The notes under the pieces were generated by a model. That model was not told where the DNA came from and searched no databases. It saw only the letters and a list, made by a program, of their open reading frames with translations. Positions 1 to 64,000 of a stretch of DNA of 64,000 nt are shown here, in pieces. The stretch is from Nitrosopumilus sp. (GTDB lineage Archaea > Thermoproteota > Nitrososphaeria > Nitrososphaerales > Nitrosopumilaceae), in NCBI GenBank assembly GCA_965238275.1, contig OZ250186.1, forward strand, positions 832,001 through 896,000, read 5' to 3'. Numbering within the stretch: position 1 is the stretch's first letter; each line of letters starts with the position of its first letter. The position numbers were made by a program, and so were the translations under genes.

Positions 1-263
1 ATTGGAATCGAGTCGTCCTGCACCGAATCCTCCGGAATATCCTCGGGGGCATCCTCCGGAATATCCTCAGTGGCATCCTCCGGAGCATCCGTCCTTGGGG
101 CCATCTGGGATGCCCTTGTAAAACTGGATCCCTTCAGAACCGTATCCAGAATGCGGAGGTTCTTCTCCAGGGAATCGATGGCCTCCTGGTGGTCGCTTAT
201 CTTTCTGGCCAGTTCCTCCTTGAGCGTTACAATGTCCCTTATCTGCTCCTCTGAGAACATCAT
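1..263 (-). CDS. hypothetical protein, runs off window start; coiled-coil N-terminus then acidic PEDA/PEDI repeats
   Basis: Manual translation from ATG at 263: MMFSEEQIRDIVTLKEELARKISDHQEAIDSLEKNLRILD..., open to the window edge; not in the ORF track. Confidence 0.7.
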   Translation of the reverse strand, partial: MMFSEEQIRDIVTLKEELARKISDHQEAIDSLEKNLRILDTVLKGSSFTRASQMAPRTDAPEDATEDIPEDAPEDIPEDSVQDDSIP

Positions 264-319
264 GATTAGATGATCGGCAGATTGGGTATTAAATGCATTC
301 CAGCCAGTACTGGCATGCG

Positions 320-1072
320 TCACTCTGCAGAACTACCTGCCATCAGCCCCAGCGTTTCATAGGATATCCTTTCAAATCCCCGAATCGGCCTTGACGTGGT
401 GTACAGCCCGGTTCCCGTGTGTACTGCAAGCCATTCCAGAAGCTCCTGACCCTTTTTGAGCTTTGCAAGCTTTGTCTGCCTGTCCTGTATTGGCGTGCCA
501 GAATGCCTCCCGATCCTGTCTCCAAAATCCATCCCAAACAGGACTATTCTGTCTGCGCCATAGTGGCTTGCAAGAAAGACTGCCCTGTCCCCGTCGGTAA
601 ACCCCCCAAAGTTTTGAATCCTGCCTGACTGTCCTGACTGGGCCGTCCCGATGCAGTTTTTGAACCTTCCTGCAATGTGCAGCCTGTCCCGGTTGTCCCC
701 GTGGGCATGCACGACGAATATGGTCTGCGTATCTGCCATCCCATCAAAAAGGTCCAGATCCCCGTCCAGATCGGTAACTATGACATCCGGCACGATTTGG
801 TTCCTCATGAGCAGTCCTGCCGAGCTGTCAGCTGCAATTATCACCGCCCCTTCCCTGTATCTCCTGAGATGCCTTACTGCAGACGGCAGCGAGGGCCCGG
901 CACCTATCACAAAGATTGTACTGCCGCGTATCATCCTGGCGATTCTTGCCTCCGCGTCAGATTCCCTTATGATGGTTCCAAGAAGGGCAGCCGATCCCTC
1001 GTCCTTGTCCCTGTCATACCCGAACTCCTTTAGGATCCGGGCATACTGGCGCTCCCAGTCCGGAATGGTCAT
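320..1072 (-). CDS. mptE: 6-hydroxymethyl-7,8-dihydropterin pyrophosphokinase (DUF115/MptE family)
   Basis: Motifs IGAGPSL, VTDLDGD, VHAHGDN, NFGGFTDGDRA; divergent from dihydropteroate synthase; start reassigned to MTIPDW at 1072. Confidence 0.85.
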   Translation of the reverse strand: MTIPDWERQYARILKEFGYDRDKDEGSAALLGTIIRESDAEARIARMIRGSTIFVIGAGPSLPSAVRHLRRYREGAVIIAADSSAGLLMRNQIVPDVIVTDLDGDLDLFDGMADTQTIFVVHAHGDNRDRLHIAGRFKNCIGTAQSGQSGRIQNFGGFTDGDRAVFLASHYGADRIVLFGMDFGDRIGRHSGTPIQDRQTKLAKLKKGQELLEWLAVHTGTGLYTTSRPIRGFERISYETLGLMAGSSAE

Positions 1073-1100
1073 ATGACTAAAATTGTCCGGACACCCATAA

Positions 1101-1985
1101 ATGATTATGACCGTGATTGGAGGCGTGCGGGTGGGCAGACCCCACAGGATCCGCATAATGGGAATTCTCAATACCAGTCCCGAGTCATTCTACAGCGGGT
1201 CGGTCCGCACCGGCAATACTGCAATACGCGATGCTGCTAGGCAGATGGAGGATGACGGGGCCGACTTTATCGACGTGGGGGGAATGTCCACTGCGCCATA
1301 CCTTCAGACCATGATATCCGAGGGAACGGAGCGGGATCGAATTCTTAACGCGGTGCGCATAATCCAGGACGCATCAAACCTGCCCATATCAGTTGACACC
1401 TGCAGGGCCTCGGTGGCCCGGGCCGCCATGGAGTGCGGGGTTCGGATAATTAATGACATCACAGGACTAAAGTACGACCCGGAGATGAGGAATGTGGCAT
1501 CCAGGTATGCACCGTCCCTAATCCTGTGTGCGTACAGTTCCCGGCCTGTAAAGGGGAACCACGTGGCTGTCGCATCCGGACTATTACAGGAGAGTCTGGA
1601 TATTGCAAGACTTGCATCCGTCCCGGCAAACAAAATAGTGCTGGATCCGTCGATAGGATTATTCAGGAGGGATGGGAACGGCCCGTTCCATACAAGGATT
1701 AGGGGCAGCTGGGTATCCCGGGATCTTGCCGTGATCCGGAATCTAAAGCATATATCCCCAGACATTCCAATCATGGTATCCGTATCCAACAAGTCGTTTC
1801 TCGGATACCTGCTGAAAGAGGATGATCCCTCCCGAAGGCTGGCAGGATCCATTGCAGCCGAGACTGTGTCTGTCATGTCAGGCGCCAGCATCATCCGCAC
1901 CCACAACGTAAGGGCGGCCCGCGATGCGGCAACCGTTGCCACTGCGCTGATGCGTAGCAGCAGCAAGGACTCGGACGGTTGTTAG
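1101..1985 (+). CDS. folP: dihydropteroate synthase
   Basis: IMGILNTSPESF, DVGGMST, ISVDT, INDITG, LDPSIG, SNKSF, IIRTHNV motifs. Confidence 0.92.
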   Translation: MIMTVIGGVRVGRPHRIRIMGILNTSPESFYSGSVRTGNTAIRDAARQMEDDGADFIDVGGMSTAPYLQTMISEGTERDRILNAVRIIQDASNLPISVDTCRASVARAAMECGVRIINDITGLKYDPEMRNVASRYAPSLILCAYSSRPVKGNHVAVASGLLQESLDIARLASVPANKIVLDPSIGLFRRDGNGPFHTRIRGSWVSRDLAVIRNLKHISPDIPIMVSVSNKSFLGYLLKEDDPSRRLAGSIAAETVSVMSGASIIRTHNVRAARDAATVATALMRSSSKDSDGC

Positions 1986-2038
1986 AGACTGGCATCCCCC
2001 GGATATGGCCGGTTGCGCACGGCATCCAATACCTGAAT

Positions 2039-4060
2039 TTACAGTTTCAAAAGCATCCTTACAAGCCGATATAAATTGCCAAAACCCTGCTGGCTCATTC
2101 CGGACATGTATTGAAAATCACTTCTTGTAGTGTAGTTTCCGTTTGTCATGCATGCCGCATAAAGCACTGCAGCTGCAAGCCCGCTTGGTCTTCTGCCCAC
2201 GCCTCCGCCCGTATTGGTAATCCTGTCTGCATATTCCAAAGCCAGCTGTGTTGTTTTGGCGTCAGGACGTATCTGTTTAGAGTGTGCCATGATGTATTTT
2301 TTTATTCTTACGTTGGAATCAAAAGGATTTTTCGAATAAACATTAAGACCGATCTTCCTCTTTGCCTTGATGAAAACCTTGTTGTTCTGACTCACCTTTG
2401 TCAAATAATTGGTTCGTTGCAGATAGTCTATCCTGTTTCGAATTGCCTTTTCTGTTATATCTCCTCCCTCAAGCAGTTCTATTATGCCTTCAAGAGGGAT
2501 TGTTTCTTCCCTGATTATTCCCTTTATTTCATTGTCCAGTGCGCGTTTAATCAGTCTCTTATACCATGGCAATGGAATACCTGCCTGTTTCTGAAGGTAA
2601 TCTAGGCTTTCTAAAATCTGACTCGAAAAATTTGTTTTTGTGTCATGTTCCTGTCTGATTATCTCCTCCCATACCGTCTCCCATTCAAACTCTCCTGCCC
2701 GCACTATCAGTCCCATGTCCTGAATGTCGCCTTCCCTTGATGTCACAGCTTTTAGTAAAAACAGGTCTTCGTTGCAAAGAGTGTACAGATTCAGCCTGCC
2801 AAATTTTTCATGCGTGGCCCTTTTGATCATGCCATCCGAGAGTAGCAGCTTTTTTGCGATTCTGGTTTTGAACAGATCCACGCGGCTTCTTGCAGGATGC
2901 TCAAATATGTCAAACGGGTCTGTCCTGTTGTCATCCTCTGTGAAGCGTGATCTGTTTATGGACGCATATCCGATCTTCTCTAGGGCATTGACAAGCTCCT
3001 TTTCATGCTTCAGATCCGTTACAACGATGTCACAGTCCTTTGTTCTTTGCTTGATTCCTTTTTTTCTCATGTTCTCCCCTCCAAACAGATAGGCATCCAC
3101 TGGAACTGCCAGCTTGTCTCCAACCTCCTCAAAAAGCTCTGGATATGCGTTTGGGAGAGTATACAGTTCTGGGGGCATGTTGTACAGTCTTGCCTTCTCT
3201 TCAAATTCGGCCCTTGGCAGAAACAGCCTGTTGTTGGTTACGGGATTGTTTCTAATGTATCCCTCAATGTCCAGCCAGACATCAGATACCGAGTACAGTC
3301 TTGCCGTCGGCCTTATGTCTGCTGTATCCATCCTGCTTCTGTTCCTGAGATAGAACAACACGCACATTGTAGTCTCACTTTTGTTCTGATCTTTTACGGC
3401 CGCCACTATGGCATGAACCAGTACCTCCTCAATCCTTAACGGGGAATCCTGTCTTGCATAGTAGTCGTGCGTGGTATGGTATTCGATGCCGTAATCCCAA
3501 AACATGGAAAATCCAGTAAGCTCTCCCTTGATTTTTTTGCCTTTCTTGGCCTTCTTCAGCACCCTCAGGCTGTCTTGATAAATTATCTCAGAATCGGGTT
3601 CTATTAATGACAGCTCCTTTTCCGTCTTCAAATATTTTGCAAAAAGAAGAACCGTTTCCCTGTCCTGCCTTATGTGAATCCTGTCGTGGTTTCTCCTCAC
3701 TATTCCCACAGAGTCAAAATCCGATACTGCCCGCTGGACTGTTCTCAGGGAGAGCCCTGTGGCATCCTGCATCTCTTTGATCGTTGCAGGCTCTGTCATG
3801 TTGCACAGTACTGCTTCGTTTGAATCGTGAAGCAGGATCTGGACATCATACTGTTCTGCCACTTTGCTGAATAGTGCATATTTTGGATTGTGGTTCGTTC
3901 TCAAAACACCTCTGTCCCTGTTCAGATAGTTTTGGCTGATCAAATCATTTGCCAGCAGGTTGAGGTGGGACTCGCTTATTCCCAGAATCTGCCCTAGTCT
4001 GGACCTTTCTCCTATTCCCTTGCTCACCTGTTTTAGCAGTCGTATTGATGATTTTTTCAT
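2039..4060 (-). CDS. multidomain protein: tandem wHTH + DUF6036/AbiEii-like nucleotidyltransferase + wHTH + C-terminal TFIIB-type cyclin repeat
   Basis: HTH TIKEMQDATGLSLRTVQRAV; NTase LFGGENM...TKDCDIVV and LFLLKAVTSREGDIQD; C-terminal GRRPSGLAAAVLYAAC typical of TFB; low-GC islet; start reassigned to MKKSSI at 4060. Confidence 0.75.
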   Translation of the reverse strand: MKKSSIRLLKQVSKGIGERSRLGQILGISESHLNLLANDLISQNYLNRDRGVLRTNHNPKYALFSKVAEQYDVQILLHDSNEAVLCNMTEPATIKEMQDATGLSLRTVQRAVSDFDSVGIVRRNHDRIHIRQDRETVLLFAKYLKTEKELSLIEPDSEIIYQDSLRVLKKAKKGKKIKGELTGFSMFWDYGIEYHTTHDYYARQDSPLRIEEVLVHAIVAAVKDQNKSETTMCVLFYLRNRSRMDTADIRPTARLYSVSDVWLDIEGYIRNNPVTNNRLFLPRAEFEEKARLYNMPPELYTLPNAYPELFEEVGDKLAVPVDAYLFGGENMRKKGIKQRTKDCDIVVTDLKHEKELVNALEKIGYASINRSRFTEDDNRTDPFDIFEHPARSRVDLFKTRIAKKLLLSDGMIKRATHEKFGRLNLYTLCNEDLFLLKAVTSREGDIQDMGLIVRAGEFEWETVWEEIIRQEHDTKTNFSSQILESLDYLQKQAGIPLPWYKRLIKRALDNEIKGIIREETIPLEGIIELLEGGDITEKAIRNRIDYLQRTNYLTKVSQNNKVFIKAKRKIGLNVYSKNPFDSNVRIKKYIMAHSKQIRPDAKTTQLALEYADRITNTGGGVGRRPSGLAAAVLYAACMTNGNYTTRSDFQYMSGMSQQGFGNLYRLVRMLLKL

Positions 4061-4070
4061 TTTCAGTGTC

Positions 4071-4095
4071 TTAAGATAGCATATCTTAATATATA
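4071..4095 (-). promoter_or_regulatory. operator-like palindrome overlapping a TATA-like box
   Basis: Perfect inverted repeat TTAAGATA-gca-TATCTTAA (4071-4089) 11 nt upstream of the ATG at 4060, abutting a TATATAT tract. Confidence 0.55.
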
Positions 4096-4360
4096 TCCTA
4101 TTCTGTGACACTGAAATATCCATGTGGCTCCAGAATTGACTGAAACCACCGAGCATTCCAACCCCATGCCAACCGTCGTTTGGACTGTGGCCGTATGCAC
4201 AAGGGGAGGGGATCACGCAAACGACATCAATCATTGCTCATGGTAATGATTGCTAGACGACTGCATACGGTGCTGACGCCCTAGATACGGCAGTCCCGAC
4301 TGCCAGTATCCTCAAAACAAAGGCTTATAATCAATATGTACACTTCCTAACAAGGTTTCA

Positions 4361-5791
4361 TTGGAATTCAGAGAGGGGTTGACATTTGACGATGTTCTCC
4401 TAGTTCCCAAATACTCCAACATTACAAGCAGGAGCCAGACTGATCTGACCACCCGGCTGTCCCGCAACATCTCAATCAACATTCCGTTTGTAAGTGCAAA
4501 CATGGACACTGTCACCGAGTCCTCCATGGCAGTGGCCATGGCCCGGGCAGGCGGAATCGGCATCATACACAGGTTCCTGACGATAAGGGAGCAGACAGAC
4601 GAGGTCCTCAAGGTAAAGCGGTCAGGCAGCGTCATAATAGAGAACCCGTACCTGATATCCCAGGACAGATCCGTTCAGGATGCCATGAACTACGCAACAG
4701 AAAAGGATGTATCCGGACTGCTGGTGGTGGACTCTGAGTCCCGACTGGTCGGAATAATGACTGACAGGGATCTGCTGTTTGCCGATCCGCAGAACACCGT
4801 CATGGAGTGCATGACCAAGGACGTCATCTCTGCAAGACCCGGGGTGACCCTTGATGTCGCAAAGGAGATGCTGCACAGGCACAGGATCGAAAAGCTTCCC
4901 ATTATTGACGACTCTGGCAAGGTCATGGGGTTGATTACAAGCAAGGACATTACAAACATTGCAGACTTTCCAAACGCCTCCAAAGACGGCAAGGGCCGTC
5001 CGCTGGTGGGCGCAGCAGTGGGAGTCCGGGGGGACTTTCTGGAAAGAAGCGAGTCCCTGCTGGATGCGGGGGCAGACGTGCTTGTAGTGGACATAGCACA
5101 CGGCCACAGCGAAAACGCACTTAATGCAATCCGCAGCATCAAAAAGGCGTTCCCGGACGGAGAGCTGATTGCAGGAAATGTTGCAACCGCCAATGGCGCC
5201 CGGGATCTTATCCGGGCCGGAGTCGATGCCGTAAAGGTGGGGGTTGGTTCGGGCTCCATATGCATAACCCGCGTAATTACAGGCTCCGGCGTGCCGCAGC
5301 TTACTGCGGTAATGGACTGTGCACAGGTGGGGCGAGACGAGAACATCCCAATAATCTCAGACGGGGGCACGAGAAACTCCGGCGATGCCACCAAGGCACT
5401 GGCATCCGGTGCGTCATCAGTCATGGTGGGAAGCATGCTGGGAGGAACAGACGAATCTCCGGGTACCGTCCTGACAAAGAACGGAAAGCGCTTCAAGGTG
5501 TACCGCGGGATGGCCTCGCTTGCAGCATCCCTGGGACGCAAGTCAAAGGAGACCGGCCAGACATTCATCGACGACGAGATCAACGACTATGTGGCAGAGG
5601 GCGTCGAGGCGATGGTTCCATACAAGGGAACCGTAGTAGACATACTCAAGCAGCTTACAGGCGGGGTGCGCTCCGGCCTGAGCTACTGCGGGGCACACAC
5701 CATACTCCAGATGCAGGCAAATGCCGAGTTCATCAAGATGTCACGGGCCGGATTTGCAGAAAGCCAGCCGCACGATGTCTCACTGATGTGA
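4361..5791 (+). CDS. guaB: inosine-5'-monophosphate dehydrogenase with CBS domains
   Basis: LTFDDVLLVP, SANMDTVTE, catalytic GSGSICITR, YRGMAS, EGVE motifs. Confidence 0.97.
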   Translation: MEFREGLTFDDVLLVPKYSNITSRSQTDLTTRLSRNISINIPFVSANMDTVTESSMAVAMARAGGIGIIHRFLTIREQTDEVLKVKRSGSVIIENPYLISQDRSVQDAMNYATEKDVSGLLVVDSESRLVGIMTDRDLLFADPQNTVMECMTKDVISARPGVTLDVAKEMLHRHRIEKLPIIDDSGKVMGLITSKDITNIADFPNASKDGKGRPLVGAAVGVRGDFLERSESLLDAGADVLVVDIAHGHSENALNAIRSIKKAFPDGELIAGNVATANGARDLIRAGVDAVKVGVGSGSICITRVITGSGVPQLTAVMDCAQVGRDENIPIISDGGTRNSGDATKALASGASSVMVGSMLGGTDESPGTVLTKNGKRFKVYRGMASLAASLGRKSKETGQTFIDDEINDYVAEGVEAMVPYKGTVVDILKQLTGGVRSGLSYCGAHTILQMQANAEFIKMSRAGFAESQPHDVSLM

Positions 5792-6065
5792 GATCCTGCA
5801 GGCAAGGATTTTGCGTATGCAGGTTTGGTATGGTGTTGCCTGCCACATTGGGCATAAAGACTCAGATGCACGTACGGACTTGAGAATGTGACCGATGAAA
5901 TACGGTACCGCCAAGATCCTTAATTTTAAAAAAACGTGGTCAACACTGCCTGTCCGTATTGCTTCCAGACCGGCATTGAATACATCATGCAAATTCGTGT
6001 CTGGATGGATAACGCGCATGACGCTGTTTTTTAATATTTTTATACATCCGATGCCGTATACTGTC

Positions 6066-6317
6066 ATGCCACAGGTCAGTACCGCTGATGACATAGAACG
6101 AGAATCAAGGCGGGTCATAGGTGCATTGTACGGCGATGTCAGCGACTTTCGGGTCAACGCAACGTTTCAGATTCCGGAGAAGGGGCCACGGGAGGCATGG
6201 GACGTGCAGGTAAACTTTATGCTCAACTCCCTAAAGTATACCGTCGATCTTGAGATGCAGGAAAAGGACGGCCAAGTAACCAATGCCAGACTAATCGACA
6301 CCATGACACCTCTCTAA
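6066..6317 (+). CDS. conserved hypothetical protein
   Basis: ORF MPQVSTADDIERES... with a TATA-like tttttata upstream; start reassigned. Confidence 0.6.
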   Translation: MPQVSTADDIERESRRVIGALYGDVSDFRVNATFQIPEKGPREAWDVQVNFMLNSLKYTVDLEMQEKDGQVTNARLIDTMTPL

Positions 6318-6336
6318 TTTTTAAAATCTCTCAAGC

Positions 6337-6861
6337 CTATACTGTCAAAATCTTCTTTGCTTCCTTGATCCTTCCAAGCAGGCTGTTGATGTAGGTGTCT
6401 GCAAACCGCTCAAACGTTACATATTCGTTGGCCCTGTCCAAGCTCTTCTGCTTTTTGTACTCTGCTTGCAGCCATTCAAAATCGGACTCCTTGAGGCTGA
6501 TGGCGCAGTTCTGGGAGTCAAACTTTGACTCTATCACGTTGGCGATGAAATAGCTGACAAACTTTGTAAAGCACTTTACCCTGTACTTCTCATAATACTC
6601 CTCCCCAAGCTCCGTATGGTTTGCCTCCAGCCACTGTTGTATATCCGACCTGATGGTCATGGTGTTGTATCGTCCCGAGAGATCAAGCCTGATCCTGTGC
6701 GGCTCCACAGAGTAGTAGCCGCGCCTTACCTCATTCATCATGATGATCAGCGTGCTTGGAAGAAACATTCCGGGATAATTCTTGTCTGTTACATCCTGCA
6801 GTTTTGCAATGATCGCAGGCTTCAGGCCCACGGTGGCATAGCCTTTTCCGGGCATACCCAA
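6337..6861 (-). CDS. hypothetical protein, possible DNA-binding
   Basis: 174-aa ORF with normal composition, MPGKGYATVGLKP start. Confidence 0.6.
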   Translation of the reverse strand: MGMPGKGYATVGLKPAIIAKLQDVTDKNYPGMFLPSTLIIMMNEVRRGYYSVEPHRIRLDLSGRYNTMTIRSDIQQWLEANHTELGEEYYEKYRVKCFTKFVSYFIANVIESKFDSQNCAISLKESDFEWLQAEYKKQKSLDRANEYVTFERFADTYINSLLGRIKEAKKILTV

Positions 6862-7003
6862 TAGACTGGTCTGATGCTTATATCATTTTCAGATTCCCAT
6901 ACGTATCTGTCCTTGCCAATCCAAATGTGACGTCGCATCCTGTTCGGGTATCGCTCCCCGGCACCATCCATGCTTCTGATTCTGCACCGCAGACGGTTCC
7001 GTA

Positions 7004-7168
7004 CTACTTTTTCTTGAACTCCTTTATCAGCCGGATTGCCACCCACACCGTTCCCATTATCATGGTTCCGACGCCAAGGCCGCTATAGAACGGATCTTCT
7101 CCACCGGTCTGGCTCAGGCCGATCCCCAGTATGATCAAAATGACTGCAAACGCATACTGCTTGTCCAT
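7004..7168 (-). CDS. small two-TM membrane protein (54 aa)
   Basis: Manual translation MDKQYAFAVILIILGIGLSQTGGEDPFYSGLGVGTMIMGTVWVAIRLIKEFKKK*, preceded by GGGAG; below the ORF track cutoff. Confidence 0.6.
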   Translation of the reverse strand: MDKQYAFAVILIILGIGLSQTGGEDPFYSGLGVGTMIMGTVWVAIRLIKEFKKK

Positions 7169-7447
7169 GTCTCCCTTGGGGCTGATGAACTAATAAGATT
7201 TTGAAGGCGTTGCGGTACCTGGTCCATGTCGGCCCCGGAATGGGATTTCTGACCATCGGCGATCCGTCATCTGCCCGCAGAATACCGGTTCCCGGATTTG
7301 ATCCGTTTGTGCATCAAAAACGCACAAAAACTCAAAAATCACACAGTTTTTCTAAGAAAATGTACTATACGCATTATTTTTACACACTAAAACGTATTAT
7401 ACCTGAAAATTTCAATATTTATATAATTTCACGTGTATATCTAATGG

Positions 7448-9034
7448 ATGGCAGAGGTTGACGGATTTGGTGCTGCAATTATCGTATTCATCATAATCAC
7501 GCTTGTAGTGGGCGTCCTTGCAGGCAGGCTGGTAAAAAAGAGCGGCAAGAGGCTGATAATTGCAGGCAAGAGTCTGCCGCTGGTCATGGTAGGAACAATG
7601 CTTGCAGCACAGGCAGTGGACGGAAACTCGTCACTGGGAAACATCTCGCTGGTCTTTCAGTTCGGATTCTGGGCCGGGGCCGTCGTTCCGATAGGTTTGG
7701 GAGTGTGCCTGCTGGTGGTTGCCGCATTCTATGCCAAGCCGCTAAACAAGATGTCGATGATCACCCTGCCTGACTTTTACTACAGAAGATTCGGAAACGG
7801 GGCCGAGGGGATATCCGGCGTGCTCATGATTCTCAGTTTTATCATTCTTGTGGCAGGAAATCTGGCTGCCAGCGGGTTCATTCTAGAGGTCGTATTTGGA
7901 ATAGACTATTTCTGGGGCGTGTTGATCTCATCTTTGGTAGTCGTGGCATATACTATAGCCGGGGGACTGTTTGCCTCTGCATACACGAACCTCTTCCAGG
8001 TGTATCTTGCAATAGGCTCGTTCTGGGCAGCATTCCTGTTCTTTGGCGGCGGCTTTTCAGAGGTGCCGTGGGACGTCATATACAACAACGCTCCGCCGGA
8101 GTTCTTGGATCTCTCGGGACTGTATGATATCGCCAACGGGGCCCTGATCAACTGGGGTGCCATACTTGCACTGGGACTTGGAGACATCATCGCACTTGAC
8201 TTCATGGAGAGGGTGTTCTCTGCCAAGAATCCAAAGACTGCAAGGAGGGGCGCCCTCATGGGAGGCGCACTGACACTCTTTACAGTTATTCCTACCAGCA
8301 TGCTGGGAATCGTGGCATTCTACTATCTTCCCGGAGACACACTGCCTGACTTGGCCCTGCCACTGCTTGCCACGGAGTTCATGCCGTTTGCCATAGGGGC
8401 CTCCATACTGATGGGGGTGATCGGGGCATCCATGTCCACTGCAAGCGGGGGGCTGCTGGCCATATCAAGCGTGGTTTCTCGGAACCTGCTACAGAGGATA
8501 ATCCGGCGCAGGTGGCTGGGCAAGCAGGCCTGGAGCGACGGCAAGCTGCTTGTAACCACGCGGATTGTCATTGCCCCCATGATGATAGCCGGCGCCACCC
8601 TGGCATACTTTGTACCGGCACCGGGGGTCTTTCTCGTGCTGGCATTTGATATCGTCTTTGCCGGAGCCTTGGCGCCTCTCACATTCGGACTGTTCTGGAA
8701 GAAGGCAAACATGCCTGCAGCCATTACCTCCCTGCTTGTAGGATCATTCCTGCGGCTGGCGTTCTTCTTCGTAATTCCACTAGAGTACGACGGAATAGGC
8801 TCAATGATACCGCCTGCAGTCTCGTTTGTACTGTTTATAGTGGTCGCACTTGCAACCCAGAACAGGTATCCAGGAAAGGCAAGGCACGACATAAGGGACT
8901 ATGTTCCGCCCGAGGAGGATATCATTGCCGGCGAGGATCTCAAGCACTTTCAGGAGAGCGACGAGTCGCTGTCCGGCGTACAGAACACAGACACGTCGGG
9001 GCCGGACTCTGGCATGGCGCACAAGAACACCTGA
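7448..9034 (+). CDS. sodium:solute symporter (SSS/SLC5 family)
   Basis: About 13 TM segments; ITLPDFYYRRFG, YTIAGGLFASAYTN, ASMSTASG motifs; TTTATATA box at about 7418. Confidence 0.9.
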   Translation: MAEVDGFGAAIIVFIIITLVVGVLAGRLVKKSGKRLIIAGKSLPLVMVGTMLAAQAVDGNSSLGNISLVFQFGFWAGAVVPIGLGVCLLVVAAFYAKPLNKMSMITLPDFYYRRFGNGAEGISGVLMILSFIILVAGNLAASGFILEVVFGIDYFWGVLISSLVVVAYTIAGGLFASAYTNLFQVYLAIGSFWAAFLFFGGGFSEVPWDVIYNNAPPEFLDLSGLYDIANGALINWGAILALGLGDIIALDFMERVFSAKNPKTARRGALMGGALTLFTVIPTSMLGIVAFYYLPGDTLPDLALPLLATEFMPFAIGASILMGVIGASMSTASGGLLAISSVVSRNLLQRIIRRRWLGKQAWSDGKLLVTTRIVIAPMMIAGATLAYFVPAPGVFLVLAFDIVFAGALAPLTFGLFWKKANMPAAITSLLVGSFLRLAFFFVIPLEYDGIGSMIPPAVSFVLFIVVALATQNRYPGKARHDIRDYVPPEEDIIAGEDLKHFQESDESLSGVQNTDTSGPDSGMAHKNT

Positions 9035-9085
9035 GTCCCTCCCTCCCTCCGTATGTTTTAATATTTTATCGATGATGTGGAATAG

Positions 9086-10777
9086 ATGAAGTATCCTGAC
9101 TTGTTGCCTGCGGACCTTGCACGCGTGGGAACCGCAGAATCAAGAAAGCTCAACCTCATAGTGGGCCGGCTGGTAACTGATGCCGTAAAGACGTCTTTGG
9201 GGCCCAGGGGGATGGAGAAGATCTTCACTGACATCATCGGCGAGGACACCATAACCAAGCACGGCGGCGCGTTTCTGCGAAAAGTCGACGTCGAGCATCC
9301 CGTGGCCAAGGCGATAGTGGAAGGCGTCAACACGGTGGATACGCACGTGGGGGACGGAACAGTCTCTGCTGCAATCCTGATAGGCTCCCTGCTCAAAAAG
9401 GCCGACGGGATGCTCGGGATGGGACTGCAGCCTGCCACAATCATCAGGGGGTATGAGCGGGGGCTGGATCTCGCACTGGAGACGCTTGACGAGGTAAAGA
9501 TGGCCCGGGATGCCTCGGACAGACATGTCCTGGAGCAGCTTGCAGCCTCGTGTCTTGACGGAAAGGCCATAACCAGCCTGGTCTCTGATGCACAGAGACT
9601 CCGGCAGATGATAGTTGATGCATGTTGCCATGTGGCCGATCTTCAGAACGGCTCCATTGATGTTGATGACATCAAGATAGAAGAAAAGCTTGGAAACGCA
9701 AACGACATACAGCTGGTCCGGGGAACCGTGATTGACAAGACCATTGACAATGCGGCAATGCCACGGTGCGTTACTGATGCCAGGATACTGCTCCTCAACG
9801 AGCCGCTTGAGACGATGCGCACCAAGACTGACGATGCCATTGAGATAGACTCCCCGGAGCAGATGTCGCGCTTTCTTGAACAGGAGGTCATCGACGTGCG
9901 CAATATGGTACAGAAGATTATTGGTTGCGGGGCCGGCGTGGTCGTGTCCCGAAAGGGGATAAACGACATTGCACAGGAGTGCCTTGCACAGGCCGGAATA
10001 ATCTCGATAAGAAGGGCCAAGTATAATGATCTCTGGTGGCTTGAAAAGGCCACGGGAGCCTCCGTCTGCAAGAGTCTTGATGCAGTGTCCTCCTCGGAAC
10101 TGGGATATGCGCAGAAGGTGCATGAGAGGGTGGTCGGCGACGAGAGGATGGTATTTGTCGAGGGCTGCAGGAACCCGCGCTCGGTGACCATCCTGCTGCG
10201 TTCAAACTCCAAGAGGTATCTTGACGAGTTCCACCGCAGCGCCCTTAACGCGCTGTTCGTACTGAGGGACTTTATCCAGACCCCGTACGTGGTGCCCGGA
10301 TGCGGCTCCATCGAGGCGGTGCTGGCAGACAGGATCAAGGAGCGATCAGTCGGCATAGGGGACAGGAGCCAGATTGCAGTTGCAATGTTTGCAGACGCCC
10401 TGGAGGAGATCCCGCTGACCCTGGCAAGAAACGTCGGCATGGATCCGCTTGACACCCTGGCTGCCCTCAGATCCCACTATGGGGATTCCCACGGCAGATC
10501 CAGATGGTACGGCATAGACTCGGAGAGGAGGTCAGTCTCTGAGATGCCTGGCACGGGGGTGATAGAGCCCCTTGTGGTCAAACAGCAGGTGCTAAAGACT
10601 GCAGCAGAGGTGTCTGCGATGATCCTCAACGTTGATGACATATTCATGAAGGACGAGATTGACAACACGCACTGCCACATAGACGGAACGGTCCATGCGC
10701 ACCATGACGGCGGGAAGGCGCACAACCACTTTGAGCAGGAGGGGTTGGAGCAGAGGCAGATGCACCACTACTACTAG
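9086..10777 (+). CDS. divergent group II chaperonin (thermosome/TCP-1 family) with His-rich C-terminal tail
   Basis: KTSLGPRGMEK, VGDGT, IEPLVVKQQVLKTAAE, ILNVDD; tail THCHIDGTVHAHHDGGKAHNHFEQEGLEQRQMHHYY. Confidence 0.88.
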   Translation: MKYPDLLPADLARVGTAESRKLNLIVGRLVTDAVKTSLGPRGMEKIFTDIIGEDTITKHGGAFLRKVDVEHPVAKAIVEGVNTVDTHVGDGTVSAAILIGSLLKKADGMLGMGLQPATIIRGYERGLDLALETLDEVKMARDASDRHVLEQLAASCLDGKAITSLVSDAQRLRQMIVDACCHVADLQNGSIDVDDIKIEEKLGNANDIQLVRGTVIDKTIDNAAMPRCVTDARILLLNEPLETMRTKTDDAIEIDSPEQMSRFLEQEVIDVRNMVQKIIGCGAGVVVSRKGINDIAQECLAQAGIISIRRAKYNDLWWLEKATGASVCKSLDAVSSSELGYAQKVHERVVGDERMVFVEGCRNPRSVTILLRSNSKRYLDEFHRSALNALFVLRDFIQTPYVVPGCGSIEAVLADRIKERSVGIGDRSQIAVAMFADALEEIPLTLARNVGMDPLDTLAALRSHYGDSHGRSRWYGIDSERRSVSEMPGTGVIEPLVVKQQVLKTAAEVSAMILNVDDIFMKDEIDNTHCHIDGTVHAHHDGGKAHNHFEQEGLEQRQMHHYY

Positions 10778-10808
10778 TACCGTTACATGTCCGCCGCATC
10801 ATGCCATG

Positions 10809-11558
10809 CTAGAGGATGCTGCCTGGAGTAAGTACGCCGTAGATTATGTGCGCCCCTATCGCAAGGCTGAACGCACCTGCCAGATACCTGGCAATCCTCT
10901 GTACGGATCCCGCCCTTGAGGTAAGGGCAAGCGGCAGGCCGATCAGGTTGCTTATCAGGGTCATGCCGATTATGGAGCCGAGTCCGAATATGAGGATGAA
11001 GCTGATCACCATTCCTGCGCTGTCCAGCGTGACTGCAGTCAGGACGACCAGGCTGCCGCTGCCTGCAAGCCCGTGGATCAGCCCTATGATGTACGACTTG
11101 TGGCTGTGCCTGTGATCCGTGTGACTGTGCTCATGAACATGGAATGTTCCGTCATCGTGCCTGTGGGGGTGCCTGTGCCTGAGGCTGAAGAGCCTCCTCC
11201 TGTCCAGTATCGTGACTGCCCCCAGTACGACAAGCATGACCCCCACTGCCGCCTCAAGGCCGGTAAAGACGTTATCCTGAATCTGTATTGCAAGGACGTA
11301 CACCAGCAGCCCCATTATGATCAAAGTCGTCGTGTGTCCTGCGCCCCACAGTATCCCGATTACTGATGACCTGGCTATCCCTTTCCGGATGACATCCCTG
11401 ATCCGCCCACCACCACCACCACCACCTGTTCTGGCCCCGGACACCCTGGTGGCCACTGCTGCGACATGGTCGGATTCGAACGCGTGCTCCAGTCCTATGG
11501 CAAGCCCCAACCCCAGTGCAAGCAGGGGACTGAAATCAAACAGGTTCTCCAGGGTCAT
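10809..11558 (-). CDS. nickel/cobalt transporter-like membrane protein (NiCoT/UreH-like)
   Basis: HAFESDH (HX4DH) motif, WGAGHT, His-rich loop HRHPHRHDDGTFHVHEHSHTDHRHSH, IHGLAGSG. Confidence 0.85.
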   Translation of the reverse strand: MTLENLFDFSPLLALGLGLAIGLEHAFESDHVAAVATRVSGARTGGGGGGGRIRDVIRKGIARSSVIGILWGAGHTTTLIIMGLLVYVLAIQIQDNVFTGLEAAVGVMLVVLGAVTILDRRRLFSLRHRHPHRHDDGTFHVHEHSHTDHRHSHKSYIIGLIHGLAGSGSLVVLTAVTLDSAGMVISFILIFGLGSIIGMTLISNLIGLPLALTSRAGSVQRIARYLAGAFSLAIGAHIIYGVLTPGSIL

Positions 11559-11661
11559 GGCACACCAGAACCTGCCTGCCTTGTGTAAATATTACCCATG
11601 CCGGTAATTCCCGTGCATGTGCACGCCGGTACTACTGCCCTGGCTCGAAAACCCGGACACA

Positions 11662-12033
11662 CTATGATCCCCTCAGGACATACCTGCTGATTCTTATCGG
11701 GGAGTCAAGGACCAGCACCGTCTCTGAACTACCAGATGCCATGCGGAATACAAGCCTTCTCATGCTCTCCGGAACGCCGATCATGACATTGTCAGGTGAG
11801 ATGAGATCGCATACCTGCTCCCCTATGTCATCTGCACTCGCTCCTGCTGCGATCTGCCTCATGACGTATGCTGCCATTGCCATGACTGCCTCGTTTATGT
11901 TGATGCGTATGCCTCCCTGAATCTTCCTGTTGATGGCCTTTGCCGACTCTATCACCACATCCCGGTCGTACCCTGAAAAGATGATCATTGGCTGCGTGTC
12001 CGGATCGCCTTGAACCTCTGCGCTGAACCTCAT
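11662..12033 (-). CDS. urease gamma subunit-like protein (orphan)
   Basis: GIRININEAV, VMIGVPES and LDSPI align by eye with UreA GLKLNYPEA, VMEGVPEM and VHNPI; ATGA overlap with the upstream gene. Confidence 0.7.
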   Translation of the reverse strand: MRFSAEVQGDPDTQPMIIFSGYDRDVVIESAKAINRKIQGGIRININEAVMAMAAYVMRQIAAGASADDIGEQVCDLISPDNVMIGVPESMRRLVFRMASGSSETVLVLDSPIRISRYVLRGS

Positions 12034-13148
12034 TGCCTGTCCGGAATCTTTGCACGCGGGCCGTCACTGAAGTGGTATGTGTTGCCCGTTCCCCTGTAGT
12101 CGTTGGGCCTTACAGGACTTCCTTCCTTCAGCCCCCTCTTTGTCAGGGAGAGGCCTGCAAGCAGCTCGACTATGAGCCTCTGGCCAAGTCCGGATGTTAT
12201 TCCTCCGTTGTACGAACTGTTGTCGCTGACATCATACGCAGGTGCGACTTCCACCAGATCCATGGCAAACCTGTCCGGATCAAATGATTTTGAGAGGAGC
12301 CTTACCATCCTCATTCCTTCCCTGGATGTCAGGCCGTTGGGTTCAGGCTCGCCGGTACCCGGGGCGTATGCCGGATCAAACGAGTCAATGTCCCAGCTAA
12401 GATACACTGCGTCGGTTCCGTCATTGGCCCTGTCTGCAATCTCCTTTGCAATCATGTCGATTCCAAGCTCCTCTACGTCCAGCATGGTAAACCACTGAAA
12501 GTCCTGGTCAGACATCCACTTGTACAGGTCCGGTCCCGGCCAGTATCCGCGGGGACCTACCAGGGTGTAGTTCTTTCCCTTCATGCAGCCCATCTCCATT
12601 ATCCGCCGGATGTGCGCGCCATGATCGTACTTGTAGCCTGTGAGCCCCTGCGGTGCGCAGTCTGCGTGGGTATCAAAATGAATCATGCCAATGTTTTTGT
12701 ATTTTTTTGCAAACGCCCTGACATTGGCATATGTAATCGAGTGATCTCCTCCAAGCATTACCGGTATGCCCTCCTCGTCGAGCACCTCCTTGACCTTTTT
12801 TGTCATGCGCTTGTGCGACTCTATGACATCTCCGGGGGAGACATGGACGTCCCCGTAATCCACTGTCCTGAACGTTCCAAACGGATCCGCGCCTGTCTCG
12901 ATGTTGAACCTCTCGTACGGGGGGGACGGAATCGTTGATGCGGCGCGAAGTGCCCTCGGGCCGTACCTTGCCCCGGGACGGATCGTGGTCCCAAAATCAA
13001 ACGGTTCGCCAATAACGGCAACGTCAGGCTTTGCCTGCTTTAGCTCCTCGTGCGTTCTTATCCATGGCAGGTGCAAAAACGTATTGATGCCGACAAACGG
13101 CGCAACATCGGCACCCCTGTAATCATCACCATAAAACTCCATGCCCAT
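12030..13148 (-). CDS. ureohydrolase (agmatinase/guanidinobutyrase family)
   Basis: RPGARYGP, GGDHS, DTHAD, DIDSFDPAYAPGTG, DLVEVAP: all binuclear metal ligands present. Confidence 0.93.
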   Translation of the reverse strand: MGMEFYGDDYRGADVAPFVGINTFLHLPWIRTHEELKQAKPDVAVIGEPFDFGTTIRPGARYGPRALRAASTIPSPPYERFNIETGADPFGTFRTVDYGDVHVSPGDVIESHKRMTKKVKEVLDEEGIPVMLGGDHSITYANVRAFAKKYKNIGMIHFDTHADCAPQGLTGYKYDHGAHIRRIMEMGCMKGKNYTLVGPRGYWPGPDLYKWMSDQDFQWFTMLDVEELGIDMIAKEIADRANDGTDAVYLSWDIDSFDPAYAPGTGEPEPNGLTSREGMRMVRLLSKSFDPDRFAMDLVEVAPAYDVSDNSSYNGGITSGLGQRLIVELLAGLSLTKRGLKEGSPVRPNDYRGTGNTYHFSDGPRAKIPDRQ

Positions 13149-13297
13149 AACACCCAATCGGTAAATTTGATAATTAAGGATTCTAGGTAAACTACGTATG
13201 CTGTATCATTGCTGATTCATGCGGCGTGGTGGGAGGAATTCCGGAATATGTAATGTACGATTTAACTATAAAAATAATATCTGCCAAAATAACATTG

Positions 13298-14533
13298 ATG
13301 ATAGGTGCCTCCAAGAGTTCGACTGACTACATGAACGAGGGCCTGACTGCCGTATACTATAACGAGTTCAAAAAGGCCGTATCAAAGTTTGACCGGGCAG
13401 TCTCAATTGATCCGGAAAATATCGTGGCGCAGCTTCACAAGGGCATTACGCTTGGCAGGATTGGCCGTCACAAGGATGCCGTGGCATGCTTTGATGCAGT
13501 GCTTGATGCCGATCCCAAGAATCTTGATGCGCTGTACAACCGCGGCCTGTACCTGGGGAGAATGGGGAAGTACGAGGATGCCATACGCTGTCTTGCCGAA
13601 TCCCTCCAAGTCGATCCAGGATTCCTGGACTCCCTGACTGAGACCGGGGCGTGCCTTGGCAGGATGGGAAGAAACACGGAGGCCCTGGAGATGATTGAGC
13701 GTGCGCTGTATATCGATCCGAAATACTCTGCTGCATTATACAACAAGAGCCTGATTCTGGGACGGCTGGGCAGGAAGGCTGAGGCAATGTCACTCCTGCA
13801 GGACGCGATCGAGGAGGATTCCAGACAGTCTGATGCAGTCTATCGGGAGGGACAGAAGCTTACCCGGGAGGGAAAGCACGAGGAGGCGATAAGACTGTAC
13901 ACCCGCGCCCTGGAGATTGACGACAAGAATACCAGGGCACTGGTCGCAAAGGGATGGACTCTTGACTTTGCAGGGTTCTCAAACAAGGACGTATTCGTAT
14001 TCTATGACAAGGCGCTGGAGGCAGACCCGCATTGCACCGATGCCTGGCTGTACAAGGGACTGGTGCTGGACAGGACGGGCATGTATAAGAGGGCAGTCGA
14101 GTGCTTTGATCGCATCTTGGAGTATGATCCGCAAAACATCCGGGCGCTTTACAGCAAGGGCATATCGCTCTTCTCGCTCAAACGCTTTGGGGCTGCGCGG
14201 TTCTACTGCGAGTGCGCCCTGGACGTGGATCCCAAGAACATCCGGGCCGTATGCAGCATGGTGTGGCTTTTGGAGCATGCAAAAAAATACAACGAGGCGC
14301 TGGCCTACTGCGAGCAGGCGCTGAAGATCAATCCGGACTATGTCTATGCCGTAAGCTACAAGGGAAAGTTGCTCATGCTGCTCAAGCGGTACGCCGAGTC
14401 CCTGGAGTGGTACGACAAGACACTGGCCCTTGCGCCTGACAACCAGACTGCAATATACCACAGGAACATGGTTGTTGATGCAATCGAGAAGGCCAAGAGG
14501 GATTCTGCACCCAGAAGGTTCCCAAGACTATAA
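13298..14533 (+). CDS. TPR repeat protein
   Basis: About 11 34-aa repeats of type A...KG..L...GR..EA...FD.AL..DP.N. Confidence 0.9.
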   Translation: MIGASKSSTDYMNEGLTAVYYNEFKKAVSKFDRAVSIDPENIVAQLHKGITLGRIGRHKDAVACFDAVLDADPKNLDALYNRGLYLGRMGKYEDAIRCLAESLQVDPGFLDSLTETGACLGRMGRNTEALEMIERALYIDPKYSAALYNKSLILGRLGRKAEAMSLLQDAIEEDSRQSDAVYREGQKLTREGKHEEAIRLYTRALEIDDKNTRALVAKGWTLDFAGFSNKDVFVFYDKALEADPHCTDAWLYKGLVLDRTGMYKRAVECFDRILEYDPQNIRALYSKGISLFSLKRFGAARFYCECALDVDPKNIRAVCSMVWLLEHAKKYNEALAYCEQALKINPDYVYAVSYKGKLLMLLKRYAESLEWYDKTLALAPDNQTAIYHRNMVVDAIEKAKRDSAPRRFPRL

Positions 14534-14616
14534 ACTTCTGCACGGTGCGGATACATGACTCGCCCGGATAACGCCAATGAGACTTTAAATTATAATTCTT
14601 GCAGCTGACTTCGAAA

Positions 14617-14770
14617 TTGGATGTCTTTGATGCTATCGCATTAGCCATTCATGCAAACAATGATCAAGTTACCGGCAAGACAACAACGATGCAGAAGTTG
14701 ATTTATTTTCGTACCAGAATGATTAAAGATTTGGAGACTTAATTATGCCAACCGTTTCTATGGCATTTTA
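14617..14770 (+). pseudogene. degraded Panacea/SocA (DUF4065/YwgA)-like antitoxin fragment
   Basis: Translation from TTG 14617 ...VTGKTTTMQKLIYF... stops at 14740; YANRFYG-like text follows; AT-rich. Confidence 0.35.
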
Positions 14771-15194
14771 TATTTTGGATGACTAAAGATCCGCGCAGGG
14801 TCCAATATTTCCCAGATGGCATCAAGGAGACTGCCCGGTGTTGGTTGAAAGGCCTCTTCTGATGGCGCACCAAAGATTTACACTGGTTGAGAGCCCCAAC
14901 CTTGCCACCTTCCAGCATGCGTCTCGGATTCAAGACCATAAGGGCTTTCCCCTTTGTGGTTTTATTGGCATTTCTGCATTGGAAACCAAAACAACCGATA
15001 CTGAAATTTTAAGGGCTTTAATCCATCAATCTTTCCAATTCCTGATACTCTCACATAACCCAAAATGATCACCGCGTACATCCAAACCCGGGATATTCCT
15101 GCCCGATACACACGCCGCGTGCCGGCCCAATCCGTCACGCCGGACCGGATCCGTCTCCGCTAATCTTTTAAACTGTATTCTGACCAGTTGAATC

Positions 15195-15665
15195 ATGATC
15201 TCCAAGAGAACCGTCATCGGAATGATAGTCGGATGCATAATAATCGGAATCGGGGCAGCCTCCCTTGTCGTGCACATAGGAACCATCACAGTCAACGAAT
15301 CCTACGGGCTGGTAGTGGGGGATTCGACGCTCTACACGATTCCGGCTCCTGCAGGCACCGCGCAGACCATGCAGATTACCGGAGAGTCCTTTGATCTCAA
15401 ACTGGAGATTCCAGGAGACGACCAGCAGCCCGTCTCCCGCACCTCCTACAAGGACGGGGTGGATTTGAACTGGACCCACATATCTGATGGCCCAAGCATA
15501 CTCCAGATTCAAAACACGGGGGGGACGGATCTTGAGATTAGAGGCATATTGGTTAGAAGTTCGGATCCAATCTGGTTTACATACGATCTCATGGTGATGA
15601 TATCAGGCGTGGTCATAATCGGATTCAGCATGGGCTTTACCATGCGCAAGCCCAAGGGATTCTAG
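15195..15665 (+). CDS. membrane protein with N- and C-terminal TM helices
   Basis: Hydrophobic termini around a soluble beta-rich core. Confidence 0.75.
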   Translation: MISKRTVIGMIVGCIIIGIGAASLVVHIGTITVNESYGLVVGDSTLYTIPAPAGTAQTMQITGESFDLKLEIPGDDQQPVSRTSYKDGVDLNWTHISDGPSILQIQNTGGTDLEIRGILVRSSDPIWFTYDLMVMISGVVIIGFSMGFTMRKPKGF

Positions 15666-16477
15666 CCTGCGTGTGCAGACGGATACGAACCCAGCACCTT
15701 CATGAACAGCGTCTGCGATTTTATCTTCTCAAGCATACCGGCAATGTGCGGATCCGATGCATGTCCGTCAAAGTCAACGTAAAAGTTGTACTCCCAGGTG
15801 CTTGTCTTGGTGGGTCTTGACTCTATCTTTGTCAGGTTGATGTTGTTGTCGTGAAACTTTTCAATTATCCGAAACAGCGAGCCTGGCTCGTGCTTTATGG
15901 AAAATATCAGCGAGGTCTTGTCCTTGCCCGTGGCCTGTCGCCTCCCCTTTGAGAGTAACAGAAACCTTGTGTAGTTGTTGGGGTTGTCTGCAATGCTGAC
16001 TGCCACCACCGGCACGCCGTATATCTCCGATGCCCTTCTGCTGGCAATACAGGCACAATCGCTCCTGCCCATCTCCTTGATTATTTTTACGCTTCCTGCC
16101 GTATCGTATGATGAGATGGGCTTGATGCGGTTCTTCTCGATAAACCCCTTGCACTGTCCGAGTGCCTGCGGATGGGAGTATACGGCGTCTATCTCCCCAA
16201 GACTGCCTGTGCCGATCAGGCAGTGCTCTATCTTGTGGTAGATCTCCCCGGTCGCATTCAGTGGCGTGGAGTACAGCAGATCGTAGCTTCTGCCGACGCT
16301 TCCCTCTATGGAGTTCTCTATGGGAAGAACCGTATATTCTGTCCTTCCCTCTGCCGTACTCGCGAGGGCCCTGTCAAACGTCTCACACGGCACTGCCGTG
16401 ATCTCCGGACCAAGGAACTGCACGGCTGCATCCTCGCTGTACGCGCCACGCTCTCCCGGGAATGATACATCCGTCAT
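15662..16477 (-). CDS. pheA: prephenate dehydratase
   Basis: GERGAYSE, PIENSIEGSV, YSHPQALGQC, NYTRF, NLTKIESRP ACT domain. Confidence 0.95.
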   Translation of the reverse strand: MTDVSFPGERGAYSEDAAVQFLGPEITAVPCETFDRALASTAEGRTEYTVLPIENSIEGSVGRSYDLLYSTPLNATGEIYHKIEHCLIGTGSLGEIDAVYSHPQALGQCKGFIEKNRIKPISSYDTAGSVKIIKEMGRSDCACIASRRASEIYGVPVVAVSIADNPNNYTRFLLLSKGRRQATGKDKTSLIFSIKHEPGSLFRIIEKFHDNNINLTKIESRPTKTSTWEYNFYVDFDGHASDPHIAGMLEKIKSQTLFMKVLGSYPSAHAG

Positions 16478-17031
16478 CTGTTTTCTCTTAGGTTTACAAA
16501 CTCGCCGCTGCCAAAGTTTGAGGATAGCTTTCTCTCGTCGATCCACGAGCACTCCCTGCACTTTATGGCATCCCGCATGGGCATCACCTCGCACCCGCAC
16601 TTTCTGCACTTGGTAAACAGTACTCCAAGACGGGACTCGTCGATCGTGGCGTGAATGGTACCGTTGAGGTGGCTGAGAATCCTCAGCGCCACTATGTCGC
16701 CTACCAGTGCTATGTTTCTCCTTCTGATGTTTCTAGTTGAGCATACGCATTCCACCTTGGACGTGGTGGGCTTGCCGTTGATATAGTCTATGGAGATTGC
16801 AATCATTGATGACATCACTGCAGCCACAGTCCCCACGATGACATCGCCCTGATTGGGCACAGAGAGAAGCTTTGGATGGCTTATGCTGGCAACGCGTGCT
16901 ACCTTGTCGATGTGCTTTCTGCCCACCGTCGCTGCCCTGACCATGCTTCCGTCGTCAAACGTGTTCCTGCCTGCCTCGTACTCTTCGATGGATGATATGA
17001 CATCCCCTGGAAATATTACATTTTCAGACAT
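16474..17031 (-). CDS. csl4: exosome complex RNA-binding protein Csl4
   Basis: VIFPGD...EEYEAG N-terminus, S1 domain, C-terminal Zn ribbon CRKC...CREC...ERKLS. Confidence 0.9.
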   Translation of the reverse strand: MSENVIFPGDVISSIEEYEAGRNTFDDGSMVRAATVGRKHIDKVARVASISHPKLLSVPNQGDVIVGTVAAVMSSMIAISIDYINGKPTTSKVECVCSTRNIRRRNIALVGDIVALRILSHLNGTIHATIDESRLGVLFTKCRKCGCEVMPMRDAIKCRECSWIDERKLSSNFGSGEFVNLRENR

Positions 17032-17157
17032 GCATAGAGTCGATCTGCTGTGATTATAATTGTTTGTGGGAATCGTCTGTGACCTGTTAACAAAAACAAG
17101 CTTGTTGGTAAACACGGATTGTTGTTGTTTTTGCTATACTACATGTCTGCAACATAG

Positions 17158-20100
17158 TTGTTGAACAGAGCTTGGATCCTGCTGCCTATCCTGACAGCAT
17201 CTGTATTGATAGCCGGATATGATGCCGCATACGGCCTGCTCCCGCCGGCGCCAAGTTCTACCACGTATACCACACATAACGGCATGCTCGTCATAGAGTT
17301 CAGCGAGCCGGTAACCATGATCGACTATTCAAAGATACACATACGCAGTGGCGACACCGGCATCACACTTGCAGACGTGGTAGTGAAAACAAACGATACC
17401 GATACCATAACTGCCACGTTCAACCCCAACCAGAAGGCGACCTTTGAGACCATGATCCTTCCCAGACTGGCAGTGGATCATGCCGCCGTATTAGGACAGA
17501 TTGACACCCCGATTCTGGAGGGAAGACACATCATTACCATACATGACACCAAACCGCCCGGGTTTGTATCTGCTGTATACAATGCAACTGATAAGCAGGT
17601 ACGCATCACGTTTGATGAAAGGATCATCAAACCGGTTGATCGTACAAAACTGCATCTCCGCGAGTCCGGCAACAGCACGGGTGGCATTACGCTTACCTCT
17701 ACCAATATTGTACATTATCACGGAGACACCCTAATTGTTAATCTTAAGTCGCCCCAAAATGCGACATTTGGCGGGTTTGACATGCCACAACTGGACATTG
17801 ATGCCGGCGCCGTGTCTGATGAATCGGGCAATCTGATTGCCGTCGCGCCGGACCAGCGAATCGACACAGACGACGCGATCGCACCGTCGGTGGAATCGGT
17901 GAAATACGATACCAATCTGAGACTGCTGCTCATCACGTTTGACGAGCCGGTAGCGGAACTGGCCTATTCAAAGATGCACATCCGAGATTCCGGCAACAGC
18001 ACCGGCGGCATCACTCTCTCCTACATAGGCCCTCGACACCATATTGCCAATACGGTGTCTGTCTTGCTTGATACGCCCAAGACAGCAACATTCCATGAAA
18101 TGTCTGCCCCCCAGCTGGACGTGGATCCTGGCGCGGTGTCTGATTTCTCTGGAAACGGCATAGCCGCCGCCCAAAACGACATTACAATCGCCATAAGCGA
18201 TACCGTCCGGCCGGTCTTCGAGTCTGCACGTTACAGCACCAGCGATAGTGTCCTGAGCATCACGTTCAGCGAGAACGTGACTGTCGGCGGCTCTCAGAGA
18301 CTGTACATACATGATATCAACTACAATCATACAAACGGCATATCCCTTGGCACAGACGATCTCAGTTTCGCACTAGGCAACGTCGTAAACGCCACACTGA
18401 ATTCGTCCCATATAGATGCCATAGACAGTATGCACGCCCCGCGGCTGCACATCCCTCAGGGTACAGTATATGACGGTTTGGGCAATGGGATAGCACCTGC
18501 TGCGGACTTGGAGATAATCATAGACGATGCCGCACCGCCTGCGCTGGTTCACGTTGAATACTCCACAGATGACGACAAAGTATATCTCACATTCAACATG
18601 CCCGTGGACAATCCGAACCACTCGAAGCTACGCATACACGATTCTGGCACCATTCTCGGCAGCATTCAGTTTAACAACACCATATTCGTACGCACTGAAG
18701 GTGACACCATGACTGCCTATCTTCACGACGCTCAGGAGAAGGCGATAGAATCCATGGCAGCGCCGCAGCTGGACATTGATGCAGCTGCGGTATCTGATGC
18801 TGCCGACGCCTTAAACACGATTCGGCCAGCTGCCAACCTGACCATCAGCATACCTGACACCATTCCCCCAGAACTTGCTTCTGCAACGTACACCACCGGT
18901 GACGGCACGCTGACTGTCACGTTTGACGAGCCGATATCCCTGCTAAACTATGCAAAGATGCACATCCGCGACTTGAGTACCTCCAGCAGCGGCATCAGCC
19001 TTGCCGACGTCGTCTCGATACGACATACCGCCGGTACCGATACCGTGACTGCCACACTCGACTCACTCCAGAGGACCGCCTTTGAGACCATGGAAAGCCA
19101 CATCCTTAGGATAGACGAGTCTGCAGCGTACGACACGGCTGCGGCATACGACATGTCTGCCAACGCCATCCGGGCAAAAATCCTTTTGATCAACGTATTA
19201 GATACTACTCCACCGGCGTTTGTATCATCCACGTATGATGCAGTTCTGAACATGACAACTGTCACGTTTGATGAAAGGATCATCGAACCGGTTGATTATA
19301 CAAAACTGCACATCCGCGACTCCGGCAGCGATACGGGCGGCATTACGCTTATAGATGTCTCGCCGAAAGTGCACCGTATAAATTCCCTCAGTGTTACGCT
19401 TAACGCGTCCCAAAATGACGCATTTGGAAATCTTACTGCACCCCAGCTGGACATTGATGCCGGTGCCGTGTCTGACGAATCAGACAATTCGATTGCCGCC
19501 ACGACAGACCGGCCAATCATCCAAGACAACAGGACCCTGCCGCTTGTGGTATCGGTGGAATACGACACCAATCTGGAAATGCTGAGCATCACGTTTGACG
19601 AGCCGGTACACACGCCGGATTATTCCGGACTGCGCATCCGTGATTCCGGCATCCACACCGGCGGCATTCAGTTTGACGAGATTCCGCGGAGACACCAGGC
19701 AGGCACCATGATGCATGTCATACTAAACGCGAGCTTGGTAGGTGAATTCAACGCAATGTCCGAACCCCGGCTGGCCATCGACCAGGATGCCGTGCGCGAC
19801 TACTCTGACAACGAAATTACCGGCACCATCAAAATCCCAATCACGATAAATGACACCACCCGGCCGTCGGTTGAATATGCCGCATACAAGATGAAACACG
19901 TTGAAGAACCAAAAATCACATCTGCCGTATACCATCCGGGATTCGGCAACATGACGCTCATGTTCAATGAACCAGTAACGGAGCCGGATCTTGCAGACCT
20001 GTACGTCCGCGACTATGTACACTACGTGTCCCTTAACATGTCCCATGACATGTCCAGGCAAGACCCGATAACCAACCAGTCCATTACAGTCTGGTTTGAC

Positions 20101-21897
20101 CCACCTCACCAGTCTGAAATCCACTATCTGAACACCCCGTTGTTTGGTATCAAACGTGACGCCGTGTCTGATAATGCAACCACTCCAAATCAGATTCTGC
20201 CCTTCCTTGACAAGTTCACCGTAGTCGACATAACTCCGCCCAGACTTATCATCGCAATCAAGTCTCTCCCTGACACAGTTGACCTGTACTTACTTGAGGA
20301 TGTTGTCAGCGTGAATGCCACCTCTGGGGACTTTGCAGTGGAGTACGGCAATATCCCAATCCCAGCATCCAAAATCGAAACCTTCGGCGATCACATCAGG
20401 TTGACGTTCACTACTCCCCTGCCTGATGATATACCCAGCGTCGACCCGTACATCACCTATACCCGGACACTCGGAACCATAGAGGACCTTTCAGGAAACA
20501 TTTTTGAAGACATTGAAGATGAATACTTTCCTTTGTATCCAGTTGAATCCGTCACATTTGTTAATGCGGAGCCAGTATCTGTTGGTGGCGAGCCAGTAAT
20601 AGCAGCACAACAACAACAGAGCTTGGATGACAATGAAGAGGACGACGTACAGAACGACGGCGTCAACCGCGAGAACGGCAACGGCATCGACGGCATCGAC
20701 GGCATCGACGGCATCGACGGCAACGGGGACGGCGGTAGCAGCGGCAACGGGGACGGCGGTAGCAGCGGCAACGGGGACGGCGGTAGCAGCGGCAACGGGG
20801 ACGGCGGTAGCAGCGGCAACGGGGACGGCGGTAGCAGCGGCAACGGGGACGGCGGTAGCAGCGGCAACGGGGACGGCGGTAGCAGCGGCAACGGGGACGG
20901 CGGTAGCAGCGGCAACGGGGACGGCGGTAGCAGCGGCAACGGGGACGGCGGTAGCAGCGGCAACGGGGACGGCGGTAGCAGCGGCAACGGCGGCAACGGC
21001 AACCCGGGCTCATCCGGAATCATCTCCAGTAACAATCACAGATCCAGCTCGAGCGGCGGCAGCAACGATCCCCCGGTCTTGGATCTTAACGCGCTGCGCG
21101 ATTCCCAATTTAACATAGATATCCCGTATGCATTACTGCAAATCGTCCATGACCCTGATTGGCGCACGCCCATATCCCCGATTGTCGTCAACTGCACGTT
21201 TGACTACCCCGTGACGATAAACGGCCTAGGGTATCCGCTGGCAGGTCTGTCCAACACGCTTGACTCGCAGGAAGTTGTGGCCGACCAGCCGACCAGCATC
21301 GACTTTGTCCTATACGACTACAACACAATTGCCCACTTTACCCTCTACATGAACCTGCATGATACGGACATACACTACTTCAACAGCGACACGTTCATCA
21401 GGCTTGACAACGGCAACCTTCAGGTGACGGATCCTAACGGCTGGCTTGCAAACGTCACTGTGACGCAGGAGACAGACGAGAAATACTCGTTCAAGACCAA
21501 TGTCAACTTCCTTGTCACGTTTAATGAGACAATGGGAAACACCAATCTGGTGGCCAGAACATGGGACAGTCGGTCCTCCACCACACTGGCACACATGATA
21601 GATGCAATCACGGTAATACCTGCAGCCAACGCCACTGCAACGCCGATTCCGGCAGACCCCTTAGTTCCCGCACCCGACCCGGGAACTTCCGAGGCCGACA
21701 TGCTGTTGGCCATCCGCATGTGGGCAGGATTTGACTCCACGCCTGCAACCGATGCCGAACTGCTTGAGGCGCTGAACCTGCCGCAGGACGGAGAAATCCC
21801 GTCATGGGTAAAGCCAAACCTGGGCAGAATGGTCTCACTGGGCGATATCACAGTTGCCGAGTTCGTAACCGCGGTGTCGTGCCTGCTCGGGGTCTGA
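17158..21897 (+). CDS. large secreted/surface protein with about 9-10 Ig-like repeats, Gly-rich linker and thaumarchaeal C-terminal domain
   Basis: Signal peptide; repeats TFDE...Y.K.HIRDSG..TGGI...PQLDIDAGAVSD.SGN; C-terminus IPSWVK...GDITVAEFVTAV. Confidence 0.85.
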   Translation: MLNRAWILLPILTASVLIAGYDAAYGLLPPAPSSTTYTTHNGMLVIEFSEPVTMIDYSKIHIRSGDTGITLADVVVKTNDTDTITATFNPNQKATFETMILPRLAVDHAAVLGQIDTPILEGRHIITIHDTKPPGFVSAVYNATDKQVRITFDERIIKPVDRTKLHLRESGNSTGGITLTSTNIVHYHGDTLIVNLKSPQNATFGGFDMPQLDIDAGAVSDESGNLIAVAPDQRIDTDDAIAPSVESVKYDTNLRLLLITFDEPVAELAYSKMHIRDSGNSTGGITLSYIGPRHHIANTVSVLLDTPKTATFHEMSAPQLDVDPGAVSDFSGNGIAAAQNDITIAISDTVRPVFESARYSTSDSVLSITFSENVTVGGSQRLYIHDINYNHTNGISLGTDDLSFALGNVVNATLNSSHIDAIDSMHAPRLHIPQGTVYDGLGNGIAPAADLEIIIDDAAPPALVHVEYSTDDDKVYLTFNMPVDNPNHSKLRIHDSGTILGSIQFNNTIFVRTEGDTMTAYLHDAQEKAIESMAAPQLDIDAAAVSDAADALNTIRPAANLTISIPDTIPPELASATYTTGDGTLTVTFDEPISLLNYAKMHIRDLSTSSSGISLADVVSIRHTAGTDTVTATLDSLQRTAFETMESHILRIDESAAYDTAAAYDMSANAIRAKILLINVLDTTPPAFVSSTYDAVLNMTTVTFDERIIEPVDYTKLHIRDSGSDTGGITLIDVSPKVHRINSLSVTLNASQNDAFGNLTAPQLDIDAGAVSDESDNSIAATTDRPIIQDNRTLPLVVSVEYDTNLEMLSITFDEPVHTPDYSGLRIRDSGIHTGGIQFDEIPRRHQAGTMMHVILNASLVGEFNAMSEPRLAIDQDAVRDYSDNEITGTIKIPITINDTTRPSVEYAAYKMKHVEEPKITSAVYHPGFGNMTLMFNEPVTEPDLADLYVRDYVHYVSLNMSHDMSRQDPITNQSITVWFDPPHQSEIHYLNTPLFGIKRDAVSDNATTPNQILPFLDKFTVVDITPPRLIIAIKSLPDTVDLYLLEDVVSVNATSGDFAVEYGNIPIPASKIETFGDHIRLTFTTPLPDDIPSVDPYITYTRTLGTIEDLSGNIFEDIEDEYFPLYPVESVTFVNAEPVSVGGEPVIAAQQQQSLDDNEEDDVQNDGVNRENGNGIDGIDGIDGIDGNGDGGSSGNGDGGSSGNGDGGSSGNGDGGSSGNGDGGSSGNGDGGSSGNGDGGSSGNGDGGSSGNGDGGSSGNGDGGSSGNGDGGSSGNGGNGNPGSSGIISSNNHRSSSSGGSNDPPVLDLNALRDSQFNIDIPYALLQIVHDPDWRTPISPIVVNCTFDYPVTINGLGYPLAGLSNTLDSQEVVADQPTSIDFVLYDYNTIAHFTLYMNLHDTDIHYFNSDTFIRLDNGNLQVTDPNGWLANVTVTQETDEKYSFKTNVNFLVTFNETMGNTNLVARTWDSRSSTTLAHMIDAITVIPAANATATPIPADPLVPAPDPGTSEADMLLAIRMWAGFDSTPATDAELLEALNLPQDGEIPSWVKPNLGRMVSLGDITVAEFVTAVSCLLGV
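20683..20982 (+). repeat. in-frame tandem repeats: (GGCATCGAC)x4 then (GGCAACGGGGACGGCGGTAGCAGC)x11
   Basis: 9-bp unit 20683-20718; perfect 24-bp unit 20719-20982 encoding GNGDGGSS. Confidence 0.97.
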
Positions 21898-21967
21898 ACA
21901 ACTCCTGCCGTGCTGCGGTTCTCCTGCATCATCGGTTGGTGACACAAAATCAGGATCTTCTCCAGAT

Positions 21968-22144
21968 TCACTCGTCTGGTCTGCGCACCATTATGTCATC
22001 GCCGGAAATGACAAACTTTAGTTTGTCGGGATTGCCAAGCATTTCAAGTATCGGTTTTGGTATGTAGCTGTAGTTTGTCAGACGCTTCTCGTTTTTGATC
22101 ACAGAAACGGTAAATTCCTTGGCGTCTTTGGCCCACTGGGTCAT
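21968..22144 (-). CDS. IS passenger gene, AbrB/MazE-like small DNA-binding protein (58 aa)
   Basis: MTQWAKDAKEFTVSVIKNEKRLTNYSYIPKPILEMLGNPDKLKFVISGDDIMVRRPDE*; same sequence in all three IS copies. Confidence 0.65.
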   Translation of the reverse strand: MTQWAKDAKEFTVSVIKNEKRLTNYSYIPKPILEMLGNPDKLKFVISGDDIMVRRPDE

Positions 22145-22215
22145 GAATTTTTTTTAGCTGCCTGTTATTTAAGACTGGTAGAAAGATCTATGTAATAATA
22201 CCAATTGGTTTATTT

Positions 22216-23361
22216 ATGAACAGGGCAAAACGCGCCAAAACGGCGGCAAGGCAGGGACAGGTGATCAGCAACGACCCAAAGCAGGTGAGGATGACAAGTC
22301 TCAGACGATGGAATGTGGCATCGCAGTCTATTCCAGGACTGTGGTATCTGGTGATTCTTGGCTCTGCCGGGTTTGTATGCGCGTGCCAGCATTACGTCAA
22401 TTGTGACGGCCTGTGCAAGCACGTGCGGGCAGTGGACGTGTTGCTTGGCCGGATGTGGGACCGGTGCAGGAACCAAAATACAATTGTCATTAGCATGCCT
22501 CAGACTGCATGCCACCATTGCAAGTCGACTGTGTTTGCACGCAACGGGCACCGGCACAACGCGTACGGGCCGATCCGGCGGTACCGGTGTAAGCCGTGCG
22601 GCCGGACATTCTCCGGACGGCCGGGCTTCAAGAAGCGCCATGCCGGCCCGGAGGCGATATCCCGGGCGCTCAGGGAGGCAGCGTACGGGCTGTCCTGCGC
22701 TGCGGTGCAGGCAGTGATGGCACAGGACGGAACAACCGTGCATTCAAGCACGATATACAGGTGGACTGCGCATTATTCGACGCTGATGGATGAATATTCA
22801 AGGCGGCTGCAGCCGCGCACGAGCTACAAGTGGCACTGTGACGAGATACATTTCAAGGTTCGCGCGCAGGCGCGGTGGCTTTTTGCCGTCATGGACGGCG
22901 CCAGCAGGTTCATACTGTCCCATGACGTGTCTGAGACAAAACTCAACTACAGACCCGCCCCCCTGTTTGCAGCCGCAAGGAATCTGGCCGGAACCACCCC
23001 GTGGGTGCTGGTAACAGACGGCCTGCAGGCGTTTTGTCCTGCCGCCCGCAGGGCGTTTTGGAGACGCAACGGCTTCAGGCTGATCCACGTCCGGGAGATT
23101 CACCTGAAGAACCGCTTCAGTCATAACAACAAGCACGAGAGGCTTAACGGTGAATTCAAGGATCGCATCAAGACCGCCCGCGAGTTCGGGACAGAAAGTC
23201 CCGCGCTTGTGCGGCTGATGATCGTCCACCACAACTTTTTCCGCCCCCATGGCGGCATTGGCAAAATTACACCCGCAGAGGCCGCAGGGATCGTCATATC
23301 TGGAACGGACAAGCAGATCACCCTCATCAGTAATGCAGCAGCTGCTGCAGCAGCAGCGTAG
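22216..23361 (+). CDS. DDE transposase (IS6/IS240-like) with N-terminal SWIM finger and Zn ribbon
   Basis: CAC...CKH SWIM; CHHC...RNG...YRCKPC; WHCDE, WLFAVMD, VTDG, NNKHERLN. Confidence 0.88.
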   Translation: MNRAKRAKTAARQGQVISNDPKQVRMTSLRRWNVASQSIPGLWYLVILGSAGFVCACQHYVNCDGLCKHVRAVDVLLGRMWDRCRNQNTIVISMPQTACHHCKSTVFARNGHRHNAYGPIRRYRCKPCGRTFSGRPGFKKRHAGPEAISRALREAAYGLSCAAVQAVMAQDGTTVHSSTIYRWTAHYSTLMDEYSRRLQPRTSYKWHCDEIHFKVRAQARWLFAVMDGASRFILSHDVSETKLNYRPAPLFAAARNLAGTTPWVLVTDGLQAFCPAARRAFWRRNGFRLIHVREIHLKNRFSHNNKHERLNGEFKDRIKTAREFGTESPALVRLMIVHHNFFRPHGGIGKITPAEAAGIVISGTDKQITLISNAAAAAAAA

Positions 23362-23655
23362 TCGCAGCAGCAGCAGTAGCAACGGCAGCTGTAGCAACGG
23401 CAGCGACACACGTAGCCCAGACTGGCCTTGGCGTGATGGATGTCCCATCAATGCATGTCATGGCAATGACTGGGATTATCCATCACAACTGGCAGATTCT
23501 CCCTAGAGGAATTATGATTTAATGGGGAATGGCATAACGGTGCGTAAAACAGCAAGTAAATCTGGAGAAGATCCTGAATTTGTGCCACCAACCGATGATG
23601 CAGGAGAACCCCGTGCTGCTCACACTGATATATCTCCAAGTATGCCAGATGTGCA

Positions 23656-24732
23656 ATGAGGGCGCTGGTATACGACAGGTATGCAGTTGACGACGACTAT
23701 TCCAAGATACTGCAGATCCGGGATGTTCCCCGCCCGACCCCCGGCCCCGGCCAGGTCGTATTCCGTGTAGAGGCCGCCGCGCTCAACTATGACGACATCT
23801 GGGGCATGAGGGGCAAGCCCCTGGCAGTCCCACTGCCCCACATCTCCGGCACCGACGCTGCCGGCGAGGTGGTCGCGGTGGGAAGCGACGTCCGCGGCAT
23901 TAGTATAGGCGACAGGATAGTCTCGCACGGAAACCTATCCTGCAGGGTCTGCAGCGCATGCACCGGCGGAAGAGAGTACGACTGTCCAAAAAGATCCATC
24001 TGGGGGTTTGAGACCGGACCCCTGTGGGGCGGATACTGTGAGTATGCCCACCTTCCCGAGTACAACGCAGTCCGGATTCCCGACGGCGTCTCATACGACG
24101 ACGCGGCTGCTGCATCCATGACCCTTATGACGTCATGGCACATGCTTGTGGGCCGGGCCAGAATACAGCCGGGCCAGCTGGTATTGGTAATGGGCGGGGG
24201 TTCGGGGGTTGGCAACTATGGCATCCAGATCGCCAAGATGCACGGGTGTGTGGTGATTGCCACTGCCAGTCCGGACAAGCTTGACAGGCTGTTGGACCTG
24301 GGGGCAGACTATGCAGTGGATCACCGGCAGGACGACTGGCACCGGCAGGTAAGGAAGATTGCAGGCAGCCTTCCGGTGCCATACGGCGACGTGCCCGGGG
24401 TGGATGTGATATTTGAGCATATAGGGGGATCCCACTGGAACCGGGAGCTTGCCCTGCTCAACTACGGCGGAACCATAGTCACCACGGGAGCCACTACGGG
24501 GTATGATGCCCGAACCGACCTGCGCCACATATTCTTCAAGGGAATCAACATACTCGGATCCACCCAGGGCACCAGGGCCGAGCTGGAACAGGGACTCTAC
24601 TGGATGTCCAGGGGCAAGATAAGATCCGTCATAGACTCGGTGTATCCGCTGGAGGATGCAGTCCAGGCGCACACGAGAATGCTGCGCGGCAAGGGGCTGT
24701 TCGGAAAGATCCTGATAAAGCTGCAACTGTAG
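23656..24732 (+). CDS. zinc-binding MDR alcohol dehydrogenase/reductase (possible acryloyl-CoA reductase-type)
   Basis: PHISGTDAAGEV, structural Zn CRVCSAC...C, GGGSGVG, FGKILI. Confidence 0.85.
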   Translation: MRALVYDRYAVDDDYSKILQIRDVPRPTPGPGQVVFRVEAAALNYDDIWGMRGKPLAVPLPHISGTDAAGEVVAVGSDVRGISIGDRIVSHGNLSCRVCSACTGGREYDCPKRSIWGFETGPLWGGYCEYAHLPEYNAVRIPDGVSYDDAAAASMTLMTSWHMLVGRARIQPGQLVLVMGGGSGVGNYGIQIAKMHGCVVIATASPDKLDRLLDLGADYAVDHRQDDWHRQVRKIAGSLPVPYGDVPGVDVIFEHIGGSHWNRELALLNYGGTIVTTGATTGYDARTDLRHIFFKGINILGSTQGTRAELEQGLYWMSRGKIRSVIDSVYPLEDAVQAHTRMLRGKGLFGKILIKLQL

Positions 24733-24748
24733 GGCAAATACCATCCGG

Positions 24749-25744
24749 CTACAGCCAGTGGGGAATCTCCAGATACCCTTCGATGTCCTCGTTTCGCAGA
24801 ACCTTGAGCAGGGCGTTTGCCTGCGGTGTGGACAGGACCGGCATGTCAAACTGGTTGTCAGTGGATATTCTGGGGCACGCCACCTGCACGAATGCGTCAA
24901 TACCCCTGATGTTTCTGAGCCTCTCGTTTGTTATGTCTGTCATCGCAAACAACTGTACCTTCTTGCCTTCTTTTTCAAGATCCCTTTTGATCTTCAGGGC
25001 AAACACCTTTGACAGCTGCCCTTCCTTGAGCCCCACTATCACCCCGAACGTCTTTGCCTGTGCTGCCTTGTACACCGCCAGGGTGGCCTTTCTCTTGAGC
25101 TTTTGCGCAAACTCGCTCACCTCTCTTACCTCGTTGAAGTAGGGATCCAGCACGTAGGTGGGCAGGCCAGTAGAGAGTGCGACGCCTGCGGCATGAAAGT
25201 TGCTCTGCCCGAGGAACACGTACGCATCCACCGTCTTCTTTAGTTCTGTAGCGGGATAAAACTCGCATCCAAACACCTGCCCGTCGTTTAGCTGGCCCTT
25301 TCCGCTGCCTATCACGACCTTGACTCCGTCGGCTTCAAGTATTTTCCTGACCGGCTCCACCTGGCGCAGGTGCTGGCTGTCGGTGACAAGTCCGACTGTC
25401 TTGCCTGCAAGCATGTCTGCGCACTTTTTTGCCACGCTGTCAAATCCCACGTCGTCAAAGGCGTCAACCAGTATCGTGGTTCCATCCGGAGACTCGGTGT
25501 TTATGGTGTGGCCTATGTTGAAGTGTATTCCGGCGCCAAGAACCTCGGCACCCTTGGCGTTGAGGTCGCACGTCCCCCACGTCGTGTCTGCAATGACGTA
25601 TGCCGGGATTCCAAACCTTTCTGTTATCTTTACTGCCGTATCCTGAACGCCGGCAATTATCCCCTCCGGGCCGTTGAGCGAGACAGATGCAGGCTGCCTC
25701 CTTTCAATCTCCTCAAATATCCTCTCCTCGTCTATTACTATCAA
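24749..25744 (-). CDS. dph2: diphthamide biosynthesis protein Dph2
   Basis: TWGTCD, GQVFGC, GLKEGQ, VACPRI cysteine motifs. Confidence 0.93.
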   Translation of the reverse strand: MIVIDEERIFEEIERRQPASVSLNGPEGIIAGVQDTAVKITERFGIPAYVIADTTWGTCDLNAKGAEVLGAGIHFNIGHTINTESPDGTTILVDAFDDVGFDSVAKKCADMLAGKTVGLVTDSQHLRQVEPVRKILEADGVKVVIGSGKGQLNDGQVFGCEFYPATELKKTVDAYVFLGQSNFHAAGVALSTGLPTYVLDPYFNEVREVSEFAQKLKRKATLAVYKAAQAKTFGVIVGLKEGQLSKVFALKIKRDLEKEGKKVQLFAMTDITNERLRNIRGIDAFVQVACPRISTDNQFDMPVLSTPQANALLKVLRNEDIEGYLEIPHWL

Positions 25745-25925
25745 TGTCAGATTGTGGTGCTGTGCTTTTAATTTAAACCAAATGGCTTTGCCGTGTCAGA
25801 ACAGATGTCTGGACAGATAAGAATTCGTTTGGATTAGTATGCAGACTTGGACTGGCAATCTCAGACTTGACCATTCACCTACAGGAACCGCCAACAACTA
25901 AAAATACCCACGCCATACTGACTCC

Positions 25926-27248
25926 ATGGAAATTCTGCACATCGGGTTTGACGATACCGACTCCCCCGAGGGAATGTGCACCACGTTTCTTGCCTACAAG
26001 ACGGCAGGCATGCTGCTCAAACAAGGGGACGTGTTTTTGGACTTTCCAAGGCTCGTTCGCTTCAATCCCAACATACCGTGGAAGACCCGGGGAAACGGGG
26101 CAGTCTCGATGAAGATCTCCACTGACAATCCCGACCGTGCCAAGGAACTGGTGCGGGATGTCGTGACCCAATACTCTGACACTGCCAACGGGGCCAACCC
26201 CGGGCTGGTGTTTGTCGAGGGAGACGAGATCCCGCCGGAATTTGCAGACCTTGGCCGCCTGGCGCTGTGGCAGCTTGTCAGCCGGGGCAGCGCAAGACGA
26301 CTGGTTCAAAGGAACAAACTTGACTACCTTTCCCTAGGGAACGGCCAGGGGTTGGTTGGCGCGATAGGCGCGATAGGGTACGAGTTTGGAGACTGCACGC
26401 TAGAACTTTTGGCATACCGCGCAAGAGGAATGCTGGGACAAAAGAGAAGAATATCTGCCAGCAGCGTCAAGGCCATGCAGGAAGAGACGTTTCCAGACAC
26501 CTTTGGCAGCGTTGACGACGCAAGCGGGCGCGTGCTGATAGCGCCGCACGGATCCGATCCCGTATTCTACGGGATTCGTGGGGAACGAGCCGACCGGCTG
26601 GTGCTGGCAGCAGGAATGCTTGAAAGTGACGAGCGGCCAGTCGGCCACATGATATTCAAGTCAAACCAGGGCACGGGCGACCATCTCCGGCATGACCTGG
26701 ATGAAAGCACCATGACACCCTACACTTCCGGAAGAATCACCGGAACCGTGTCTGTCCGGCCGCGGATCATGCGCGGCGGGCACGTCGTGTTTGGCGTAAA
26801 ATCAAACGGAGTTGAATTCGGATGCGCAGTATACCGTCCCACGGGATTCTCCACTGCGGCCTCGCACCTGATGCCCGGCGACAGGGTGTGCGCGGGCGGC
26901 GGCATAAGGCGCGCATCACCAAACCATCCCAGGACGATCAGCTTGGAGTTCCTTGATGTGCAGGGCCTTCAGACCGACGTTGTCCCCTCAAACCCCCGGT
27001 GCCCGAAGTGCTCCAAGAGGATGAAATCCAAGGGACGCGGGCAGGGGTTCAAGTGCGTCCGTTGCGGCACGACATCGGAGCGGAAGGAGGATGCCGTCAT
27101 GCCCCGATTGGTTCGATGCCAGACGTACACGCCTGTAGCATCTGCCCGGAGGCACCTTACCCGCCCTCCGGAGCGGATTGGAAGATGCAATACTGCTCCA
27201 TTTGACGGATCGGTTTCGTGGTTTTATAGTAATAATAGCGGGGAGTAG
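25926..27248 (+). CDS. tiaS: tRNA(Ile2) agmatinylcytidine synthase
   Basis: IGFDDTDS..GMCTT, RLVRFNPNIPWKTRGNGA, SNQGTGDHL, Zn ribbon, RRHLTRP. Confidence 0.95.
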   Translation: MEILHIGFDDTDSPEGMCTTFLAYKTAGMLLKQGDVFLDFPRLVRFNPNIPWKTRGNGAVSMKISTDNPDRAKELVRDVVTQYSDTANGANPGLVFVEGDEIPPEFADLGRLALWQLVSRGSARRLVQRNKLDYLSLGNGQGLVGAIGAIGYEFGDCTLELLAYRARGMLGQKRRISASSVKAMQEETFPDTFGSVDDASGRVLIAPHGSDPVFYGIRGERADRLVLAAGMLESDERPVGHMIFKSNQGTGDHLRHDLDESTMTPYTSGRITGTVSVRPRIMRGGHVVFGVKSNGVEFGCAVYRPTGFSTAASHLMPGDRVCAGGGIRRASPNHPRTISLEFLDVQGLQTDVVPSNPRCPKCSKRMKSKGRGQGFKCVRCGTTSERKEDAVMPRLVRCQTYTPVASARRHLTRPPERIGRCNTAPFDGSVSWFYSNNSGE

Positions 27249-27325
27249 ATTTGAACTACTGATTTGCGGGTTATGAGCCCGCCGGGATGACTTAGCCCTG
27301 ATGAGTCTGACTTCCCCACCCCGCT
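27236..27325 (-). tRNA. tRNA-iMet(CAT) with a 15-nt non-canonical D-loop intron (27292-27306)
   Basis: AGCGGGG acceptor with A1-U72; GCGGG-CTCATAA-CCCGC anticodon arm; 90 nt minus 15-nt intron gives 75 nt; BHB motif present. Confidence 0.9.
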
Positions 27326-27571
27326 GAAGATAAGTGAAGATCAGCGGTATATACGCTTTATCAAGTAACATTCTCGCCAGACCGTTTCCCAAAATAGCTG
27401 CCACACCACATTCCCTGACATGTCGGATTCACTGGTGTTTCATTTACCTGTAATGTTCCAGTTGCAGGCTGTGCGCTGTTGCGGGAATGATTTAATGTTT
27501 GCAACACATAGTTTCATATCCTGTAAGTTACAGGATAATGATAAATACGGGTAGCTAAAACATATTATAAA

Positions 27572-28924
27572 ATGAAGCAGTATCTCTTCCTTCTAGGAGT
27601 ATTATCCATTATCACACTAGTGTCGGCGTTGCCTGCGTATGCCTTGTCAGATGCCATGGAGGACGTCCAGTATCCGTCCCCATTGGAGCAGTATAATGCC
27701 GGGGTTGCGTTGCACGAGATACAGTGCAATGAGCCAAGAGATCTATACGTAACTGGTTCTGACACGCCTGTCTGCCTGTACTCAGACACGTACGAAATGT
27801 TGCTGGATCGCGGCGTAAGCCTTTCCCTGCCGCCCACGTTAGAGTCTGTAGTCAGGGGAGTGGTGGATGACACGATCGCCATGTACAACTCAGATCCGGA
27901 TGGCGCGTTTGCAACCATCAGCGCGATGATGTCATCTGACACGTCGTATCCGTTTGTAATAGACTCTGATGGCATCGTTGTGGCACACGGAGCAAATCCT
28001 GACCATGTAGGTGCCGACAGCGCATTGATTGCATCCACCGACAAACCAGTTGACGTGATTATATCAGAACTTCAGGAGGGCGAGGTGTGGGTAGAGTATG
28101 TATTCAACAATCCCGCGACCGGAACAGACCAGAACAAGCGCTCCCTGATTATGCTGCATGACGGGTACATCTTTGGCTCCGGATACTATGTTGCATCTGA
28201 CGACGCGATGACTGATGCAATGTCTTCACTGGAACTGACTGCAGAAGAGACTGCATGGCTGGAAGAAAATGACACCATACGCGTAGCCTTTGATCCTGAC
28301 TGGTTCCCGATAGAGTATGCTGACGAAGAAGGAAATCTTGCAGGAGTCACGCTCCAGTATACAGCAGAGTTTTCCAAACTGACCGGGGCTGACTTTGCAG
28401 GAGTTCCTGCAGCAGCCAGTTGGAGTGATGCCCTTGCGATGATGCAGGATGGCAGTGCCGATGTCATGTACATGGTAGTCAACACTCCTGACAGGCTCGA
28501 ATACATGGGCTTTACAACCCCACACTACACCGTGGAGACAAGAATAGCCTCATCTGAGGACAGGCAGTTCACCATGGAGGATGAGGATCTAAAACTGATC
28601 ACCATAACCGGCTATGCTACAGAATCATGGCTTGATGAGAATCATCCTGACGTGGAATACATCTCCGTAAGCGGCTTTACCGAGGGCATTGAACTGATGA
28701 AGACAGGAGAGGCAAACGCGTTTGCAGCCACGTGGCAAGTCATAGTAGATCATGCAGAGACTGCAGGAATCGATGTGTACGATGCCGGCCCAACCGGATA
28801 CTCGTATGACCTGCATGTCGGATACAGTAACCAGAACCCGACACTCGGCTCCATACTGCAAAAGGTAGTCGATGCCATACCTGCATCCCAGATAGAGCAG
28901 TGGTGGAGTGATACTGTACAATAA
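27572..28924 (+). CDS. secreted protein: Cache-type sensor domain fused to an amino-acid-type solute-binding domain
   Basis: Signal peptide; YPFVID..G.VVAHG, WVEYVF.NP.TG..Q.K.S...HDGYIFGSGYY (sCache); LTAEE.AWL...IRVAFDPDWFPIEY (SBP_bac_3-like). Confidence 0.8.
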   Translation: MKQYLFLLGVLSIITLVSALPAYALSDAMEDVQYPSPLEQYNAGVALHEIQCNEPRDLYVTGSDTPVCLYSDTYEMLLDRGVSLSLPPTLESVVRGVVDDTIAMYNSDPDGAFATISAMMSSDTSYPFVIDSDGIVVAHGANPDHVGADSALIASTDKPVDVIISELQEGEVWVEYVFNNPATGTDQNKRSLIMLHDGYIFGSGYYVASDDAMTDAMSSLELTAEETAWLEENDTIRVAFDPDWFPIEYADEEGNLAGVTLQYTAEFSKLTGADFAGVPAAASWSDALAMMQDGSADVMYMVVNTPDRLEYMGFTTPHYTVETRIASSEDRQFTMEDEDLKLITITGYATESWLDENHPDVEYISVSGFTEGIELMKTGEANAFAATWQVIVDHAETAGIDVYDAGPTGYSYDLHVGYSNQNPTLGSILQKVVDAIPASQIEQWWSDTVQ

Positions 28925-29085
28925 TCCGTAGAATTACAACGATTCAAGAATGCAAATTCCGATCTGAATGACCAACCGTAATGACTCTGTGCATGCAGGA
29001 GCAGAGTACCGTATGTCAAAAAACCACTAACCGGTCCGCCTCATTTCTGCAAACAATTAATATTATTTCAGGCTCCTGACAGCGT

Positions 29086-30177
29086 GTGGACAAGAGGATT
29101 CAGATTGCAGCAGTAGCAGGCGCAGTCATGTTCTCCGTACTGGTACTCACATCCCCGTCTGATCCCATTCCAATACCTGCCCCAAGCTCGGGTCCTGAAT
29201 CCGATTCAGTCTCCATTATTGCCCAAAACCTTGACCAGCCGCGCGCAATGGCAGTCCACGACGACAGGGTCTTTGTGACCGAGAAGGAGGGCCGCATCAG
29301 GGTGGTACAGAACGGCACGCTCCTGGATGCCCCGTTGGCAGTACTGCGTCCGGCGGAGGCCTTTGATGCCGGGCTGCTTGGCATTGCACTGCATCCGAAC
29401 TTTGCCGAGAACCATTTCATTTATGTATTTTTGACGTATGCAGAGGACGGGGAGCTCCGGAACAGAATCATGAGGATAACAGAGTCACAAAACAGGCTGC
29501 AGAATGCAACGATCATCCTTGAGGAAATTCCCGGCTCGCCTTTTACCAACGGCGGCTTTTTAAAATTTGGACCAGACGGCAAGCTGTATGTGGGAACCGG
29601 AACCCCGTTTGATGCATCCCACCTTCCGCAGGATCCCGACTCCCTGGCAGGAAAGATCCTCCGAATTAATGATGACGGCAGCATTCCTGAGGACAACCCG
29701 TTTGCGGATTCTCCGGTGTACTCGCTTGGCCACAGAAACCCCCAGGGGATGGCATGGGATGACGAGGGCAGGATGTTTGCAGCAGAGTTGGGGCCGGAAA
29801 AAAACGACGAGATAAACCTGATACTGGCAGGTGCCAACTACGGGTGGCCCGAGCACGAGTGCGCAGGGGATTCGCAGTTCCGGGGCGCCGCCCTCTGCTA
29901 TGATCCCAGCATAGAGCCGGGGGGAATCATGTTTTATTCGGGCAGCCTGATTGATTTGGAGCACCAATTTGTAATGGCCTCGCTGCGGGCCTCCAACCTG
30001 TACCAGCTGGATCTGGACGAGGGTCTGAGCTCGCAAAAGTCGATTCTCAGCGGGATTGGGCGTGTCCGTGATGTCGTCCAGGGAGATGATGGCAGTATCT
30101 ACGTAATTACATCCAACACGGACGGAAAGGGCTTTGCAGACGGCACCGATGACAAGCTGCTCAGGGTGGTACGGTAG
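29086..30177 (+). CDS. PQQ-dependent glucose/sorbosone dehydrogenase family protein
   Basis: GLLGIALHPNF, FGPDGKLYVGTG, GKILRIN.DG, LGHRNPQG, NYGWP, GRVRDV. Confidence 0.92.
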   Translation: MDKRIQIAAVAGAVMFSVLVLTSPSDPIPIPAPSSGPESDSVSIIAQNLDQPRAMAVHDDRVFVTEKEGRIRVVQNGTLLDAPLAVLRPAEAFDAGLLGIALHPNFAENHFIYVFLTYAEDGELRNRIMRITESQNRLQNATIILEEIPGSPFTNGGFLKFGPDGKLYVGTGTPFDASHLPQDPDSLAGKILRINDDGSIPEDNPFADSPVYSLGHRNPQGMAWDDEGRMFAAELGPEKNDEINLILAGANYGWPEHECAGDSQFRGAALCYDPSIEPGGIMFYSGSLIDLEHQFVMASLRASNLYQLDLDEGLSSQKSILSGIGRVRDVVQGDDGSIYVITSNTDGKGFADGTDDKLLRVVR

Positions 30178-30180
30178 GAG

Positions 30181-31443
30181 ATGGCAGACTCGTCCATACC
30201 GGGATTCTTTAAAAAGTCGCGCCAGGAGAGGCTGGCAGCGGTTGCAGACTTTGCAGGCCTGTCCAGGGATGAACTGGACATACTGTGGAGTGGTGACGGC
30301 GGCGTGCCCTTTGAGAGGGCCGAGACGATGGTGGAAAATGCAATCGGAACGTTCGGTCTGCCGCTGGGGGTTGCGACAAACTTTTGTATCAACTCCCGGG
30401 ATTATCTGGTTCCGATGGCAATAGAGGAGCCCTCGGTAATTGCTGCTGCATCCAAGGGTGCCAAGACTGCAAGGGTGATGGGGGGCTTTGAGGCATCGGC
30501 TGACCCGTCCTACAGTATAGGCCAGATACAGGTGCTGGACTGCGACATGCCCCGGGCGGTTCAGGCGATACAGGATTCTGCAGATAGGATAATATCCATT
30601 GCAAACTCGCAGAGCAGGACGCTTTCTGGCATGGGCAGGGGTGCCCGGGATGTTGACTGCCGCATTGTTGATGCCCCCTCGGGACGGATGCTCATAGTGG
30701 AGATTGGAATAGACGCAGGCGATGCGATGGGGGCCAACATTACAAATACGATGTGCGAGGCAGTCTCCCCACTGATAGAGGAGGTTACAGGCGGCCGCGC
30801 ACTCCTCCGGATACTCTCTAACTACTCCACCAGGAGGCTGGCACGGGCAAGGGCAGTCTTTGCCAGGGATGCAGTGGGCGGGGAAAGAACAGTCGATGAC
30901 ATGGTGCTGGCATTTGAGTTTGCCGACTGCGACGTGTACAGGGCCGTGACGCACAACAAGGGCGTGATGAACGGCATCATATCGGTTGCAAACGCGGTGG
31001 GGCAGGACTCCAGGGCAATAGAGGCAGCAGCTCATGCGTATGCGGCCAGGTCAGGCAGGTACCGCTCCCTTACAAGGTGGGCCAAGGACGGCGAGGGCAA
31101 CCTGGTAGGAGAGATAGAGATTCCGCTTCCGGTGGGGATAATCGGCGGCGTTGTCAAGGTCCATCCCGTGGCACGTGTCTGCTCCAAGATCCTTGGCGTC
31201 TCGTCTGCGCAGGATCTTGTATGCGTCATGGTCTCTGCCGGCCTTGCGCAGAACTACAGTGCAATGCGGGCGCTTGCAACCGACGGAATCCAAAAGGGAC
31301 ACATGGGACTGCATGCAAGAAACGTAGCAGCCGCTGCCGGGGCGGCACCGGACCAGATAGAAAGGATTGCCAGAATGATGGCAGACGAGGGCAACATCAC
31401 AGTTGGCAGGGCAAAGGAACTGTTGAGCAGCCTGAAGAAATGA
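30181..31443 (+). CDS. hmgA: hydroxymethylglutaryl-CoA reductase (class II type)
   Basis: ENAIG, PMAIEEPSVIAA, DAMGAN, RAVTHNKG, GIQKGHM.LH. Confidence 0.95.
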   Translation: MADSSIPGFFKKSRQERLAAVADFAGLSRDELDILWSGDGGVPFERAETMVENAIGTFGLPLGVATNFCINSRDYLVPMAIEEPSVIAAASKGAKTARVMGGFEASADPSYSIGQIQVLDCDMPRAVQAIQDSADRIISIANSQSRTLSGMGRGARDVDCRIVDAPSGRMLIVEIGIDAGDAMGANITNTMCEAVSPLIEEVTGGRALLRILSNYSTRRLARARAVFARDAVGGERTVDDMVLAFEFADCDVYRAVTHNKGVMNGIISVANAVGQDSRAIEAAAHAYAARSGRYRSLTRWAKDGEGNLVGEIEIPLPVGIIGGVVKVHPVARVCSKILGVSSAQDLVCVMVSAGLAQNYSAMRALATDGIQKGHMGLHARNVAAAAGAAPDQIERIARMMADEGNITVGRAKELLSSLKK

Positions 31444-31511
31444 GCCCGTACGGCTAATGGCATATCAGAGACTTGGGTTAGTATTCGGTTCGTCCATCTC
31501 AAATCTGATTT

Positions 31512-31940
31512 TTAATTAGATTTCTGCATGGTGGTTTGCTTTTTTTCCAACTGTAGTGCATGAAATATTTCTTTGATTCTTGCCAGGCTTGCAGACTCGT
31601 AATCTGTCTGTTCATAACGCTGTATCTGTTGTTCATGCAATCCTGTTCTTGCTGCCAGATCCTTCTGTGTCAGGCCTAGCACAATTCTGCTTCTGATTAA
31701 AGTGTTGGAAAGATCCTCGATGCTTGCAAACTCCAATACCGGCGCTTTCCGAGATTTGAGTTCCTCGTATTCTCGTAGTTCCCGTTGCAAATCGGCCAGT
31801 TGCCCCTTTAATGCATCATGTTCAAGTTCCAGCAGTGGGTCGTATTTGTCGTCAATCCTGTTCCTCAAATGTGTCATGGACAGGAGGAATTCCCTTGCCT
31901 TTGATTTTGTTATTTTGTATTGCTTTTCATTCTTTATCAT
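31512..31940 (-). CDS. XRE-family HTH protein (antitoxin-like)
   Basis: MIKNEKQY N-terminus; LTQKDLAARTGLHEQQIQRYE HTH. Confidence 0.85.
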   Translation of the reverse strand: MIKNEKQYKITKSKAREFLLSMTHLRNRIDDKYDPLLELEHDALKGQLADLQRELREYEELKSRKAPVLEFASIEDLSNTLIRSRIVLGLTQKDLAARTGLHEQQIQRYEQTDYESASLARIKEIFHALQLEKKQTTMQKSN

Positions 31941-32364
31941 CTAAATCACCCAGATTAATCTGCACAGTTCCTTTTGGATTGTCATCCCTGTCGCTTTGGA
32001 AAAACTCCAGCATCGTCTGGTTCCCAGACATATCTGTCGGAAACAACTCTCCTGCAAATCTTATTTTTTGGACCGTCCGTCCTGGTCTGAAATCCTTTAA
32101 GGCAGGATCAAGCGAATCCATTTCAACGCCGGCAGTATCCCAGCATCCGTCATAGTCATTGGGCCTTTGTTTCCCTGTAACAAAACTTCCATCAGTGTAT
32201 GCCCGGGAACACCCCGTATGTCTGAGATTTTTTAACGCCTCACACATCCCACCCATCAGTCTTTTTCTGTGGCCGTTATAACCAAATTTTTCCTTGAATT
32301 CATTCCATGCTGCAGTATGAATTCCCGGTGGTAGGTTTCCTCTGCTGTCAAATTCAGGTATCAT
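31927..32364 (-). CDS. DUF6932-like minimal nucleotidyltransferase-fold protein
   Basis: GNLPPGIH, DGSFVT.K..PNDYD motif; overlaps the XRE gene. Confidence 0.75.
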   Translation of the reverse strand: MIPEFDSRGNLPPGIHTAAWNEFKEKFGYNGHRKRLMGGMCEALKNLRHTGCSRAYTDGSFVTGKQRPNDYDGCWDTAGVEMDSLDPALKDFRPGRTVQKIRFAGELFPTDMSGNQTMLEFFQSDRDDNPKGTVQINLGDLDDKE

Positions 32365-32796
32365 GACTAACACAACATTATCATAGTGTTATCATTTATT
32401 TAAACCACCTGCTGCGGTCGGCTGGTTGCGGCATGCGGCATACATGTCTCCCACCAGGATCCCCGTTCTGTTCTGCTCTCAGGTATGAATTCGTATTCTG
32501 GATATGTCCTACGTGCTTGCGGTAGGCTGGTGCCTGCACATTCTTCGGTTTTATGGCATGTGTGGTCTAACGGTTGCACCATTCCATAAACCGCATCCTG
32601 CGTGGGGGTCGTACCAAATGACTCCGTGTTCCATGTTGTCGAATCAGCGACTCTGATATTCTTGTTCACAGACGTATTCCCACATACAGTCCATGGCTTG
32701 TCTTTCCTGCATGAATCCCGTGTGCCGTTTTTTGTACGCAACTCCAACTGGTTCTCCTGCTTAACCCTCATATACCCAGACCACAACATGATGTAT

Positions 32797-33774
32797 GTGT
32801 CCAAGGTAAGACTTGCAATCCCCAAGGGAAGCTTGGAGGCTGCCACCTTTAAGCTGCTTGAGCGGTCGTGGACGCGTGTTGACAGAAAGAGCCGCACGTA
32901 CCGTGTCTATCTTGATGATCCTGAGATTGTAGTCAAGATGCTCAGGCCGCAGGAGATTCCGACACTGGTGGCAGAAGGACTCTATGATGTGGGAATTACC
33001 GGCAAAGACTGGGTCGGGGAGACCAACTCTGACGTGGATCCGCTGCTGGATCTGGAATACGGCACAATCCGGCTTGTCGTTGCATTTCCGGACAGCCACC
33101 GGTACCGCAGCCTTGATGCCATGATTGCAGACTATGCCAGAAGAAACAGGACCCTTAGAATATCCTCCGAATATCTGACCACTGCTGCAAGGTATGTCAT
33201 GCAGCTAAAGTCATACAAAAAGTACCACGGCGCCCAGGATCCGATGATCGTCACCCCGTGGATTCGTCAGGGCCAGAACAAAAAAGTACAGATTCATCTC
33301 TCATTTGGGGCCACCGAGGCCAAGCCGCCAGAGGACGTGGATGCCATTATTGATGTGACAGAGACCGGCACCACCCTGAGGCAGAACAAGCTGAGGATTG
33401 CAGACGAGATCCTCACATCCAGTGCGCACCTTATTGCAAACCGGGACTCCCTAAAGGATGCTGGCAAACGCGAAAAGATATTTGACATTGTAACCCTGCT
33501 GAGGGGGGCCGTACACGGCAAAAAGTACCTCCACATCTACCTGAATGTCAAGGAGAAGAACCTTGAGAGGCTTTTGCGACAGATGCCGTCACTCAAAAGA
33601 CCCACAGTGTCCCCGCTTGCCGAATCCGGATGGTTTGGCGTCAATACCGTAATCAGAAAGGACGAATTCCACAAACTAATCCCACATTTAAGGAAAATTG
33701 CCCAGGGCCTCGTGGTCCACGAGCCAAGGCAGATACTGGAGCTCGAGGAGATCAAACGCGACGAGGAAAACTGA
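32797..33774 (+). CDS. hisG: ATP phosphoribosyltransferase (long form)
   Basis: LAIPKGSL, DVGITGKDW, GATE, DVTETGTTL..N.L, PTVSPL; start reassigned to GTG 32797. Confidence 0.95.
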   Translation: MSKVRLAIPKGSLEAATFKLLERSWTRVDRKSRTYRVYLDDPEIVVKMLRPQEIPTLVAEGLYDVGITGKDWVGETNSDVDPLLDLEYGTIRLVVAFPDSHRYRSLDAMIADYARRNRTLRISSEYLTTAARYVMQLKSYKKYHGAQDPMIVTPWIRQGQNKKVQIHLSFGATEAKPPEDVDAIIDVTETGTTLRQNKLRIADEILTSSAHLIANRDSLKDAGKREKIFDIVTLLRGAVHGKKYLHIYLNVKEKNLERLLRQMPSLKRPTVSPLAESGWFGVNTVIRKDEFHKLIPHLRKIAQGLVVHEPRQILELEEIKRDEEN

Positions 33775-35042
33775 TGGAAAAAGTCAAAGTAACAAACACT
33801 AAAAAATTCCTGGCAACATTCCTCTCAGAATCGACACCTGCACCCATCGAACTCGTCAAGTCCATTATAGCTGCGGTTCGGGAGAAAGGCGATCCTGCAG
33901 TAATCCAATACGAGAACACGTTTGGCAACCAAAAGATCTCCTCACTACGGTTATCCAAAAGAGAGATTAAGAGTGCATACAAAAAGATATCCCCGGACCA
34001 GCTTGATGCAATACGTCTGGCAAAGGAGAGGCTTGAGAAGACAGAAAGGACAGTCATGTCCCTTTTGAAGGACAAGACCATCAGGGACGATGGCATCACA
34101 ATACGCAAAAGATTCGTTCCGATTCGGAGCGTCGGATGCTATGTCCCTGGTGGCAGGGCAAGATACCCAAGTTCTGCTGTAATGTCGATCACTCCGGCAA
34201 AGATGGTAGGCGTCAAGAGAATCGTGGTGGTATCCCCGCCTGATGCCAGTGGTAATCCGGATCCGATGACGATAGTGGCAGCCGATGTCTGCGGTGCCTC
34301 TGAGATCTACAGAACCGGCGGGGTACAGGCGATTGCGGCATTGGGGTATGGCACAAAATCCATTCCAAAAGTAGACAAGATAGTGGGACCCGGCGGTGCG
34401 TTTGTAACTGAGGCAAAGGCGCAGATCTCCATGGAAATTGGCATAGACATGCTTGCAGGGCCTACCGAGCTTGGCATAATTGCAGATGAGACAGCCGACC
34501 CCAAAACGGTAGCCCTAGACCTGATATCACAGGCCGAGCACGGTCCTGACATATCATGTTATCTGATAACAACTTCCAACGGCCTGGCGGATGCTGTCAA
34601 CAATGTGATCTCCGGACTTCTTCCGGGACTGGCCAGGATGGATCATGTGGATGCCAGCCTGTCGCACGGATTCATCGCAGTCTGCAAGACAGAGAAAATG
34701 ATGATAGAGATTGCCAACGAACTTGCCCCAGAACACCTCCAGATAATGACTGCAGACCCGGAATCCATCGCATCTGAGATTACCACCCCCGGTTTGATAC
34801 TGCTGGGGCATGACACCCCGTCTGCTGCAAGCGACTACCTGCTTGGCTCCAACCACATACTTCCCACCGACGGGAAAGGCAAGACCCGCGGCTCGCTGTC
34901 CGTGCTGGACTTTGTAAAACTGACCACGCATGTGTCTGCATCAAAAAAATCACTATCCAAGATATCAAGGCACCTTGAGGCACTGACCAGTGCAGAGGGC
35001 CTGCCAAACCACTACGAGGCAGTAAGGGGCAGGCTGTCATGA
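33774..35042 (+). CDS. hisD: histidinol dehydrogenase
   Basis: GCYVPGG.A.YPSS, KIVGPG, IDMLAGPTE, SQAEH, APEHL, NHILPT. Confidence 0.95.
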   Translation: MEKVKVTNTKKFLATFLSESTPAPIELVKSIIAAVREKGDPAVIQYENTFGNQKISSLRLSKREIKSAYKKISPDQLDAIRLAKERLEKTERTVMSLLKDKTIRDDGITIRKRFVPIRSVGCYVPGGRARYPSSAVMSITPAKMVGVKRIVVVSPPDASGNPDPMTIVAADVCGASEIYRTGGVQAIAALGYGTKSIPKVDKIVGPGGAFVTEAKAQISMEIGIDMLAGPTELGIIADETADPKTVALDLISQAEHGPDISCYLITTSNGLADAVNNVISGLLPGLARMDHVDASLSHGFIAVCKTEKMMIEIANELAPEHLQIMTADPESIASEITTPGLILLGHDTPSAASDYLLGSNHILPTDGKGKTRGSLSVLDFVKLTTHVSASKKSLSKISRHLEALTSAEGLPNHYEAVRGRLS

Positions 35043-36106
35043 AGGGGTGGTTTGAGGAGAGAATGGAGACACTCTCTGGAATCCAGGGGTACAAGAAACC
35101 GGACCTGCTTTCGGGCAGCGTCAAGCTTGATTCCAACGAGAACTATTCCATTCCAAAGCAGTTCCAAAACGAGATCATCCAGTCGGCCCGAAAAAGTTCC
35201 GATGTAAGGGAGTATCCTCTGGGAGGAACAGAGCGCCTCATCAAGGCAATCTCCGGGTATGCAAGGGTTCCGCCCTCGATGATCGGCGTTGGAAACGGCT
35301 CTGATCAGATACTGGATATAATACTGTCCAACTTTGCATCCCCTGGCACTAGGGCGCTTGTCTCGAATCCCACATTCGAGTTCTTTGAGAGGAGGTGCAG
35401 GCTGTACTCTGTTCCGCTGGTTGAAGTGCCCTTCTCAGACGGGATGGTGCTTGATGCAAAGGTGTTTACCCGGAACTCCTCCGAGGCAGACATCCTGTAC
35501 CTTGACTCACCCAACAATCCCACAGGATTCCAGTTTCCCAAGGCCGAGCTGTACAGGCTGATCAAGTCCTTTGAGGGGCTTGTAATAATTGACGAGGCGT
35601 ACGGGGAGTTTGGAGACTATACCGTTGCCGGGCTGGTCAGGAGGCAGAAGAACCTGATAGTGACCCGGACGCTTTCAAAGTCATTCGGGCTTGCAGGGCT
35701 CAGACTGGGATACCTCATATCAAACAGGAACATTGTCAGCCTCTTTACTGATGTACTGCAGTATCCGTACCCGCTTGGCACCATAACCATCGAGGCCGGA
35801 ATCGAGGCCATGGCGCGGCTGGATGTTGTGAGGAGTGCCATAGAGAGGACAAAGACAGAGAGGGCCAGAATAATCCGCACCCTGAGGGGCCACGACTCCT
35901 TTGAGGTCTTTGATTCCAGCGCAAACTTTGTCCTGTTTGATGCAGGCGGGGCGTACAAGAGGATTCATTCCGCCCTTGCCGAACAGGGAATCTCAATCCG
36001 CAGGCTGGGCCGGATAGGACAGTACGAGGGGTGTCTCCGGGTAACTGTGGGCACAAAGGAGATGAACTCAAAGTTTCTGCTTGCCGTGCGTGATCTGTTG
36101 GGGTGA
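35039..36106 (+). CDS. hisC: histidinol-phosphate aminotransferase
   Basis: KLDSNEN, GNGSD, SPNNPTG, DEAY, RTLSKSFGLAGLRLG. Confidence 0.95.
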   Translation: MKGWFEERMETLSGIQGYKKPDLLSGSVKLDSNENYSIPKQFQNEIIQSARKSSDVREYPLGGTERLIKAISGYARVPPSMIGVGNGSDQILDIILSNFASPGTRALVSNPTFEFFERRCRLYSVPLVEVPFSDGMVLDAKVFTRNSSEADILYLDSPNNPTGFQFPKAELYRLIKSFEGLVIIDEAYGEFGDYTVAGLVRRQKNLIVTRTLSKSFGLAGLRLGYLISNRNIVSLFTDVLQYPYPLGTITIEAGIEAMARLDVVRSAIERTKTERARIIRTLRGHDSFEVFDSSANFVLFDAGGAYKRIHSALAEQGISIRRLGRIGQYEGCLRVTVGTKEMNSKFLLAVRDLLG

Positions 36107-36112
36107 CTGCCA

Positions 36113-37030
36113 GTGTCTGATGATACCTTGAAGGGAGTAATCCGGAATCTGGATGGCATCATATTTGACTGCGACGGCGTGCTGGTGGATGTCACAGAAT
36201 CGTACAGTGCTGCGATAATACGGACCGTGCGGTGCGTGTTGGATGGAATGGGGGTGTCTGGAAATATTGATCATGCCATGATTGGGGGGTTCAAGGATAC
36301 GGGCGGATTCAACGACGAGATTGATCTTGCGTATGCTGCAATCCTTGGTATCACTGCTGCCAGTACCTTGGGAAAAGAGCCTGGCGAGTATGTGTCCGAG
36401 GTGATACGCAATGCCGACTGCACCGGCATACGGTCAGTCGAGAAACAACTGGAAAAAGTCAACGGGATGCGTGATGTAATGGAGCGACTGGACTATCCGA
36501 AGGGACGCCTTGGGAGCGTCGTGTATCGCACGTTCAACGAGCTGTTCTACGGGCCTGTCCTGTACAAAAAGGCGTTCGGGGCAGAATCTGCACATTCTGA
36601 TCCGGGCCTGATTGACTCGGACCGGATAATTCCTGATGATTCCACCATGGATGTGCTGCATCAACGGTTTGGCTCCAAGATGGCGATGGTGACCGGAAGG
36701 GGGTACGAGCCTGCCCGGTATACCCTGGGGGACATGATGGAATACTTTGACGTGCCATGCTCGAAATTTCTTGAGGATCTGCCGCGCAAGTACGCAAAGC
36801 CAAACCCGTACTCCCTTGAGGAGGCCATCGGATGCATGGGATGCGGCATGGTGCTGTACGTGGGGGATTCTGCAGAAGACATGATGATGGCAGATGCCGT
36901 GGACTCTGCCGTATTCTGTGGGGTTGCAGGATCAGGTACACGCAGGCGTGATCTGTTTGAGAAGGGAGGAGCGGTCCTGATACTTGATTCCATACTGGAT
37001 CTTCCATGTGCATTGAATCTGTATCTCTGA
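36113..37030 (+). CDS. HAD-family hydrolase (probable histidinol-phosphate phosphatase)
   Basis: FDCDGVL, KPNP, YVGDS..D; located inside the his operon. Confidence 0.8.
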   Translation: MSDDTLKGVIRNLDGIIFDCDGVLVDVTESYSAAIIRTVRCVLDGMGVSGNIDHAMIGGFKDTGGFNDEIDLAYAAILGITAASTLGKEPGEYVSEVIRNADCTGIRSVEKQLEKVNGMRDVMERLDYPKGRLGSVVYRTFNELFYGPVLYKKAFGAESAHSDPGLIDSDRIIPDDSTMDVLHQRFGSKMAMVTGRGYEPARYTLGDMMEYFDVPCSKFLEDLPRKYAKPNPYSLEEAIGCMGCGMVLYVGDSAEDMMMADAVDSAVFCGVAGSGTRRRDLFEKGGAVLILDSILDLPCALNLYL

Positions 37031-37126
37031 TCGTCTCTGTTGGGACTTGTGACATCTGTTCGTTCCATTGTTTTTCGAATGCCTGTCTGTACCGATTCAA
37101 ACAATCATAAAATCTATGTTTGATCA

Positions 37127-37182
37127 TGAAAATATGACCACATCTGGTCTGAAATATCTGACCGAATACTTGAAATATGATT
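37127..37182 (+). promoter_or_regulatory. three TGAAA(A)TAT direct repeats upstream of an HTH gene, candidate operator
   Basis: Copies at 37127, 37150 and 37171. Confidence 0.35.
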
Positions 37183-37198
37183 GGCATGATAACACAAC

Positions 37199-37795
37199 AT
37201 GCCCAGCTTCAAATCCAAATATGCGTATCCCCTGATGTACTATATGCTCTCGCACAGGCAATTCAAACAACGCCAGATGGCACGGGATTTGGGATTTAGG
37301 CATGGAGGCAGTATCAGTGGGTTTGTAACTTGGCTGGAGGATTTGAATCTAGTTGCAAAAACCAGGGATCCCCTGCACCGCACCAAGACATACCACGTTC
37401 CCTCGCCACTAAGCCTGATAAAATTTTACAGTAATTTTGCCAAAATGAAGAATCTATGCATATCCCGTGACGTGGGGCGTGATCGGAATGAGGTGATTGA
37501 ATATTTTAAAAGGAATAACAGCGTCTTTTGCCTAGCCACGGCATTGGAGCATTACTCTGACTACGTCCGAGATCCTGCAATCCATGTATATGTGGACAAT
37601 AATTGTTTGAACGAGGTAAAACATGAAGAGGGCAGCATCCGGGCGTATCTTTATCCATTGAAACCTTACCTGAAGGACAATATAATTGAAATAAATGGGA
37701 TGATGCTGACTACAAGACTTCGAACCCTGATTGATTTGTATTGTGATGACAAGGCTTATCTGGCAACCCCCCTGGTTAAACAATTATGGATTTGA
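37199..37795 (+). CDS. wHTH protein, AbiEi-like (type IV TA antitoxin-like)
   Basis: N-terminal HTH QRQMARDLG; C-terminal TALEHY...IHVY...RTLIDLY; overlaps the NTase gene. Confidence 0.6.
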   Translation: MPSFKSKYAYPLMYYMLSHRQFKQRQMARDLGFRHGGSISGFVTWLEDLNLVAKTRDPLHRTKTYHVPSPLSLIKFYSNFAKMKNLCISRDVGRDRNEVIEYFKRNNSVFCLATALEHYSDYVRDPAIHVYVDNNCLNEVKHEEGSIRAYLYPLKPYLKDNIIEINGMMLTTRLRTLIDLYCDDKAYLATPLVKQLWI

Positions 37796-38541
37796 TTATC
37801 GATGAATACCTGCCGGAAGCCACCTCCCAGAGTTTGTTGGAACTTCGAAAATTCACAAAATGGCAAAAAGAAAACAATGGAGAATGGGCAAATATTATTG
37901 GTGGCTGGGCGGTCTGGGCATACTACGAACAAGGTCTTGGTTCCCGTGATATTGATTTGGTTCTTCCCAGAAATGACCACGTACGTTCGGAAATATTTAA
38001 TTCATATTTCCCAAACAACAATATTGACAAAAAGGCAAAAAATGTATTTGAAACCGAGGTGTATTATGCCAAGGACATCACTTTTCTCGGAAAAACAGAT
38101 GAGATAATATTTGATTTGTTTTATCCTGAAAACTTCAGACCAGACAATGACGGTTTGGACTTTACCATCAAATGGCAATGGATGTTGGATTACTCCATAA
38201 CACACCCGGTTGGAAATGATTGCTTTATTCAAATTCCTTGTCCAGAGCTGCTTTTGCCTACAAAAATGGTAGCCGCATTGTCTAGAATTGAGGAATTAAA
38301 ACATACAAGCGACATATCCAGAAAGCAATCCAAAATCTGGAAGGATTACTATGACGTTGGCATATTGAGTGGACATATAGATTTTGACTGGGATCATTTG
38401 GAACGGCATATGAAAAATATTGGTTTTACTCGTGATCTGGTAACCAGATTTTTGGATGGCTATATCAGTCGGGCAGATTCGCTTGAATATGCAAACACCA
38501 CACTCATTCAGGTAGCTGACAAAATTCCCCCATTAAGGTAG
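37786..38541 (+). CDS. AbiEii-like nucleotidyltransferase
   Basis: IIGGWAV...SRDIDLV, ELLLPTK..A, KDYYD; low GC. Confidence 0.75.
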   Translation: MDLIIDEYLPEATSQSLLELRKFTKWQKENNGEWANIIGGWAVWAYYEQGLGSRDIDLVLPRNDHVRSEIFNSYFPNNNIDKKAKNVFETEVYYAKDITFLGKTDEIIFDLFYPENFRPDNDGLDFTIKWQWMLDYSITHPVGNDCFIQIPCPELLLPTKMVAALSRIEELKHTSDISRKQSKIWKDYYDVGILSGHIDFDWDHLERHMKNIGFTRDLVTRFLDGYISRADSLEYANTTLIQVADKIPPLR

Positions 38542-38800
38542 TATTTTGGTAACTGCTATCTTGCTCTGACCTTGTTACAAACAATTCACCGATCCCTACT
38601 TGTCAGCTATACCATCGAAATAAAATTTGAGATCATTCCGCTAAGAGATCGCCGTTAATTTTAGTTTCCAGACATTATTTCTCAGATTATTCTCCAGAAT
38701 GCATGCCTGTTTGTCTGATCAGTTGTTTGGTTTTGAACACTGCTGTGTGTATGTATTTCCGGAGTATTCCCAGAACGTTTTGGTAGGAATGTGTACAGAT

Positions 38801-39135
38801 ATGATGTCTGACGAGGAGATCAGGAAATCCCAAAAAGAGATGGCTGATCTTATAAAAAAAGAAAGGCGAAGGAACAGTCATGGTGATATCGTATCCTGCC
38901 AAGTCTGGCAAGAGAAAGTGGATCCGGTACGAGCGGATCTACTCTGATGCCATGTGACACGTCGACTGGCACGCCATGAAAGGCTACTGCATGAATGAGA
39001 TGAACCTGGTAATTTACCTGGATGACGCCTCGCGATGCATCACAGGGACCGGACTGCTCAAGGATGCGACGTCCGAGAACGCCGTCATCGTACTGCGCAA
39101 TGCCATCGGGAAGTTCGGTGCTCCGGCAACCGAAC
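38801..39135 (+). pseudogene. IS481-family transposase remnant
   Basis: KWIRYERIYSDAM*HVDWH...YLDDASRCITG...ATSENAV...FGAPAT; in-frame stop at 38955; truncated. Confidence 0.75.
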
Positions 39136-39217
39136 CAGTCCGGCATAATTTCGATATAATGCATCCATACGGAATCCGCCGAAGGTGTTAAATTTGGAAT
39201 GACACCATGATGAATCC

Positions 39218-39808
39218 ATGGAACCACGAAAGGCATCCATCCGACGCGATACCAAGGAGACTGCATTATCAGTATCTGTCAACATTGACGGTACCGGCAG
39301 CACCAGCATTGTCACCGGCATTGACTTTCTTGATCACGTTATAACGTCATTTGGCAGGCATGCCATGCTAGACTTGGAGGTAAAGGCAGAATCAAACGAC
39401 AGAATAGCCCACCACCTGATAGAGGATACTGCAATAGCACTGGGCCAGGCACTGGATGAGGCTCTGGGCGAGCGGGACGGCATAGTACGATTTGGCCTTG
39501 CCTCGGTCCCAATGGACGAATCCCTTGCAGTGGCTGCCGTGGATCTGGTAAGGCGGCCATTCTCCAAGCTGACACTACCGCTTCAGCGTGACTCCGTCGA
39601 GGGGATCGCGCGGGAGGATCTAGAACACTTTTTCCTCTCACTGCTCCAGAATCTGAATTCCTGCATACACCTAGAGGTAAGATATGGGAGCAACGATCAC
39701 CACAAGGCGGAATCCGCCATAAAGTCCCTTGCAGTGGCGCTCCGGCAGGCCTGCGCACGGGATGCCATATCCAAGGGCCCTCCAAGCACGAAGGGTTCCA
39801 TGCGATGA
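39218..39808 (+). CDS. hisB: imidazoleglycerol-phosphate dehydratase
   Basis: [33 protein letters not shown]. Confidence 0.96.
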
Positions 39809-40404
39809 CGCATGTTGCAATATTTGACTACGGGGCCGGAAACATATTCAGCCTCAGGCACTCCCTTGAGAGGGCAGGTGCCACAGTCGACATCATTACA
39901 AACTTTGAAGGGCACAACACGTACTCGGGACTGCTCCTTCCGGGCGTGGGCCACTTTGATCCTGCGGTGCGCAGCATCGGGTCCGGCGACGGATTCACAG
40001 AGTATGTCAACGGGATGCCGGTCCTTGGGATATGCCTTGGAATGGAGATCTTCTTTGAGAGCAGCCAGGAGGGCAGCGAGCAGGGTCTTGGCGTGATGGG
40101 CGGAGACGTGGCAGTCCTTCCCCCTGTGATGAAGGTGCCCCACATGGGGTGGAACAGCCTTGAGACGGTGCGGCCAGGAAGGCTGCTTGACGGGATTGAG
40201 GACGGCTCTTGGGTGTATTTTGTCCACTCGTATATGGCGCGGCCTGATCCTGCCGGCGTGATAACTGCAGCATCAGACTATGGCATCAGCGTTCCTGCAG
40301 TGGTGGAGCAGGACAACCTGTTTGGGACGCAGTTTCATCCTGAAAAGTCAGGGGCCGTGGGGCGGCAGATGATAAGCAACTTTCTTGATGTGTGTAAGAG
40401 ATGA
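39805..40404 (+). CDS. hisH: imidazole glycerol phosphate synthase glutaminase subunit
   Basis: DYGAGN, LPGVG, GICLG, PHMGWN, YFVHSY, QFHPEKS. Confidence 0.96.
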
Positions 40405-41111
40405 TGATGATAATTCCTGCAATCGACTTGATGGGGGGCCAGGTGGTACGGCTGTACCAGGGGGATCCGGAACGCAAGACCGTCTACGGGGATGATCCTG
40501 TCGCAGTTGCCCGGGAGTGGGAGAGGCAGGGCGCAGACATGCTGCACCTGGTGGATCTTGATGCTACCCTGGGACGCGGCTCCAACTCCGGTCTGATCCG
40601 GAGCATATTGGATGCAGTCTCGGTTCCCGTGCAGGTTGCAGGCGGCCTGCGGAATGCAGAATCCGTCCGCACGGCAACTGACGCGGCAGGCAGGGCCGTA
40701 ATAGGTACGCTGGCATTTGAGGATGCAGCCATTCTGAGGGAACTGAGTGCGTCGCCGGGCCCTGACCGTATCGTGATATCTGCTGATCATAGGAACGGAA
40801 TCGTGGTGACCCGCGGGTGGCAGAAATCCGCCGGAATAGCACTCGTGGATGCCCTGAAGGGGTTTTTAGACATCGGGTTTACAGAGTTTCTTGTGACTGA
40901 TGTGGGCCGCGACGGGACGCTGAAGGGACCCGAGCTTGACTACCTTGCACAGCTGTGCAGACTGGAAGGGGCACACGTCATTGCAAGCGGCGGGATATCC
41001 GGCGTGCATGATGTGGAACAGGTCATGAGGGCAGGCGCCTCGGGGGTTATACTGGGACGGGCGCTGTATGACGGCAAGATTACAATCGGGGAGGCAGGGG
41101 CATGGCGCTGA
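40401..41111 (+). CDS. hisA: ProFAR isomerase
   Basis: [39 protein letters not shown]. Confidence 0.95.
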
Positions 41112-41905
41112 CCAAGCGGATAATACCGTGCCTTGATGTGCGGGACGGCAGGGTCGTCAAGGGGCTCCACTTTGAGTCCATCAGAGACGCAGGCGATCCC
41201 GTGGATCTTGCAAGGCGGTACGGCCAAGAGGGGGCAGATGAGCTGGTGTTTCTGGACATTACGGCATCCGGCGAGGGCCGCAAGACCATACGGGATCTTG
41301 TGCGGGGGGTGGCATCGGTCCTTGACATCCCGTTTACAGTCGGCGGCGGGGTCTCGTCCCTTGAGGATGCAAGGGGGATACTGCTGAACGGCGCAGACAA
41401 GGTCGGGATAAACACCGGGGCGGTAAGGAATCCGGGGCTGGTGACTGAACTGATGGGCCTCTTTGGGAGGCAGTGCGTGGTGGTGGCAGTCGATGCCAAG
41501 CGCAACTATACTACAAAGGACGGGACCGCCACATTCTGCGAGGACGGCAGGGAGTTCTGGTTTGAGGTGTTTGTGTACGGGGGGAGCAGGAAGACCGGAC
41601 TTGATGCAGTATCCTGGGCAAAACAGGTGCAGGACCTTGGCGCAGGCGAGATACTCCTTACCAGCATAGACAGGGACGGCACCAAGAACGGCTATGACAC
41701 CCTGCTCACAAAGTCGATTGTGGACGCAGTCTCGATTCCAGTCATTGCCTCCGGCGGATGCGGCAGCCCTTCAGACATGGCAGACGTCTTTGAGAGCACC
41801 GGGGTTGACGCAGCACTTGCAGCATCCATATTCCATTACAGGTCCTACGGAGTGGAAGGCGTCAAGAGGTACCTGAAGGAGCGGGGAATTCCCGTGAGAC
41901 TGTAG
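41102..41905 (+). CDS. hisF: imidazole glycerol phosphate synthase cyclase subunit
   Basis: [40 protein letters not shown]. Confidence 0.97.
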
Positions 41906-41968
41906 CGGGTTTTGGAATTCATGGTACGTTTTCTCCAGATTGTTTCTGCATGTCACTGGTTCCTCCAC

Positions 41969-43068
41969 GCGGGTCTGTAGTTGAGTTTTGTCTCAGACAC
42001 GTCATGGGACAGTATGAACCTGCTGGCGCCGTCCATGACGGCAAAAAGCCACCGCGCCTGCGCGCGAACCTTGAAATGTATCTCGTCACAGTGCCACTTG
42101 TAATGCGCAGTCCACCTGTATATCGTGCTTGAATGCACGGTTGTTCCGTGACGGCAAAAAGCCCGTGCGCGGCTGCAGCCGCCTTGAATATTCACCCATC
42201 AGCGCCGAATAATGCGCAGTCCACCTGTATATCGTGCTTGAATGCACGGTTGTTCCGTCCTGTGCCATCACTGCCTGCACCGCAGCGCAGGACAGCCCGT
42301 ACGCTGCCTCCCTGAGTGCCCGGGATATCGCCTCTGGGCCGGCATGGCGCTTCTTGAAGCCCGGCCGTCCGGAGAATGTCCGGCCGCACGGCTTACACCG
42401 GTACCGCCGGATCGGCCCGTACGCGTTGTGTCGGTGCCCGTTGCGTGCAAACACAGTCGACTTGCAATGGTGGCATGCAGTCTGAGGCATGCTAATGACA
42501 ATTGTATTTTGGTTCCTGCACCGGTCCCACATCCGGCCAAGCAACACGTCCACTGCCCGCACGTGCTTGCACAGGCCGTCACAATTGACGTAATGCTGGC
42601 ACGCGCATACAAACCCGGCAGAGCCAAGAATCACCAGATACCACAGTCCTGGAATAGACTGCGATGCCACATTCCATCGTCTGAGACTTGTCATCCTCAC
42701 CTGCTTTGGGTCGTTGCTGATCACCTGTCCCTGCCTTGCCGCCGTTTTGGCGCGTTTTGCCCTGTTCATAAATAAACCAATTGGTATTATTACATAGATC
42801 TTTCTACCAGTCTTAAATAACAGGCAGCTAAAAAAAATTCATGACCCAGTGGGCCAAAGACGCCAAGGAATTTACCGTTTCTGTGATCAAAAACGAGAAG
42901 CGTCTGACAAACTACAGCTACATACCAAAACCGATACTTGAAATGCTTGGCAATCCCGACAAACTAAAGTTTGTCATTTCCGGCGATGACATAATGGTGC
43001 GCAGACCAGACGAGTGAATCTGGAGAAGATCCTGATTTTGTGTCACCAACCGATGATGCAGGAGAACC
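41969..43068 (-). mobile_element. IS6-like element copy 2, truncated and internally scrambled
   Basis: One TIR ends at 43068; transposase runs from 42769 down to about 41969; AbrB-like gene at 42841-43017; second TIR and TSD absent. Confidence 0.88.
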
Positions 43069-43115
43069 GATGTTAAACAAGGTTTATAACCAAATTGGCG
43101 AGTATGTGAGCTTGG

Positions 43116-43721
43116 ATGTCGGAATTAGGAACAAAAAAGTCCTCCGGATTGTCCCGAAGAGACTTTCTGAAACTGATCGGCGCTGCAGGTACAGGACTGG
43201 CCTTTGCGCCTTTTGTGCCGTTTGGTAACTTTATGCCCAACCCGAACCAGGCATCCCTTGAAAAGGTCCCGGTATTACTGCCGGACGGCACGCAGGCAAA
43301 CATCAACACATACCCGATAAACACCGCAGATGTCATTACCTATCCTGCAACCGGCGATCCGGCACTTGATGCAGAGGCGTTTAGAAAGTGGCAGTTCATC
43401 AGGCTCCCAGAAGAGCTTGGAGGTGCAAACAGCGATGCCTCCTCGCTCCGGGTATTCAGCATGATCTGCCTCCACCTGTGGTGCCTGTGGAAGTACTGGC
43501 CGGATGAAGGCAGGAAGAGAGGCGAGTGTCCGTGCCATGGGTCCATGTACAACCCTGACACCGGAATTGCATTCCTTGGTCCTGCATCCGTACAGGCATC
43601 CCCCTCAAACACGCTGCCAAAGCTCACACTTGAGATAGAACCGTCGGGACTCATCTTCATACTGCCGCCGAGCTTTACCGCACACGAAAACGGAGTAATT
43701 GGATATGGCCGTTTCGCTTGA
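43116..43721 (+). CDS. Rieske iron-sulfur protein (complex III), Tat signal
   Basis: SRRDFLK, CLHLWC, CPCHGS. Confidence 0.95.
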   Translation: MSELGTKKSSGLSRRDFLKLIGAAGTGLAFAPFVPFGNFMPNPNQASLEKVPVLLPDGTQANINTYPINTADVITYPATGDPALDAEAFRKWQFIRLPEELGGANSDASSLRVFSMICLHLWCLWKYWPDEGRKRGECPCHGSMYNPDTGIAFLGPASVQASPSNTLPKLTLEIEPSGLIFILPPSFTAHENGVIGYGRFA

Positions 43722-45273
43722 GAGAAGGACAGGGGTAGTAGCCTTCTTCTACTGGCTTTGGGACGGCATAGACAGGACCATATTTACCGCCATCAAGTTC
43801 TCGTTTCCGGCAAGGTTTGTAAGCCCGTTCGGGTTCCTTGGAATGCTCACGTTCGTCGTCTTTATCATACTGGGTGTCTCAGGCGCCCTTCTCATGTTCT
43901 ACTATCAGCCCATACTTGACCGGGCCTGGGACAGCGTCCAGTTCATCAACGACGACGTCCCATTCGGATTCCACATAAGAAACATCCACTATCACGGCTC
44001 CAATGCCATGGTGCTCCTTGCCGTGCTTCACATGTACTACCAGTACTTCAGCGGAAGGTACAAGATACGCAACGAGGTGCTCTGGATGACCGGCGTCATA
44101 CTTGGCGTGGTTACGATCCTTGAGGCCTTTACCGGATACGATGTGATATTCAGTGAAAGGGCCGAGCTTGCCATCAGCATTGCCGCGTCGCTGACCACGT
44201 CGATACCCGTGGTGGGGCCGCTTATACGGGACGCTGCGCTTGGCAGCGGATTCTCCGACTTTGTATTGCGGTTTTATGCCCAACATGTCTTCTTGCTTCC
44301 GATAGTGATGCTGGGGCTCATGGCAGTCCACTTCCCGCGGTTTCTGGTGTTTGACGTACCGATGGTCATGGCAATTTCAGGGGCCATTCTGATTACCGGA
44401 GGTGTGTTTCCAATCGACCTGGGCTTCAAGTTCGAGCCGTCAGTCGCACCCGGAGTCACCGTTCCCGAATGGTACCTTACTGGAATCTATGCCTTCATGC
44501 GGACGCAGTATGACAAGTTTGTTACCGGGTTGTTGTGGCCGTTGCTGTTCATAACATCGTTCGTGCTGATACCGTTCATAGACCGGTACAAGAAGTTCTC
44601 GTGGAGGGACCGACCCATAATCACGGCCTTTGGAATCACCAGCCTGGCCCAGATAATGGTGACGACCTACTGGGGGTTCTACATATCGCCGGACATCTCG
44701 ATTCCGCTGGTGGAGCGCCTTGTGATCGATCCCATATTCTTCTACGGTACCATGATCCTGCTCGTCCCGCTGGGATTCGGATTCACCTATATGATGATAA
44801 AGCTTGCAAACGAGGCCGAGCGCAAGTCAAAGCTTGCCAAAAAGACCGGACCGCAGAAGGTTGCCACCATCAACTTTTCTGAAAAGTGGATAAACTGGGT
44901 GCTTGTGGCACTGCTGGCATTCCAGGTGTTCCTGAACATTGCAGCATACAACGCCGCCCTGACAGGCATGAATAACGTCTCGCTGTTCTTTGTGGGAATA
45001 ATACTGCTGGTCTTTGCAGCGTTCTTCCACGTGTACAGGTATGGCATGAGCCAGGAGAAGAGTGCCCCGCCACCGGCGCCTGCATCAATCCTGGTAGAAA
45101 AGCCAAAACTGTCCGAGCTGGAGCCGCGGCGGCAGCAGCAGCCCAAGCTGGACTCTGAGGATGTGCCCAAAGTAGGCGACATCATGGTGGAGACTAGGGT
45201 TCTTCCGCCACCGGCAAGAGGCACGGGGGCTGCTGCTACTGCTGCAGGCAAGAGCGCAGACAGTACCAAGTGA
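43705..45273 (+). CDS. cytochrome b (complex III)
   Basis: RNIHYHGSN, LHMY, FTGY, RFYAQHV, PEWY; multiple TM helices. Confidence 0.95.
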   Translation: MAVSLERRTGVVAFFYWLWDGIDRTIFTAIKFSFPARFVSPFGFLGMLTFVVFIILGVSGALLMFYYQPILDRAWDSVQFINDDVPFGFHIRNIHYHGSNAMVLLAVLHMYYQYFSGRYKIRNEVLWMTGVILGVVTILEAFTGYDVIFSERAELAISIAASLTTSIPVVGPLIRDAALGSGFSDFVLRFYAQHVFLLPIVMLGLMAVHFPRFLVFDVPMVMAISGAILITGGVFPIDLGFKFEPSVAPGVTVPEWYLTGIYAFMRTQYDKFVTGLLWPLLFITSFVLIPFIDRYKKFSWRDRPIITAFGITSLAQIMVTTYWGFYISPDISIPLVERLVIDPIFFYGTMILLVPLGFGFTYMMIKLANEAERKSKLAKKTGPQKVATINFSEKWINWVLVALLAFQVFLNIAAYNAALTGMNNVSLFFVGIILLVFAAFFHVYRYGMSQEKSAPPPAPASILVEKPKLSELEPRRQQQPKLDSEDVPKVGDIMVETRVLPPPARGTGAAATAAGKSADSTK

Positions 45274-45326
45274 TGAGCGATGGATCCAAAGAAGCTTTAT
45301 AATGACTTGGAGGCGTCGATCGGATA

Positions 45327-45788
45327 ATGAGCGTCCAGGCATCAAGCCATGCCTATGGCATAGGAGTTATTTCACTGCTTGTTGGAATGTCAGTGGTTCT
45401 GGTATTTTACACGTCGTTTTATCTCCCAGAGTCCCTGTTAAAGCCGTCCGTAGACGAGCACATACTGGATCCTGAAAGAATACTTACAATCGACATAGTA
45501 CCCGGGGCGCTGACTGAGGGCAACGATGCGTACATTCCGCAGGATTCCAAAGTGCTGCTGACAGTTGACAACCATGTGGTGTGGACCAACAGCGACGAGA
45601 CTGCGCACACCGTTACGCCTGACCACCGGTATGCAGACTCGTACAGCGGCGAGTTTAATTCCCCCGGCGTCATCAAGCCTGGCGAGACATACGAGTTTGT
45701 GTTTACAGAGCCTGCAGAGATACACTATCACTGCACGCCGCATCCGTGGATGAAAGGCTCTATAACAATCGAGAAGAGCAGGTTCTAG
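45327..45788 (+). CDS. membrane-anchored cupredoxin (plastocyanin-like)
   Basis: WTNSD..AHTVT, YHCTPHPWM. Confidence 0.92.
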   Translation: MSVQASSHAYGIGVISLLVGMSVVLVFYTSFYLPESLLKPSVDEHILDPERILTIDIVPGALTEGNDAYIPQDSKVLLTVDNHVVWTNSDETAHTVTPDHRYADSYSGEFNSPGVIKPGETYEFVFTEPAEIHYHCTPHPWMKGSITIEKSRF

Positions 45789-46135
45789 ACGTAATACCTT
45801 GCAAAGATTATCTGGCTTTCGATCTCCTTGTGCTGCTCTATTATAGAGGCCCTGAACTTTACCTCGTACTCGTGCTCCGGAACAAACTTGATCGTTGCTG
45901 TAAACTCTGCCGTATCCCGGGGCATCGCCTCCCGAGGTATGAACAGCCTTGAGACGTTGTGCGAGATGATCTTTTTGTTGTAGGATTTGTAGGTTATGTG
46001 CTCGTTGGAGTCTGCGATCTGGGTGTTGATGACGACCCCGTCGTACCTTCCGGGGTATGCCACTGACACGGTTCCAATTATCTCAGAGTCCGGATGAATC
46101 TCAGTGGTGTTCAGGGAGAATCCGATGTCCTTCAT
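45785..46135 (-). CDS. conserved hypothetical protein
   Basis: ORF MKDIGFSLNTT... preceded by a GGGGGT RBS-like sequence. Confidence 0.65.
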   Translation of the reverse strand: MKDIGFSLNTTEIHPDSEIIGTVSVAYPGRYDGVVINTQIADSNEHITYKSYNKKIISHNVSRLFIPREAMPRDTAEFTATIKFVPEHEYEVKFRASIIEQHKEIESQIIFARYYV

Positions 46136-46175
46136 GCTACCCCCACGCGTGGTCTGCATAAATAATTTTATCAGG

Positions 46176-46250
46176 CGGGCCCAAAGGGCTTCGATCCCTT
46201 GACCATTGGATTAGAAGTCCAACACTCTATCCATGCTGAGCTATGGGCCC
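46176..46250 (-). tRNA. tRNA-Arg(TCT)
   Basis: GGGCCCA acceptor; TTGGA-CTTCTAA-TCCAA anticodon arm; 75 nt. Confidence 0.95.
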
Positions 46251-46485
46251 AAGAATTGAGGGGACAAATGCCATTTTAAGGGTTTAGAGCGGCAGTCTGC
46301 CGAAAACTCCGATGTAGTGGCGCCTGCTGCTCCGTCTGAGACATGTCCCTTCAGTCCGGTTCTGCAGCTAAACAGCCCATGCAGTCTGAAATGGTCCTGC
46401 ATGCTCCCAGATTCTACGCTGCATCATCTTCTCTGATGCACTGCCGTTGGGTCGGATTTAATTATGTGATTACGAGGCAAGTCTC

Positions 46486-46923
46486 ATGGTATCTGGGTAC
46501 GTACAATTCAACAAGAACATCTTGATATCGTTTGTGGTGGCCCTTATGGTGTCCGCAGCTGCCGCCGAGCTGCTCGCCGACCTGCCGGACTATCTTAATT
46601 CCACCTATGTAACAATCATCGATTATTCTGTATACTTTTTGATGTTTGGTGGTTTGTTCTACCTTGACAACCGGAAGAGGTATCGCTTGGAATCAGGGGA
46701 TACTGATAGGACAAGACTCAAAAGCGATCTGAAGAAGCTGTTTGCCTCCTTTGGAATTTCAGAGGTGGTATATGGCGTTTCCAGATGGCTCATACAGTAC
46801 TATCTTCTAGGTATCGCCTACGATCCGTATCTTGCGTCAGTCATTGCACAGTCCTTTGCATTTGTGATCTTCCTTGGAGTGATCAATTTCAGCATATGGT
46901 TTACAAAGATGTACCGGGACTAG
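46486..46923 (+). CDS. hypothetical membrane protein (GtrA-like topology)
   Basis: Four hydrophobic segments. Confidence 0.65.
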   Translation: MVSGYVQFNKNILISFVVALMVSAAAAELLADLPDYLNSTYVTIIDYSVYFLMFGGLFYLDNRKRYRLESGDTDRTRLKSDLKKLFASFGISEVVYGVSRWLIQYYLLGIAYDPYLASVIAQSFAFVIFLGVINFSIWFTKMYRD

Positions 46924-47047
46924 TCCCTGGCACGGTCACGTGCGTGTGGAATTGTCTGATGCATGCAGAAACACCGTGATGCAGTCAGAACGGTATGGGG
47001 AGTCTGCAGGAATGCTACAGCATACCTGGAACCGTCCAGAACAGTAT

Positions 47048-47863
47048 CTACAACCATCTTCTGCCGAGCCTCTCCCTTTCCATCTTGAAGAGAAACTGCT
47101 GGGCGTATCCTGCATACGGTCCAAAGTAGTCTACAATCTCCTCGTGAATCCTGCGGTACTGCAGCTGGGTTATCGTCTTTGTGCCCGGACTGAACCTGTC
47201 CGGGTAGTGCTCCCTTAGAATCCTGGTCGTCCACCTGTCGATTGGAAACGCCTCGGGCTTTTCAAGCGAGAACAGCATCACGCAGTCTGCCACCTTGTAT
47301 CCGACACCGGGCACCGTGCACACTGCATCACGTGCATGCTCGTAGTCCATGTCGCGCAGCTCCTGCAGGTCAATCCTGCCTGATGCCACCATCCGTGCAG
47401 CATCCCTGACAAATCCGGAGCGGTACCCGGTGCCGCACCTGCCAATCTCCTCCGGAGTGGCACCTGCAAGCCTCTCTGGTCTTGGAAACACGAAAAACTC
47501 CTCCCCGTCGACTGTGATCCCCTCCCCGTACATCCTGCACAGCCTCTCCAGGCATGTCCTGATCTTCTGTATGCTGGAGTTGGAGGATACGACAAACGAT
47601 ATCAGGCACTGGAATGGATCCTGCCGGAATATCCTGAGTCCGGGATACATGGCAACGGTCTCCCTTACCAGGGCATCTCCCGAAACTGATCTGATTATCG
47701 TATCCATGTCGTCGTCGCACCTTGCAAAGTCTGCCGCCTGGCCGGACAGCACTCCTGCAGGATCCAGCCTTATGACATTCTGGCCGTCAACGCCGTACCA
47801 CGCATCACCAATCTTTCTCCACAGGAATACCTGGCCGCTGTTTATGGAGCCGTCAACATCCAT
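47048..47863 (-). CDS. 8-oxoguanine DNA glycosylase (OGG1/HhH-GPD family)
   Basis: SGQVFLW, RQDPFQCLISF, GTGYR, PGVGYKVADCV, FPID.W, YAGYAQQFLF. Confidence 0.9.
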   Translation of the reverse strand: MDVDGSINSGQVFLWRKIGDAWYGVDGQNVIRLDPAGVLSGQAADFARCDDDMDTIIRSVSGDALVRETVAMYPGLRIFRQDPFQCLISFVVSSNSSIQKIRTCLERLCRMYGEGITVDGEEFFVFPRPERLAGATPEEIGRCGTGYRSGFVRDAARMVASGRIDLQELRDMDYEHARDAVCTVPGVGYKVADCVMLFSLEKPEAFPIDRWTTRILREHYPDRFSPGTKTITQLQYRRIHEEIVDYFGPYAGYAQQFLFKMERERLGRRWL

Positions 47864-47864
47864 C

Positions 47865-49184
47865 TCAGACAGTCACTGTCTGACCGGCTTCTGGTGCGTG
47901 CGCATCAAGGCCGAACCTCTCGTGAATCTCTTGGGCAAAGGTATCGCACGACTCGGCATCGCCGTGAACCGTAAGAACCTTGGGGTTCCCCTTGACTCTG
48001 CCTATCATCTCAAAGAGCTCGTTCCTGTCTGCATGGCCTGAAAACTCAAACTGCCTCACCTCGGCTGTAACCTTGGACTCCTTGCCCCTGGTAACGACCT
48101 TGCCCGTCTCCAAAAGCCTTCTTCCCGGGGTGCCCTCGCCCTGGTATGATACCAGCGCTATCCCGTTCTTCTCGTTAAATGATAGATTCTGCAGGTACAG
48201 TACGGCGTTTCCGCCAACCAGCATCCCTGCCGGCGAGATGACTGCGCACGGCTCCTCCATTGCGCGCCTGCGCTCCTTCTGGCTCCTTACTGACGTGGCC
48301 CCGTTTATGGCATCCTCAAAGACATCGGGATCGCGCAGATACTCTGGATGCCTGAACATGATGTCGTTGACCTTGAGTGCCATCCCGTCCATGATTATCC
48401 TGTGCTTGAACCTCGCATTTCTCAGGATGCATGCGATCTCCTGGGATCTCTCCACTGAAAACGACGGGATGAATATGGTGCCGCCCCTCTCAGTCACCTC
48501 GTTTGCAAACTCGACAAGATCCCTTTCTGATTCGGCCCTTGGCTTCTGTGTGGTCTGCGAGTATGTGCTTTCCGTAATTAGCAGATCGATCTCCCCCACG
48601 TCCAGGTCAGCCTCGCGCAGCATCCTTGAACCGCTGGTCTTGATGTCCCCGGTATAAAACAGCTTCTTTCCGGCCGACTCCACAAGGACGGTGCTGCCGC
48701 CTATGACGTGTCCGGACTCCCTTAGCTCAAAGGTGGCATCCTTTATTGCCACCTTCTGCCTGAAGGCAGTCTCCTTGGCATGTCTCATCATGTTGTCAAG
48801 CTCTGGCAGTTCAAAGATGTGCTGTTTTTCAATCTTCAGCATGTCCTCTATGAGAAGTCTTGTAAGGTCAAGCGTGGGAGGTGTGGCGTAGACGTCCGTG
48901 CCTCCGCTCATAAAGAGGGATGGCACGTTGCCCGAGTGATCCAGATGTGCATGGGTAATTATCACCGCATCGACATCCTTGGGCTTTACATGCATGGGGT
49001 ATCCGGGAGGCGTTCCCCGTCTTCCAAACATGACGCCATAATCAAGCAGAAGGCTGGCCTGGTCGCATTCTACTAGAAATCCGGATCTGCCTACCTCGCC
49101 TGCCGCCCCAAGTACTTTGATATTCAAGGATTCTGATGAATCATCATCCATGTTAATACCTTCTGGAACAAATCCTGATGACAT
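47865..49184 (-). CDS. beta-CASP metallo-beta-lactamase ribonuclease
   Basis: LGAAGEVGRS, THAHLDHSG, GHVIG, YTGD, ESTY, FSGHAD, VHGD. Confidence 0.93.
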   Translation of the reverse strand: MSSGFVPEGINMDDDSSESLNIKVLGAAGEVGRSGFLVECDQASLLLDYGVMFGRRGTPPGYPMHVKPKDVDAVIITHAHLDHSGNVPSLFMSGGTDVYATPPTLDLTRLLIEDMLKIEKQHIFELPELDNMMRHAKETAFRQKVAIKDATFELRESGHVIGGSTVLVESAGKKLFYTGDIKTSGSRMLREADLDVGEIDLLITESTYSQTTQKPRAESERDLVEFANEVTERGGTIFIPSFSVERSQEIACILRNARFKHRIIMDGMALKVNDIMFRHPEYLRDPDVFEDAINGATSVRSQKERRRAMEEPCAVISPAGMLVGGNAVLYLQNLSFNEKNGIALVSYQGEGTPGRRLLETGKVVTRGKESKVTAEVRQFEFSGHADRNELFEMIGRVKGNPKVLTVHGDAESCDTFAQEIHERFGLDAHAPEAGQTVTV

Positions 49185-49241
49185 TATATGTCTGCTGGAA
49201 TCTTCAAAAGCTTTAATTAGTGCAAGCTAAGATTGATTTCC

Positions 49242-49454
49242 ATGGGAAGAAGTTACCAAGAATGGTTAAATCAGCAAGATCAGGGGCTTGTAGCCAAGAC
49301 CCGTGCAGGCGACGAGGCAAACAAGCCATTGCTAAACCAGATTAACTGGATTTGGGTTGCCAATCTTATGAATAAGAAAGCCGACCTGAACCCCTCTTCT
49401 GCAGAGCTCCTTGACTGGGTAACATCCGGTCAGATCGACGCAATGAGAAAATAA
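49242..49454 (+). CDS. small conserved hypothetical protein
   Basis: MGRSYQEWL...; TATA-like box upstream, T-tract downstream. Confidence 0.7.
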   Translation: MGRSYQEWLNQQDQGLVAKTRAGDEANKPLLNQINWIWVANLMNKKADLNPSSAELLDWVTSGQIDAMRK

Positions 49455-49663
49455 ATGTGTACACACACGGTTTTTTGTTTTTTAAGAGTTCCTAGCAGAC
49501 ACTCTGCATGCATTTCCAACGGAACCGGCATTTTCAGGCGTGCATCTGGCATGCCGTATTCATGATGCGGTCCTGCCGTAGCCGTCTGGCCAAGGCCATT
49601 TCATAACAGGGTTATGAATTTCGATCATAGTTTAAATATCAATCCCTCAGACGTAGTCTTGTA

Positions 49664-49966
49664 ATGCCAATAGCAATACTTCCAGACATTGACGAGCAGA
49701 GATGTATCGGATGCGCACTGTGCGTAGAGATCTGTACAACTCTTGGTCCAGATGTCCTTAGAGTAAAACCTGTTGAAGGCTGGAAGAGGGGTAAGGCATT
49801 TGTCTTTTATCCTGAGAGATGTATCTCTGATGGCGCATGCATAGGTGTATGCCCAACAAAGTCCATCTTTTGGATGAGGCCAATGAACTACACTGCTGGA
49901 CAACCAGTACCTCTTCACCAGAATGGTGTCTTCATCAAGGGTTGGGCAGAGGACGCAGCACCATAG
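49664..49966 (+). CDS. 2x[4Fe-4S] ferredoxin
   Basis: CIGCALCVEIC and CISDGACIGVCP. Confidence 0.92.
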   Translation: MPIAILPDIDEQRCIGCALCVEICTTLGPDVLRVKPVEGWKRGKAFVFYPERCISDGACIGVCPTKSIFWMRPMNYTAGQPVPLHQNGVFIKGWAEDAAP

Positions 49967-49987
49967 CAGCGTTCTTTTGCAACACTC

Positions 49988-50000
49988 TTTTTTCTTTTTT
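49988..50000 (+). terminator. archaeal oligo-T terminator candidate
   Basis: T-rich tract downstream of the ferredoxin, between convergent genes. Confidence 0.4.
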
Positions 50001-50002
50001 CG

Positions 50003-51511
50003 CTACAGTGGATTCTCTGCGCATCCGTCCGGAAGCGTCCCTGCGTAGTACCTTAGAAACTCGTCATCCTTGTCGTAGCGTACCTCTGAGAACCTGTTGT
50101 TTTCAAGGAAGATTCTCCACGTGTCTGCAAATGCCTGGCATTGCCCCGGGTCAAAGCGTATCCTGGCAGTCTCGTGGTGTGCGGCAGGGAATATGTCTGA
50201 TATCTCGATCGGGATCAGCCCCAGGACGGGGTTGTACTGGCACACCTGCACCGAGTCCAAATCGGGCACGTCCCTTCTGAGTCTGGCGTACTGCGGCGAG
50301 AGGTATCCTGGTTTTACCTCTGATTCCCTTGTGATTAGCAGTATGTTCTTTTTTGACCTGAACCTTCTGACCATCCCGTGGTATGATGCCACCTCGGGGC
50401 GGAACTGATCCTCTGGCCCATACAGGAATGCGGCCTTTTTCTTGAACCGGGGCGTGGCAGTACTTAGCAGATCGCAGTTTCCGGTGAGCACCTCCACTGC
50501 CTCAAAGAGTCTCGGGTGGGCCCTTGCCTTCTTCATGACATACTCCCAGAGTCTGCCTTCGTGGATTGCCTGTCTGGTTCTGTCGACTTCAAGGCCTATG
50601 GCGTACAGGTTGTGGACGGCAAGGCTGTCTGTCCTTGCACCGGCCTCAAGCCCGCGCAGCTCGGCAGGGGTGTGTCCTGTACAGATCCTGCACCCGCAGG
50701 GAAATACCGATATCTCGTCAAGGTTTCTGGTGCCGTCCTCTGTGATGTATCTATTCTGTCTGGCATAGAGGATGTATGATGCCGAGTCAAACGTGTCGCA
50801 TCCCAGTGCAACTGCAAGCGGTATGGTAAGGGGGTGTCCGGCTCCGAAGAGGTGCAGGGGTATGGAGTGCGGCATGTTTCTTTTTGCCGCCACTATCATC
50901 TGGGCTAAGAGTTTGTACTGGTATGACTCCATGAACTCTACCGGGCTTCCAAGGGCCAGCATCTGAAAGCCGGCGCGTACAAGGCCTCTGGTTGATCCTG
51001 CCACAAGATCAAAATGCTCGCCGCCCTGGATGGGGCCGACCCATATCTGGCCGTTGTCTGCACTGTCCTTGAGGGTTTGTTTTGAGACCCTCAGGGTGTG
51101 TCTTACGTACGACTCTGCCTTTTTGAGCGGGAGTCCGAATCCGGTGGGCCGGTCAAGCGGAATTGCAATGTCCGTCATGATCTCCCTTTCAAACTCTGCC
51201 ATCTCCGATGGCTTGACGCTGAGATCGCCGTACTCCAGAACCTGGTATCCTCCGGAATCTGTCATGACTGAGCCGTCAAAGTCCGTTATGTCGTGGATTC
51301 CCCTCTTTATGGCCTCGTCCCCGAACCTGTTTCTGGTGATGTATGCGTTGGTGATTATCAGGTCAAAGCCCATCTTTTTGATCTCTTTGGTCGGGATGGT
51401 CTGCTTGACGGGGTGGACTACCGGAACGTATGCAGGCGTCATGATCTTTCCATGGTTTGTCTGGATGGCGCCTATCCTTCCTGCCAGATCCGTCTTGTAT
51501 ATCTCAAACAA
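50003..51511 (-). CDS. tgtA: archaeosine tRNA-guanine transglycosylase
   Basis: DLAGRIG, MTDSGGYQ, HLFGAGHP, DTFDSASY, CGCRIC..H, EGRLWE. Confidence 0.95.
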   Translation of the reverse strand: MFEIYKTDLAGRIGAIQTNHGKIMTPAYVPVVHPVKQTIPTKEIKKMGFDLIITNAYITRNRFGDEAIKRGIHDITDFDGSVMTDSGGYQVLEYGDLSVKPSEMAEFEREIMTDIAIPLDRPTGFGLPLKKAESYVRHTLRVSKQTLKDSADNGQIWVGPIQGGEHFDLVAGSTRGLVRAGFQMLALGSPVEFMESYQYKLLAQMIVAAKRNMPHSIPLHLFGAGHPLTIPLAVALGCDTFDSASYILYARQNRYITEDGTRNLDEISVFPCGCRICTGHTPAELRGLEAGARTDSLAVHNLYAIGLEVDRTRQAIHEGRLWEYVMKKARAHPRLFEAVEVLTGNCDLLSTATPRFKKKAAFLYGPEDQFRPEVASYHGMVRRFRSKKNILLITRESEVKPGYLSPQYARLRRDVPDLDSVQVCQYNPVLGLIPIEISDIFPAAHHETARIRFDPGQCQAFADTWRIFLENNRFSEVRYDKDDEFLRYYAGTLPDGCAENPL

Positions 51512-51688
51512 GCAACATCACACCATGCTGCCGGGTATTTAACATGTGAGCGGGAAATCCCACACCATTTATGGGTGGGATGAAAGCGAACAATGCAACT
51601 GCCACGCATGTTATATTCTATAGTGAAAAGCGAAAGTTCGTGCAATTTTTTGGGCACCTTTTTAAGAAAATAAATCCCAACTACAGGT

Positions 51689-52516
51689 ATGATTGTCAGT
51701 AAAATCATCAAGATAACACAATCTCGGGAACTGTCACGCAAGATCGTGAAATGCTCCCGGGAAACAGACATCATTTACGACATGACAATCATGATGAAAC
51801 TTGCACATCCCGGGATCACACAGTTTGACATCAACAACCTGATAACAGGATGGCGCAGGGAATTCAACCTGGCCAGCAGCGTCCGCATGCATGAGGCCGC
51901 CTCAAAACAGGCTTTCCAGGCGGCAGTCAAATTCCGCAAGGCAAACCGGCTCAAGCACAACAAGCGCATCTGGCGCAAGAAACAGATCAAGCTGGGGAAA
52001 AAGAAGACGTACAAGCACAATCGGTGGACCGAGCCGTCCAGCCTGATGAGGCGCGGCAGGAAAACAACCAGGCTGCGCTCGCTGAATTCACGCGGAAAGC
52101 CAAAACTGCGAGACAGTGGAGCCGTATTTCTGCCCGGACTCGGGGAAGCAAGGCCACGCACGAAGGTTCCAGAAGGCAGGCTCGTGTCATTCCAGATGAT
52201 TGACACCACGGGCAAGGTCACGCGCAAGACCAAGGATGGTGATCGCGAATTCAAACTGCATTTGCAGATAGAAGTCCCAGACCCCGAACCCGCGACAGGC
52301 GGTGGTGGCGGCGGATGCAAGGCAGGGCTAGATCTTGGAGTCAGGCACCTTGCGGCAGTCGCAGACGAGCATGGGAACGAAAGGCTGTACGACGTCCCCG
52401 GAGGCTGCAAGAGGCATGACGGCGACAGAATTGATCAGCTGAAATCACTTAGATCAAGATGCCAGGCAGGCTCCAGAAGATGGAAAGAGATCGGCCGCAA
52501 GGTAACGCATGAATTG
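51689..52516 (+). pseudogene. tnpB: tnpB 5' part (RuvC-I), interrupted by IS
   Basis: AGLDLGVRHLAA RuvC-I; GSRRW..; joins in frame with 58388 across the 9-bp TSD. Confidence 0.88.
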
Positions 52517-52936
52517 GGTTCTCCTGCATCATCGGTTGGTGACACAAAATCAGGATCTTCTCCAGATTCACTCGTCTGGTCTGCGCACCATTATGTCATC
52601 GCCGGAAATGACAAACTTTAGTTTGTCGGGATTGCCAAGCATTTCAAGTATCGGTTTTGGTATGTAGCTGTAGTTTGTCAGACGCTTCTCGTTTTTGATC
52701 ACAGAAACGGTAAATTCCTTGGCGTCTTTGGCCCACTGGGTCATGAATTTTTTTTAGCTGCCTGTTATTTAAGACTGGTAGAAAGATCTATGTAATAATA
52801 CCAATTGGTTTATTTATGAACAGGGCAAAACGCGCCAAAACGGCGGCAAGGCAGGGACAGGTGATCAGCAACGACCCAAAGCAGGTGAGGATGACAAGTC
52901 TCAGACGATGGAATGTGGCATCGCAGTCTATTCCAG

Positions 52937-55672
52937 AGACATAATCCGTAATTAGAAATTGTGCATATTTTCCTATATTGTGTAGGTTTTTTGACTCCTA
53001 CCCGATTGCTTCCCGGACTAGGAGAACCCTGAGGTTGGCAAATCCGCAAACGATGTCATTGATGGTGTCATATTTTTTCAGGCGGTTTCGGTAGACACCG
53101 CCCATTATGCGAAACCGTTTGACCCTGCGGATGGCGTGCTCCACATACACCCGTACCTTTGAGTGTTTTTTGTTGAATTCCTTCTGCTCGGGGGACAATT
53201 CTGCACCTTTTTGCTTCTTGTACGGCACTACGGCATCCCGGTCAGGAAACTCCTTGTTGATCCCCTGGTATCCGCCATCCAGGATCTCTCTGACCTTGAT
53301 CCTTTTCTTGTCCTTGCTCCCGTCCTTGCGTGGAAGGTTGTCAGGGAATGTCGGGTGTTTCTTTTTGAATACTGCAAAGTCGTGGATCCTGCCCGGGGAA
53401 TGCCGGGTCTTGTGAAGGATGAGGCCGTCCGTGGCCGATGTGTACTGGACCTTGGACGTGTGCCTGTGTGCCTTGCCCGAGTAGTGGGACCGTTCCATGT
53501 CCTTGCGCCCGGGACGTTGTATCTGCTGCTCGGAGGCATCAATCAGGGCAGTCAGGCCCGGAATGATCTCCTCAAGATCGTCAAGCGTCTTGGTGGCCTT
53601 GATGCTGGCGTAGATCTTTGACGGAAGCGGAACGCACTGCCGGATCGACGGCTCCAGTGCCCCCATGCTGCGGGACACGCTAGCCTGGCCCACCTGAAAC
53701 ACCATGGCAAGAAGATCCTGTGTGGCGTATGTCCTGTAATAAAACAGGACCAGAAGAAACCTGTTTTTGTAACTGTGTAGTTTTTTGATCAAATGGTGAA
53801 TTCCATGCCTACAAAAAACTATGTATTTTTTTTAACATGGAACCAGATTCTCGCGCAGGACCGTGCAAAAATCATCTCCCCTTGCCTTGCATGTCTGCTT
53901 GATGCTCATCAGCACGGCAATCGCGTCTGCGCCCTTCTTTGACCTGCTCCCGTTGCTGTTCTTGCGAAGAATGACGTACGGCCTGATGGCCCGCTCTGCC
54001 CGGTTGTTGTGGTATTCGACATCGTCTGTCTCCAGAAACGCAAACAGGTGATCCCTTTCCCGCACCAGCCTCTTGCGCATCCTGTTGCAGTGCTTGCAGT
54101 CGCGGTCCTTCTCGAGCCTGCCTATCAGGAACGCGATGCGACGGTCCAGCCTCTTCTTTGTGGCAAGCGCGTCTGCTCCTCCCGGAATGGCACCGTCGAC
54201 GTGCGAGTCCCACAGTATGCTGCGCAGCGTCCTTGCGTGCCGCCGGTAGTCCTGGCCGGGATTTTTGTATCTCAGGGTGTCCTTGATGTCCCGGGCGTAA
54301 TGCAGGTGGCACTTTTGGTGCATGGTTCCTATGACGTTCCACGCTCCCCACGAGTCAGACGTCACGCATCCCGAATAGTCCTTGCCAAGCATCTTTTTTG
54401 GAACCTTCGAGTTCCTGCGGCGGTGTACCTCGTAGATTACGGCGTACTTTGTTACCACCGCCCACAGCCAATAGTTGGTGCCGTTGACGCGCCAGACAGA
54501 CTCGTCCCCATTTATCGCAGGCGAGCGCCTCACCTCCTCCTTGATCTTCTCGTACAGCGGCCCAAGCTCCCGTGCCATCCTGCACACCATGCGGTTTATG
54601 GCAGATTCGGTGATCCTTGCAGAGTACGTTAGCAGGACAATCTGGCATATCCTGAGGTCTGACATGCCGTGCAGCCTGAGGATGACCATCATTATCATAA
54701 AGTTGATCCCGTACCTGGAGTTTGGCAGTGCCAGCGGGGTCCTGCCGGACACGGTCTTCTTGCAGTTCCTGCAGCGCCTTCTCTTTACTGTCACCTTGAT
54801 GTGCTCTAGTTCCAACTGGCAGCCTCCCTTACGACCTTTGTGTACGTGGATACGCACTCGGAGAGGTCGGAGCTGCCGCAGTTGTCGCACGTGTGGGGAT
54901 CTGCCGTCTCCTCCGCGTCTATTCTTTCAGGACGCCTGAGGCCGGTACGTCTGTGGTCGCTTGACTTGCCCTTGGCCTTTGTGCGGCGTCTGGCACCGCC
55001 GGTCTTTTTGTCAGGTTTTGCGCCGATGCTCCTTGCAACGGCAGCCGATATGACGCCCTTTGCTTCCTGCAACTCTGCCGTGAGGTGGCTGTCGGAAGTA
55101 AAGATCAGCGAGATTGGCCAGCTGACGGTCTGGCCAGCTGCCCTGCCATCATCTCCACTTTTTCCTCCAGTTCTGCAATCCTTGACTCGGAATTATCATC
55201 AGGCATAATGCAAACCCTGATGATCTAAAAATTAATAAATCAAGGATTAAAAATAGTTTCAAAAAAAACTACACAGACGTTTGTAGGCATGGAATTCAAC
55301 GTTTGATCAAAAAAACACAGTTACCTGTTTTTCAGATCCAGTTTCCACCTGCGTCCGGCACCAATGCCGCGCACCCTGCTTCTTTTGGAGAGTCGCTTTT
55401 GCTCTGCCCTGGGGTATTTTTTTGCCAGCCGCCCTGCCACCAAATTAAATTCGGAGACTGTCAGTCCAGTGCACCGGATGAACAGTTTGGGCTTTTTTGC
55501 TAATTTGTCGTATAATGACATGCTTTGACATGGGCAATCAGAATAAAACACGGCTGACGTATAGTTTTGATCATCGGGTAAGTTCGAATTGACATGCAAT
55601 TCCGTGCAATCAACCGGATTTGTCCTGCAATGCGTCCAATCGTGTGGTTATACCCAATTACGGATTATGTCT
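52937..55672 (-). mobile_element. IS5/IS4-like (DDE_Tnp_4, ISL2-type) element interrupted by IS66
   Basis: 17-bp TIR AGACATAATCCGTAATT; 3-bp TSD CAG; transposase 55521-55325 plus 53760-52998 rejoins to 319 aa (LIDASEQ, YSGK, LDGGYQG, VEHAI). Confidence 0.88.
53769..55324 (-). mobile_element. IS66-family element (single ORF, ISBst12-like), frameshifted transposase
   Basis: GTAA-starting imperfect TIRs of about 48 bp; 8-bp TSD CTGTTTTT; NGDES, TSD, HQKCHLH, NNRAERAIRP. Confidence 0.9.
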
Positions 55673-56676
55673 CAGGACTGTGGTATCTGGTGATTCTTGG
55701 CTCTGCCGGGTTTGTATGCGCGTGCCAGCATTACGTCAATTGTGACGGCCTGTGCAAGCACGTGCGGGCAGTGGACGTGTTGCTTGGCCGGATGTGGGAC
55801 CGGTGCAGGAACCAAAATACAATTGTCATTAGCATGCCTCAGACTGCATGCCACCATTGCAAGTCGACTGTGTTTGCACGCAACGGGCACCGACACAACG
55901 CGTACGGGCCGATCCGGCGGTACCGGTGTAAGCCGCGCGGCCGGACATTCTCCGGACGGCCGGGCTTCAAGAAGCGCCATGCCGGCCCAGAGGCGATATC
56001 CCGGGCACTCAGGGAGGCAGCGTACGGGCTGTCCTGCGCTGCGGTGCAGGCAGTGATGGCACAGGACGGAACAACCGTGCATTCAAGCACGATATACAGG
56101 TGGACTGCGCATTATTCGGCGCTGATGGGTGAATATTCAAGGCGGCTGCAGCCGCGCACGGGCTACAAGTGGCACTGTGACGAGATACATTTCAAGGTTC
56201 GCGCGCAGGCGCGGTGGCTTTTTGCCGTCATGGACGGCGCCAGCAGGTTCATACTGTCCCATGACGTGTCTGAGACAAAACTCAACTACAGACCCGCCCC
56301 CCTGTTTGCAGCCGCAAGGAATCTGGCCGGAACCACCCCGTGGGTGCTGGTAACAGACGGCCTGCAGGCGTTTTGTCCTGCCGCCCGCAGGGCGTTTTGG
56401 AGACGCAACGGCTTCAGGCTGATCCACGTCCGGGAGATTCACCTGAAGAACCGCTTCAGTCATAACAACAAGCACGAGAGGCTTAACGGTGAATTCAAGG
56501 ATCGCATCAAGACCGCCCGCGAGTTCGGGACAGAAAGTCCCGCGCTTGTGCGGCTGATGATCGTCCACCACAACTTTTTCCGCCCCCATGGCGGCATTGG
56601 CAAAATTACACCCGCAGAGGCCGCAGGGATCGTCATATCTGGAACGGACAAGCAGATCACCCTCATCAGTAATGCA

Positions 56677-58101
56677 TAGTAGGGGCCAGAGCAATCCGAT
56701 CACCGTGGGTCATTAATTCCACAAATTACCATGTCTCATGGGATAATCTACCCGTCATTACTACAGTCAGATTGCCGCCGAGATACATTCAGATCACAGG
56801 CACACGCCCACGTGCTTATGATGATTGCAGCCGACGGAAAGCAAGGCGTTGCCGAATCAGTCCATCACGCAAAGGCAAGTTCAGTACCGGATTCCAGGCA
56901 AAAGAAGCTCGAGGTTGGATCCCGGTTCATGCCGAACGTGAGCAAAAAGAAGCTGGTGCGGGCGTGCGCAAAAGAGAAGAACAAGCTGGCCAAGATCAGG
57001 CTGCTTGCGTGCATCCTGAGAAAACGGGGACGCAGCATCCGGAATATATGCAAGGAACTGGTCATGCCGTATTCCACAGTGCGCGACTGGCTGGTGCGGA
57101 TGCAGGGACGGGGGTTGAAAGCCCGGTTCAACCGAACGCGCGGGGGCAGGAAAAGCAAGATGCCCAAATCATTTTCCAGGACGGTTAGGGTGTGGCTTGG
57201 CAACAAGCCGAAAAAGTACGGATTCGAGTCAGGCTCCTGGCAGCTCAACTTGATACTGGAGATGATCCGGCGGACGTTTGGACTGGATTGCTGCAAGGCG
57301 CGCACGTTGCGAAGGATGCTCAAAAAGATCGGGTTCTCTTACAGAAAAACCCGGCCCGTTCCGCCCAAATCCGCCTCCAAAAGCGAGCAAGAGGAGTTCA
57401 AGGCAAGGGCCGGCAGGAAGGCGGGGGATCTGGCCAATGAAGGGTATGCCGTGTTCGTCGAAGACGAGGCTGCAGTCGGCATGTCACAGGAACCGGGCTA
57501 CGGGTGGAGGCCCACGGGAGGACGCGACGAGATCCAGACTGGGTTCTCGAAAAAGGCCGTCAGCCTGCTTGGCATCATGGGCACAGACACCCTCTACGTC
57601 CGCATGGCGGATTCTGCAAACTCGGAGACGTTCAAGGAATTCCTCGAGGATGTCCGCAAGAGCCATCCGAAATTCTACATGGTCCTGGACAACGCGTCGT
57701 ACCACAAGTCGCACAAGGTCAGAGAATACGTGGCCGGCACTGGCGGTGACGTCGAGCTGGAATTTCTCCCGCCCCGCACGCCGCAGCTGAACCAGATCGA
57801 AAACGTCTGGAGGGATCTCAAGAGACGGCTGGCAGGCCGGTACTTTGAGTCACCGGAGGAGCTAAAGGCGGCAATAGCGATAATCCTTGAAAAAGAGATG
57901 GGCAACCGACTTGTGGGTTATCTGGTAAATTAGCCACATTAGTGTGAAAATTTATTCTGGCGTGTGGAATAATACGAATCTTTGTTTGCCTGTCGCCTGA
58001 TTTCTGTGCAAGCCGTGGTTTCAACCACGCCAGGTTTGACGAGATGCAGGATTGTATGAATAATTTAGCCAAAGGTGAGCGGATTGTTCTGGCCAATACT
58101 A
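56677..58101 (+). mobile_element. IS630-family element
   Basis: About 30-bp imperfect TIRs TAGTA..GGCCAGA.CAATCCG; flanked by TGCA on both sides. Confidence 0.88.
56929..57933 (+). CDS. IS630 transposase (intact)
   Basis: HTH; VEDEA, VLDNASYH, FLPPRTPQLNQIENVW; start uncertain. Confidence 0.9.
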   Translation: MPNVSKKKLVRACAKEKNKLAKIRLLACILRKRGRSIRNICKELVMPYSTVRDWLVRMQGRGLKARFNRTRGGRKSKMPKSFSRTVRVWLGNKPKKYGFESGSWQLNLILEMIRRTFGLDCCKARTLRRMLKKIGFSYRKTRPVPPKSASKSEQEEFKARAGRKAGDLANEGYAVFVEDEAAVGMSQEPGYGWRPTGGRDEIQTGFSKKAVSLLGIMGTDTLYVRMADSANSETFKEFLEDVRKSHPKFYMVLDNASYHKSHKVREYVAGTGGDVELEFLPPRTPQLNQIENVWRDLKRRLAGRYFESPEELKAAIAIILEKEMGNRLVGYLVN

Positions 58102-58387
58102 TGCAGCAGCTGCTGCAGCAGCAGCGTAGTCGCAGCAGCAGCAGCAGCAACGGCAGCTGTAGCAACGGCAGCGACACACGTAGCCCAGACTGGCCTTGGC
58201 GTGATGGATGTCCCATCAATGCATGTCATGGCAATGACTGGGATTATCCATCACAACTGGCAGATTCTCCCTAGAGGAATTATGATTTAATGGGGAATGG
58301 CATAACGGTGCGTAAAACAGCAAGTAAATCTGGAGAAGATCCTGAATTTGTGCCACCAACCGATGATGCAGGAGAACCCATGAATTG

Positions 58388-59017
58388 AAAAAGATATCAA
58401 ACAGGCAAAAACACAACGAGATCGACATTGCCAGGCGGATAACAAAAGGACTGTCCGTATTGTTCTTGGAAGATCTGGATTTGACCAAGATGAGGCGATC
58501 CTGCGGGGCGGCTTCAAAGACGGGGTTGAACCGCGAGATGGCCTATTCCAGAATGGGCGAGTTCAGGATCCAGCTTGAATGGCAGATGAAAAAGAAAGGC
58601 GGAATTTCAAGACGCGTGGAACACGCACATACAAGCCAGAGATGCGCTGCCTGCGGGGTAGTGGACAAAAAGTCCAGGAACGGCGAATCATTTGTCTGCA
58701 CCTCATGCGGATGGTGCCACCATGCCGACAAGAACGCGGCAAAAAACATTCTGGATAATAACTGTCCCCATACGGAGGAGACTGGCGGCCAAGCCCACGG
58801 GAATCGTGGAGGCACCATTGCAGGTGTCGAGGTCGTCACAAGGCGCGAGGATCACGGATCGGATAGTTCTGGAATGAACAATTCGACAGGTCGGCTTGGA
58901 TCCGACAACGACGACAATATTGGAAGGTCTGACAGAGCGCCGGAAAGAGCATCAGGACACGCTACAGAGAGATCTGTTTGCACGAATTTTCGCTCGCCGC
59001 TATACGCACACGTATAA
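58388..59017 (+). pseudogene. tnpB: tnpB 3' part (RuvC-II, Zn finger, RuvC-III)
   Basis: LEDL, TSQRCAACG...FVCTSCG..HADKNAAKNI. Confidence 0.9.
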
Positions 59018-59108
59018 CAAACATGTGTGGCTTTGTCTTGACCCACAACCATGGTCAAGCAGGCTCGTTGAACGAGGAAGCCAACGGCTTTAGTCGTTGG
59101 TAGTTCAC

Positions 59109-59642
59109 TCAGTAGCCAAAGAACCTTTGCAGGTCGCCTTTTTGTGTCACCTCTTCAAGCCAGTCTATCCTGGCGTGCGGCGCATCCCCTGATATTGCAG
59201 ACATGACTGCCGATGTCGACTCGTCTATGCCGGATCCTGTGGTGTCGATCTCAAATGCCTTTTCTCCGAACTTTTCAAGCGAGTATGCTGCAATCACTCC
59301 GAGTATCTCGCTGCCTGCGTTGTCCCTTATCTTCTCCTCGGGGTATCCCCTGGACTGGTACACCCGGACCAGCTCGTACGGGTTTCGCCTTAGTATGATT
59401 ACTGTGCCTGTCTGGCCTGCATCCAGTGCGTACGGTGCCAGGTGTCCCACTATCACTGCCTCGTCTGTGGGGCCCATCATGCTGCCAAGCATGTCTGTGT
59501 CCACCACGCCGTCTGGACCGGCAAGGCCTGCATCTGCTGCCACCCTGTTTGTGTCGATGATGGCATATCCTAGCCTTTTGGCAATCTTTTTGGATATGGT
59601 GTGTTTGCCGACCCCAGGACTTCCCGTGATTACTACTGACAT
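59109..59642 (-). CDS. adenylate kinase, AK6/Fap7 family
   Basis: ITGSPGVGK, VGHL, RGYPEEKIRDN..SEI, IDW; start reassigned to MSVVITG. Confidence 0.88.
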   Translation of the reverse strand: MSVVITGSPGVGKHTISKKIAKRLGYAIIDTNRVAADAGLAGPDGVVDTDMLGSMMGPTDEAVIVGHLAPYALDAGQTGTVIILRRNPYELVRVYQSRGYPEEKIRDNAGSEILGVIAAYSLEKFGEKAFEIDTTGSGIDESTSAVMSAISGDAPHARIDWLEEVTQKGDLQRFFGY

Positions 59643-59887
59643 GGTGTGGAGTTGATGCAGCCTTGTTAAATCATTTTCAGGTTGGTGACTGAGGCGGCAA
59701 TAGCATGTGTGGCGCAGACGGCCCTTCTCCAAATACGGGTGATGTGTGCTGGCCTGCATCCATGCATCAGTATGCCTGGGAACAAAGTATGTCCAGGATG
59801 GTGCCGTCCATGGACGATCCGGCTGCCACCTGTGCATGAGAACCCCCGCGGCTTAATACTAATAAATAGAATCGTGTTTCTGAATGT

Positions 59888-61075
59888 GTGCAGATAGGTC
59901 TGATAGGCAAGGCAAACGTGGGCAAGTCGACATTCTTCTCGGCTGCAACACAGACTGATGTGGCATCTGGCAACTTTCCATTTACCACGATAGAGCCAAA
60001 CATCGGCGTGGCGTTTGTCAGGACCGGCTGCGCATGCAGGCACTTTGGCATTACGCACCAAAACGATCTATGCGTCGATGGCACCCGGCTTGTTCCGGTA
60101 AAGCTTGTGGATGTGGCGGGGCTGGTCCCCGGCGCGCATGACGGAAAGGGCCTCGGGAACCAGTTTCTTGATGATGCAAGGCAGGCACACGTGCTGGTGC
60201 ATGTGGTGGATGCTGCCGGAGCCACCGACATCCAGGGACAGCCTGTTCCTGCAGGAACGCATGATCCACTTGAGGATGTCGCCTTTGTCCAGGACGAGTT
60301 TGACCAGTGGTTTGCAGACATACTCCGAAGGGAATGGTACAAGGTTATCCGCGAGGTGGACCAAAAGAGGGCAAAGATTGTAGACGGCATTGCAAAGCGG
60401 TTTACAGGTCTTGGAATTACGGATTCGCAGGTGCAGGACATACTGCAGAGGATTGGCCTTATCTCCAAGAATCCAAAGGAGTGGACAGACCCTGACATCA
60501 TGGCATTTGTCAGGGAGCTGAGGAGCGGTACCAAACCCATGATAATTGCGGCAAACAAGGCAGACTTGTGCAGGGACATCTCAATACTTGACAGGGTTGA
60601 ATCGGTTGCAATTCCGTGCAGCGCAGAAACCGAACTGCTTTTGCGAAAGGCATCCGGTGCAGGCATGATAAAATACTCGCCTGGCGACGGGGACTTTGCA
60701 GTACGGGAGGGGGTGAATCCCTCGCCCCCGCAGCAAAAGGCCCTTGATCTTGCACGATCCGTCTTCTCCAAGATTCCGTCTACCGGAATCCAAAAGATAC
60801 TGGACACTGCAGTCTTTGAGAGTCTGGGGTATATCGTGGCGTATCCTGTGGAGGATGAGACAAAACTTACCGACAAGAACGGCAGGATACTCCCGGATGC
60901 AAAACTGCTCCCGCCTGGCTCCACTGCCAGGGATCTGGCAGGACTGGTTCATGCAGATATTGCCAAGGGATTCCTGCACGCAATCGACTGCAAGACCAGA
61001 CAGAGGATAGGGGGCAGCCACGTCCTCAAGGACGGCGACGTAGTCAAGGTGGTATCGACCCTGGGCAGGGGATAG
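59888..61075 (+). CDS. ychF: Obg-family YchF-like ATPase/GTPase
   Basis: GKANVGKST, FPFTTIEPN, DVAGL, ANKAD, TGS domain. Confidence 0.92.
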   Translation: MQIGLIGKANVGKSTFFSAATQTDVASGNFPFTTIEPNIGVAFVRTGCACRHFGITHQNDLCVDGTRLVPVKLVDVAGLVPGAHDGKGLGNQFLDDARQAHVLVHVVDAAGATDIQGQPVPAGTHDPLEDVAFVQDEFDQWFADILRREWYKVIREVDQKRAKIVDGIAKRFTGLGITDSQVQDILQRIGLISKNPKEWTDPDIMAFVRELRSGTKPMIIAANKADLCRDISILDRVESVAIPCSAETELLLRKASGAGMIKYSPGDGDFAVREGVNPSPPQQKALDLARSVFSKIPSTGIQKILDTAVFESLGYIVAYPVEDETKLTDKNGRILPDAKLLPPGSTARDLAGLVHADIAKGFLHAIDCKTRQRIGGSHVLKDGDVVKVVSTLGRG

Positions 61076-61076
61076 C

Positions 61077-62060
61077 ATGCTGGGATTGGGAATAGAGAGC
61101 ACTGCGCACACGTTCTCATGTGCTGTAATGGAGAGAAACGGGGACCAGGGACGCATACTGTCTGATGTCAGGAAGATATACCGGCCAGAGAAGGGCGAGG
61201 GGATTCATCCGCGGGAGGCATCAAGGCACCATGCCGCAGAAAGTTCGGATGTGCTGGCACAGTGCCTTACAGATGCAGGTGTACGAATAGGGGATCTTGA
61301 CATTGTTTCGTATGCTGCAGGACCCGGACTCGGACCGTGCCTGCGCGTGGGCGCGGTGGTCGCGCGATCGCTTGCGTCATTTTATGACATTCCGATATAT
61401 CCTGTGAATCATGCAATAGGACACATCGAGCTGGGACGATTACTCACCGGTGCAAGGAATCCGCTTGTGCTTTTGGTGTCCGGGGGGCACACCATGCTTC
61501 TTGCGTTTCTAAACAGGCAGTGGCGCGTCTTTGGCGAGACCCTTGACATTACGCTGGGGCAGCTGCTGGACCAGTTCGGACGATCCATCGGGTTTGCCTC
61601 CCCGTGCGGGCCTGACATAGAGAGGCTTGCATCAGACTCGTCCGGGTACGTCCCGCTGCCCTACTCTGTAAAGGGAAACGACGTCTCGTTTTCGGGCCTG
61701 TTGTCTGCTGCAAAGTCTGCAGCGCAGGGCAGCAGAAATGATGCATGCTACTCGCTCCAGGAGACGGCATTTGCCATGATTTGCGAGACAGTGGAACGCG
61801 CCCTGTCCTTTACAGGCAAGAGGGAGCTGATGATAGTGGGAGGGGTTGCGGCAAACAAGAGACTCTCTGAGATGCTAAGGGATGTATGTGCAAGGCACGC
61901 ATGCAGGCTTTTCGTGGTACCGCTAAAGTATGCCGGCGACTGTGGGAGCCAGATATGCTGGACCGGCCTTCTTGAATCCACGGTCAAGGAGGGTACGCCT
62001 CTTGAGGATACCTTTGTCACCCAGTCATGGCGGCTGGACTCCGTGGTTGTGCAATACTAA
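61077..62060 (+). CDS. kae1: KEOPS t6A synthase Kae1
   Basis: GIESTAH, GPGLGPCL, NHAIGHIE, VSGGHT, ETLD, GGVAAN. Confidence 0.95.
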   Translation: MLGLGIESTAHTFSCAVMERNGDQGRILSDVRKIYRPEKGEGIHPREASRHHAAESSDVLAQCLTDAGVRIGDLDIVSYAAGPGLGPCLRVGAVVARSLASFYDIPIYPVNHAIGHIELGRLLTGARNPLVLLVSGGHTMLLAFLNRQWRVFGETLDITLGQLLDQFGRSIGFASPCGPDIERLASDSSGYVPLPYSVKGNDVSFSGLLSAAKSAAQGSRNDACYSLQETAFAMICETVERALSFTGKRELMIVGGVAANKRLSEMLRDVCARHACRLFVVPLKYAGDCGSQICWTGLLESTVKEGTPLEDTFVTQSWRLDSVVVQY

Positions 62061-62091
62061 ACCTTCGACCCGGTACAGGTTGTGCGGGGAC

Positions 62092-62424
62092 TTACACTGC
62101 TGCTGCTGCTGCATCCATTGCAGCCTGGATGGACTTGAGCCAGCCCTTTGTGTTGAATACGCCAAACTTGTATGTCTGGGAACCGTCCTGTGTTTCTGCA
62201 GTAAAACATACCTTCTTCATAAGCAGGCCCTCCTTCCACACCCTTGTAACGTCCCCTAGCGGCACGTCCAGTATGGTATCGCCGATGTGTTTTGAAAAAT
62301 CCATCATCCTTGCGCGGGTCTTGTCAAAGGCCAGCCTCTGGTTTGTCAAGGTCAGGATTCCAAGGCCAAGCTTGTCCTCGCTGCAGTCCTCCTGCTTGAG
62401 CCTCTTCTCCCCATCCTCCATCAA
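62092..62424 (-). CDS. hypothetical protein (PH/GRAM-like)
   Basis: GILTLTNQRLAF pattern. Confidence 0.65.
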   Translation of the reverse strand: MMEDGEKRLKQEDCSEDKLGLGILTLTNQRLAFDKTRARMMDFSKHIGDTILDVPLGDVTRVWKEGLLMKKVCFTAETQDGSQTYKFGVFNTKGWLKSIQAAMDAAAAAV

Positions 62425-62449
62425 CTTTTATTGAATTTCTCTGGTTATA

Positions 62450-63076
62450 ATGTTAATGAAGCTGCTAAAGAGGGGCGCGGAGGCTGACATATACCAGACA
62501 GTCTGGCACGGTGCAGAGGCGATCCTCAAGATCCGCACGCCCCGCAAATACCGCAACCCGGTGCTTGACCTTAGGATACGGAGGCAGAGGACCGTAAGGG
62601 AGTCGCAGATGATATCCCATGTAAAGTCCCTTGGGGTTCCGACCCCGCTTGTCTATTTTGTAAACCACAAGCAGACGTCCATAGTAATGCAGATGATTCG
62701 CGGAACGCCGATTCACGACCTGCCAGAATCCCGGATAGTAGACGCATCCGGAGGTATGGGGAAACTGGTCGGCACGCTGCACAGGAATGGCGTAATGCAC
62801 GGGGATCTTACCACATCCAACTTTATCCTCCTTGGGGACACGCTCTTCATCATCGACTTTGGGCTGTCCCAGAGCACCATAAAGCCTGAGGACCATGCAG
62901 TGGACCTGAGGCTGATCAAGGAGATTCTCAACAGTGCGCATACCCAGGTTATGGAGCAGGCATGGAAGAATTTTCTTGCAGGGTACAAGTCTGTAGTGGG
63001 GCGTCCCCGTTATGCCATGATTACAAGACTGGTCTCTGAGATTGAGGGACGCGGGAGGTACGCCCGGGTTGTCTGA
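62450..63076 (+). CDS. bud32: KEOPS kinase Bud32
   Basis: RGAEA, HGDLTTSN, IDFGL, AVDL, RGRY. Confidence 0.95.
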   Translation: MLMKLLKRGAEADIYQTVWHGAEAILKIRTPRKYRNPVLDLRIRRQRTVRESQMISHVKSLGVPTPLVYFVNHKQTSIVMQMIRGTPIHDLPESRIVDASGGMGKLVGTLHRNGVMHGDLTTSNFILLGDTLFIIDFGLSQSTIKPEDHAVDLRLIKEILNSAHTQVMEQAWKNFLAGYKSVVGRPRYAMITRLVSEIEGRGRYARVV

Positions 63077-63614
63077 TCTTGCCTTTGTCTCATCAAACCA
63101 GAACAAGTACCGGGAGGCCCAGACGATACTGGAATCCCTTGGGGTAGGCATTGAATTTCTCAGGCATGATCTCCCAGAGATCCAGTCTGACTCCCTGGAG
63201 ATCATCGCCTCGGCCAAGGCCAGGGAGGCGTTTTCGGAGTTTGCAAGGCCCGTGCTGGTAGAGGATGCAGGGCTGTTCATAGACTCCCTGCAGGGATTCC
63301 CCGGGCCGTACTCCTCGTACGTGCTTGGAACCATCGGATGCAGGGGAATAATTAATCTGACCGGGCAGGACAGGGCGGCAAGGTTTGTCTCAGTCGTCGC
63401 ATACTGTGACGGAGATGCCCTAAAGTCGTTTGAAGGCAGGATATGCGGTACCATATCCGAGTTCGCTAGGGGAGCCGGCTGGGGGTACGACCCTGTCTTC
63501 ATACCTGATGGATCAGAACAGACGTTTGCCGAGATGGATGTCAAGGACGAAATATCCCACAGGCATCGCTCCCTGGAGGTCTTTTCTAGGTGGTATCTGA
63601 ATAGGCGCGTATAA
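63069..63614 (+). CDS. rdgB: non-canonical purine NTP pyrophosphatase (HAM1/RdgB)
   Basis: SSNQNK, EIQ, VEDAGL, GFPGPY, GYDPVF, ISHR. Confidence 0.93.
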   Translation: MSDLAFVSSNQNKYREAQTILESLGVGIEFLRHDLPEIQSDSLEIIASAKAREAFSEFARPVLVEDAGLFIDSLQGFPGPYSSYVLGTIGCRGIINLTGQDRAARFVSVVAYCDGDALKSFEGRICGTISEFARGAGWGYDPVFIPDGSEQTFAEMDVKDEISHRHRSLEVFSRWYLNRRV

Positions 63615-64000
63615 ACCGGTCAATGGGACGGCTGCTGTTCTGCAGGACGGATATTCTTGAGACATAGCTTTCGTCCATAACTGAAAAGATCCCGCTCTGC
63701 TCTGCAGCCGTGTTGCTGAAATCCCTGACCTCCTGCATGTCCAGCATGTCTGAATGCTCCAGCCTGTTTGTAGAACGGCCTATGTGCATGTATGATTTTA
63801 TCTCTATGAAATGGGGGCTTGATCGCCTGAACATCTCTGCAAACGGCTTGATCATGTCCTGGTGATCGTTATATCCGCGGATCAGCGTAACCCTCAGGAC
63901 GGTCCTGGTATCAAGGTGCCTTAGCATGTCAAGGGTTCTGTTCCATCTCTCCCACGAGTCGTCATACCTTGGCTTGTTTATCCTGATGAAAGAGTCATAG
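63586..64000 (-). CDS. taw1: 4-demethylwyosine synthase TYW1/Taw1, C-terminal part
   Basis: RTVLRVTLIRGYN, FIEIKSYMHIGRS..RL; runs off window end. Confidence 0.85.
   Translation of the reverse strand, partial: YDSFIRINKPRYDDSWERWNRTLDMLRHLDTRTVLRVTLIRGYNDHQDMIKPFAEMFRRSSPHFIEIKSYMHIGRSTNRLEHSDMLDMQEVRDFSNTAAEQSGIFSVMDESYVSRISVLQNSSRPIDRFIRAYSDTT

Follow-up and report, generated by a model that had tools for sequence, protein, structure and literature searches.

We found that a gene of a Nitrosopumilus species encodes helix-turn-helix domains, a nucleotidyltransferase (NTase) and one cyclin domain of the repeat-2 type of the archaeal transcription factor TFB in one chain, and that this is a real, conserved fusion. 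The combination appears to be so far undescribed. The gene lies in a 64,000-nucleotide stretch of contig OZ250186.1, referred to here as the window, and its features are collected in Table 1. The interpretation we prefer, to which we give a probability of about 0.5, is a single-chain, autoregulated NTase module resembling AbiE and MenAT, to which a captured TFB repeat has been added as a protein-contact part.

Table 1. Positions in the window of the gene, its encoded domains, its promoter and the insertion that carries it
Feature	Position	Strand	Basis or remark
Coding sequence (P0001), 673 aa and stop	2039..4060	minus	full-length homologues, 37-68% identity
Winged helix-turn-helix (wHTH) 1, residues 1-70	3851..4060	minus	secondary structure of the model; wHTH matches in VIA
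wHTH 2, residues 71-134	3659..3850	minus	Pfam HTH families at residues 89-131
Middle domain, residues 135-300	3161..3658	minus	HVO_2833_C type; weak fold likeness to AbiEi C-terminal domain
Pol-beta-fold NTase and helical domain, DUF6036-like, residues 301-520	2501..3160	minus	Pfam, VIA
Catalytic motif GGENMRKKGIKQRTKDCD (G327-D344)	3029..3082	minus	invariant residues in homologue alignment
wHTH 3, residues 521-570	2351..2500	minus	VIA matches over about residues 506-579
Single TFB/TFIIB cyclin repeat, repeat-2 type, residues 585-673	2042..2308	minus	Pfam, profile, tree, VIA
Promoter and operator, outer inverted repeat	4061..4116	minus	arms 4061-4084 and 4093-4116; downstream arm reaches the ATG
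AT-rich TATA-like element between the arms	about 4085-4096	minus	within operator 4061..4116
Low-GC insertion, folP (Pterin_bind) to guaB (IMPDH)	1987..4303	.	GC, alignment boundaries

Reading frame, domains and two-gene relatives

The longest possible ORF at the locus extends to 4234 (731 aa). The start at 4060 is nevertheless the right one, because homologues start at the residue aligned with M1 and the promoter and operator occupy 4061-4116; the 673-aa ORF described in the sequence-only reading therefore stands, start included. That reading had left room for a fusion that was unique and due to a frameshift or assembly error. Such an error is ruled out by contigs from three other studies, which cross the gene and carry no frame-breaking indels; the frame is complete and open in the contigs of 4/4 runs, and the sole indel falls outside the coding sequence. 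Nor is the fusion unique, as the TFB-type C-terminal end is present in 62 of 120 homologues. An AlphaFold model of the whole 673-aa protein reached a mean pLDDT of 87.2 and a pTM of 0.72, and a Foldseek search of the PDB with the whole protein gave no match at E <= 0.001. The window copy retains every catalytic and structural residue that is invariant in the homologue alignment. A comparison of near-identical strains shows 9 coding substitutions, of which 7 are non-synonymous; one of these, D445N, hits a nearly invariant position. The changes may reflect relaxed constraint in this lineage. Short or split forms amount to only 9 proteins in the close family, most of them fragments; two relatives (L023 and L044) are forms split by a frameshift.

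The two N-terminal HTHs proposed from the sequence were confirmed. Winged-helix proteins match wHTH 1 over residues 1-56 or 1-70 (Z 9.5-9.9, VIA), and TrmB/MarR-type Pfam families match the region of wHTH 2 in 22-34 of 45 homologues. The AbiEi-like middle region of the sequence-only reading fared less evenly. The best of 48,161 chains for the middle domain is indeed AbiEi (6y8q_A), at a Z of 6.8 (rmsd 4.0 A, 97 residues, VIA) that falls below the caution line of Z 8 set by VIA itself, but Foldseek gave no match for this domain at E <= 0.001 and the AbiEi family of Pfam was not matched by the whole protein. Rv2827c (1zel_B) reached a Z of 4.1 (VIA). By profile comparison, the middle domain aligns with the C-terminal domain of stand-alone proteins with two wHTHs at 98.9% probability (hhalign, A2 vs A4, E 1.3e-17), and PF24271 (HVO_2833_C) was matched in 8/45 homologues and 6/10 of the stand-alone relatives.

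In the NTase part, G327, G328, E329, N330, M331, R332, K337, T340, K341, D342, C343 and D344 are invariant in 45/45 sequences; across the same 45 aligned sequences H388 is invariant and D395 nearly so. The motif reads GG-x13-DxD, that is, LFGG-x13-DCDIVV, and has the form hG[GS]-x9-13-Dh[DE]h with a third acidic residue, which we take to be the definition of a pol-beta NTase motif. The predicted structure contains the minimal NTase fold, with VIA matches from Z 9.5 to Z 12.3. The highest is MenT1 (8an4_A; Z 12.3, rmsd 3.8 A, 173 residues aligned), followed by ANT(2'') (Z 10.4), MenT4 (Z 10.2), 5uvd (Z 9.9) and LnuA (Z 9.5). DUF6036 (PF19502) scored 20.4 bits on the whole window protein and 23.2 bits on the domain alone against a cut-off of 23.6, and was matched in 26/45 homologues at E <= 0.01; AbiEii/DUF1814 gave no Pfam match at E <= 1. 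Over residues 506-579, SmtB, YtfH, RosR and MecI match with Z 9.5-11.2 (VIA). Thus, the invariant motif and MenT1-type fold bear out the NTase, and the SmtB-like fold matches the third wHTH, both of which had been named in the sequence-only reading.

Among the matches of the middle-domain profile are also stand-alone proteins of about 285-320 aa. At 70 of 80 metagenome loci of this form, the next gene downstream, on the same strand, is an NTase ORF of about 221 aa, and 7 of the 10 loci without it have less than 160 bp of contig remaining. The downstream ORFs match the family NTase profile at E 1e-11 to 1e-39, and the stand-alone NTases scanned exceed the DUF6036 cut-off in 3/3 cases (33.8-45.7 bits). 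The two genes overlap or abut. They share with the window gene a homologous middle domain and NTase and a promoter in which a nested inverted repeat, TATA box and ATG are combined; they differ from it in being two genes and in lacking the third wHTH (missing from the stand-alone NTases of about 221 aa) and the TFB repeat. From these profile matches and gene orders, the N-terminal half and the NTase of the window protein are identified as a fusion of a two-gene module, in which a protein with two wHTHs and an HVO_2833_C-like domain is followed by a DUF6036 NTase. The comparison of HTH-NTase pairs with toxin-antitoxin (TA) modules in the sequence-only reading is upheld by this derivation. The two-gene module was seen on Woesearchaeota-labelled and other archaeal metagenome contigs, and a lead from a protein atlas suggests that fused forms occur in methanogens too. 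We found no paper on PF24271 or PF19502.

The layout of these two-gene relatives is that of AbiE and of MenA3/MenT3 and MenA4/MenT4, where the gene of a wHTH protein that also has a C-terminal domain stands upstream of a pol-beta NTase gene. The window protein itself resembles AbiE and MenAT in its NTase fold, which is near MenT1/MenT4; AbiEi is the top, though weak, match of its middle domain. However, AbiE is bicistronic whereas the window gene specifies one polypeptide, the window protein has two N-terminal wHTHs where AbiE and MenAT have one, and its NTase is DUF6036-like rather than DUF1814/AbiEii as in the AbiE toxin. Further differences from AbiE are the operator, which brackets a TATA box of archaeal type, and the added third wHTH and TFB repeat.

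The C-terminal TFB repeat

Pfam TFIIB (PF00382) matched residues 591-666 with 26.7 bits, passing the gathering cut-off of 23.6, and was matched in 43/45 homologues at E <= 0.01 (best 1.6e-13). Compared with Pyrococcus woesei TFB (1ais_B/1d3u_B), the family profile scored 48.5 bits on repeat 2 (i-E 5e-12) and 26 bits on repeat 1. Residues 585-673 superpose on repeat 2 of 1ais_B with a Z of 16.1 (rmsd 1.2 A, 89 residues, 24% identity; VIA). In a tree with the five TFBs of the same genome, the C-terminal domains of the family and the R2 repeats are split from the R1 repeats with an SH-aLRT of 100. The Pfam score, the superposition and the R2 grouping agree with the earlier assignment of this end to the second TFB repeat, and the TFIIB/cyclin fold on which that assignment hinged is found, in its five-helix form.

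The domain thus has the five-helix cyclin fold and the repeat-2 grouping in common with the C-terminal repeat of TFB/TFIIB (CLR/HTH2), but it diverges fast, and the window protein lacks the Zn ribbon, B-reader and repeat 1. Compared with a complete TFB (Zn ribbon, B-reader/linker and two cyclin repeats), only a single repeat is present. Likewise, NCBIfam PRK00423 was matched only at its positions 210-300 of 312, with 23.2 bits against a cut-off of 384. Elsewhere, the same genome holds 5 complete TFBs and 4 TBPs. The recognition helix of TFB repeat 2 reads the BRE according to the consulted part of PMC4581349. Its GV[TS][ED]VTIRNR motif is kept in 5/5 host TFBs; the window cyclin domain has GMSQQGFGNLYRLV instead, and the family consensus at this position is S.pS...LYK. 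A GRxPxxLAAAxxY helix is retained in the cyclin domain of the family. Because the recognition-helix motif is lost, canonical BRE reading by this domain is unlikely.

Mean pairwise identity is 31% for the cyclin domain, the least conserved part, versus 55-57% for the core. The window's own domain has a long end branch (0.59, compared with 0.07-0.34 in its nearest relatives). On the core tree, TFB-type forms are interleaved with forms without a cyclin domain, forcing at least 11 changes. This low conservation and interleaving mark the TFB repeat as an optional add-on; on these alignments it is the fastest evolving part and often missing. A complex prediction of residues 576-673 (A1) with one TBP of the genome (L074) scored 0.02 against a mark of 0.32 and carries no weight either way. 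A search with region 571-673 among proteins of 370-1178 aa returned only the cluster of the window protein, an uninformative result given that the domain is probably too divergent for the word filter. A relationship between the TFB-type domain and the alternative C-terminal domain found in forms of roughly 700 aa was considered and rejected (hhalign probability 1.6%).

Genomic setting and the operator

The gene occupies an insertion with a GC content of 43-47%, compared with 53-59% in the flanks, at a place where the folP-guaB gap measures 45-54 bp in 19/20 genomes of the same genus. Its boundaries were set by alignment to two genomes (G182 and G406), with loose ends at 4312, and no convincing terminal repeats or target-site duplications were found at its borders. 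The core family is present in 30 of 401 genomes of a phylum sample, in 18 of 161 genera, and in 3 of 23 other genomes of the genus. A truncated second copy in the same genome retains the operator; a transposase label for a 252-aa ORF beside it was dropped, as no Pfam family matched at E <= 0.001. Judged from composition and distribution, the gene is accessory, patchily distributed and horizontally moving. Its neighbours in the window are housekeeping genes of folate and purine metabolism, with no defence island. PADLOC gave only generic matches of the HTH, Csa3 and CasR type for the winged helices and none for the NTase, and the 42 pattern matches among IMG/VR viral contigs include no relative.

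A sister subfamily of about 700 aa, whose C-terminal domain is unrelated to the TFB type, has a different setting. At 13 of its 50 loci, genes belonging to one or both of two clusters come next (both at 9 loci), and the pair scanned, from L028, matches DO-GTPase (DO-GTPase1/2) and GAP1-N2. These are components of predicted conflict systems in the consulted part of Kaur et al. 2020 (PMC7159879), the text of which, source data aside, does not mention a wHTH-NTase component, Thaumarchaeota or TFIIB as far as it was available. The adjacency is confined to the sister subfamily: the window gene and the TFB-type loci L018-L022 have no conserved neighbours and no DO-GTPase or GAP1.

Throughout the superfamily, a nested inverted repeat brackets the gene's own TATA box and ends at the ATG or a few bases away from it. 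The layout is the same in TFB-type loci (L018-L022), in other subfamilies and in the two-gene relatives. In the window operator, the outer 9-nt arms pair at 9/9 positions and the full 24-nt arms are 79% complementary. An inverted repeat pairing at 9/9 positions near the ATG, with a spacer of 24-40 nt, occurs in 21 of 46 family promoters, and one pairing at 8/9 in 10 more; in a control set of 511 upstream regions the corresponding numbers are 1 and 18. The arms co-vary between subfamilies (GTGTCA/TGACAC, TTATCA/TGATAA, GTATCA/TGATAC and GGTATCA/TGATACC). An exact genome search for AGTGTCA-N20-45-TGACACT found only 2 places, one being the truncated second copy, so that no regulon is visible in this search; the window's own operator is one base off the pattern. 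This operator had not been noticed in the sequence-only reading. Its conservation at the gene's own TATA box suggests autoregulation. AbiEi autoregulates through inverted repeats in its promoter (PMC7319586), and such repeats serve autoregulation in AbiE (PMC7319586, PMC3985639), as stated in the consulted parts of these papers; the window gene has the repeats, and its repression is predicted.

Proposed mechanism and alternatives

In the preferred interpretation, an antitoxin-like half, consisting of two winged helices and an HVO_2833_C-type domain, has been fused to a DUF6036 pol-beta NTase, and the C-terminus has gained a third winged helix as well as a single captured cyclin domain of the TFB repeat-2 type. 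With its N-terminal winged helices, a dimer may occupy the four half-sites, covering the BRE/TATA region and shutting the gene's own promoter. The NTase could serve to arrest growth or to signal, by analogy by transferring nucleotides to tRNA or protein, and would be restrained in cis by the antitoxin-like half. The TFB repeat would act as a protein-contact part and not as a BRE reader. Serving as trigger sensor or targeting device, it would link the module with the transcription machinery or with some factor that recognises TFB-like surfaces. The gene is probably a self-regulated toxin-antitoxin-like or defence module. As differential stability is impossible in a fused toxin-antitoxin chain, classical TA logic is not directly transferable. 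The lack of specific PADLOC matches and of relatives in IMG/VR, the housekeeping neighbours, the DUF6036-like rather than DUF1814 NTase, the weak AbiEi match and the possibly relaxed constraint among strains also speak against this interpretation, as does the existence of enzyme-repressor fusions in ordinary metabolism (NadR and BirA). A fused toxin-antitoxin sensor is reportedly found in CapRel-SJ46, which is said to join a toxin-family enzyme to its own inhibitory part and a variable C-terminal region as a possible trigger sensor. Its enzyme family differs from that of the window protein, and the comparison serves only as an analogy of the way in which such a one-chain system might operate.

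Next to the two roles suggested for the TFB domain in the sequence-only reading, as a decoy sensor or to direct the NTase to pre-initiation complexes, the conserved operator opens a third possible one, at the gene's own promoter. Here, the protein would be a dedicated repressor and no toxin: it would bind the palindromes that bracket the TATA box, and its TFB repeat 2 would fill the TFB site on TBP-DNA, blocking the pre-initiation complex, while the NTase would sense nucleotides or modify its own protein and so tune repression. The three winged helices and the conserved operator centred on the TATA box are consistent with a repressor, as are the source names of several homologues ('predicted transcriptional regulator'). 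Moreover, TFB repeat 2 lies upstream of TATA by the TBP stirrup in the consulted part of PMC4581349, which is the position of the upstream inner half-site. However, the same layout is kept in subfamilies and two-gene relatives without a TFB domain, indicating that the domain is unnecessary for operator use. With only 2 exact sites in the genome and no visible regulon, an overlapping or abutting two-gene form typical of TA pairs, and invariant catalytic residues that would favour an active enzyme, we consider a dedicated repressor unlikely.

If the module described above is correct, its TFB repeat may be a decoy. A protein of a virus or selfish element that attacks TFB or the TBP-TFB interface would bind the repeat and free the cis-inhibited NTase, which would arrest the cell. 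We hold this role to be rather doubtful.

It is improbable that the TFB repeat serves to bring the NTase to the transcription machinery, where it would nucleotidylylate TBP, TFB, RNA polymerase or nascent RNA at promoters and, once activated, stop transcription. Protein-modifying pol-beta NTases are known (GlnE/GlnD and MNT antitoxins). Here, an intact catalytic motif shares a chain with a domain whose TFB counterpart touches TBP and promoter DNA (PMC4581349, consulted part). Nevertheless, the nearest folds modify tRNA or small molecules (MenT1/MenT4, ANT(2''), LnuA), most members of the superfamily lack a TFB domain, and the DNA-reading helix has diverged. There is likewise little chance that this genome acquired the gene, or at any rate its TFB domain, only recently and carries it as a passenger that is losing its function: the low-GC insertion, the excess of non-synonymous strain substitutions (7/9), the long end branch of the cyclin domain (0.59), the frameshift-split relatives and the truncated second copy would fit decay, but the frame is open and complete in the contigs of 4/4 runs, all invariant residues are present, the model is confident (pLDDT 87) and the outer operator arms pair 9/9.

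To our knowledge, toxin-antitoxin systems and defence in ammonia-oxidising archaea have hardly been explored. The locus defines a widespread archaeal two-gene module of wHTH/HVO_2833_C protein and DUF6036 NTase with an AbiE-like layout, for which we found no description, together with its single-chain fusion in Nitrososphaeria and the capture of half a basal transcription factor by a module of this kind. The nested palindrome at an archaeal TATA box offers a clean model of a bacterial-type repressor shutting a eukaryote-type promoter. If the TFB repeat is a sensor or targeting device, it would be the first general transcription factor domain in a prokaryotic conflict system. If it is a decoy, archaea would have built a guard-type immune sensor, with toxin and antitoxin in a single chain, from a basal transcription factor domain, and the sister subfamilies would swap the sensor domain or pass the signal to DO-GTPase/GAP1 partners.

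A nucleotidyltransferase chain ending in a TFB repeat

The window gene holds an uninterrupted frame of 673 codons and a stop. A longer in-frame extension is possible, up to 4234; we preferred the start at 4060 because the aligned homologues start at the position matching M1 and the promoter lies in the 56 bases upstream. An AlphaFold2 model (45 homologues) was confident, with a mean pLDDT of 87.2 and a pTM of 0.72. The 673-aa frame proposed in the sequence-only reading was thus confirmed, and the two N-terminal helix-turn-helix domains and the later one that it described were recovered as three winged helices.

Features of the window gene, its relatives and its genome
Feature	Location	Strand	Basis or remark
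Window gene	window 2039..4060	(-)	673 aa
Winged helix 1	residues 1-70	(-)	AlphaFold2 model
Winged helix 2	residues 71-134	(-)	AlphaFold2 model
Middle domain, alpha/beta	residues 135-300	(-)	AlphaFold2 model
NTase and helical bundle	residues 301-520	(-)	AlphaFold2 model
Winged helix 3	residues about 506-579	(-)	AlphaFold2 model
Five terminal helices	residues 582-671	(-)	AlphaFold2 model
Imperfect palindrome, 24 nt	window 4061-4084 / 4093-4116		directly 5' of ATG
Insert limits	window about 1987-4303 (to 4311)		alignment
Filler at insert site, nearest relative	L070:234-621		388 bp
Own paralogue	L014:1432-3204 (G000:C1:533858-535555)	(-)	591 aa
Third copy	L073:1501-1910 (G000:C1:1716090-1716499)		126-aa ORF
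Solo TFIIB repeat	L012:1435-1920	(-)	161-aa ORF
Split TFB-type domain	L023:7660-8039		other frame; split in linker before C-terminal domain
Split other-end domain	L044:7690-8014		other frame; split in linker before C-terminal domain
Sister-subfamily loci with genes of the two clusters downstream	L028:6001-10316, L025, L027, L029, L036, L038, L039, L041, L044, L047, L048, L051, L066
ARAGORN tRNA	window 27236-27325	(-)	90 nt

In the nucleotidyltransferase (NTase) domain, LFGG-x13-DCDIVV (G327...D344) is invariant in 45/45 sequences, as are H388, K437, R442, G444 and D448; D395 and N430-E431-D432 are nearly so. Judged from sequence, these residues fit the signature that defines pol-beta NTases. 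Pfam DUF6036 scored 20.4 and 23.2 bits on the window protein, just under its cut-off of 23.6, and reached E <= 0.01 in 26 of the 45 homologues. The structural neighbours were MenT1 (Z 12.3, rmsd 3.8 A, 173 residues), ANT(2'') (Z 10.4), MenT4 (Z 10.2), 5uvd (Z 9.9) and LnuA (Z 9.5); the GG...DxD NTase seen earlier is upheld by both motif and MenT-like fold. MenT toxins transfer nucleotides to the acceptor ends of tRNAs, and their antitoxins silence them via induced auto-phosphorylation (PMC10435456, PMC11375011). Three small ORFs of the same genome (L160, L161 and L163; 167-181 aa) also match DUF6036, two of them above the cut-off, and are possibly other stand-alone NTase modules.

Pfam TFIIB matched residues 591-666 with 26.7 bits (cut-off 23.6), and the match to the NCBIfam TFB model was restricted to positions 210-300 of 312. 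When the family profile was compared with P. woesei TFB (1ais_B, 1d3u_B), repeat 2 scored 48.5 bits and repeat 1 26 bits. In a structure search against representative chains, 1ais_B ranked first: 89 residues superposed on its residues 1207-1295 with Z 16.1, an rmsd of 1.2 A and 24% identity. In a tree that combined the 45 domains of the family with one solo repeat and with repeats 1 and 2 of each of the genome's five TFBs (quick method, 100 columns, inner order without resolution), repeat 1 stood apart from all else with an SH-aLRT of 100, and the family fell on the repeat-2 side. As had been proposed, the protein ends in a second-type TFB repeat. Zn ribbon, B-reader and first repeat are all absent from the window protein, which is therefore not a TFB.

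The last helix pair of TFB is described in part of PMC4581349 as a helix-turn-helix entering the major groove at the BRE. It carries GV[TS][ED]VTIRNR in all five TFBs of the own genome; at this position the family has S.pS...LYK and the window protein GMSQQGFGNLYRLV, and the structural helix GRxPxxLAAAxxY is retained. Since the BRE-reading helix is lost, we take the cyclin domain to be a protein-contact surface, with TBP, RNAP, a TFB-binding host or viral factor, or its own NTase as candidate contacts. It is the least conserved part of TFB-type forms, with a mean pairwise identity of 31%; the middle, NTase and helical parts have 55-57%. The 2.2-Mb genome (L001-L010, L074-L079) encodes five complete TFBs and four TBPs. 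It also holds an ORF with one TFIIB repeat (38.1 bits), a solo TFB-like half that groups with TFB repeat 2 (support 98) and is devoid of the TIRNR helix motif.

The sequence-only reading had proposed a search for the same architecture in archaea; a word-indexed search returned 181 relatives, and all those with an organism name were Nitrososphaerota. Two HMMs of our own making, applied to the 120 relatives of >=540 aa (window protein and its near-identical cluster included), assigned a TFB-type end to 62, another end to 35 and neither to 23; Pfam TFIIB was found in 43 of 45 aligned TFB-type sequences. With one genome per species, the full TFB form occupies five of 52 family loci (L018-L022). 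The stretch with the gene is present in 20 runs from eight studies. Contigs of three other studies (runs X6, X10 and X14) span folP-gene-guaB (1800-4369) with 7-9 substitutions and one indel only, +AT after 4088, in the promoter and outside the coding sequence; the contig of run X2 is identical and may be the source. Seven of nine coding substitutions between strains, D445N included, are non-synonymous, too few for a test. The fusion is real and conserved, being neither unique nor a frameshift artefact, and its reading frame is intact in those three studies' sequences, which are assembled contigs and not raw reads.

A fused two-gene pair with variable ends

Modelled alone, the middle domain reached a pLDDT of 89, and Foldseek gave no match to this model. 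Among 48,161 representative chains it came closest to residues 58-195 of 6y8q_A, the AbiEi antitoxin (Z 6.8 and an rmsd of 4.0 A over 97 residues); next were MenT1 (Z 5.0) and Rv2827c, an AbiEi homologue (Z 4.1). The AbiEi-like region suggested earlier thus has AbiEi as its top fold, but Z 6.8 is under the tool's safe level, and the likeness is a lead only. Sequence comparison was more conclusive. The middle-domain profile found 218 proteins at E <= 0.001 among 1.84 billion representatives, comprising the 500-730-aa family and proteins of ~285-320 aa with the domain C-terminal to two winged helices. PF24271 (HVO_2833_C) was found in six of ten such proteins scanned, five above its cut-off; two of six stand-alone clusters examined had organism names, both Woesearchaeota. 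Between the middle domain and the 288-aa group, profile-profile comparison gave a probability of 98.9% (E 1.3e-17, 148 columns). In 70 of 80 metagenome loci of this group the stand-alone gene is immediately followed, on the same strand and with abutting or overlapping ends, by an ORF that matches the NTase profile of the family (residues 300-520; E from 1e-11 to 1e-39); seven of the other ten have <160 bp of contig past the gene. All three stand-alone NTases scanned pass the DUF6036 cut-off (33.8-45.7 bits). This homology and these downstream NTases show that the window protein is a fusion of a two-winged-helix HVO_2833_C-type protein with a DUF6036 NTase, to which the third winged helix and C-terminal domain were added. 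A 549-aa wHTH-DUF6036 cluster in methanogens (protein-atlas score 0.89) is a further lead.

A sister subfamily of ~700 aa ends in a different conserved domain of 120-130 aa, unnamed (YLxWRF...IGEID...VGAxRICxGL); its kinship with the TFB-type domain was ruled out (hhalign probability 1.6%). In a FastTree tree of 119 proteins cut to their first 560 residues (P0002 omitted as a near-copy of the window protein), other-end forms make a single clade (support 100), and TFB-type and endless forms are intermixed, with 15 changes in total, >=11 of them forced by well-supported branches. Two of six endless loci examined (L023, L044) carry a C-terminal domain in another frame just past the stop; these splits could be mutation, assembly error or recoding. 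No trace of one was found past the stop in the other four (L024, L026, L065 and own paralogue L014). In 13 of 50 loci the ~700-aa gene has members of one or both of two clusters downstream, and in nine of them members of both. The sole pair scanned, at L028, matches DO-GTPase1/2 and GAP1-N2, described in part of PMC7159879 as the core of predicted conflict systems; together with the ~700-aa gene it looks like a three-gene variant of such a system in Nitrosopumilus-like genomes.

Operator and promoter

An imperfect palindrome upstream of the window gene flanks an AT-rich TATA-like element. All TFB-type loci have TTCAGTGTCAta, ~31 nt with the TATA box, and taTGACACTGAA, with the start codon no more than a few bases away. 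Other subfamilies keep identical geometry with co-varying arms (TTTATTATCA/TGATAATAAA, TTAGTATCA/TGATACTAA, TCGGTATCA/TGATACCGA and TTAGTACCA/TGGTACTAA) and, beside the TATA box, have an additional inner repeat (CACA...TGTG or GCA...TGC). When inverted repeats were scored (9-nt arms, spacer of 24-40 nt, end near the start), 21 of 46 family promoters, some from near-duplicate loci, reached 9/9 and 10 reached 8/9, against one and 18, respectively, of 511 control upstream regions from the same loci. The nested design recurs in promoters of the two-gene relatives. The AT insertion in the other studies' contigs lies in the TATA-like spacer and gives an arm distance of 38 nt versus the family's usual 36 nt. 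Given the usual distance from TATA box to transcription start, a TATA element ~25-35 nt before the ATG implies that the mRNA would be leaderless or nearly so.

Four half-sites and two N-terminal winged helices per chain suggest that a dimer would bracket the BRE/TATA region, its inner half-sites overlapping it, and so repress its own gene. Autorepression on inverted repeats is described for AbiEi in part of PMC7319586. The main rival reading is a pure repressor mimicking TFB. Against it, the same operator is used by subfamilies without the TFB domain, the residues of the enzyme do not vary, and there is no sign of a regulon, the whole genome holding two exact operator-pattern sites.

A mobile module and its relation to AbiE

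The gene has a GC content of 43-47% between flanks of 53-59%, and its neighbours are Pterin_bind (folP-like), IMPDH and MptE-like genes. In 19 of 20 other genus genomes with both genes on one contig, 45-54 bp separate the folP alignment from that of guaB; the gap is 449 bp in the nearest relative (G182) and 2378 bp in the own genome (G000). The G182 filler (42% GC) is unrelated to the window insert, and metagenomes with the window form also have contigs of the filler type (loose ends at 4312). The spacer between folP and guaB is a hot spot; the insert borders showed no terminal repeats. The core family is present in 30/401 sampled phylum genomes, 18/161 genera and 3/23 other genus genomes, and in the same count the full TFB form is confined to G000 and G182. 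The gene is accessory and moving. The own paralogue, 41% identical over residues 3-556, has no C-terminal domain and operator arms of a different type (TTAGTACTA / CAATACTAA, 7/9). The operator of the L073 copy is perfect (AGTGTCA-N35-TGACACT) and contains a TATA box; the ORF of this copy is 50% identical to the window protein over the first ~84 family residues and then breaks, as in a truncated copy retaining winged helix 1 and promoter. Elsewhere in the window, a predicted tRNA of unassigned identity with a four-base anticodon (aagt) may be a misread intron-containing archaeal tRNA.

In the literature searched, mostly outside subscription journals, we found no published account of DUF6036 or HVO_2833, nothing relevant on an archaeal TFIIB, nucleotidyltransferase and antitoxin fusion, and nothing pertinent on Nitrosopumilus TFB/TBP paralogs or ammonia-oxidiser defence systems. 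The sequence-only reading knew no example of the fusion either, and in the literature so covered the architecture is undescribed. The AbiE toxin is a DUF1814 protein, whereas the window NTase has no DUF1814 and its single fused chain does not match the AbiE gene structure; the gene therefore lies outside AbiE proper. That the module works like AbiE is plausible. Cumulatively, what was shown fits an AbiE/MenAT-like NTase module that regulates itself, now a single chain with acquired variable C-terminal domains: a two-gene module would have become one chain and then gained such domains, the one gained in the window's branch being half of a TFB.

Follow-up and report, generated by a model that had tools for sequence, protein, structure and literature searches.

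We report that the region described here, part of a 64-kb stretch of archaeal DNA (the window), is best explained as a copy of an accessory module that is conserved among ureolytic archaea and that the module, judged from gene content and linkage, is an add-on to ureolysis. It encodes an arginase-family hydrolase (UH), a symporter, a chaperonin paralogue with a His/Cys-rich tail, a small protein related to the urease gamma subunit (UreA) and a probable metal permease. The range of nitrogen compounds that feed ammonia-oxidising archaea (AOA) matters for the global nitrogen cycle. Urea and cyanate already count as substrates, and the tight tie to urease together with a transporter of its own makes the module a concrete candidate for the use of a further one.

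Gene content and arrangement

All five genes that the earlier note had picked out were found at the positions it gave, as judged from the list of open reading frames (ORFs) and the Pfam matches (Table 1). The hydrolase ORF is listed as 12030-13157 on the minus strand, and the ATG at 13148, which matches the orthologues, is likely the true start. The claimed translational coupling of the hydrolase and gamma-like genes is borne out by an ATGA overlap between the stop of the former and the start of the latter, and neither ureB/ureC nor HypA/HypB, claimed to be lacking from the cluster, was detected within the 64 kb. The sole urease operon of the window's genome (G000) is located at C1:216-222 kb, approximately 620 kb from the module. 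HypA gave no match at the cut-off anywhere in this genome, and a genome-wide comparison with cobW/HypB-type proteins yielded just UreG and a single weak match, a COG0523-like gene.

Table 1. Features of the module and its flanks, with positions in the window
Feature	Position	Strand	Evidence or remark
P83, small conserved protein, ~83 aa	6066..6317	+	start Met as in orthologues; listed ORF begins at 5895
P173, probable ribbon-helix-helix DNA-binding regulator	6337..6855	-	divergent from symporter gene
SSS-family sodium:solute symporter	7448..9034	+	PF00474 (SSF), 95.4 bits
Third thermosome (group II chaperonin) paralogue	9086..10777	+	PF00118 (Cpn60_TCP1), 453.2 bits
His/Cys-rich C-terminal tail of the chaperonin, 38 residues	10661..10774	+	motif H-x-H-x-D/N-G-x-x-H-x-H
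HX4DH membrane protein with His-rich loop, probable Ni/Co permease (NicO/UreH/NiCoT type)	10809..11558	-	motif and Atlas neighbours
Urease-gamma (UreA)-like accessory protein	11662..12033	-	PF00547 (Urease_gamma), 28.7 bits (cut-off 23.9)
Arginase-family hydrolase (UH)	12030..13148	-	PF00491 (Arginase), 274.5 bits (cut-off 22); separate clade, motif GTGEPEPNG
TPR-repeat protein	13226..14533	+	TPR_1, 195 bits; divergent from hydrolase gene

Among the flanking genes, P83 is present in 21 of the 26 mapped loci; its copies are 64-87% identical inside the family and 35-45% identical in a second one. It is possibly PepSY-like: its lead in the Atlas (language-model neighbours) is to 'PepSY domain-containing protein' clusters (0.94), and its Pfam result is a sub-threshold JAB match only. 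The P173 gene adjoins the SSS gene in 22 of the 26 loci (families f1 and f15), and the AlphaFold model of P173 (pLDDT 84) has two beta-alpha-alpha units with weak PDB matches to F-plasmid relaxosome chains (E 8.6e-3) and VirC2; P173 is probably a ribbon-helix-helix regulator, a role presumed here. The TPR gene adjoins the hydrolase gene in 16 of 17 f1 loci with flanks, and its linkage is confined to f1.

In a metatranscriptome run labelled as sponge, six contigs of 152-213 nt, at least 95% identical (five at least 99%), fall on P83, the symporter, the chaperonin and the hydrolase; they are a weak hint of expression, DNA carry-over being possible.

Distribution and linkage of the module

The hydrolase was surveyed in 401 genomes of the order, G000 included. 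A separate orthologue (74-94% identity) is present in 108 of these, again counting G000, and the next-best paralogue in any of the 401 genomes is at most 37% identical. The module is thus common; the carriers other than G000 belong to f1 (33 of 112 genomes), f4 (4/9) and the second large family, f15 (70 of 111), with none among the 168 genomes of the other 17 families.

Counts of partner genes come from a fixed sample of 42 genomes with the hydrolase and 31 without it (hydrolase-positive and hydrolase-negative), the latter comprising 21 that are ureC-positive and 10 that are urease-negative. A symporter orthologue was found in 41/42 positive and 0/31 negative genomes, the chaperonin paralogue, as one orthologue (44-68% identity), in 36/42 and 0/31, and a gamma-like gene directly downstream of the hydrolase in 37/42 and 0/31. 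The HX4DH permease is present in 31 of the 42 positive genomes and also in eight of the 31 negative ones, in five of the eight beside urease. The grouping is more than coincidence, since the same genes turn up together in every one of the 26 related loci that were mapped, in varying order and with persistent linkage.

The earlier note had proposed that these genes form one cassette and had named their failure to co-occur in other genomes as grounds for giving it up. Synteny, the first check that it suggested, comes out strongly in favour: hydrolase, symporter, chaperonin paralogue and gamma homologue occur together and are linked across three families, and they were not found in the 31 hydrolase-negative genomes. 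This co-occurrence, linkage and absence argue that the chaperonin and the UreA-derived protein are parts of one system. The suggestion that the enzyme relies on a dedicated chaperonin and a repurposed UreA is therefore well supported as far as membership of the system goes, and the part that concerns nickel delivery stays at the level of the proposal below.

The tie to urease is close. Among hydrolase-positive genomes ureC was detected in 33/33 of f1, 4/4 of f4 and 61/70 of f15; the nine f15 MAGs without detected ureC are all fragmented (60-380 contigs), and none of the 63 ureC-negative f1 genomes carries the hydrolase. In 15 of the 26 mapped loci the module is placed next to the urease operon or within it (urease genes in fetched flanks of up to 20 kb), and in the four f4 loci UH-(gamma)-permease-ureABC(EFGD) form one co-directional string. 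In several loci (L029-L031, L035 and L039) the chaperonin gene directly flanks urease genes. The term "orphan", applied earlier to the gamma homologue, does not hold, given this frequent placement and the canonical urease in the same genome.

Proposed function

The reading that we lean towards is that a guanidino compound is taken up and split to give urea, and that the enzyme responsible matures with the help of a dedicated chaperonin, metal delivery from the chaperonin tail, a UreA-like helper and metal supply by the HX4DH permease; we infer that urea is the product, that the symporter is the importer, that the tail hands over metal and that this metal is nickel. Specifically, the dedicated Na+/solute symporter would import an external guanidino (amidino) compound, the distinct arginase-family hydrolase would cleave it and release urea, and the organism's urease would convert the urea to ammonia for ammonia oxidation. 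The hydrolase would need its own group II chaperonin paralogue for maturation, and it is most likely through the His/Cys-rich tail that the active-site metal is bound and passed on during folding; in f4 genomes without the chaperonin a similar His-rich tail, fused to the hydrolase, would take this part. The fast-evolving UreA-derived small protein, presumably co-translated with the hydrolase, would act as an accessory or adaptor, and the permease would supply nickel (or cobalt) to hydrolase and urease. A more specific scheme, in which the chaperonin subunit takes Ni from the permease loop with the same motif and, with the UreA-derived adaptor, folds and metallates a Ni ureohydrolase through which a guanidine-type compound feeds ureolytic AOA, is offered tentatively and is, in our judgement, possible but rather doubtful.

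The chaperonin, the permease and the metal

The chaperonin exceeds the NF041082 cut-off (497.8 bits, cut-off 450), does not reach that of TIGR02339 (485.2 vs 671.1) and is 39-41% identical to the two canonical thermosomes of the genome. The GDGT motif is kept in 22 of 23 chaperonin sequences (SDGT in L043), and the nucleotide-site motif NDGAT is altered in f1, reading KHGGA in the window, which tells against the favoured reading. The last 45 residues hold nine His and one Cys, whereas the two canonical thermosomes have no His there and end in GGM tails. The tail motif (Table 1) is present in 22/22 orthologous tails and occurs only twice in the six frames of the 2.2-Mb genome, in this tail and in the loop of the neighbouring permease. 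We found no description of a His-rich tail on a thermosome in the literature searched. Four hydrolase-positive f4 genomes are without the chaperonin, and there the His-rich tail is on the hydrolase itself, with 10-11 His in the last 45 residues compared with 0-2 in the other 22 hydrolases.

In the permease, HAFESDH (HX4DH) spans residues 25-31, in a membrane segment, and a 40-residue loop holds 12 His. Of 21 orthologues extracted by script, 20 show HX4DH together with 11-13 His in such a loop, the 21st being a mis-picked ORF. The protein has no Pfam or NCBIfam match, including no PF03824 hit up to E = 10; its Atlas neighbours are Ni/Co transporter clusters (0.96-0.98) in which 33-65% of the members have PF03824. 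Its tie to the module, as proposed earlier, holds for the 31 carriers and loosens elsewhere: it was not found in 11 of the 42 hydrolase-positive genomes, including four of five f15 genomes, and it occurs beside urease in hydrolase-negative genomes and in two of the ten urease-negative ones. Moreover, the window's copy is 51-60% identical to copies in hydrolase-negative genomes compared with 41-45% to module-linked copies of its own genus. The permease may serve urease or cobalt uptake instead of the hydrolase. Service to a canonical urease had been named in the earlier note as a finding that would count against the cassette, and for the permease gene its position beside urease without the hydrolase goes part of the way there.

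The same observations bear on a reading in which the module is real and the hydrolase is a Mn enzyme, the chaperonin being a dedicated foldase only and the His tail and the permease serving Ni storage or supply for urease. Mn is the usual metal of the arginase family, and the chaperonin tail recalls the His/Cys-rich nickel-binding tail of the Helicobacter pylori GroES homologue HspA; the chaperonin genes that flank urease genes and the permease genes beside urease without the hydrolase also fit. However, none of the 21 ureC-positive hydrolase-negative genomes has the chaperonin, which argues that urease does not need it, urease operons have their own ureE/F/G/D, and in f4 the His-rich tail is found on the hydrolase and not on a urease protein. 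We consider this reading unlikely and prefer the one in which chaperonin and tail serve the hydrolase.

The hydrolase and the symporter

The six binuclear-metal ligands (H139, D162, H164, D166, D256 and D258) are kept in the window protein and all nine AOA orthologues in the alignment; being identical in Mn and Ni members of the family, they do not tell the metal. The hydrolase is 74-93% identical among 27 orthologues and has a conserved C-terminal extension of approximately 45 residues. Its best solved relatives are GbuA (177.6 bits over residues 15-318), the Synechocystis entry 7esr/7oi1 (170.2) and 9fek (169.4). The guanidinase signature consists of Thr105, His222, Trp313 and Glu344 (N. inopinata numbering, as given in a figure legend of PMC11410670). 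Mapped through the 9fek alignment, Thr58, His179 and Glu303 are retained, while two of the four signature residues are non-distinguishing with respect to GbuA-like enzymes, and Trp is replaced by Glu270; the hydrolase thus lacks the signature as a whole, and the replacement of Trp tells against the favoured reading. Glu270 is invariant in 27/27 orthologues, and Trp occurs here in none of the 131 sequences of the family alignment.

A housekeeping explanation would make the hydrolase a second agmatinase (SpeB), acting on internal agmatine to give putrescine and urea, the symporter a low-affinity urea transporter belonging to the urease cluster and the gamma-like protein a urease subunit. This agrees with the database names 'agmatinase family protein' and 'urease subunit gamma', with the frequent position of the module beside urease, with PMC11131427, in which the SSS gene is taken for a urea transporter and noted to cluster with 'agmatinase (SpeB)', and with the two to three speB copies in most AOA given in PMC10753782. 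The hydrolase, however, does not reach the agmatinase cut-offs (TIGR01230, 159.1 vs 174.3; NF002564, 210.3 vs 302), and a separate SpeB-like paralogue (at most 37% identical to it) is present in nearly every genome, in the window's genome at C1:1832500-1833291 (30.5%). The symporter, which is below every NCBIfam equivalog cut-off, tracks the hydrolase and not urease (0/21 ureC-positive hydrolase-negative genomes), and it gave no tblastn hit at 1e-5 with the three DUR3-type transporters at the G000 urease locus. A housekeeping agmatinase would hardly need its own chaperonin, and the gamma-like protein is 20-22% identical to the canonical UreA, which is itself also present. Taken together, we regard the housekeeping explanation as improbable, and import of an external substrate for the hydrolase remains the favoured reading.

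The UreA-like protein

The gamma-like protein does not reach the NCBIfam UreA cut-offs (NF009712, 31 vs 123; TIGR00193, 29.1 vs 82.3). Its structure model (pLDDT 88.4), which bears an added N-terminal beta-hairpin, matches urease gamma chains only in the PDB (TM 0.79-0.84, target-normalised; best E 6e-6), the top 17 matches all being urease gamma chains or gamma-containing fusions. The gene sits after the hydrolase gene and not in the ureABC operon, canonical ureA being elsewhere in the genome. It is missing in five of the 42 positive genomes, in which the gap between hydrolase and permease is only ~50-210 bp. Across genomes whose hydrolases share 74-93% identity, the protein itself shares only 22-35%, a degree of divergence that fits an obligate structural subunit poorly. 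That it bridges, or as an alternative subunit docks, the hydrolase to urease or to the UreD/F/G nickel-insertion complex (for urea channelling or borrowed maturation) would suit its UreA fold and core motifs, the near restriction of the hydrolase to genomes with urease and the lack of an available HypA/B, but is very improbable considering the five genomes without it, its much faster evolution than UreA in the same loci (23-40% vs 66-86% identity to the window's copies) and the hypothetical nature of any such contact.

Implications

If the more specific scheme is true, it amounts to a new route of metalloenzyme maturation that runs through a group II chaperonin subunit reserved for one enzyme. 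A guanidine-type compound so far missing from the list of substrates of archaeal nitrification would then be a source of energy and nitrogen for ureolytic AOA of oceans, sponges and soils, about one quarter of the genomes sampled in the order. The module would also provide the first thermosome paralogue in the literature searched that is both enzyme-specific and equipped with a metal-binding tail, would put the urease gamma fold to a new use and would bear on how non-manganese enzymes of the arginase family acquire their metal. Current annotation conceals the module under 'agmatinase', 'thermosome' and 'urease subunit gamma'.

Comparison with related and known systems

The closest non-thaumarchaeal relatives of the hydrolase are haloarchaeal genes (50% identity), whose neighbours are a regulator gene and an SSS gene with 36% identity to that of the window. 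The Natronorubrum relative adjoins the urease operon. A chaperonin gene was found near the hydrolase in one of the three haloarchaeal loci examined, in Haloarcula marismortui, 6 kb away and adjoining a formamidase gene.

According to PMC11399263, Ni-dependent ureohydrolases (GdmH, metformin and dimethylguanidine hydrolase) require co-encoded Ni chaperones, downstream of their genes lie one for Ni uptake and others for the transport and metabolism of urea, and Mn2+ is the more commonly observed metal of the family; the His-richness of HypB is also mentioned there. Guanidine use is reported only for comammox bacteria, with no guanidine-degradation genes in AOA by the criteria of Palatinszky et al. 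(PMC11410670). The hydrolase belongs to the same superfamily as GdmH (Synechocystis Sll1077), the comammox guanidinase, MefH and DmgH, shares their six metal ligands and is about equally distant from GdmH-type enzymes and GbuA. As in the metformin operon (PMC11399263), accessory proteins are co-encoded, a probable Ni uptake gene follows directly downstream and urea genes are near. Unlike in the GdmH group, a His-tailed thermosome paralogue and a UreA-like protein are found in place of HypA/HypB, and a second, paralogous ureohydrolase subunit is lacking; the Trp of the N. inopinata guanidinase (W313) is Glu in all 27 orthologues. With SpeB the hydrolase shares the fold family and the current database name, at scores below the equivalog cut-offs.

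The pair of guanidinobutyrase GbuA and guanidinopropionase GpuA of Pseudomonas aeruginosa (PDB 3nio/3nip) includes the best-scoring solved relative, GbuA; GbuA (the depositors' name) releases urea from a guanidino acid and, to our knowledge, does so without any of the accessory genes of the module. The residue after GTG is Thr in GbuA and Glu in the window hydrolase, which also differs in its C-terminal extension. With NiCoT/NicO/UreH proteins the permease (~250 residues) has in common a His-rich loop and the placement of HX4DH in membrane segment one; it differs in matching no Pfam or NCBIfam model, and its transport role is predicted. Finally, HypB, UreE, SlyD and H. pylori HspA are His-rich nickel metallochaperones or chaperonin co-factors, and the module likewise has a His/Cys-rich terminus on a folding or maturation protein beside a metalloenzyme; unlike in these, the carrier of the tail is here a full group II chaperonin subunit.

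Gene content of the window and its genome

The ORF list and the profile scans bear out the five genes as placed in the earlier note, i.e. those encoding an SSS symporter, a group II chaperonin, an HX4DH membrane protein (here the permease), a urease-gamma-like protein and an arginase-family hydrolase, where the stop codon of the hydrolase gene overlaps the start codon of the gamma gene in ATGA. In the profile scans the gamma-like protein scored far under the NCBIfam UreA cut-offs, and the hydrolase stayed under both agmatinase cut-offs (159.1 vs 174.3 and 210.3 vs 302). The permease had no match in the Pfam and NCBIfam scans, and Pfam at E up to 10 gave only sub-threshold noise for the permease and for P173 and P83, two small linked proteins encoded left of the symporter gene. 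In its model, P173 folds into two beta-alpha-alpha units and weakly resembles tandem ribbon-helix-helix proteins, with no match at E 0.001 or better.

Features of the module region (window positions)
Feature	Position	Strand	Evidence
P83	6066-6317	+	linked in synteny map; PepSY-like lead only
P173	6337-6855	-	adjoins symporter gene in 22/26 loci
SSS symporter	7448-9034	+	PF00474 95.4 bits
Group II chaperonin	9086-10777	+	PF00118 453.2 bits; thermosome_alpha 497.8 vs cut-off 450
HX4DH membrane protein, 249 residues	10809-11558	-	HAFESDH at residues 25-31; 12 His in 40-residue loop
Urease-gamma-like protein, 123 residues	11662-12033	-	Pfam urease-gamma 28.7 vs cut-off 23.9
Arginase-family hydrolase	12030-13157, likely start 13148	-	274.5 bits
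TPR protein			linked in the window's family (f1) only, synteny map

No known RNA family or riboswitch was detected between window positions 5000 and 15000 at E up to 1, and an uninformative bacterial-type scan, ill-suited to archaea, gave 8 promoter-like sites vs 7.4 expected and 8 terminator-like sites vs 6.7. Elsewhere in the window, ARAGORN predicted at 27236-27325 (minus strand) a tRNA whose type it left undetermined and whose anticodon has four bases (aagt); this may be a misread intron-containing archaeal tRNA. A perfect tandem repeat (24 bp, 11.4 copies) is present at 20718-20990, just preceded by a 9-bp repeat (20681-20722). In two DNA runs, with 80% of the sampled words, 15 bases of the window's permease gene are deleted (position 11409), and one of these runs also has a TCCC insertion behind 9035 in the symporter-chaperonin spacer; these differences are strain variation.

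The genome of the window (G000; 2.2 Mb, one contig) also encodes a second, SpeB-like arginase-family protein, two canonical thermosomes and, approximately 620 kb from the module, a complete urease operon together with three DUR3-type transporter genes, while a profile search of the genome gave no HypA above the cut-off. The urease locus contains a tandem duplication of approximately 5.4 kb (G000:C1:208149-216112, outside the window), each duplicate having a 664-aa DUR3-type SSS gene (the copies are 100% identical) and a Cys-rich ORF with the same start; the third DUR3-type gene (765 aa) is located beyond ureD.

The hydrolase forms a distinct clade

Among 401 genomes of the order (including G000), 108 hydrolase matches show 74-94% identity and every other match at most 37%. 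Carriers, i.e. genomes with a hydrolase orthologue, are (without G000) 33 of 112 in f1, 4 of 9 in family f4 and 70 of 111 in family f15, and none among the 168 genomes of the remaining 17 families; the f15 tallies, and no others, include one unpublished carrier (G290) and shift by one without it. The best 80 of 241 related loci are from Nitrosopumilus, Nitrosarchaeum, Nitrosotenuis, Cenarchaeum and Nitrosopelagicus MAGs. An alignment of 27 orthologues (74-93% identity) has more than 200 invariant columns. Two f1 genomes of different genera (G135 and G301, loci L039 and L040) lack the permease and have a hydrolase of the f15 type, with the same N-terminus and grouped together in the tree, which points to a possible transfer of the module between families of ammonia-oxidising archaea (AOA).

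Co-occurrence of the partner genes

Partner genes were counted in a fixed set of 73 genomes from the 401-genome draw, with controls picked by the author: 42 carriers (33 f1, 4 f4 and 5 f15) and 31 non-carriers (16 ureC-positive f1, 10 nearly complete ureC-negative f1 and 5 ureC-positive f15). Orthologues of the symporter (50-83% identity) are present in 41/42 carriers and 0/31 non-carriers, the chaperonin paralogue (about 45-68% identity, exactly one per genome) in 36/42 vs 0/31, and the gamma-like gene (at least 69 bits, directly downstream of the hydrolase gene) in 37/42 vs 0/31. The chaperonin was missed in two fragmented f1 MAGs and in all four f4 genomes at the 1e-150 threshold, below which a divergent f4 copy could fall; none was found within the four f4 loci. 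That the symporter is the urea transporter of the urease was rejected, as the 31 non-carriers without an orthologue include ureC-positive ones. Short remnants of the gamma-like gene lie beside a permease gene and the urease operon in two non-carriers (G408:C2:54569-54706 and G250:C6:3716-3910), which suggests that these genomes once had the hydrolase and lost it.

The permease was found in 31/42 carriers, but also in 8/31 non-carriers (plus one broken copy), where five adjoin urease and two come from genomes that lack it. Hence, of the five-gene system in the earlier note, the symporter, chaperonin and gamma-like genes hold together with the hydrolase, while the permease is not specific to it. 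Its occurrence in non-carriers, beside urease or in urease-free genomes, argues that the predicted permease represents a general Ni/Co uptake gene, often but not exclusively tied to the module and common to urease. The window permease is closest (51-60%) to non-carrier copies, while the module-linked copies of its own genus are 41-45% identical to it.

Link of the module to urease

The ureC gene is present in 154 of the 401 genomes, and among carriers in 33/33 (f1), 4/4 (f4) and 61/70 (f15); the nine f15 carriers without ureC are MAGs of 60-380 contigs. No hydrolase was found in the 63 ureC-negative f1 genomes, and it is absent from 16 ureC-positive ones. With up to 20 kb fetched, urease genes lie near the module in 15 of 26 mapped loci. 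All four f4 loci have a single co-directional string, hydrolase-(gamma)-permease-ureABC(EFGD), and in some other loci the urease operon sits between parts of the module. According to the synteny map, gene order and orientation vary while the linkage holds. The gene set is a genuine, widespread and so far unrecognised module attached to archaeal ureolysis, and our full-text literature search found no description of it as a system.

His-rich elements of the chaperonin and the hydrolase

The last 38 residues of the chaperonin form a tail rich in His and Cys, and the motif H-x-H-x-D/N-G-x-x-H-x-H is present in 22/22 orthologous tails, while the canonical thermosomes of G000 have GGM-repeat ends without His. 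A six-frame search of G000 gave the motif only twice, once in the chaperonin tail and once in the adjacent permease loop. The chaperonin retains GDGT, and in f1 KHGGA replaces NDGAT. The four f4 hydrolases, from loci where the chaperonin paralogue was not found, are 40-60 residues longer and have 10-11 His among their last 45 residues, compared to 0-2 in the other 22. That the tail acts on the hydrolase is argued mainly from this either/or placement of the His tail, which also provides the best, if indirect, case against manganese as the metal.

The urease-gamma-like protein

An alignment of the gamma-like protein with canonical UreA spans the full length of UreA (20-22% identity), and the core motifs are kept. 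All PDB matches of its model (pLDDT 88.4) are urease gamma chains (TM 0.79-0.84, target-normalised), to which the model adds an N-terminal beta-hairpin. Between genomes its identity is 22-35%, compared to 74-93% for the hydrolases, and canonical UreA proteins are 66-86% identical to that of the window's genome. Given this fast evolution and the absence of the gene in five carriers, we read the protein as a putative accessory or adaptor rather than an obligate structural subunit. A complex prediction with the hydrolase, using alignments A3 and A4 (the latter, for the gamma-like protein, leaving out the high-GC loci L029, L043 and L044), speaks neither way (score 0.00, mark 0.32).

Relatives outside the ammonia-oxidising archaea

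In a scan of 1.84 billion representatives the nearest full-length hydrolase cluster outside AOA is haloarchaeal (Natronorubrum and Natrarchaeobius), with 50% identity and a sister position in the tree (support 0.987); all others are at most 46% identical. The hydrolase gene follows a urease operon in Natronorubrum bangense and has the order SSS, regulator, hydrolase in Halalkalicoccus jeotgali. On plasmid pNG700 of Haloarcula marismortui the order is formamidase, cpn60/TCP-1 chaperonin, USP, APC permease, MPN protein, SSS (36% identical to that of the window), regulator and hydrolase. These contexts indicate that the symporter-hydrolase pair is older or more mobile than AOA. A chaperonin link outside AOA comes from the Haloarcula context alone, where the chaperonin is 27% identical to that of the window and carries a short stretch, DGEHDHAH, close to its end. 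On this plasmid (L047, record 66453-76664) the fourth-type cpn60/TCP-1 gene lies directly after the formamidase gene and 6 kb from the hydrolase homologue, and the chaperonin may serve the formamidase instead of the hydrolase. The haloarchaeal MPN protein and PhoU/AbrB regulators were dropped as equivalents of P83/P173, since blastp gave no similarity at 1e-3.

Expression

One RNA-library run (X20, labelled sponge metagenome) gave six short contigs on P83, symporter, chaperonin and hydrolase, five at least 99% identical and one 95-99%, which is a weak hint of module expression; X20 gave no contigs for the permease and gamma genes, and contig absence is uninformative. In N. viennensis an 'archaeal thermosome' transcript rises with the urease genes, according to an excerpt of PMC13674081, which leaves the identity of the paralogue to its supplements.

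Comparison with known ureohydrolases

The hydrolase keeps all six metal ligands. Its best solved relatives are a guanidinobutyrase (177.6 bits), Synechocystis 7esr/7oi1 (170.2) and 9fek (169.4), while metformin hydrolase A scored 119; this comparison is based on phmmer scores and a single alignment, and the solved guanidinases are absent from the tree. According to excerpts of PMC11410670, 7OI1 is Synechocystis GdmH and 9FEK the N. inopinata guanidinase, and a figure legend there gives four signature residues. The hydrolase keeps Thr, His and Glu but has Glu270, invariant in the clade, in place of Trp, and so departs from the signature. These residues do not give the substrate, which may still be guanidine. 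None of the best 150 representatives has the Trp. In a 131-sequence alignment of the family the usual residue at this site is Thr (70/131), and Glu occurs only in 9 AOA orthologues, 2 haloarchaeal relatives and one other protein. From the family's usual chemistry and the tie to urease we infer that urea is the product; the substrate and the metal would be those of the earlier note, i.e. an imported guanidino compound and Ni, with Ni delivery or folding through the chaperonin and a UreA scaffold instead of HypAB.

As far as the excerpts of earlier AOA studies go, one soil clade has an SSS gene in a cluster with 'agmatinase (SpeB)' (PMC11131427), most AOA have 2-3 speB copies (PMC10753782), the SpeB route alone is considered (PMC6790972), and guanidine genes are reported absent from AOA (PMC11410670). 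A precedent, from part of PMC11399263, is provided by Ni-dependent ureohydrolases whose chaperones are encoded alongside them and which are followed by a Ni transporter gene; the present module is unusual in its dedicated chaperonin with a His tail and in its accessory protein derived from UreA.

What the first reader, a model, noticed from the sequence alone, without database searches (positions are those of the whole stretch)
9086..10777. Chaperonin paralogue with altered ATPase motifs and a metal-binding tail
Seen: canonical thermosome TITNDGATIL reads TITKHGGAFL, GDGTTT reads GDGTVS, and the catalytic Asp of ER(S/A)LHDAL reads HRSALNAL (D to N). The usual Gly/Met tail is replaced by one with nine His and a Cys. 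Established: these acidic residues drive ATP hydrolysis in group II chaperonins, and C-terminal tails face the cavity. Inference: an ATPase-poor subunit specialised as a metallochaperone cage, or a modifier subunit of the housekeeping thermosome.
Basis: partly seen in the sequence, partly recalled or inferred. Interest (0 to 1): 0.7.

Follow-up and report, generated by a model that had tools for sequence, protein, structure and literature searches.

The report
His-tailed chaperonin of archaeal urea island
This gene encodes an extra protein-folding cage found in some ammonia-oxidising archaea, always alongside urea- and nickel-handling genes; its histidine-rich tail is its best-conserved part, which suggests it helps load metal into those enzymes.

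Summary
ORF 9086-10777 (+) is a 563-aa group II chaperonin. Both catalytic Asp positions are replaced (NDG to KHG, HDAL to LNAL). The tail carries 9 His and 1 Cys where the genome's two canonical thermosomes have Gly/Met tails. The P-loop "change" is trivial, because those canonical copies read GDGTTS.

The gene belongs to a monophyletic paralogue ("CPN3") spread across ammonia-oxidising archaea. The tail is its most conserved segment, with 88% pairwise identity against 62% for the body. Seven His are invariant in all 81 sequences.

Loss of the Asp pair is derived. Nitrososphaeraceae and some other deep members keep both Asp but already carry the tail.

In a sample of 201 genomes, CPN3 occurs in 50. 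All 50 also hold urease genes and a very conserved arginase-family ureohydrolase (76-99% identity). CPN3 usually lies within 10 kb of that ureohydrolase, a urease-gamma-like gene, a NicO-type nickel permease and an SSS symporter. In 12 of 80 loci it directly follows ureD.

Two genomes that lack CPN3 carry a His-rich tail on the ureohydrolase itself.

Best reading: a dedicated nickel-handling chaperonin for this island. No metal binding or ATPase activity was measured. The urease-locus link was already published; I found no paper describing the tail, the Asp loss or the ureohydrolase link.

The parts
9086..10777 (+). CPN3: third, divergent group II chaperonin paralogue, 563 aa
   Evidence: Pfam Cpn60_TCP1 453 bits over residues 30-522. 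NCBIfam thermosome_alpha 497.8 bits, cut-off 450. Best solved match E 3e-113. Third of three Cpn60_TCP1 genes in the genome.
9248..9277 (+). TITKHGGAFL (residues 55-64): His59 replaces the first catalytic Asp (canonical NDG)
   Evidence: Alignments. xHGGAF at residues 58-63 in 66 of the 68 Nitrosopumilaceae-core sequences, with His59 in all 68. The Asp is kept in 6 deep-branching sequences.
9350..9367 (+). P-loop GDGTVS (residues 89-94); Mg-binding Asp90 kept
   Evidence: D90, G91 and T92 are invariant in alignment A2. The own canonical paralogues read GDGTTS.
10232..10255 (+). HRSALNAL (residues 383-390): Asn388 replaces the second catalytic Asp (canonical HDAL)
   Evidence: Asn in 66 and Ser in 2 of 68 core sequences; Asp in all 13 deep-branching sequences.
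10649..10774 (+). His-rich C-terminal tail (residues 522-563): three HxH pairs plus terminal HHYY; 9 His and 1 Cys
   Evidence: It is the most conserved window of the protein. AF2 pLDDT is below 55 here.
7448..9034 (+). Sodium:solute symporter (SSS family), 51 bp upstream on the same strand
   Evidence: Pfam SSF 4.6e-27. Directly upstream on the same strand in 36 of 80 loci. A published figure legend calls AOA genes of this type SSS-type urea transporters (PMC5797428).
10809..11558 (-). NicO/UreH-like nickel permease with a His-rich loop, convergent with CPN3
   Evidence: No Pfam hit of its own. Homologues at 53-62% identity (rows below the two near-identical ones) carry PF03824 and PF13386 and are named high-affinity nickel permease or RcnA by their sources. 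Carries an HxxxxDH motif and the loop HRHPHRHDDGTFHVHEHSH.
11662..12033 (-). Urease-gamma-like protein, 123 aa
   Evidence: Pfam Urease_gamma 1.7e-6. Matches solved urease gamma chains at E 8e-5. Found beside the ureohydrolase in 31 of 41 full-flank loci.
12030..13157 (-). UreoH2: arginase-family ureohydrolase, 375 aa, 76-99% identical across ammonia-oxidising archaea
   Evidence: Pfam Arginase 1.4e-81. Identities. Nearest solved chains are guanidinobutyrase, 'agmatinase 2' (7esr/7oi1) and metformin hydrolase. The GGDHS, DTHAD and DIDSFDP motifs are present.
13226..14533 (+). TPR-repeat protein, a conserved member of the island
   Evidence: Pfam TPR families. Present in 35 of 41 full-flank loci.
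6337..6861 (-). Conserved 174-aa protein of no known family, a member of the island
   Evidence: No significant Pfam or NCBIfam hit. Present in 36 of 41 full-flank loci.

Best explanation
The gene encodes a third group II chaperonin, called CPN3 here, that is specific to ammonia-oxidising archaea. It belongs to their urea and nickel gene island, not to the housekeeping thermosome.

Shown:
- It is a full-length thermosome homologue.
- Its nucleotide-binding scaffold is kept: LGPRG, GDGT, Lys160 and GxG.
- It has a conserved C-terminal tail carrying three HxH pairs and a terminal HHYY.

Inferred: the protein forms a thermosome-like ring. The C-termini point into the cavity, as in other chaperonins, so the tails would line it with a nickel-binding surface. 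This surface would hold Ni and pass it to an enclosed client during folding or assembly.

The most likely client is the very conserved arginase-family ureohydrolase encoded next door. That enzyme would release urea for the urease. The urease itself is a possible second client.

In Nitrosopumilaceae, including this genome, the two catalytic carboxylates became His59 and Asn388. ATP is probably still bound but hydrolysed slowly or not at all. In that lineage the function would rest on the tail and the cage, not on a fast ATP cycle.
For: 1. Family and conservation. CPN3 forms one clade (SH-aLRT 100, stem length 0.56-0.62) whose internal branching follows taxonomy. All 80 fetched loci yielded a continuous CPN3 reading through to the tail. 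The tail has 88% pairwise identity against 62% for the body, with seven invariant His.

2. Co-occurrence in 201 sampled genomes of the class:
- CPN3 was found in 50 (48, 2 more by fetching loci).
- All 50 carry UreoH2.
- All 50 carry urease genes (for G198).
- 42 urease-positive genomes lack CPN3.
- None of the 147 genomes without UreoH2 has CPN3.

3. Synteny. Of 41 loci with at least 9 kb on both sides, 38 hold UreoH2, 40 the SSS symporter and 34 the nickel-permease-like gene. All 41 hold UreoH2 or ureG. CPN3 directly follows ureD on the same strand in 12 of 80 loci.

4. Complementary pattern. In family f5 (G134, G152) the operon is UreoH2, (gamma-like; G152 only), permease, ureABC, ureEFGD, with no CPN3. 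There UreoH2 carries a 55-aa C-terminal extension containing THIHSHKHGHHAHNH. In the other 54 loci listed, UreoH2 has no His-rich tail.

5. Nickel context.
- Homologues of the neighbouring permease are NicO/PF03824 proteins, named nickel permease by their sources.
- Its His loop shares the HxHxDGTxHxH pattern with the tail.
- One Nitrososphaera member adds a second, 40-aa His/Asp-rich insert.
- No HypA scores above the Pfam cut-off in this genome.
- A related ureohydrolase, the Synechocystis guanidinase, was far more active when co-expressed with nickel-loading chaperones than without them (PMC11410670, passages). 'Agmatinase 2' chains, which I recall (no call confirms it) to be that guanidinase, are among UreoH2's closest solved relatives.

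6. Precedent. H. pylori GroES (HspA) carries a His/Cys-rich C-terminal extension that acts as a nickel sequestration domain (PMC7840056, passages).
Against: - No metal binding, ATPase activity, oligomeric state or client was measured.
- The two genomes with a His tail on UreoH2 belong to one family, so they count as one evolutionary event.
- Related genomes are not independent, so the co-occurrence counts overstate the support.
- In 12 loci CPN3 sits at the end of ureEFGD, and three full-flank loci have no UreoH2 within 10 kb. That fits a urease client at least as well.
- 42 urease-positive genomes, and 4 UreoH2-positive genomes, do without CPN3. It is therefore not essential for either enzyme.
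- Deep-branching members keep both catalytic Asp, so "ATPase-poor" is not part of the ancestral mechanism.
- The metal could be Zn, Cu or Co instead of Ni.
- AF2 gives the tail low confidence, so no structure supports a defined site.
Confidence: 0.5

Rival explanations
1. CPN3 is a chaperone or stabiliser for the urease alone. Its link to the ureohydrolase only reflects that both genes travel in the larger version of the urea island. The tail would supply Ni to the UreEFGD pathway.
For: - CPN3 directly follows ureD on the same strand in 12 of 80 loci.
- All 50 CPN3 genomes have urease genes.
- In Nitrosocaldus-like genomes a chaperonin homologue lies between ureC and ureE, and no UreoH2 was found in that family (0 of 6). 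A tree joining that homologue with CPN3 is not rejected (p-AU 0.73).
- Abby et al. 2018 proposed urease stabilisation (PMC5797428, passages).
Against: - 42 urease-positive genomes lack CPN3, whereas only 4 UreoH2-positive genomes do.
- In this genome the urease cluster lies about 620 kb away, while UreoH2 is adjacent.
- In f5 the His tail sits on UreoH2, not on a urease subunit.
- The Nitrosocaldus homologue has no His tail.
Confidence: 0.22
2. CPN3 is a modifier subunit that joins the two housekeeping thermosome subunits in mixed rings. It would slow the ATP cycle and add a general metal-buffering surface (Cu, Zn or Ni) under stress.
For: - Mixed thermosome rings are common in archaea (recalled, no call).
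- CPN3 keeps the nucleotide-binding scaffold and overall fold.
- A canonical thermosome gene lies only about 15 kb upstream in this genome.
- One paper suggested a pressure-adaptation role for the extra copy (PMC7265257, passage).
Against: - The distribution is patchy (12 of 57 genomes of its own genus) and exactly matches that of UreoH2. A general stress subunit would not be expected to follow that pattern.
- It sits in operon-like positions with ureEFGD or the SSS symporter.
- The clade has a long stem and only about 42% identity to the canonical subunits.
Confidence: 0.13
3. CPN3 is mainly a nickel store, comparable to Hpn or the HspA tail. It would use the chaperonin ring only as a scaffold, with no folding function, at least in Nitrosopumilaceae where the catalytic Asp pair is gone.
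For: - The tail is more conserved than the body.
- The Asp pair was replaced while the tail stayed fixed.
- An extra His/Asp insert arose in a Nitrososphaera member.
Against: - The whole 520-residue body, including the nucleotide-binding residues, remains conserved and intact in all loci.
- His59 and Asn388 are themselves fixed, not decaying.
- A store would not need a 563-aa cage.
Confidence: 0.1

Closest known systems
Archaeal thermosome alpha/beta subunits (group II chaperonins, Pfam PF00118)
   Same: Full-length homology, at 42% identity to the genome's own canonical subunits and E 1e-111 to solved thermosomes. The LGPRG, GDGT, Lys160 and GxG nucleotide-binding elements are kept.
   Different: - Both catalytic Asp are replaced in this lineage.
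- A His-rich tail stands in place of the Gly/Met tail.
- Its occurrence among genomes is patchy and tied to the urea island.
- It forms a separate long-stemmed clade.
The 'Hsp60 homolog (arCOG01257)' reported in urease loci of Ca. Nitrosocaldus cavascurensis and Nitrososphaerales (Abby et al. 2018, PMC5797428; passages read)
   Same: For Nitrososphaerales it is very probably the same family. Here too the gene lies between ureEFGD and the ureohydrolase.
   Different: [quoted passage not shown] Here it was found in 37 of the 140 genomes of the window's own family, which NCBI record titles of the matching loci name Nitrosopumilaceae.
- The Nitrosocaldus-like protein is only 27% identical, keeps NDG, GDGTTT and the Asp, and has no His tail.
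- The passages read do not mention the tail, the Asp loss or the ureohydrolase link.
Helicobacter pylori HspA (GroES with a His/Cys-rich C-terminal extension)
   Same: It is a chaperonin-system protein with a His/Cys-rich C-terminal extension that acts in nickel sequestration in a urease-dependent organism (PMC7840056, passages).
   Different: HspA is the group I co-chaperonin lid of a bacterium. CPN3 is the cage subunit of a group II chaperonin in archaea. The two have independent origins, and Ni binding was not tested for CPN3.
Mycobacterial GroEL1 (His-rich C-terminus)
   Same: It is a chaperonin paralogue in which a His-rich C-terminus replaces the GGM tail, with proposed metal binding or help for metalloproteins (PMC5904260, passages).
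   Different: GroEL1 is a bacterial group I chaperonin. The passages read do not describe a link to a specific enzyme island or a loss of catalytic residues.
Nickel-loading chaperones of the Ni-dependent ureohydrolases (Synechocystis guanidinase system)
   Same: A dedicated helper for metal loading of an arginase-family enzyme. 'Agmatinase 2' chains, which I recall (no call confirms it) to be that guanidinase, are among UreoH2's closest solved relatives.
   Different: Those helpers are HypA/HypB-like proteins (recalled, no call), not chaperonins. No HypA scores above the Pfam cut-off in this genome.

Membership tests
Group II chaperonin (thermosome/CCT) | Full-length Cpn60_TCP1 domain | tested here: met
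   PF00118 453.2 bits, residues 30-522 against profile positions 1-488 of 490.
Group II chaperonin (thermosome/CCT) | Score above the curated thermosome model cut-offs | tested here: inconclusive
   NF041082 thermosome_alpha 497.8 bits, above its cut-off of 450. TIGR02339 thermosome_arch 485.2 bits, below its cut-off of 671.1.
Group II chaperonin (thermosome/CCT) | Nucleotide-binding scaffold (LGPxG, GDGT P-loop with Mg-binding Asp, sensing-loop Lys, GxG) | tested here: met
   G39, P40, G42, D90, G91, T92, K160, G405 and G407 are invariant in the 23-sequence family alignment.
Group II chaperonin (thermosome/CCT) | Two catalytic Asp (NDG and HDAL motifs; equivalents of Mm-cpn D60/D386 and GroEL D52/D398; the numbering is recalled) | tested here: not met
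   His59 and Asn388 in this protein and in the Nitrosopumilaceae core (H in 68 of 68; N in 66 and S in 2 of 68). Both Asp are kept in 6 deep members.
Group II chaperonin (thermosome/CCT) | Built-in helical lid in the apical domain | tested here: inconclusive
   The apical region aligns to solved thermosomes without large gaps. AF2 gives a helix at 257-280 after a low-confidence stretch at 246-249. The lid was not examined in three dimensions.
Group II chaperonin (thermosome/CCT) | Double ring of eight or nine subunits | not testable with these tools
   No ring was modelled.
His-rich-tailed nickel-handling chaperonin component (HspA-like, by analogy) | His/Cys-rich C-terminal extension | tested here: met
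   9 His and 1 Cys in 42 residues, with seven His invariant in 81 sequences.
His-rich-tailed nickel-handling chaperonin component (HspA-like, by analogy) | Binds Ni(II) | not testable with these tools
   No computation here measures metal affinity.
His-rich-tailed nickel-handling chaperonin component (HspA-like, by analogy) | Genomic or phyletic link to a nickel enzyme and a nickel transporter | tested here: met
   All 50 CPN3 genomes have urease genes. The NicO-like permease is within 10 kb in 34 of 41 full-flank loci.
Urease accessory gene set (ureDEFG neighbourhood) | Encoded within the urease operon | tested here: not met
   In this genome the urease cluster lies at C1:216-224 kb and CPN3 at 841 kb. 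In relatives CPN3 directly follows ureD in 12 of 80 loci.

The most novel reading that the evidence does not exclude
In Nitrosopumilaceae the chaperonin cage has become a nickel-delivery compartment that no longer depends on ATP hydrolysis.

Ni would pass from the His loop of the NicO-type permease to the cavity-lining tails, which carry the same HxHxDGTxHxH pattern. From there it would go into an enclosed nickel-dependent ureohydrolase.

The fixed His59/Asn388 pair would turn the former catalytic site into a slow or metal-sensitive switch. The urease-gamma-like protein would dock the ureohydrolase onto the urease, so that urea is channelled directly. Together these would give some of the ocean's most abundant nitrifiers a route from a guanidino compound to ammonia.
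Probability: 0.1. Interest if true: 0.85.

Novelty: new variant of a known kind. Interest (0 to 1): 0.62.

Why it matters
Ammonia-oxidising archaea are among the most abundant microbes in oceans and soils, and their use of urea matters for the global nitrogen cycle.

If this reading is right, CPN3 would be a group II chaperonin specialised for metal loading. I found no described case of that in the searches listed in this report. It would parallel, by independent origin, the His-rich GroES of Helicobacter and the His-rich GroEL1 of mycobacteria.

The finding also points to a conserved but uncharacterised module: a ureohydrolase, a urease-gamma-like protein and a nickel permease. This module may let these archaea draw ammonia from a guanidino compound by way of urea.

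The natural D-to-H and D-to-N pair offers a ready comparison for how far a chaperonin can work without ATP hydrolysis. All of this is testable by expression in E. coli.

Tried and rejected
- **Complex prediction**, UreoH2 (alignment A1) with CPN3 residues 512-563 (alignment A2): "no answer", score 0.00, controls not run. It counts neither for nor against binding.
- **AF2 model of CPN3** (alignment of 23 sequences): mean pLDDT 81. The tail (523-563) and residues 39-69 have low confidence, so the model says nothing about a metal site or the altered pocket. No fold search was run, because the sequence matches to solved thermosomes are decisive.
- **Pfam and NCBIfam on the permease-like protein and the 174-aa protein**: no significant family. 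The nickel-permease label rests on the precomputed Pfam hits and source names of homologues.
- **RNA evidence**:
  - A sponge metatranscriptome (X1) holds six short contigs at 95% identity or more (five at 99% or more). They lie on the SSS gene, CPN3 (9182-9388), UreoH2 and one upstream ORF.
  - A second metatranscriptome (X2) holds a relative at about 91% identity. One 2305-nt contig spans the SSS gene and the 5' part of CPN3, and a 1407-nt contig covers the gamma-like gene and UreoH2.
  - These are assembled contigs from RNA libraries. DNA carry-over cannot be excluded, so they are only a weak hint of expression.
- **Quick tree**: it placed the Nitrosocaldus-like urease-locus chaperonin away from CPN3. 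The constrained tree joining them scored 25 log-likelihood units better (p-AU 0.73). Orthology therefore stays open, and long branches are in play.
- **Guanidine hydrolase as the identity of UreoH2**: considered and rejected. The comammox guanidine paper reports no guanidine-degradation genes in ammonia-oxidising archaea (PMC11410670, passage).
- **Supplementary files**: I did not ask for the supplements of the papers cited. The supplementary figure S7 of PMC7265257 and the tables of PMC5797428 may show more about this gene than I could see.
Full report
**What is there.** The ORF at 9086-10777 (+) encodes 563 residues. It is a full-length group II chaperonin:
- Pfam Cpn60_TCP1 scores 453 bits over residues 30-522.
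- NCBIfam thermosome_alpha scores 497.8 bits (cut-off 450), but TIGR02339 scores 485.2 bits, below its cut-off of 671.1.
- The best solved relatives are thermosomes, at E 1e-107 to 3e-113.

The genome is a single 2.217-Mb contig with three such genes. Two score about 625 bits against the Pfam model. This one scores 453.

- Alignments to solved thermosomes and to the two canonical paralogues of the same genome put TITKHGGAFL opposite TITNDGATIL, and HRSALNAL opposite ERSIHDAL.
- His59 and Asn388 therefore occupy the two catalytic Asp positions. Their equivalence to Mm-cpn D60/D386 and GroEL D52/D398 is recalled. One search does list a "D386A Mm-cpn variant" among the hits.
- The P-loop point is weak. 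The canonical copies here read GDGTTS, so GDGTVS differs by one residue, and many relatives read GDGTTS.
- The tail has 9 His and 1 Cys. The canonical copies end in Gly/Met/Pro-rich tails without His.

**It is a family, and the tail is its hallmark.** Sequence searches found hundreds of proteins of 558-564 residues at 62-69% identity. Where a source names them, the names are Nitrosotenuis, Nitrosarchaeum and Nitrosopumilus. Eighty loci from species-representative genomes reach as far as Nitrosotalea and Nitrososphaeraceae, at 49-51% identity.

In trees the family is one clade (SH-aLRT 100, stem length 0.56-0.62), and its inner branching follows taxonomy.

Among the 68 Nitrosopumilaceae-core sequences, pairwise identity is 62% for residues 20-520 and 88% for residues 524-563. 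The tail is the most conserved 40-residue window. H529, H531, G534, H537, H539, H546, H548, G553, Q556, R557 and H560 are invariant in all 81 sequences.

The common pattern is TH-x-H-x-(D/N)G-x-x-H-x-H ... H-x-H ... QR-x-x-HHYY at the C-terminus. The Cys is limited to the 68 Nitrosopumilaceae-core sequences. One Nitrososphaera member adds a second, 40-residue His/Asp-rich insert in the apical domain.

**The loss of the catalytic pair is derived.**
- Six deep-branching sequences keep both Asp (KDGAT/KDGGT plus Asp388). They come from Nitrososphaeraceae, a Nitrosotalea MAG and others.
- Seven Nitrosotalea-like sequences have Ser or Asn at position 59 but keep Asp388.
- All 68 core sequences have His59, together with Asn388 (66) or Ser388 (2).
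- The nucleotide-binding scaffold is invariant throughout: G39, P40, G42, D90, G91, T92, K160, G405 and G407.

So the ancestral protein was probably an active chaperonin that already carried the tail. One lineage, including this genome, later fixed a His/Asn pair. By analogy with Asp-to-Ala mutants of other chaperonins (recalled), this should allow ATP binding but little hydrolysis. That step is inference.

**Genomic context.** In the window the SSS symporter ends 51 bp upstream on the same strand. Downstream and convergent lie a His-loop membrane protein, a urease-gamma-like protein and an arginase-family ureohydrolase, UreoH2.

The membrane protein has no Pfam hit of its own. Its homologues, at 53-62% identity below the two near-identical rows, carry PF03824 (NicO) and PF13386, and their sources name them high-affinity nickel permease or RcnA.

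Across 41 loci with at least 9 kb on both sides:
- UreoH2 is present in 38.
- The SSS symporter is present in 40.
- The permease is present in 34.
- The gamma-like gene is present in 31.
- All 41 hold UreoH2 or ureG.

In 12 of 80 loci CPN3 directly follows ureD on the same strand. In this genome the urease cluster (ureCBA, ureE-F-G-D and a 765-aa transporter) lies about 620 kb away.

**Phyletic pattern.** The sample is 201 genomes of the class, each at least 90% complete. It includes two unpublished genomes, G191 and G092, which were negative for all three genes and enter only the denominators.
- CPN3-type matches score at least 515 bits and reach residue 563. Canonical matches score at most 435 bits and end near residue 521.
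- CPN3 was found in 48 genomes. Two of these, G187 and G116, are partial matches. Two more (G170, G198) were found by fetching their loci, giving 50.
- UreoH2, at 76% identity or more, is in 54 genomes.
- Strong urease-alpha matches are in 91 genomes.
- All 50 CPN3 genomes have UreoH2. Of these, 49 show the urease-alpha match. In G198 the ureA, ureB and ureEFGD genes sit at a contig end.
- 42 urease-positive genomes lack CPN3.
- Four UreoH2-positive genomes lack it: two fragmented assemblies and the two genomes of family f5.
- Within the window's own genus, CPN3 and UreoH2 occur in the same 12 of 57 genomes.

Related genomes are not independent, so these counts describe the pattern and are not a statistical test.

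**A complementary pattern.** In family f5 the operon runs UreoH2, gamma-like, permease, ureABC, ureEFGD. The gamma-like gene was seen in G152 only. No CPN3 lies within 20 kb. There UreoH2 carries a 55-residue C-terminal extension containing THIHSHKHGHHAHNH. In the other 54 loci listed, UreoH2 ends without any His-rich stretch. This is one lineage and so one event, but it ties the His-rich module to the ureohydrolase.

**Nickel.**
- UreoH2's nearest solved relatives are guanidinobutyrase, "agmatinase 2" chains and metformin hydrolase. I recall, with no call to confirm it, that 7esr/7oi1 is the Synechocystis guanidinase and that it and metformin hydrolase are Ni enzymes.
- The comammox guanidine paper states that the Synechocystis enzyme was far more active when co-expressed with nickel-loading chaperones (PMC11410670, passages).
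- This genome has no HypA above the Pfam cut-off.
- Among six-frame ORFs of at least 80 residues in the genome, nine show a triple HxH cluster. The only ones I judged to lie in real genes of a metal-binding kind are the CPN3 tail and the adjacent permease loop. The two share the HxHxDGTxHxH pattern.

**Prior art.**
- Abby et al. 2018 (PMC5797428; passages read) reported a chaperonin homologue conserved in the urease loci of Nitrosocaldus and Nitrososphaerales. They said it was not found in Nitrosopumilales and proposed urease stabilisation.
- Zhong et al. 2020 (PMC7265257; passage read) noted an extra, phylogenetically distinct thermosome near a symporter and urease genes in a hadal genome.
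- Nine full-text searches found no paper describing the His-rich tail, the loss of the Asp pair or the ureohydrolase link. Subscription journals and supplementary files were not covered.
- The Nitrosocaldus-like protein is only 27% identical and has no His tail. Whether it is orthologous is open.

The best-supported reading is a dedicated chaperonin of the urea and nickel island whose tail handles metal. UreoH2 is the likeliest client and the urease a serious alternative. I put this at about 0.5.

It is a new variant of a known kind. It resembles the His-rich GroES of H. pylori (PMC7840056) and GroEL1 of mycobacteria (PMC5904260), but in a group II cage and with a naturally disabled catalytic pair. 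Every functional step (Ni binding, ring formation, slow ATPase, client identity) remains inference.

Noticed in passing
window 12030-13157 (-): The arginase-family ureohydrolase is 76-99% identical across families of ammonia-oxidising archaea. The urease accessory protein UreG in the same loci is only 65-74% identical, and CPN3 only 46-68% apart from one near-identical sister genome. The substrate is unknown. The genome holds a second arginase-family gene elsewhere, at C1:1832509.
   Followed up: partly
window 11662-12033 (-): A 123-aa urease-gamma-like protein is encoded directly downstream of the ureohydrolase, with no beta or alpha subunit beside it. It might link the ureohydrolase to the urease.
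   Followed up: partly
window 10809-11558 (-) and 10649-10774 (+): The His loop of the nickel-permease-like protein (HRHDDGTFHVHEH) and the CPN3 tail (HCHIDGTVHAHH) share an HxHxDGTxHxH pattern. They are the only two ORFs I judged to be real genes with a triple HxH cluster in the 2.2-Mb genome.
   Followed up: partly
L091:9521-10837 (-) and L089 about 5893-7180 (+): In the one family whose island lacks CPN3, the ureohydrolase itself carries a 55-aa His-rich C-terminal extension.
   Followed up: yes
L080:928-2700 (+); protein P0133: A Nitrososphaera CPN3 carries an extra 40-residue His/Asp-rich insert in the apical domain, in addition to the tail.
   Followed up: partly
L087:6626-8176 (-), L088: Nitrosocaldus-like genomes have a very divergent chaperonin homologue (516 aa, 27% identical to CPN3) between ureC and ureE. 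It keeps the catalytic residues and has no His tail.
   Followed up: partly
proteins P0124, P0126: Two database representatives of about 1050 aa match the query in two stretches. In P0124, whose sequence was read, these are two chaperonin units fused in tandem. Their source is unknown.
   Followed up: no
own genome C1:208149-210655 and C1:213480-216109 (outside the window): A tandem duplication lies beside the urease cluster. It repeats a 663-aa ORF with an identical N-terminus, together with a 172- or 213-aa ORF.
   Followed up: no
window 6337-6861 (-): A conserved 174-aa protein of no known family accompanies the island in 36 of 41 full-flank loci. Its N-terminus looks like a ribbon-helix-helix DNA-binding motif to my eye, so it may be a regulator.
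   Followed up: no
own genome C1:824863-826329 (about 5.7 kb before the window start): One of the two canonical thermosome genes lies only about 15 kb upstream of CPN3.
   Followed up: no
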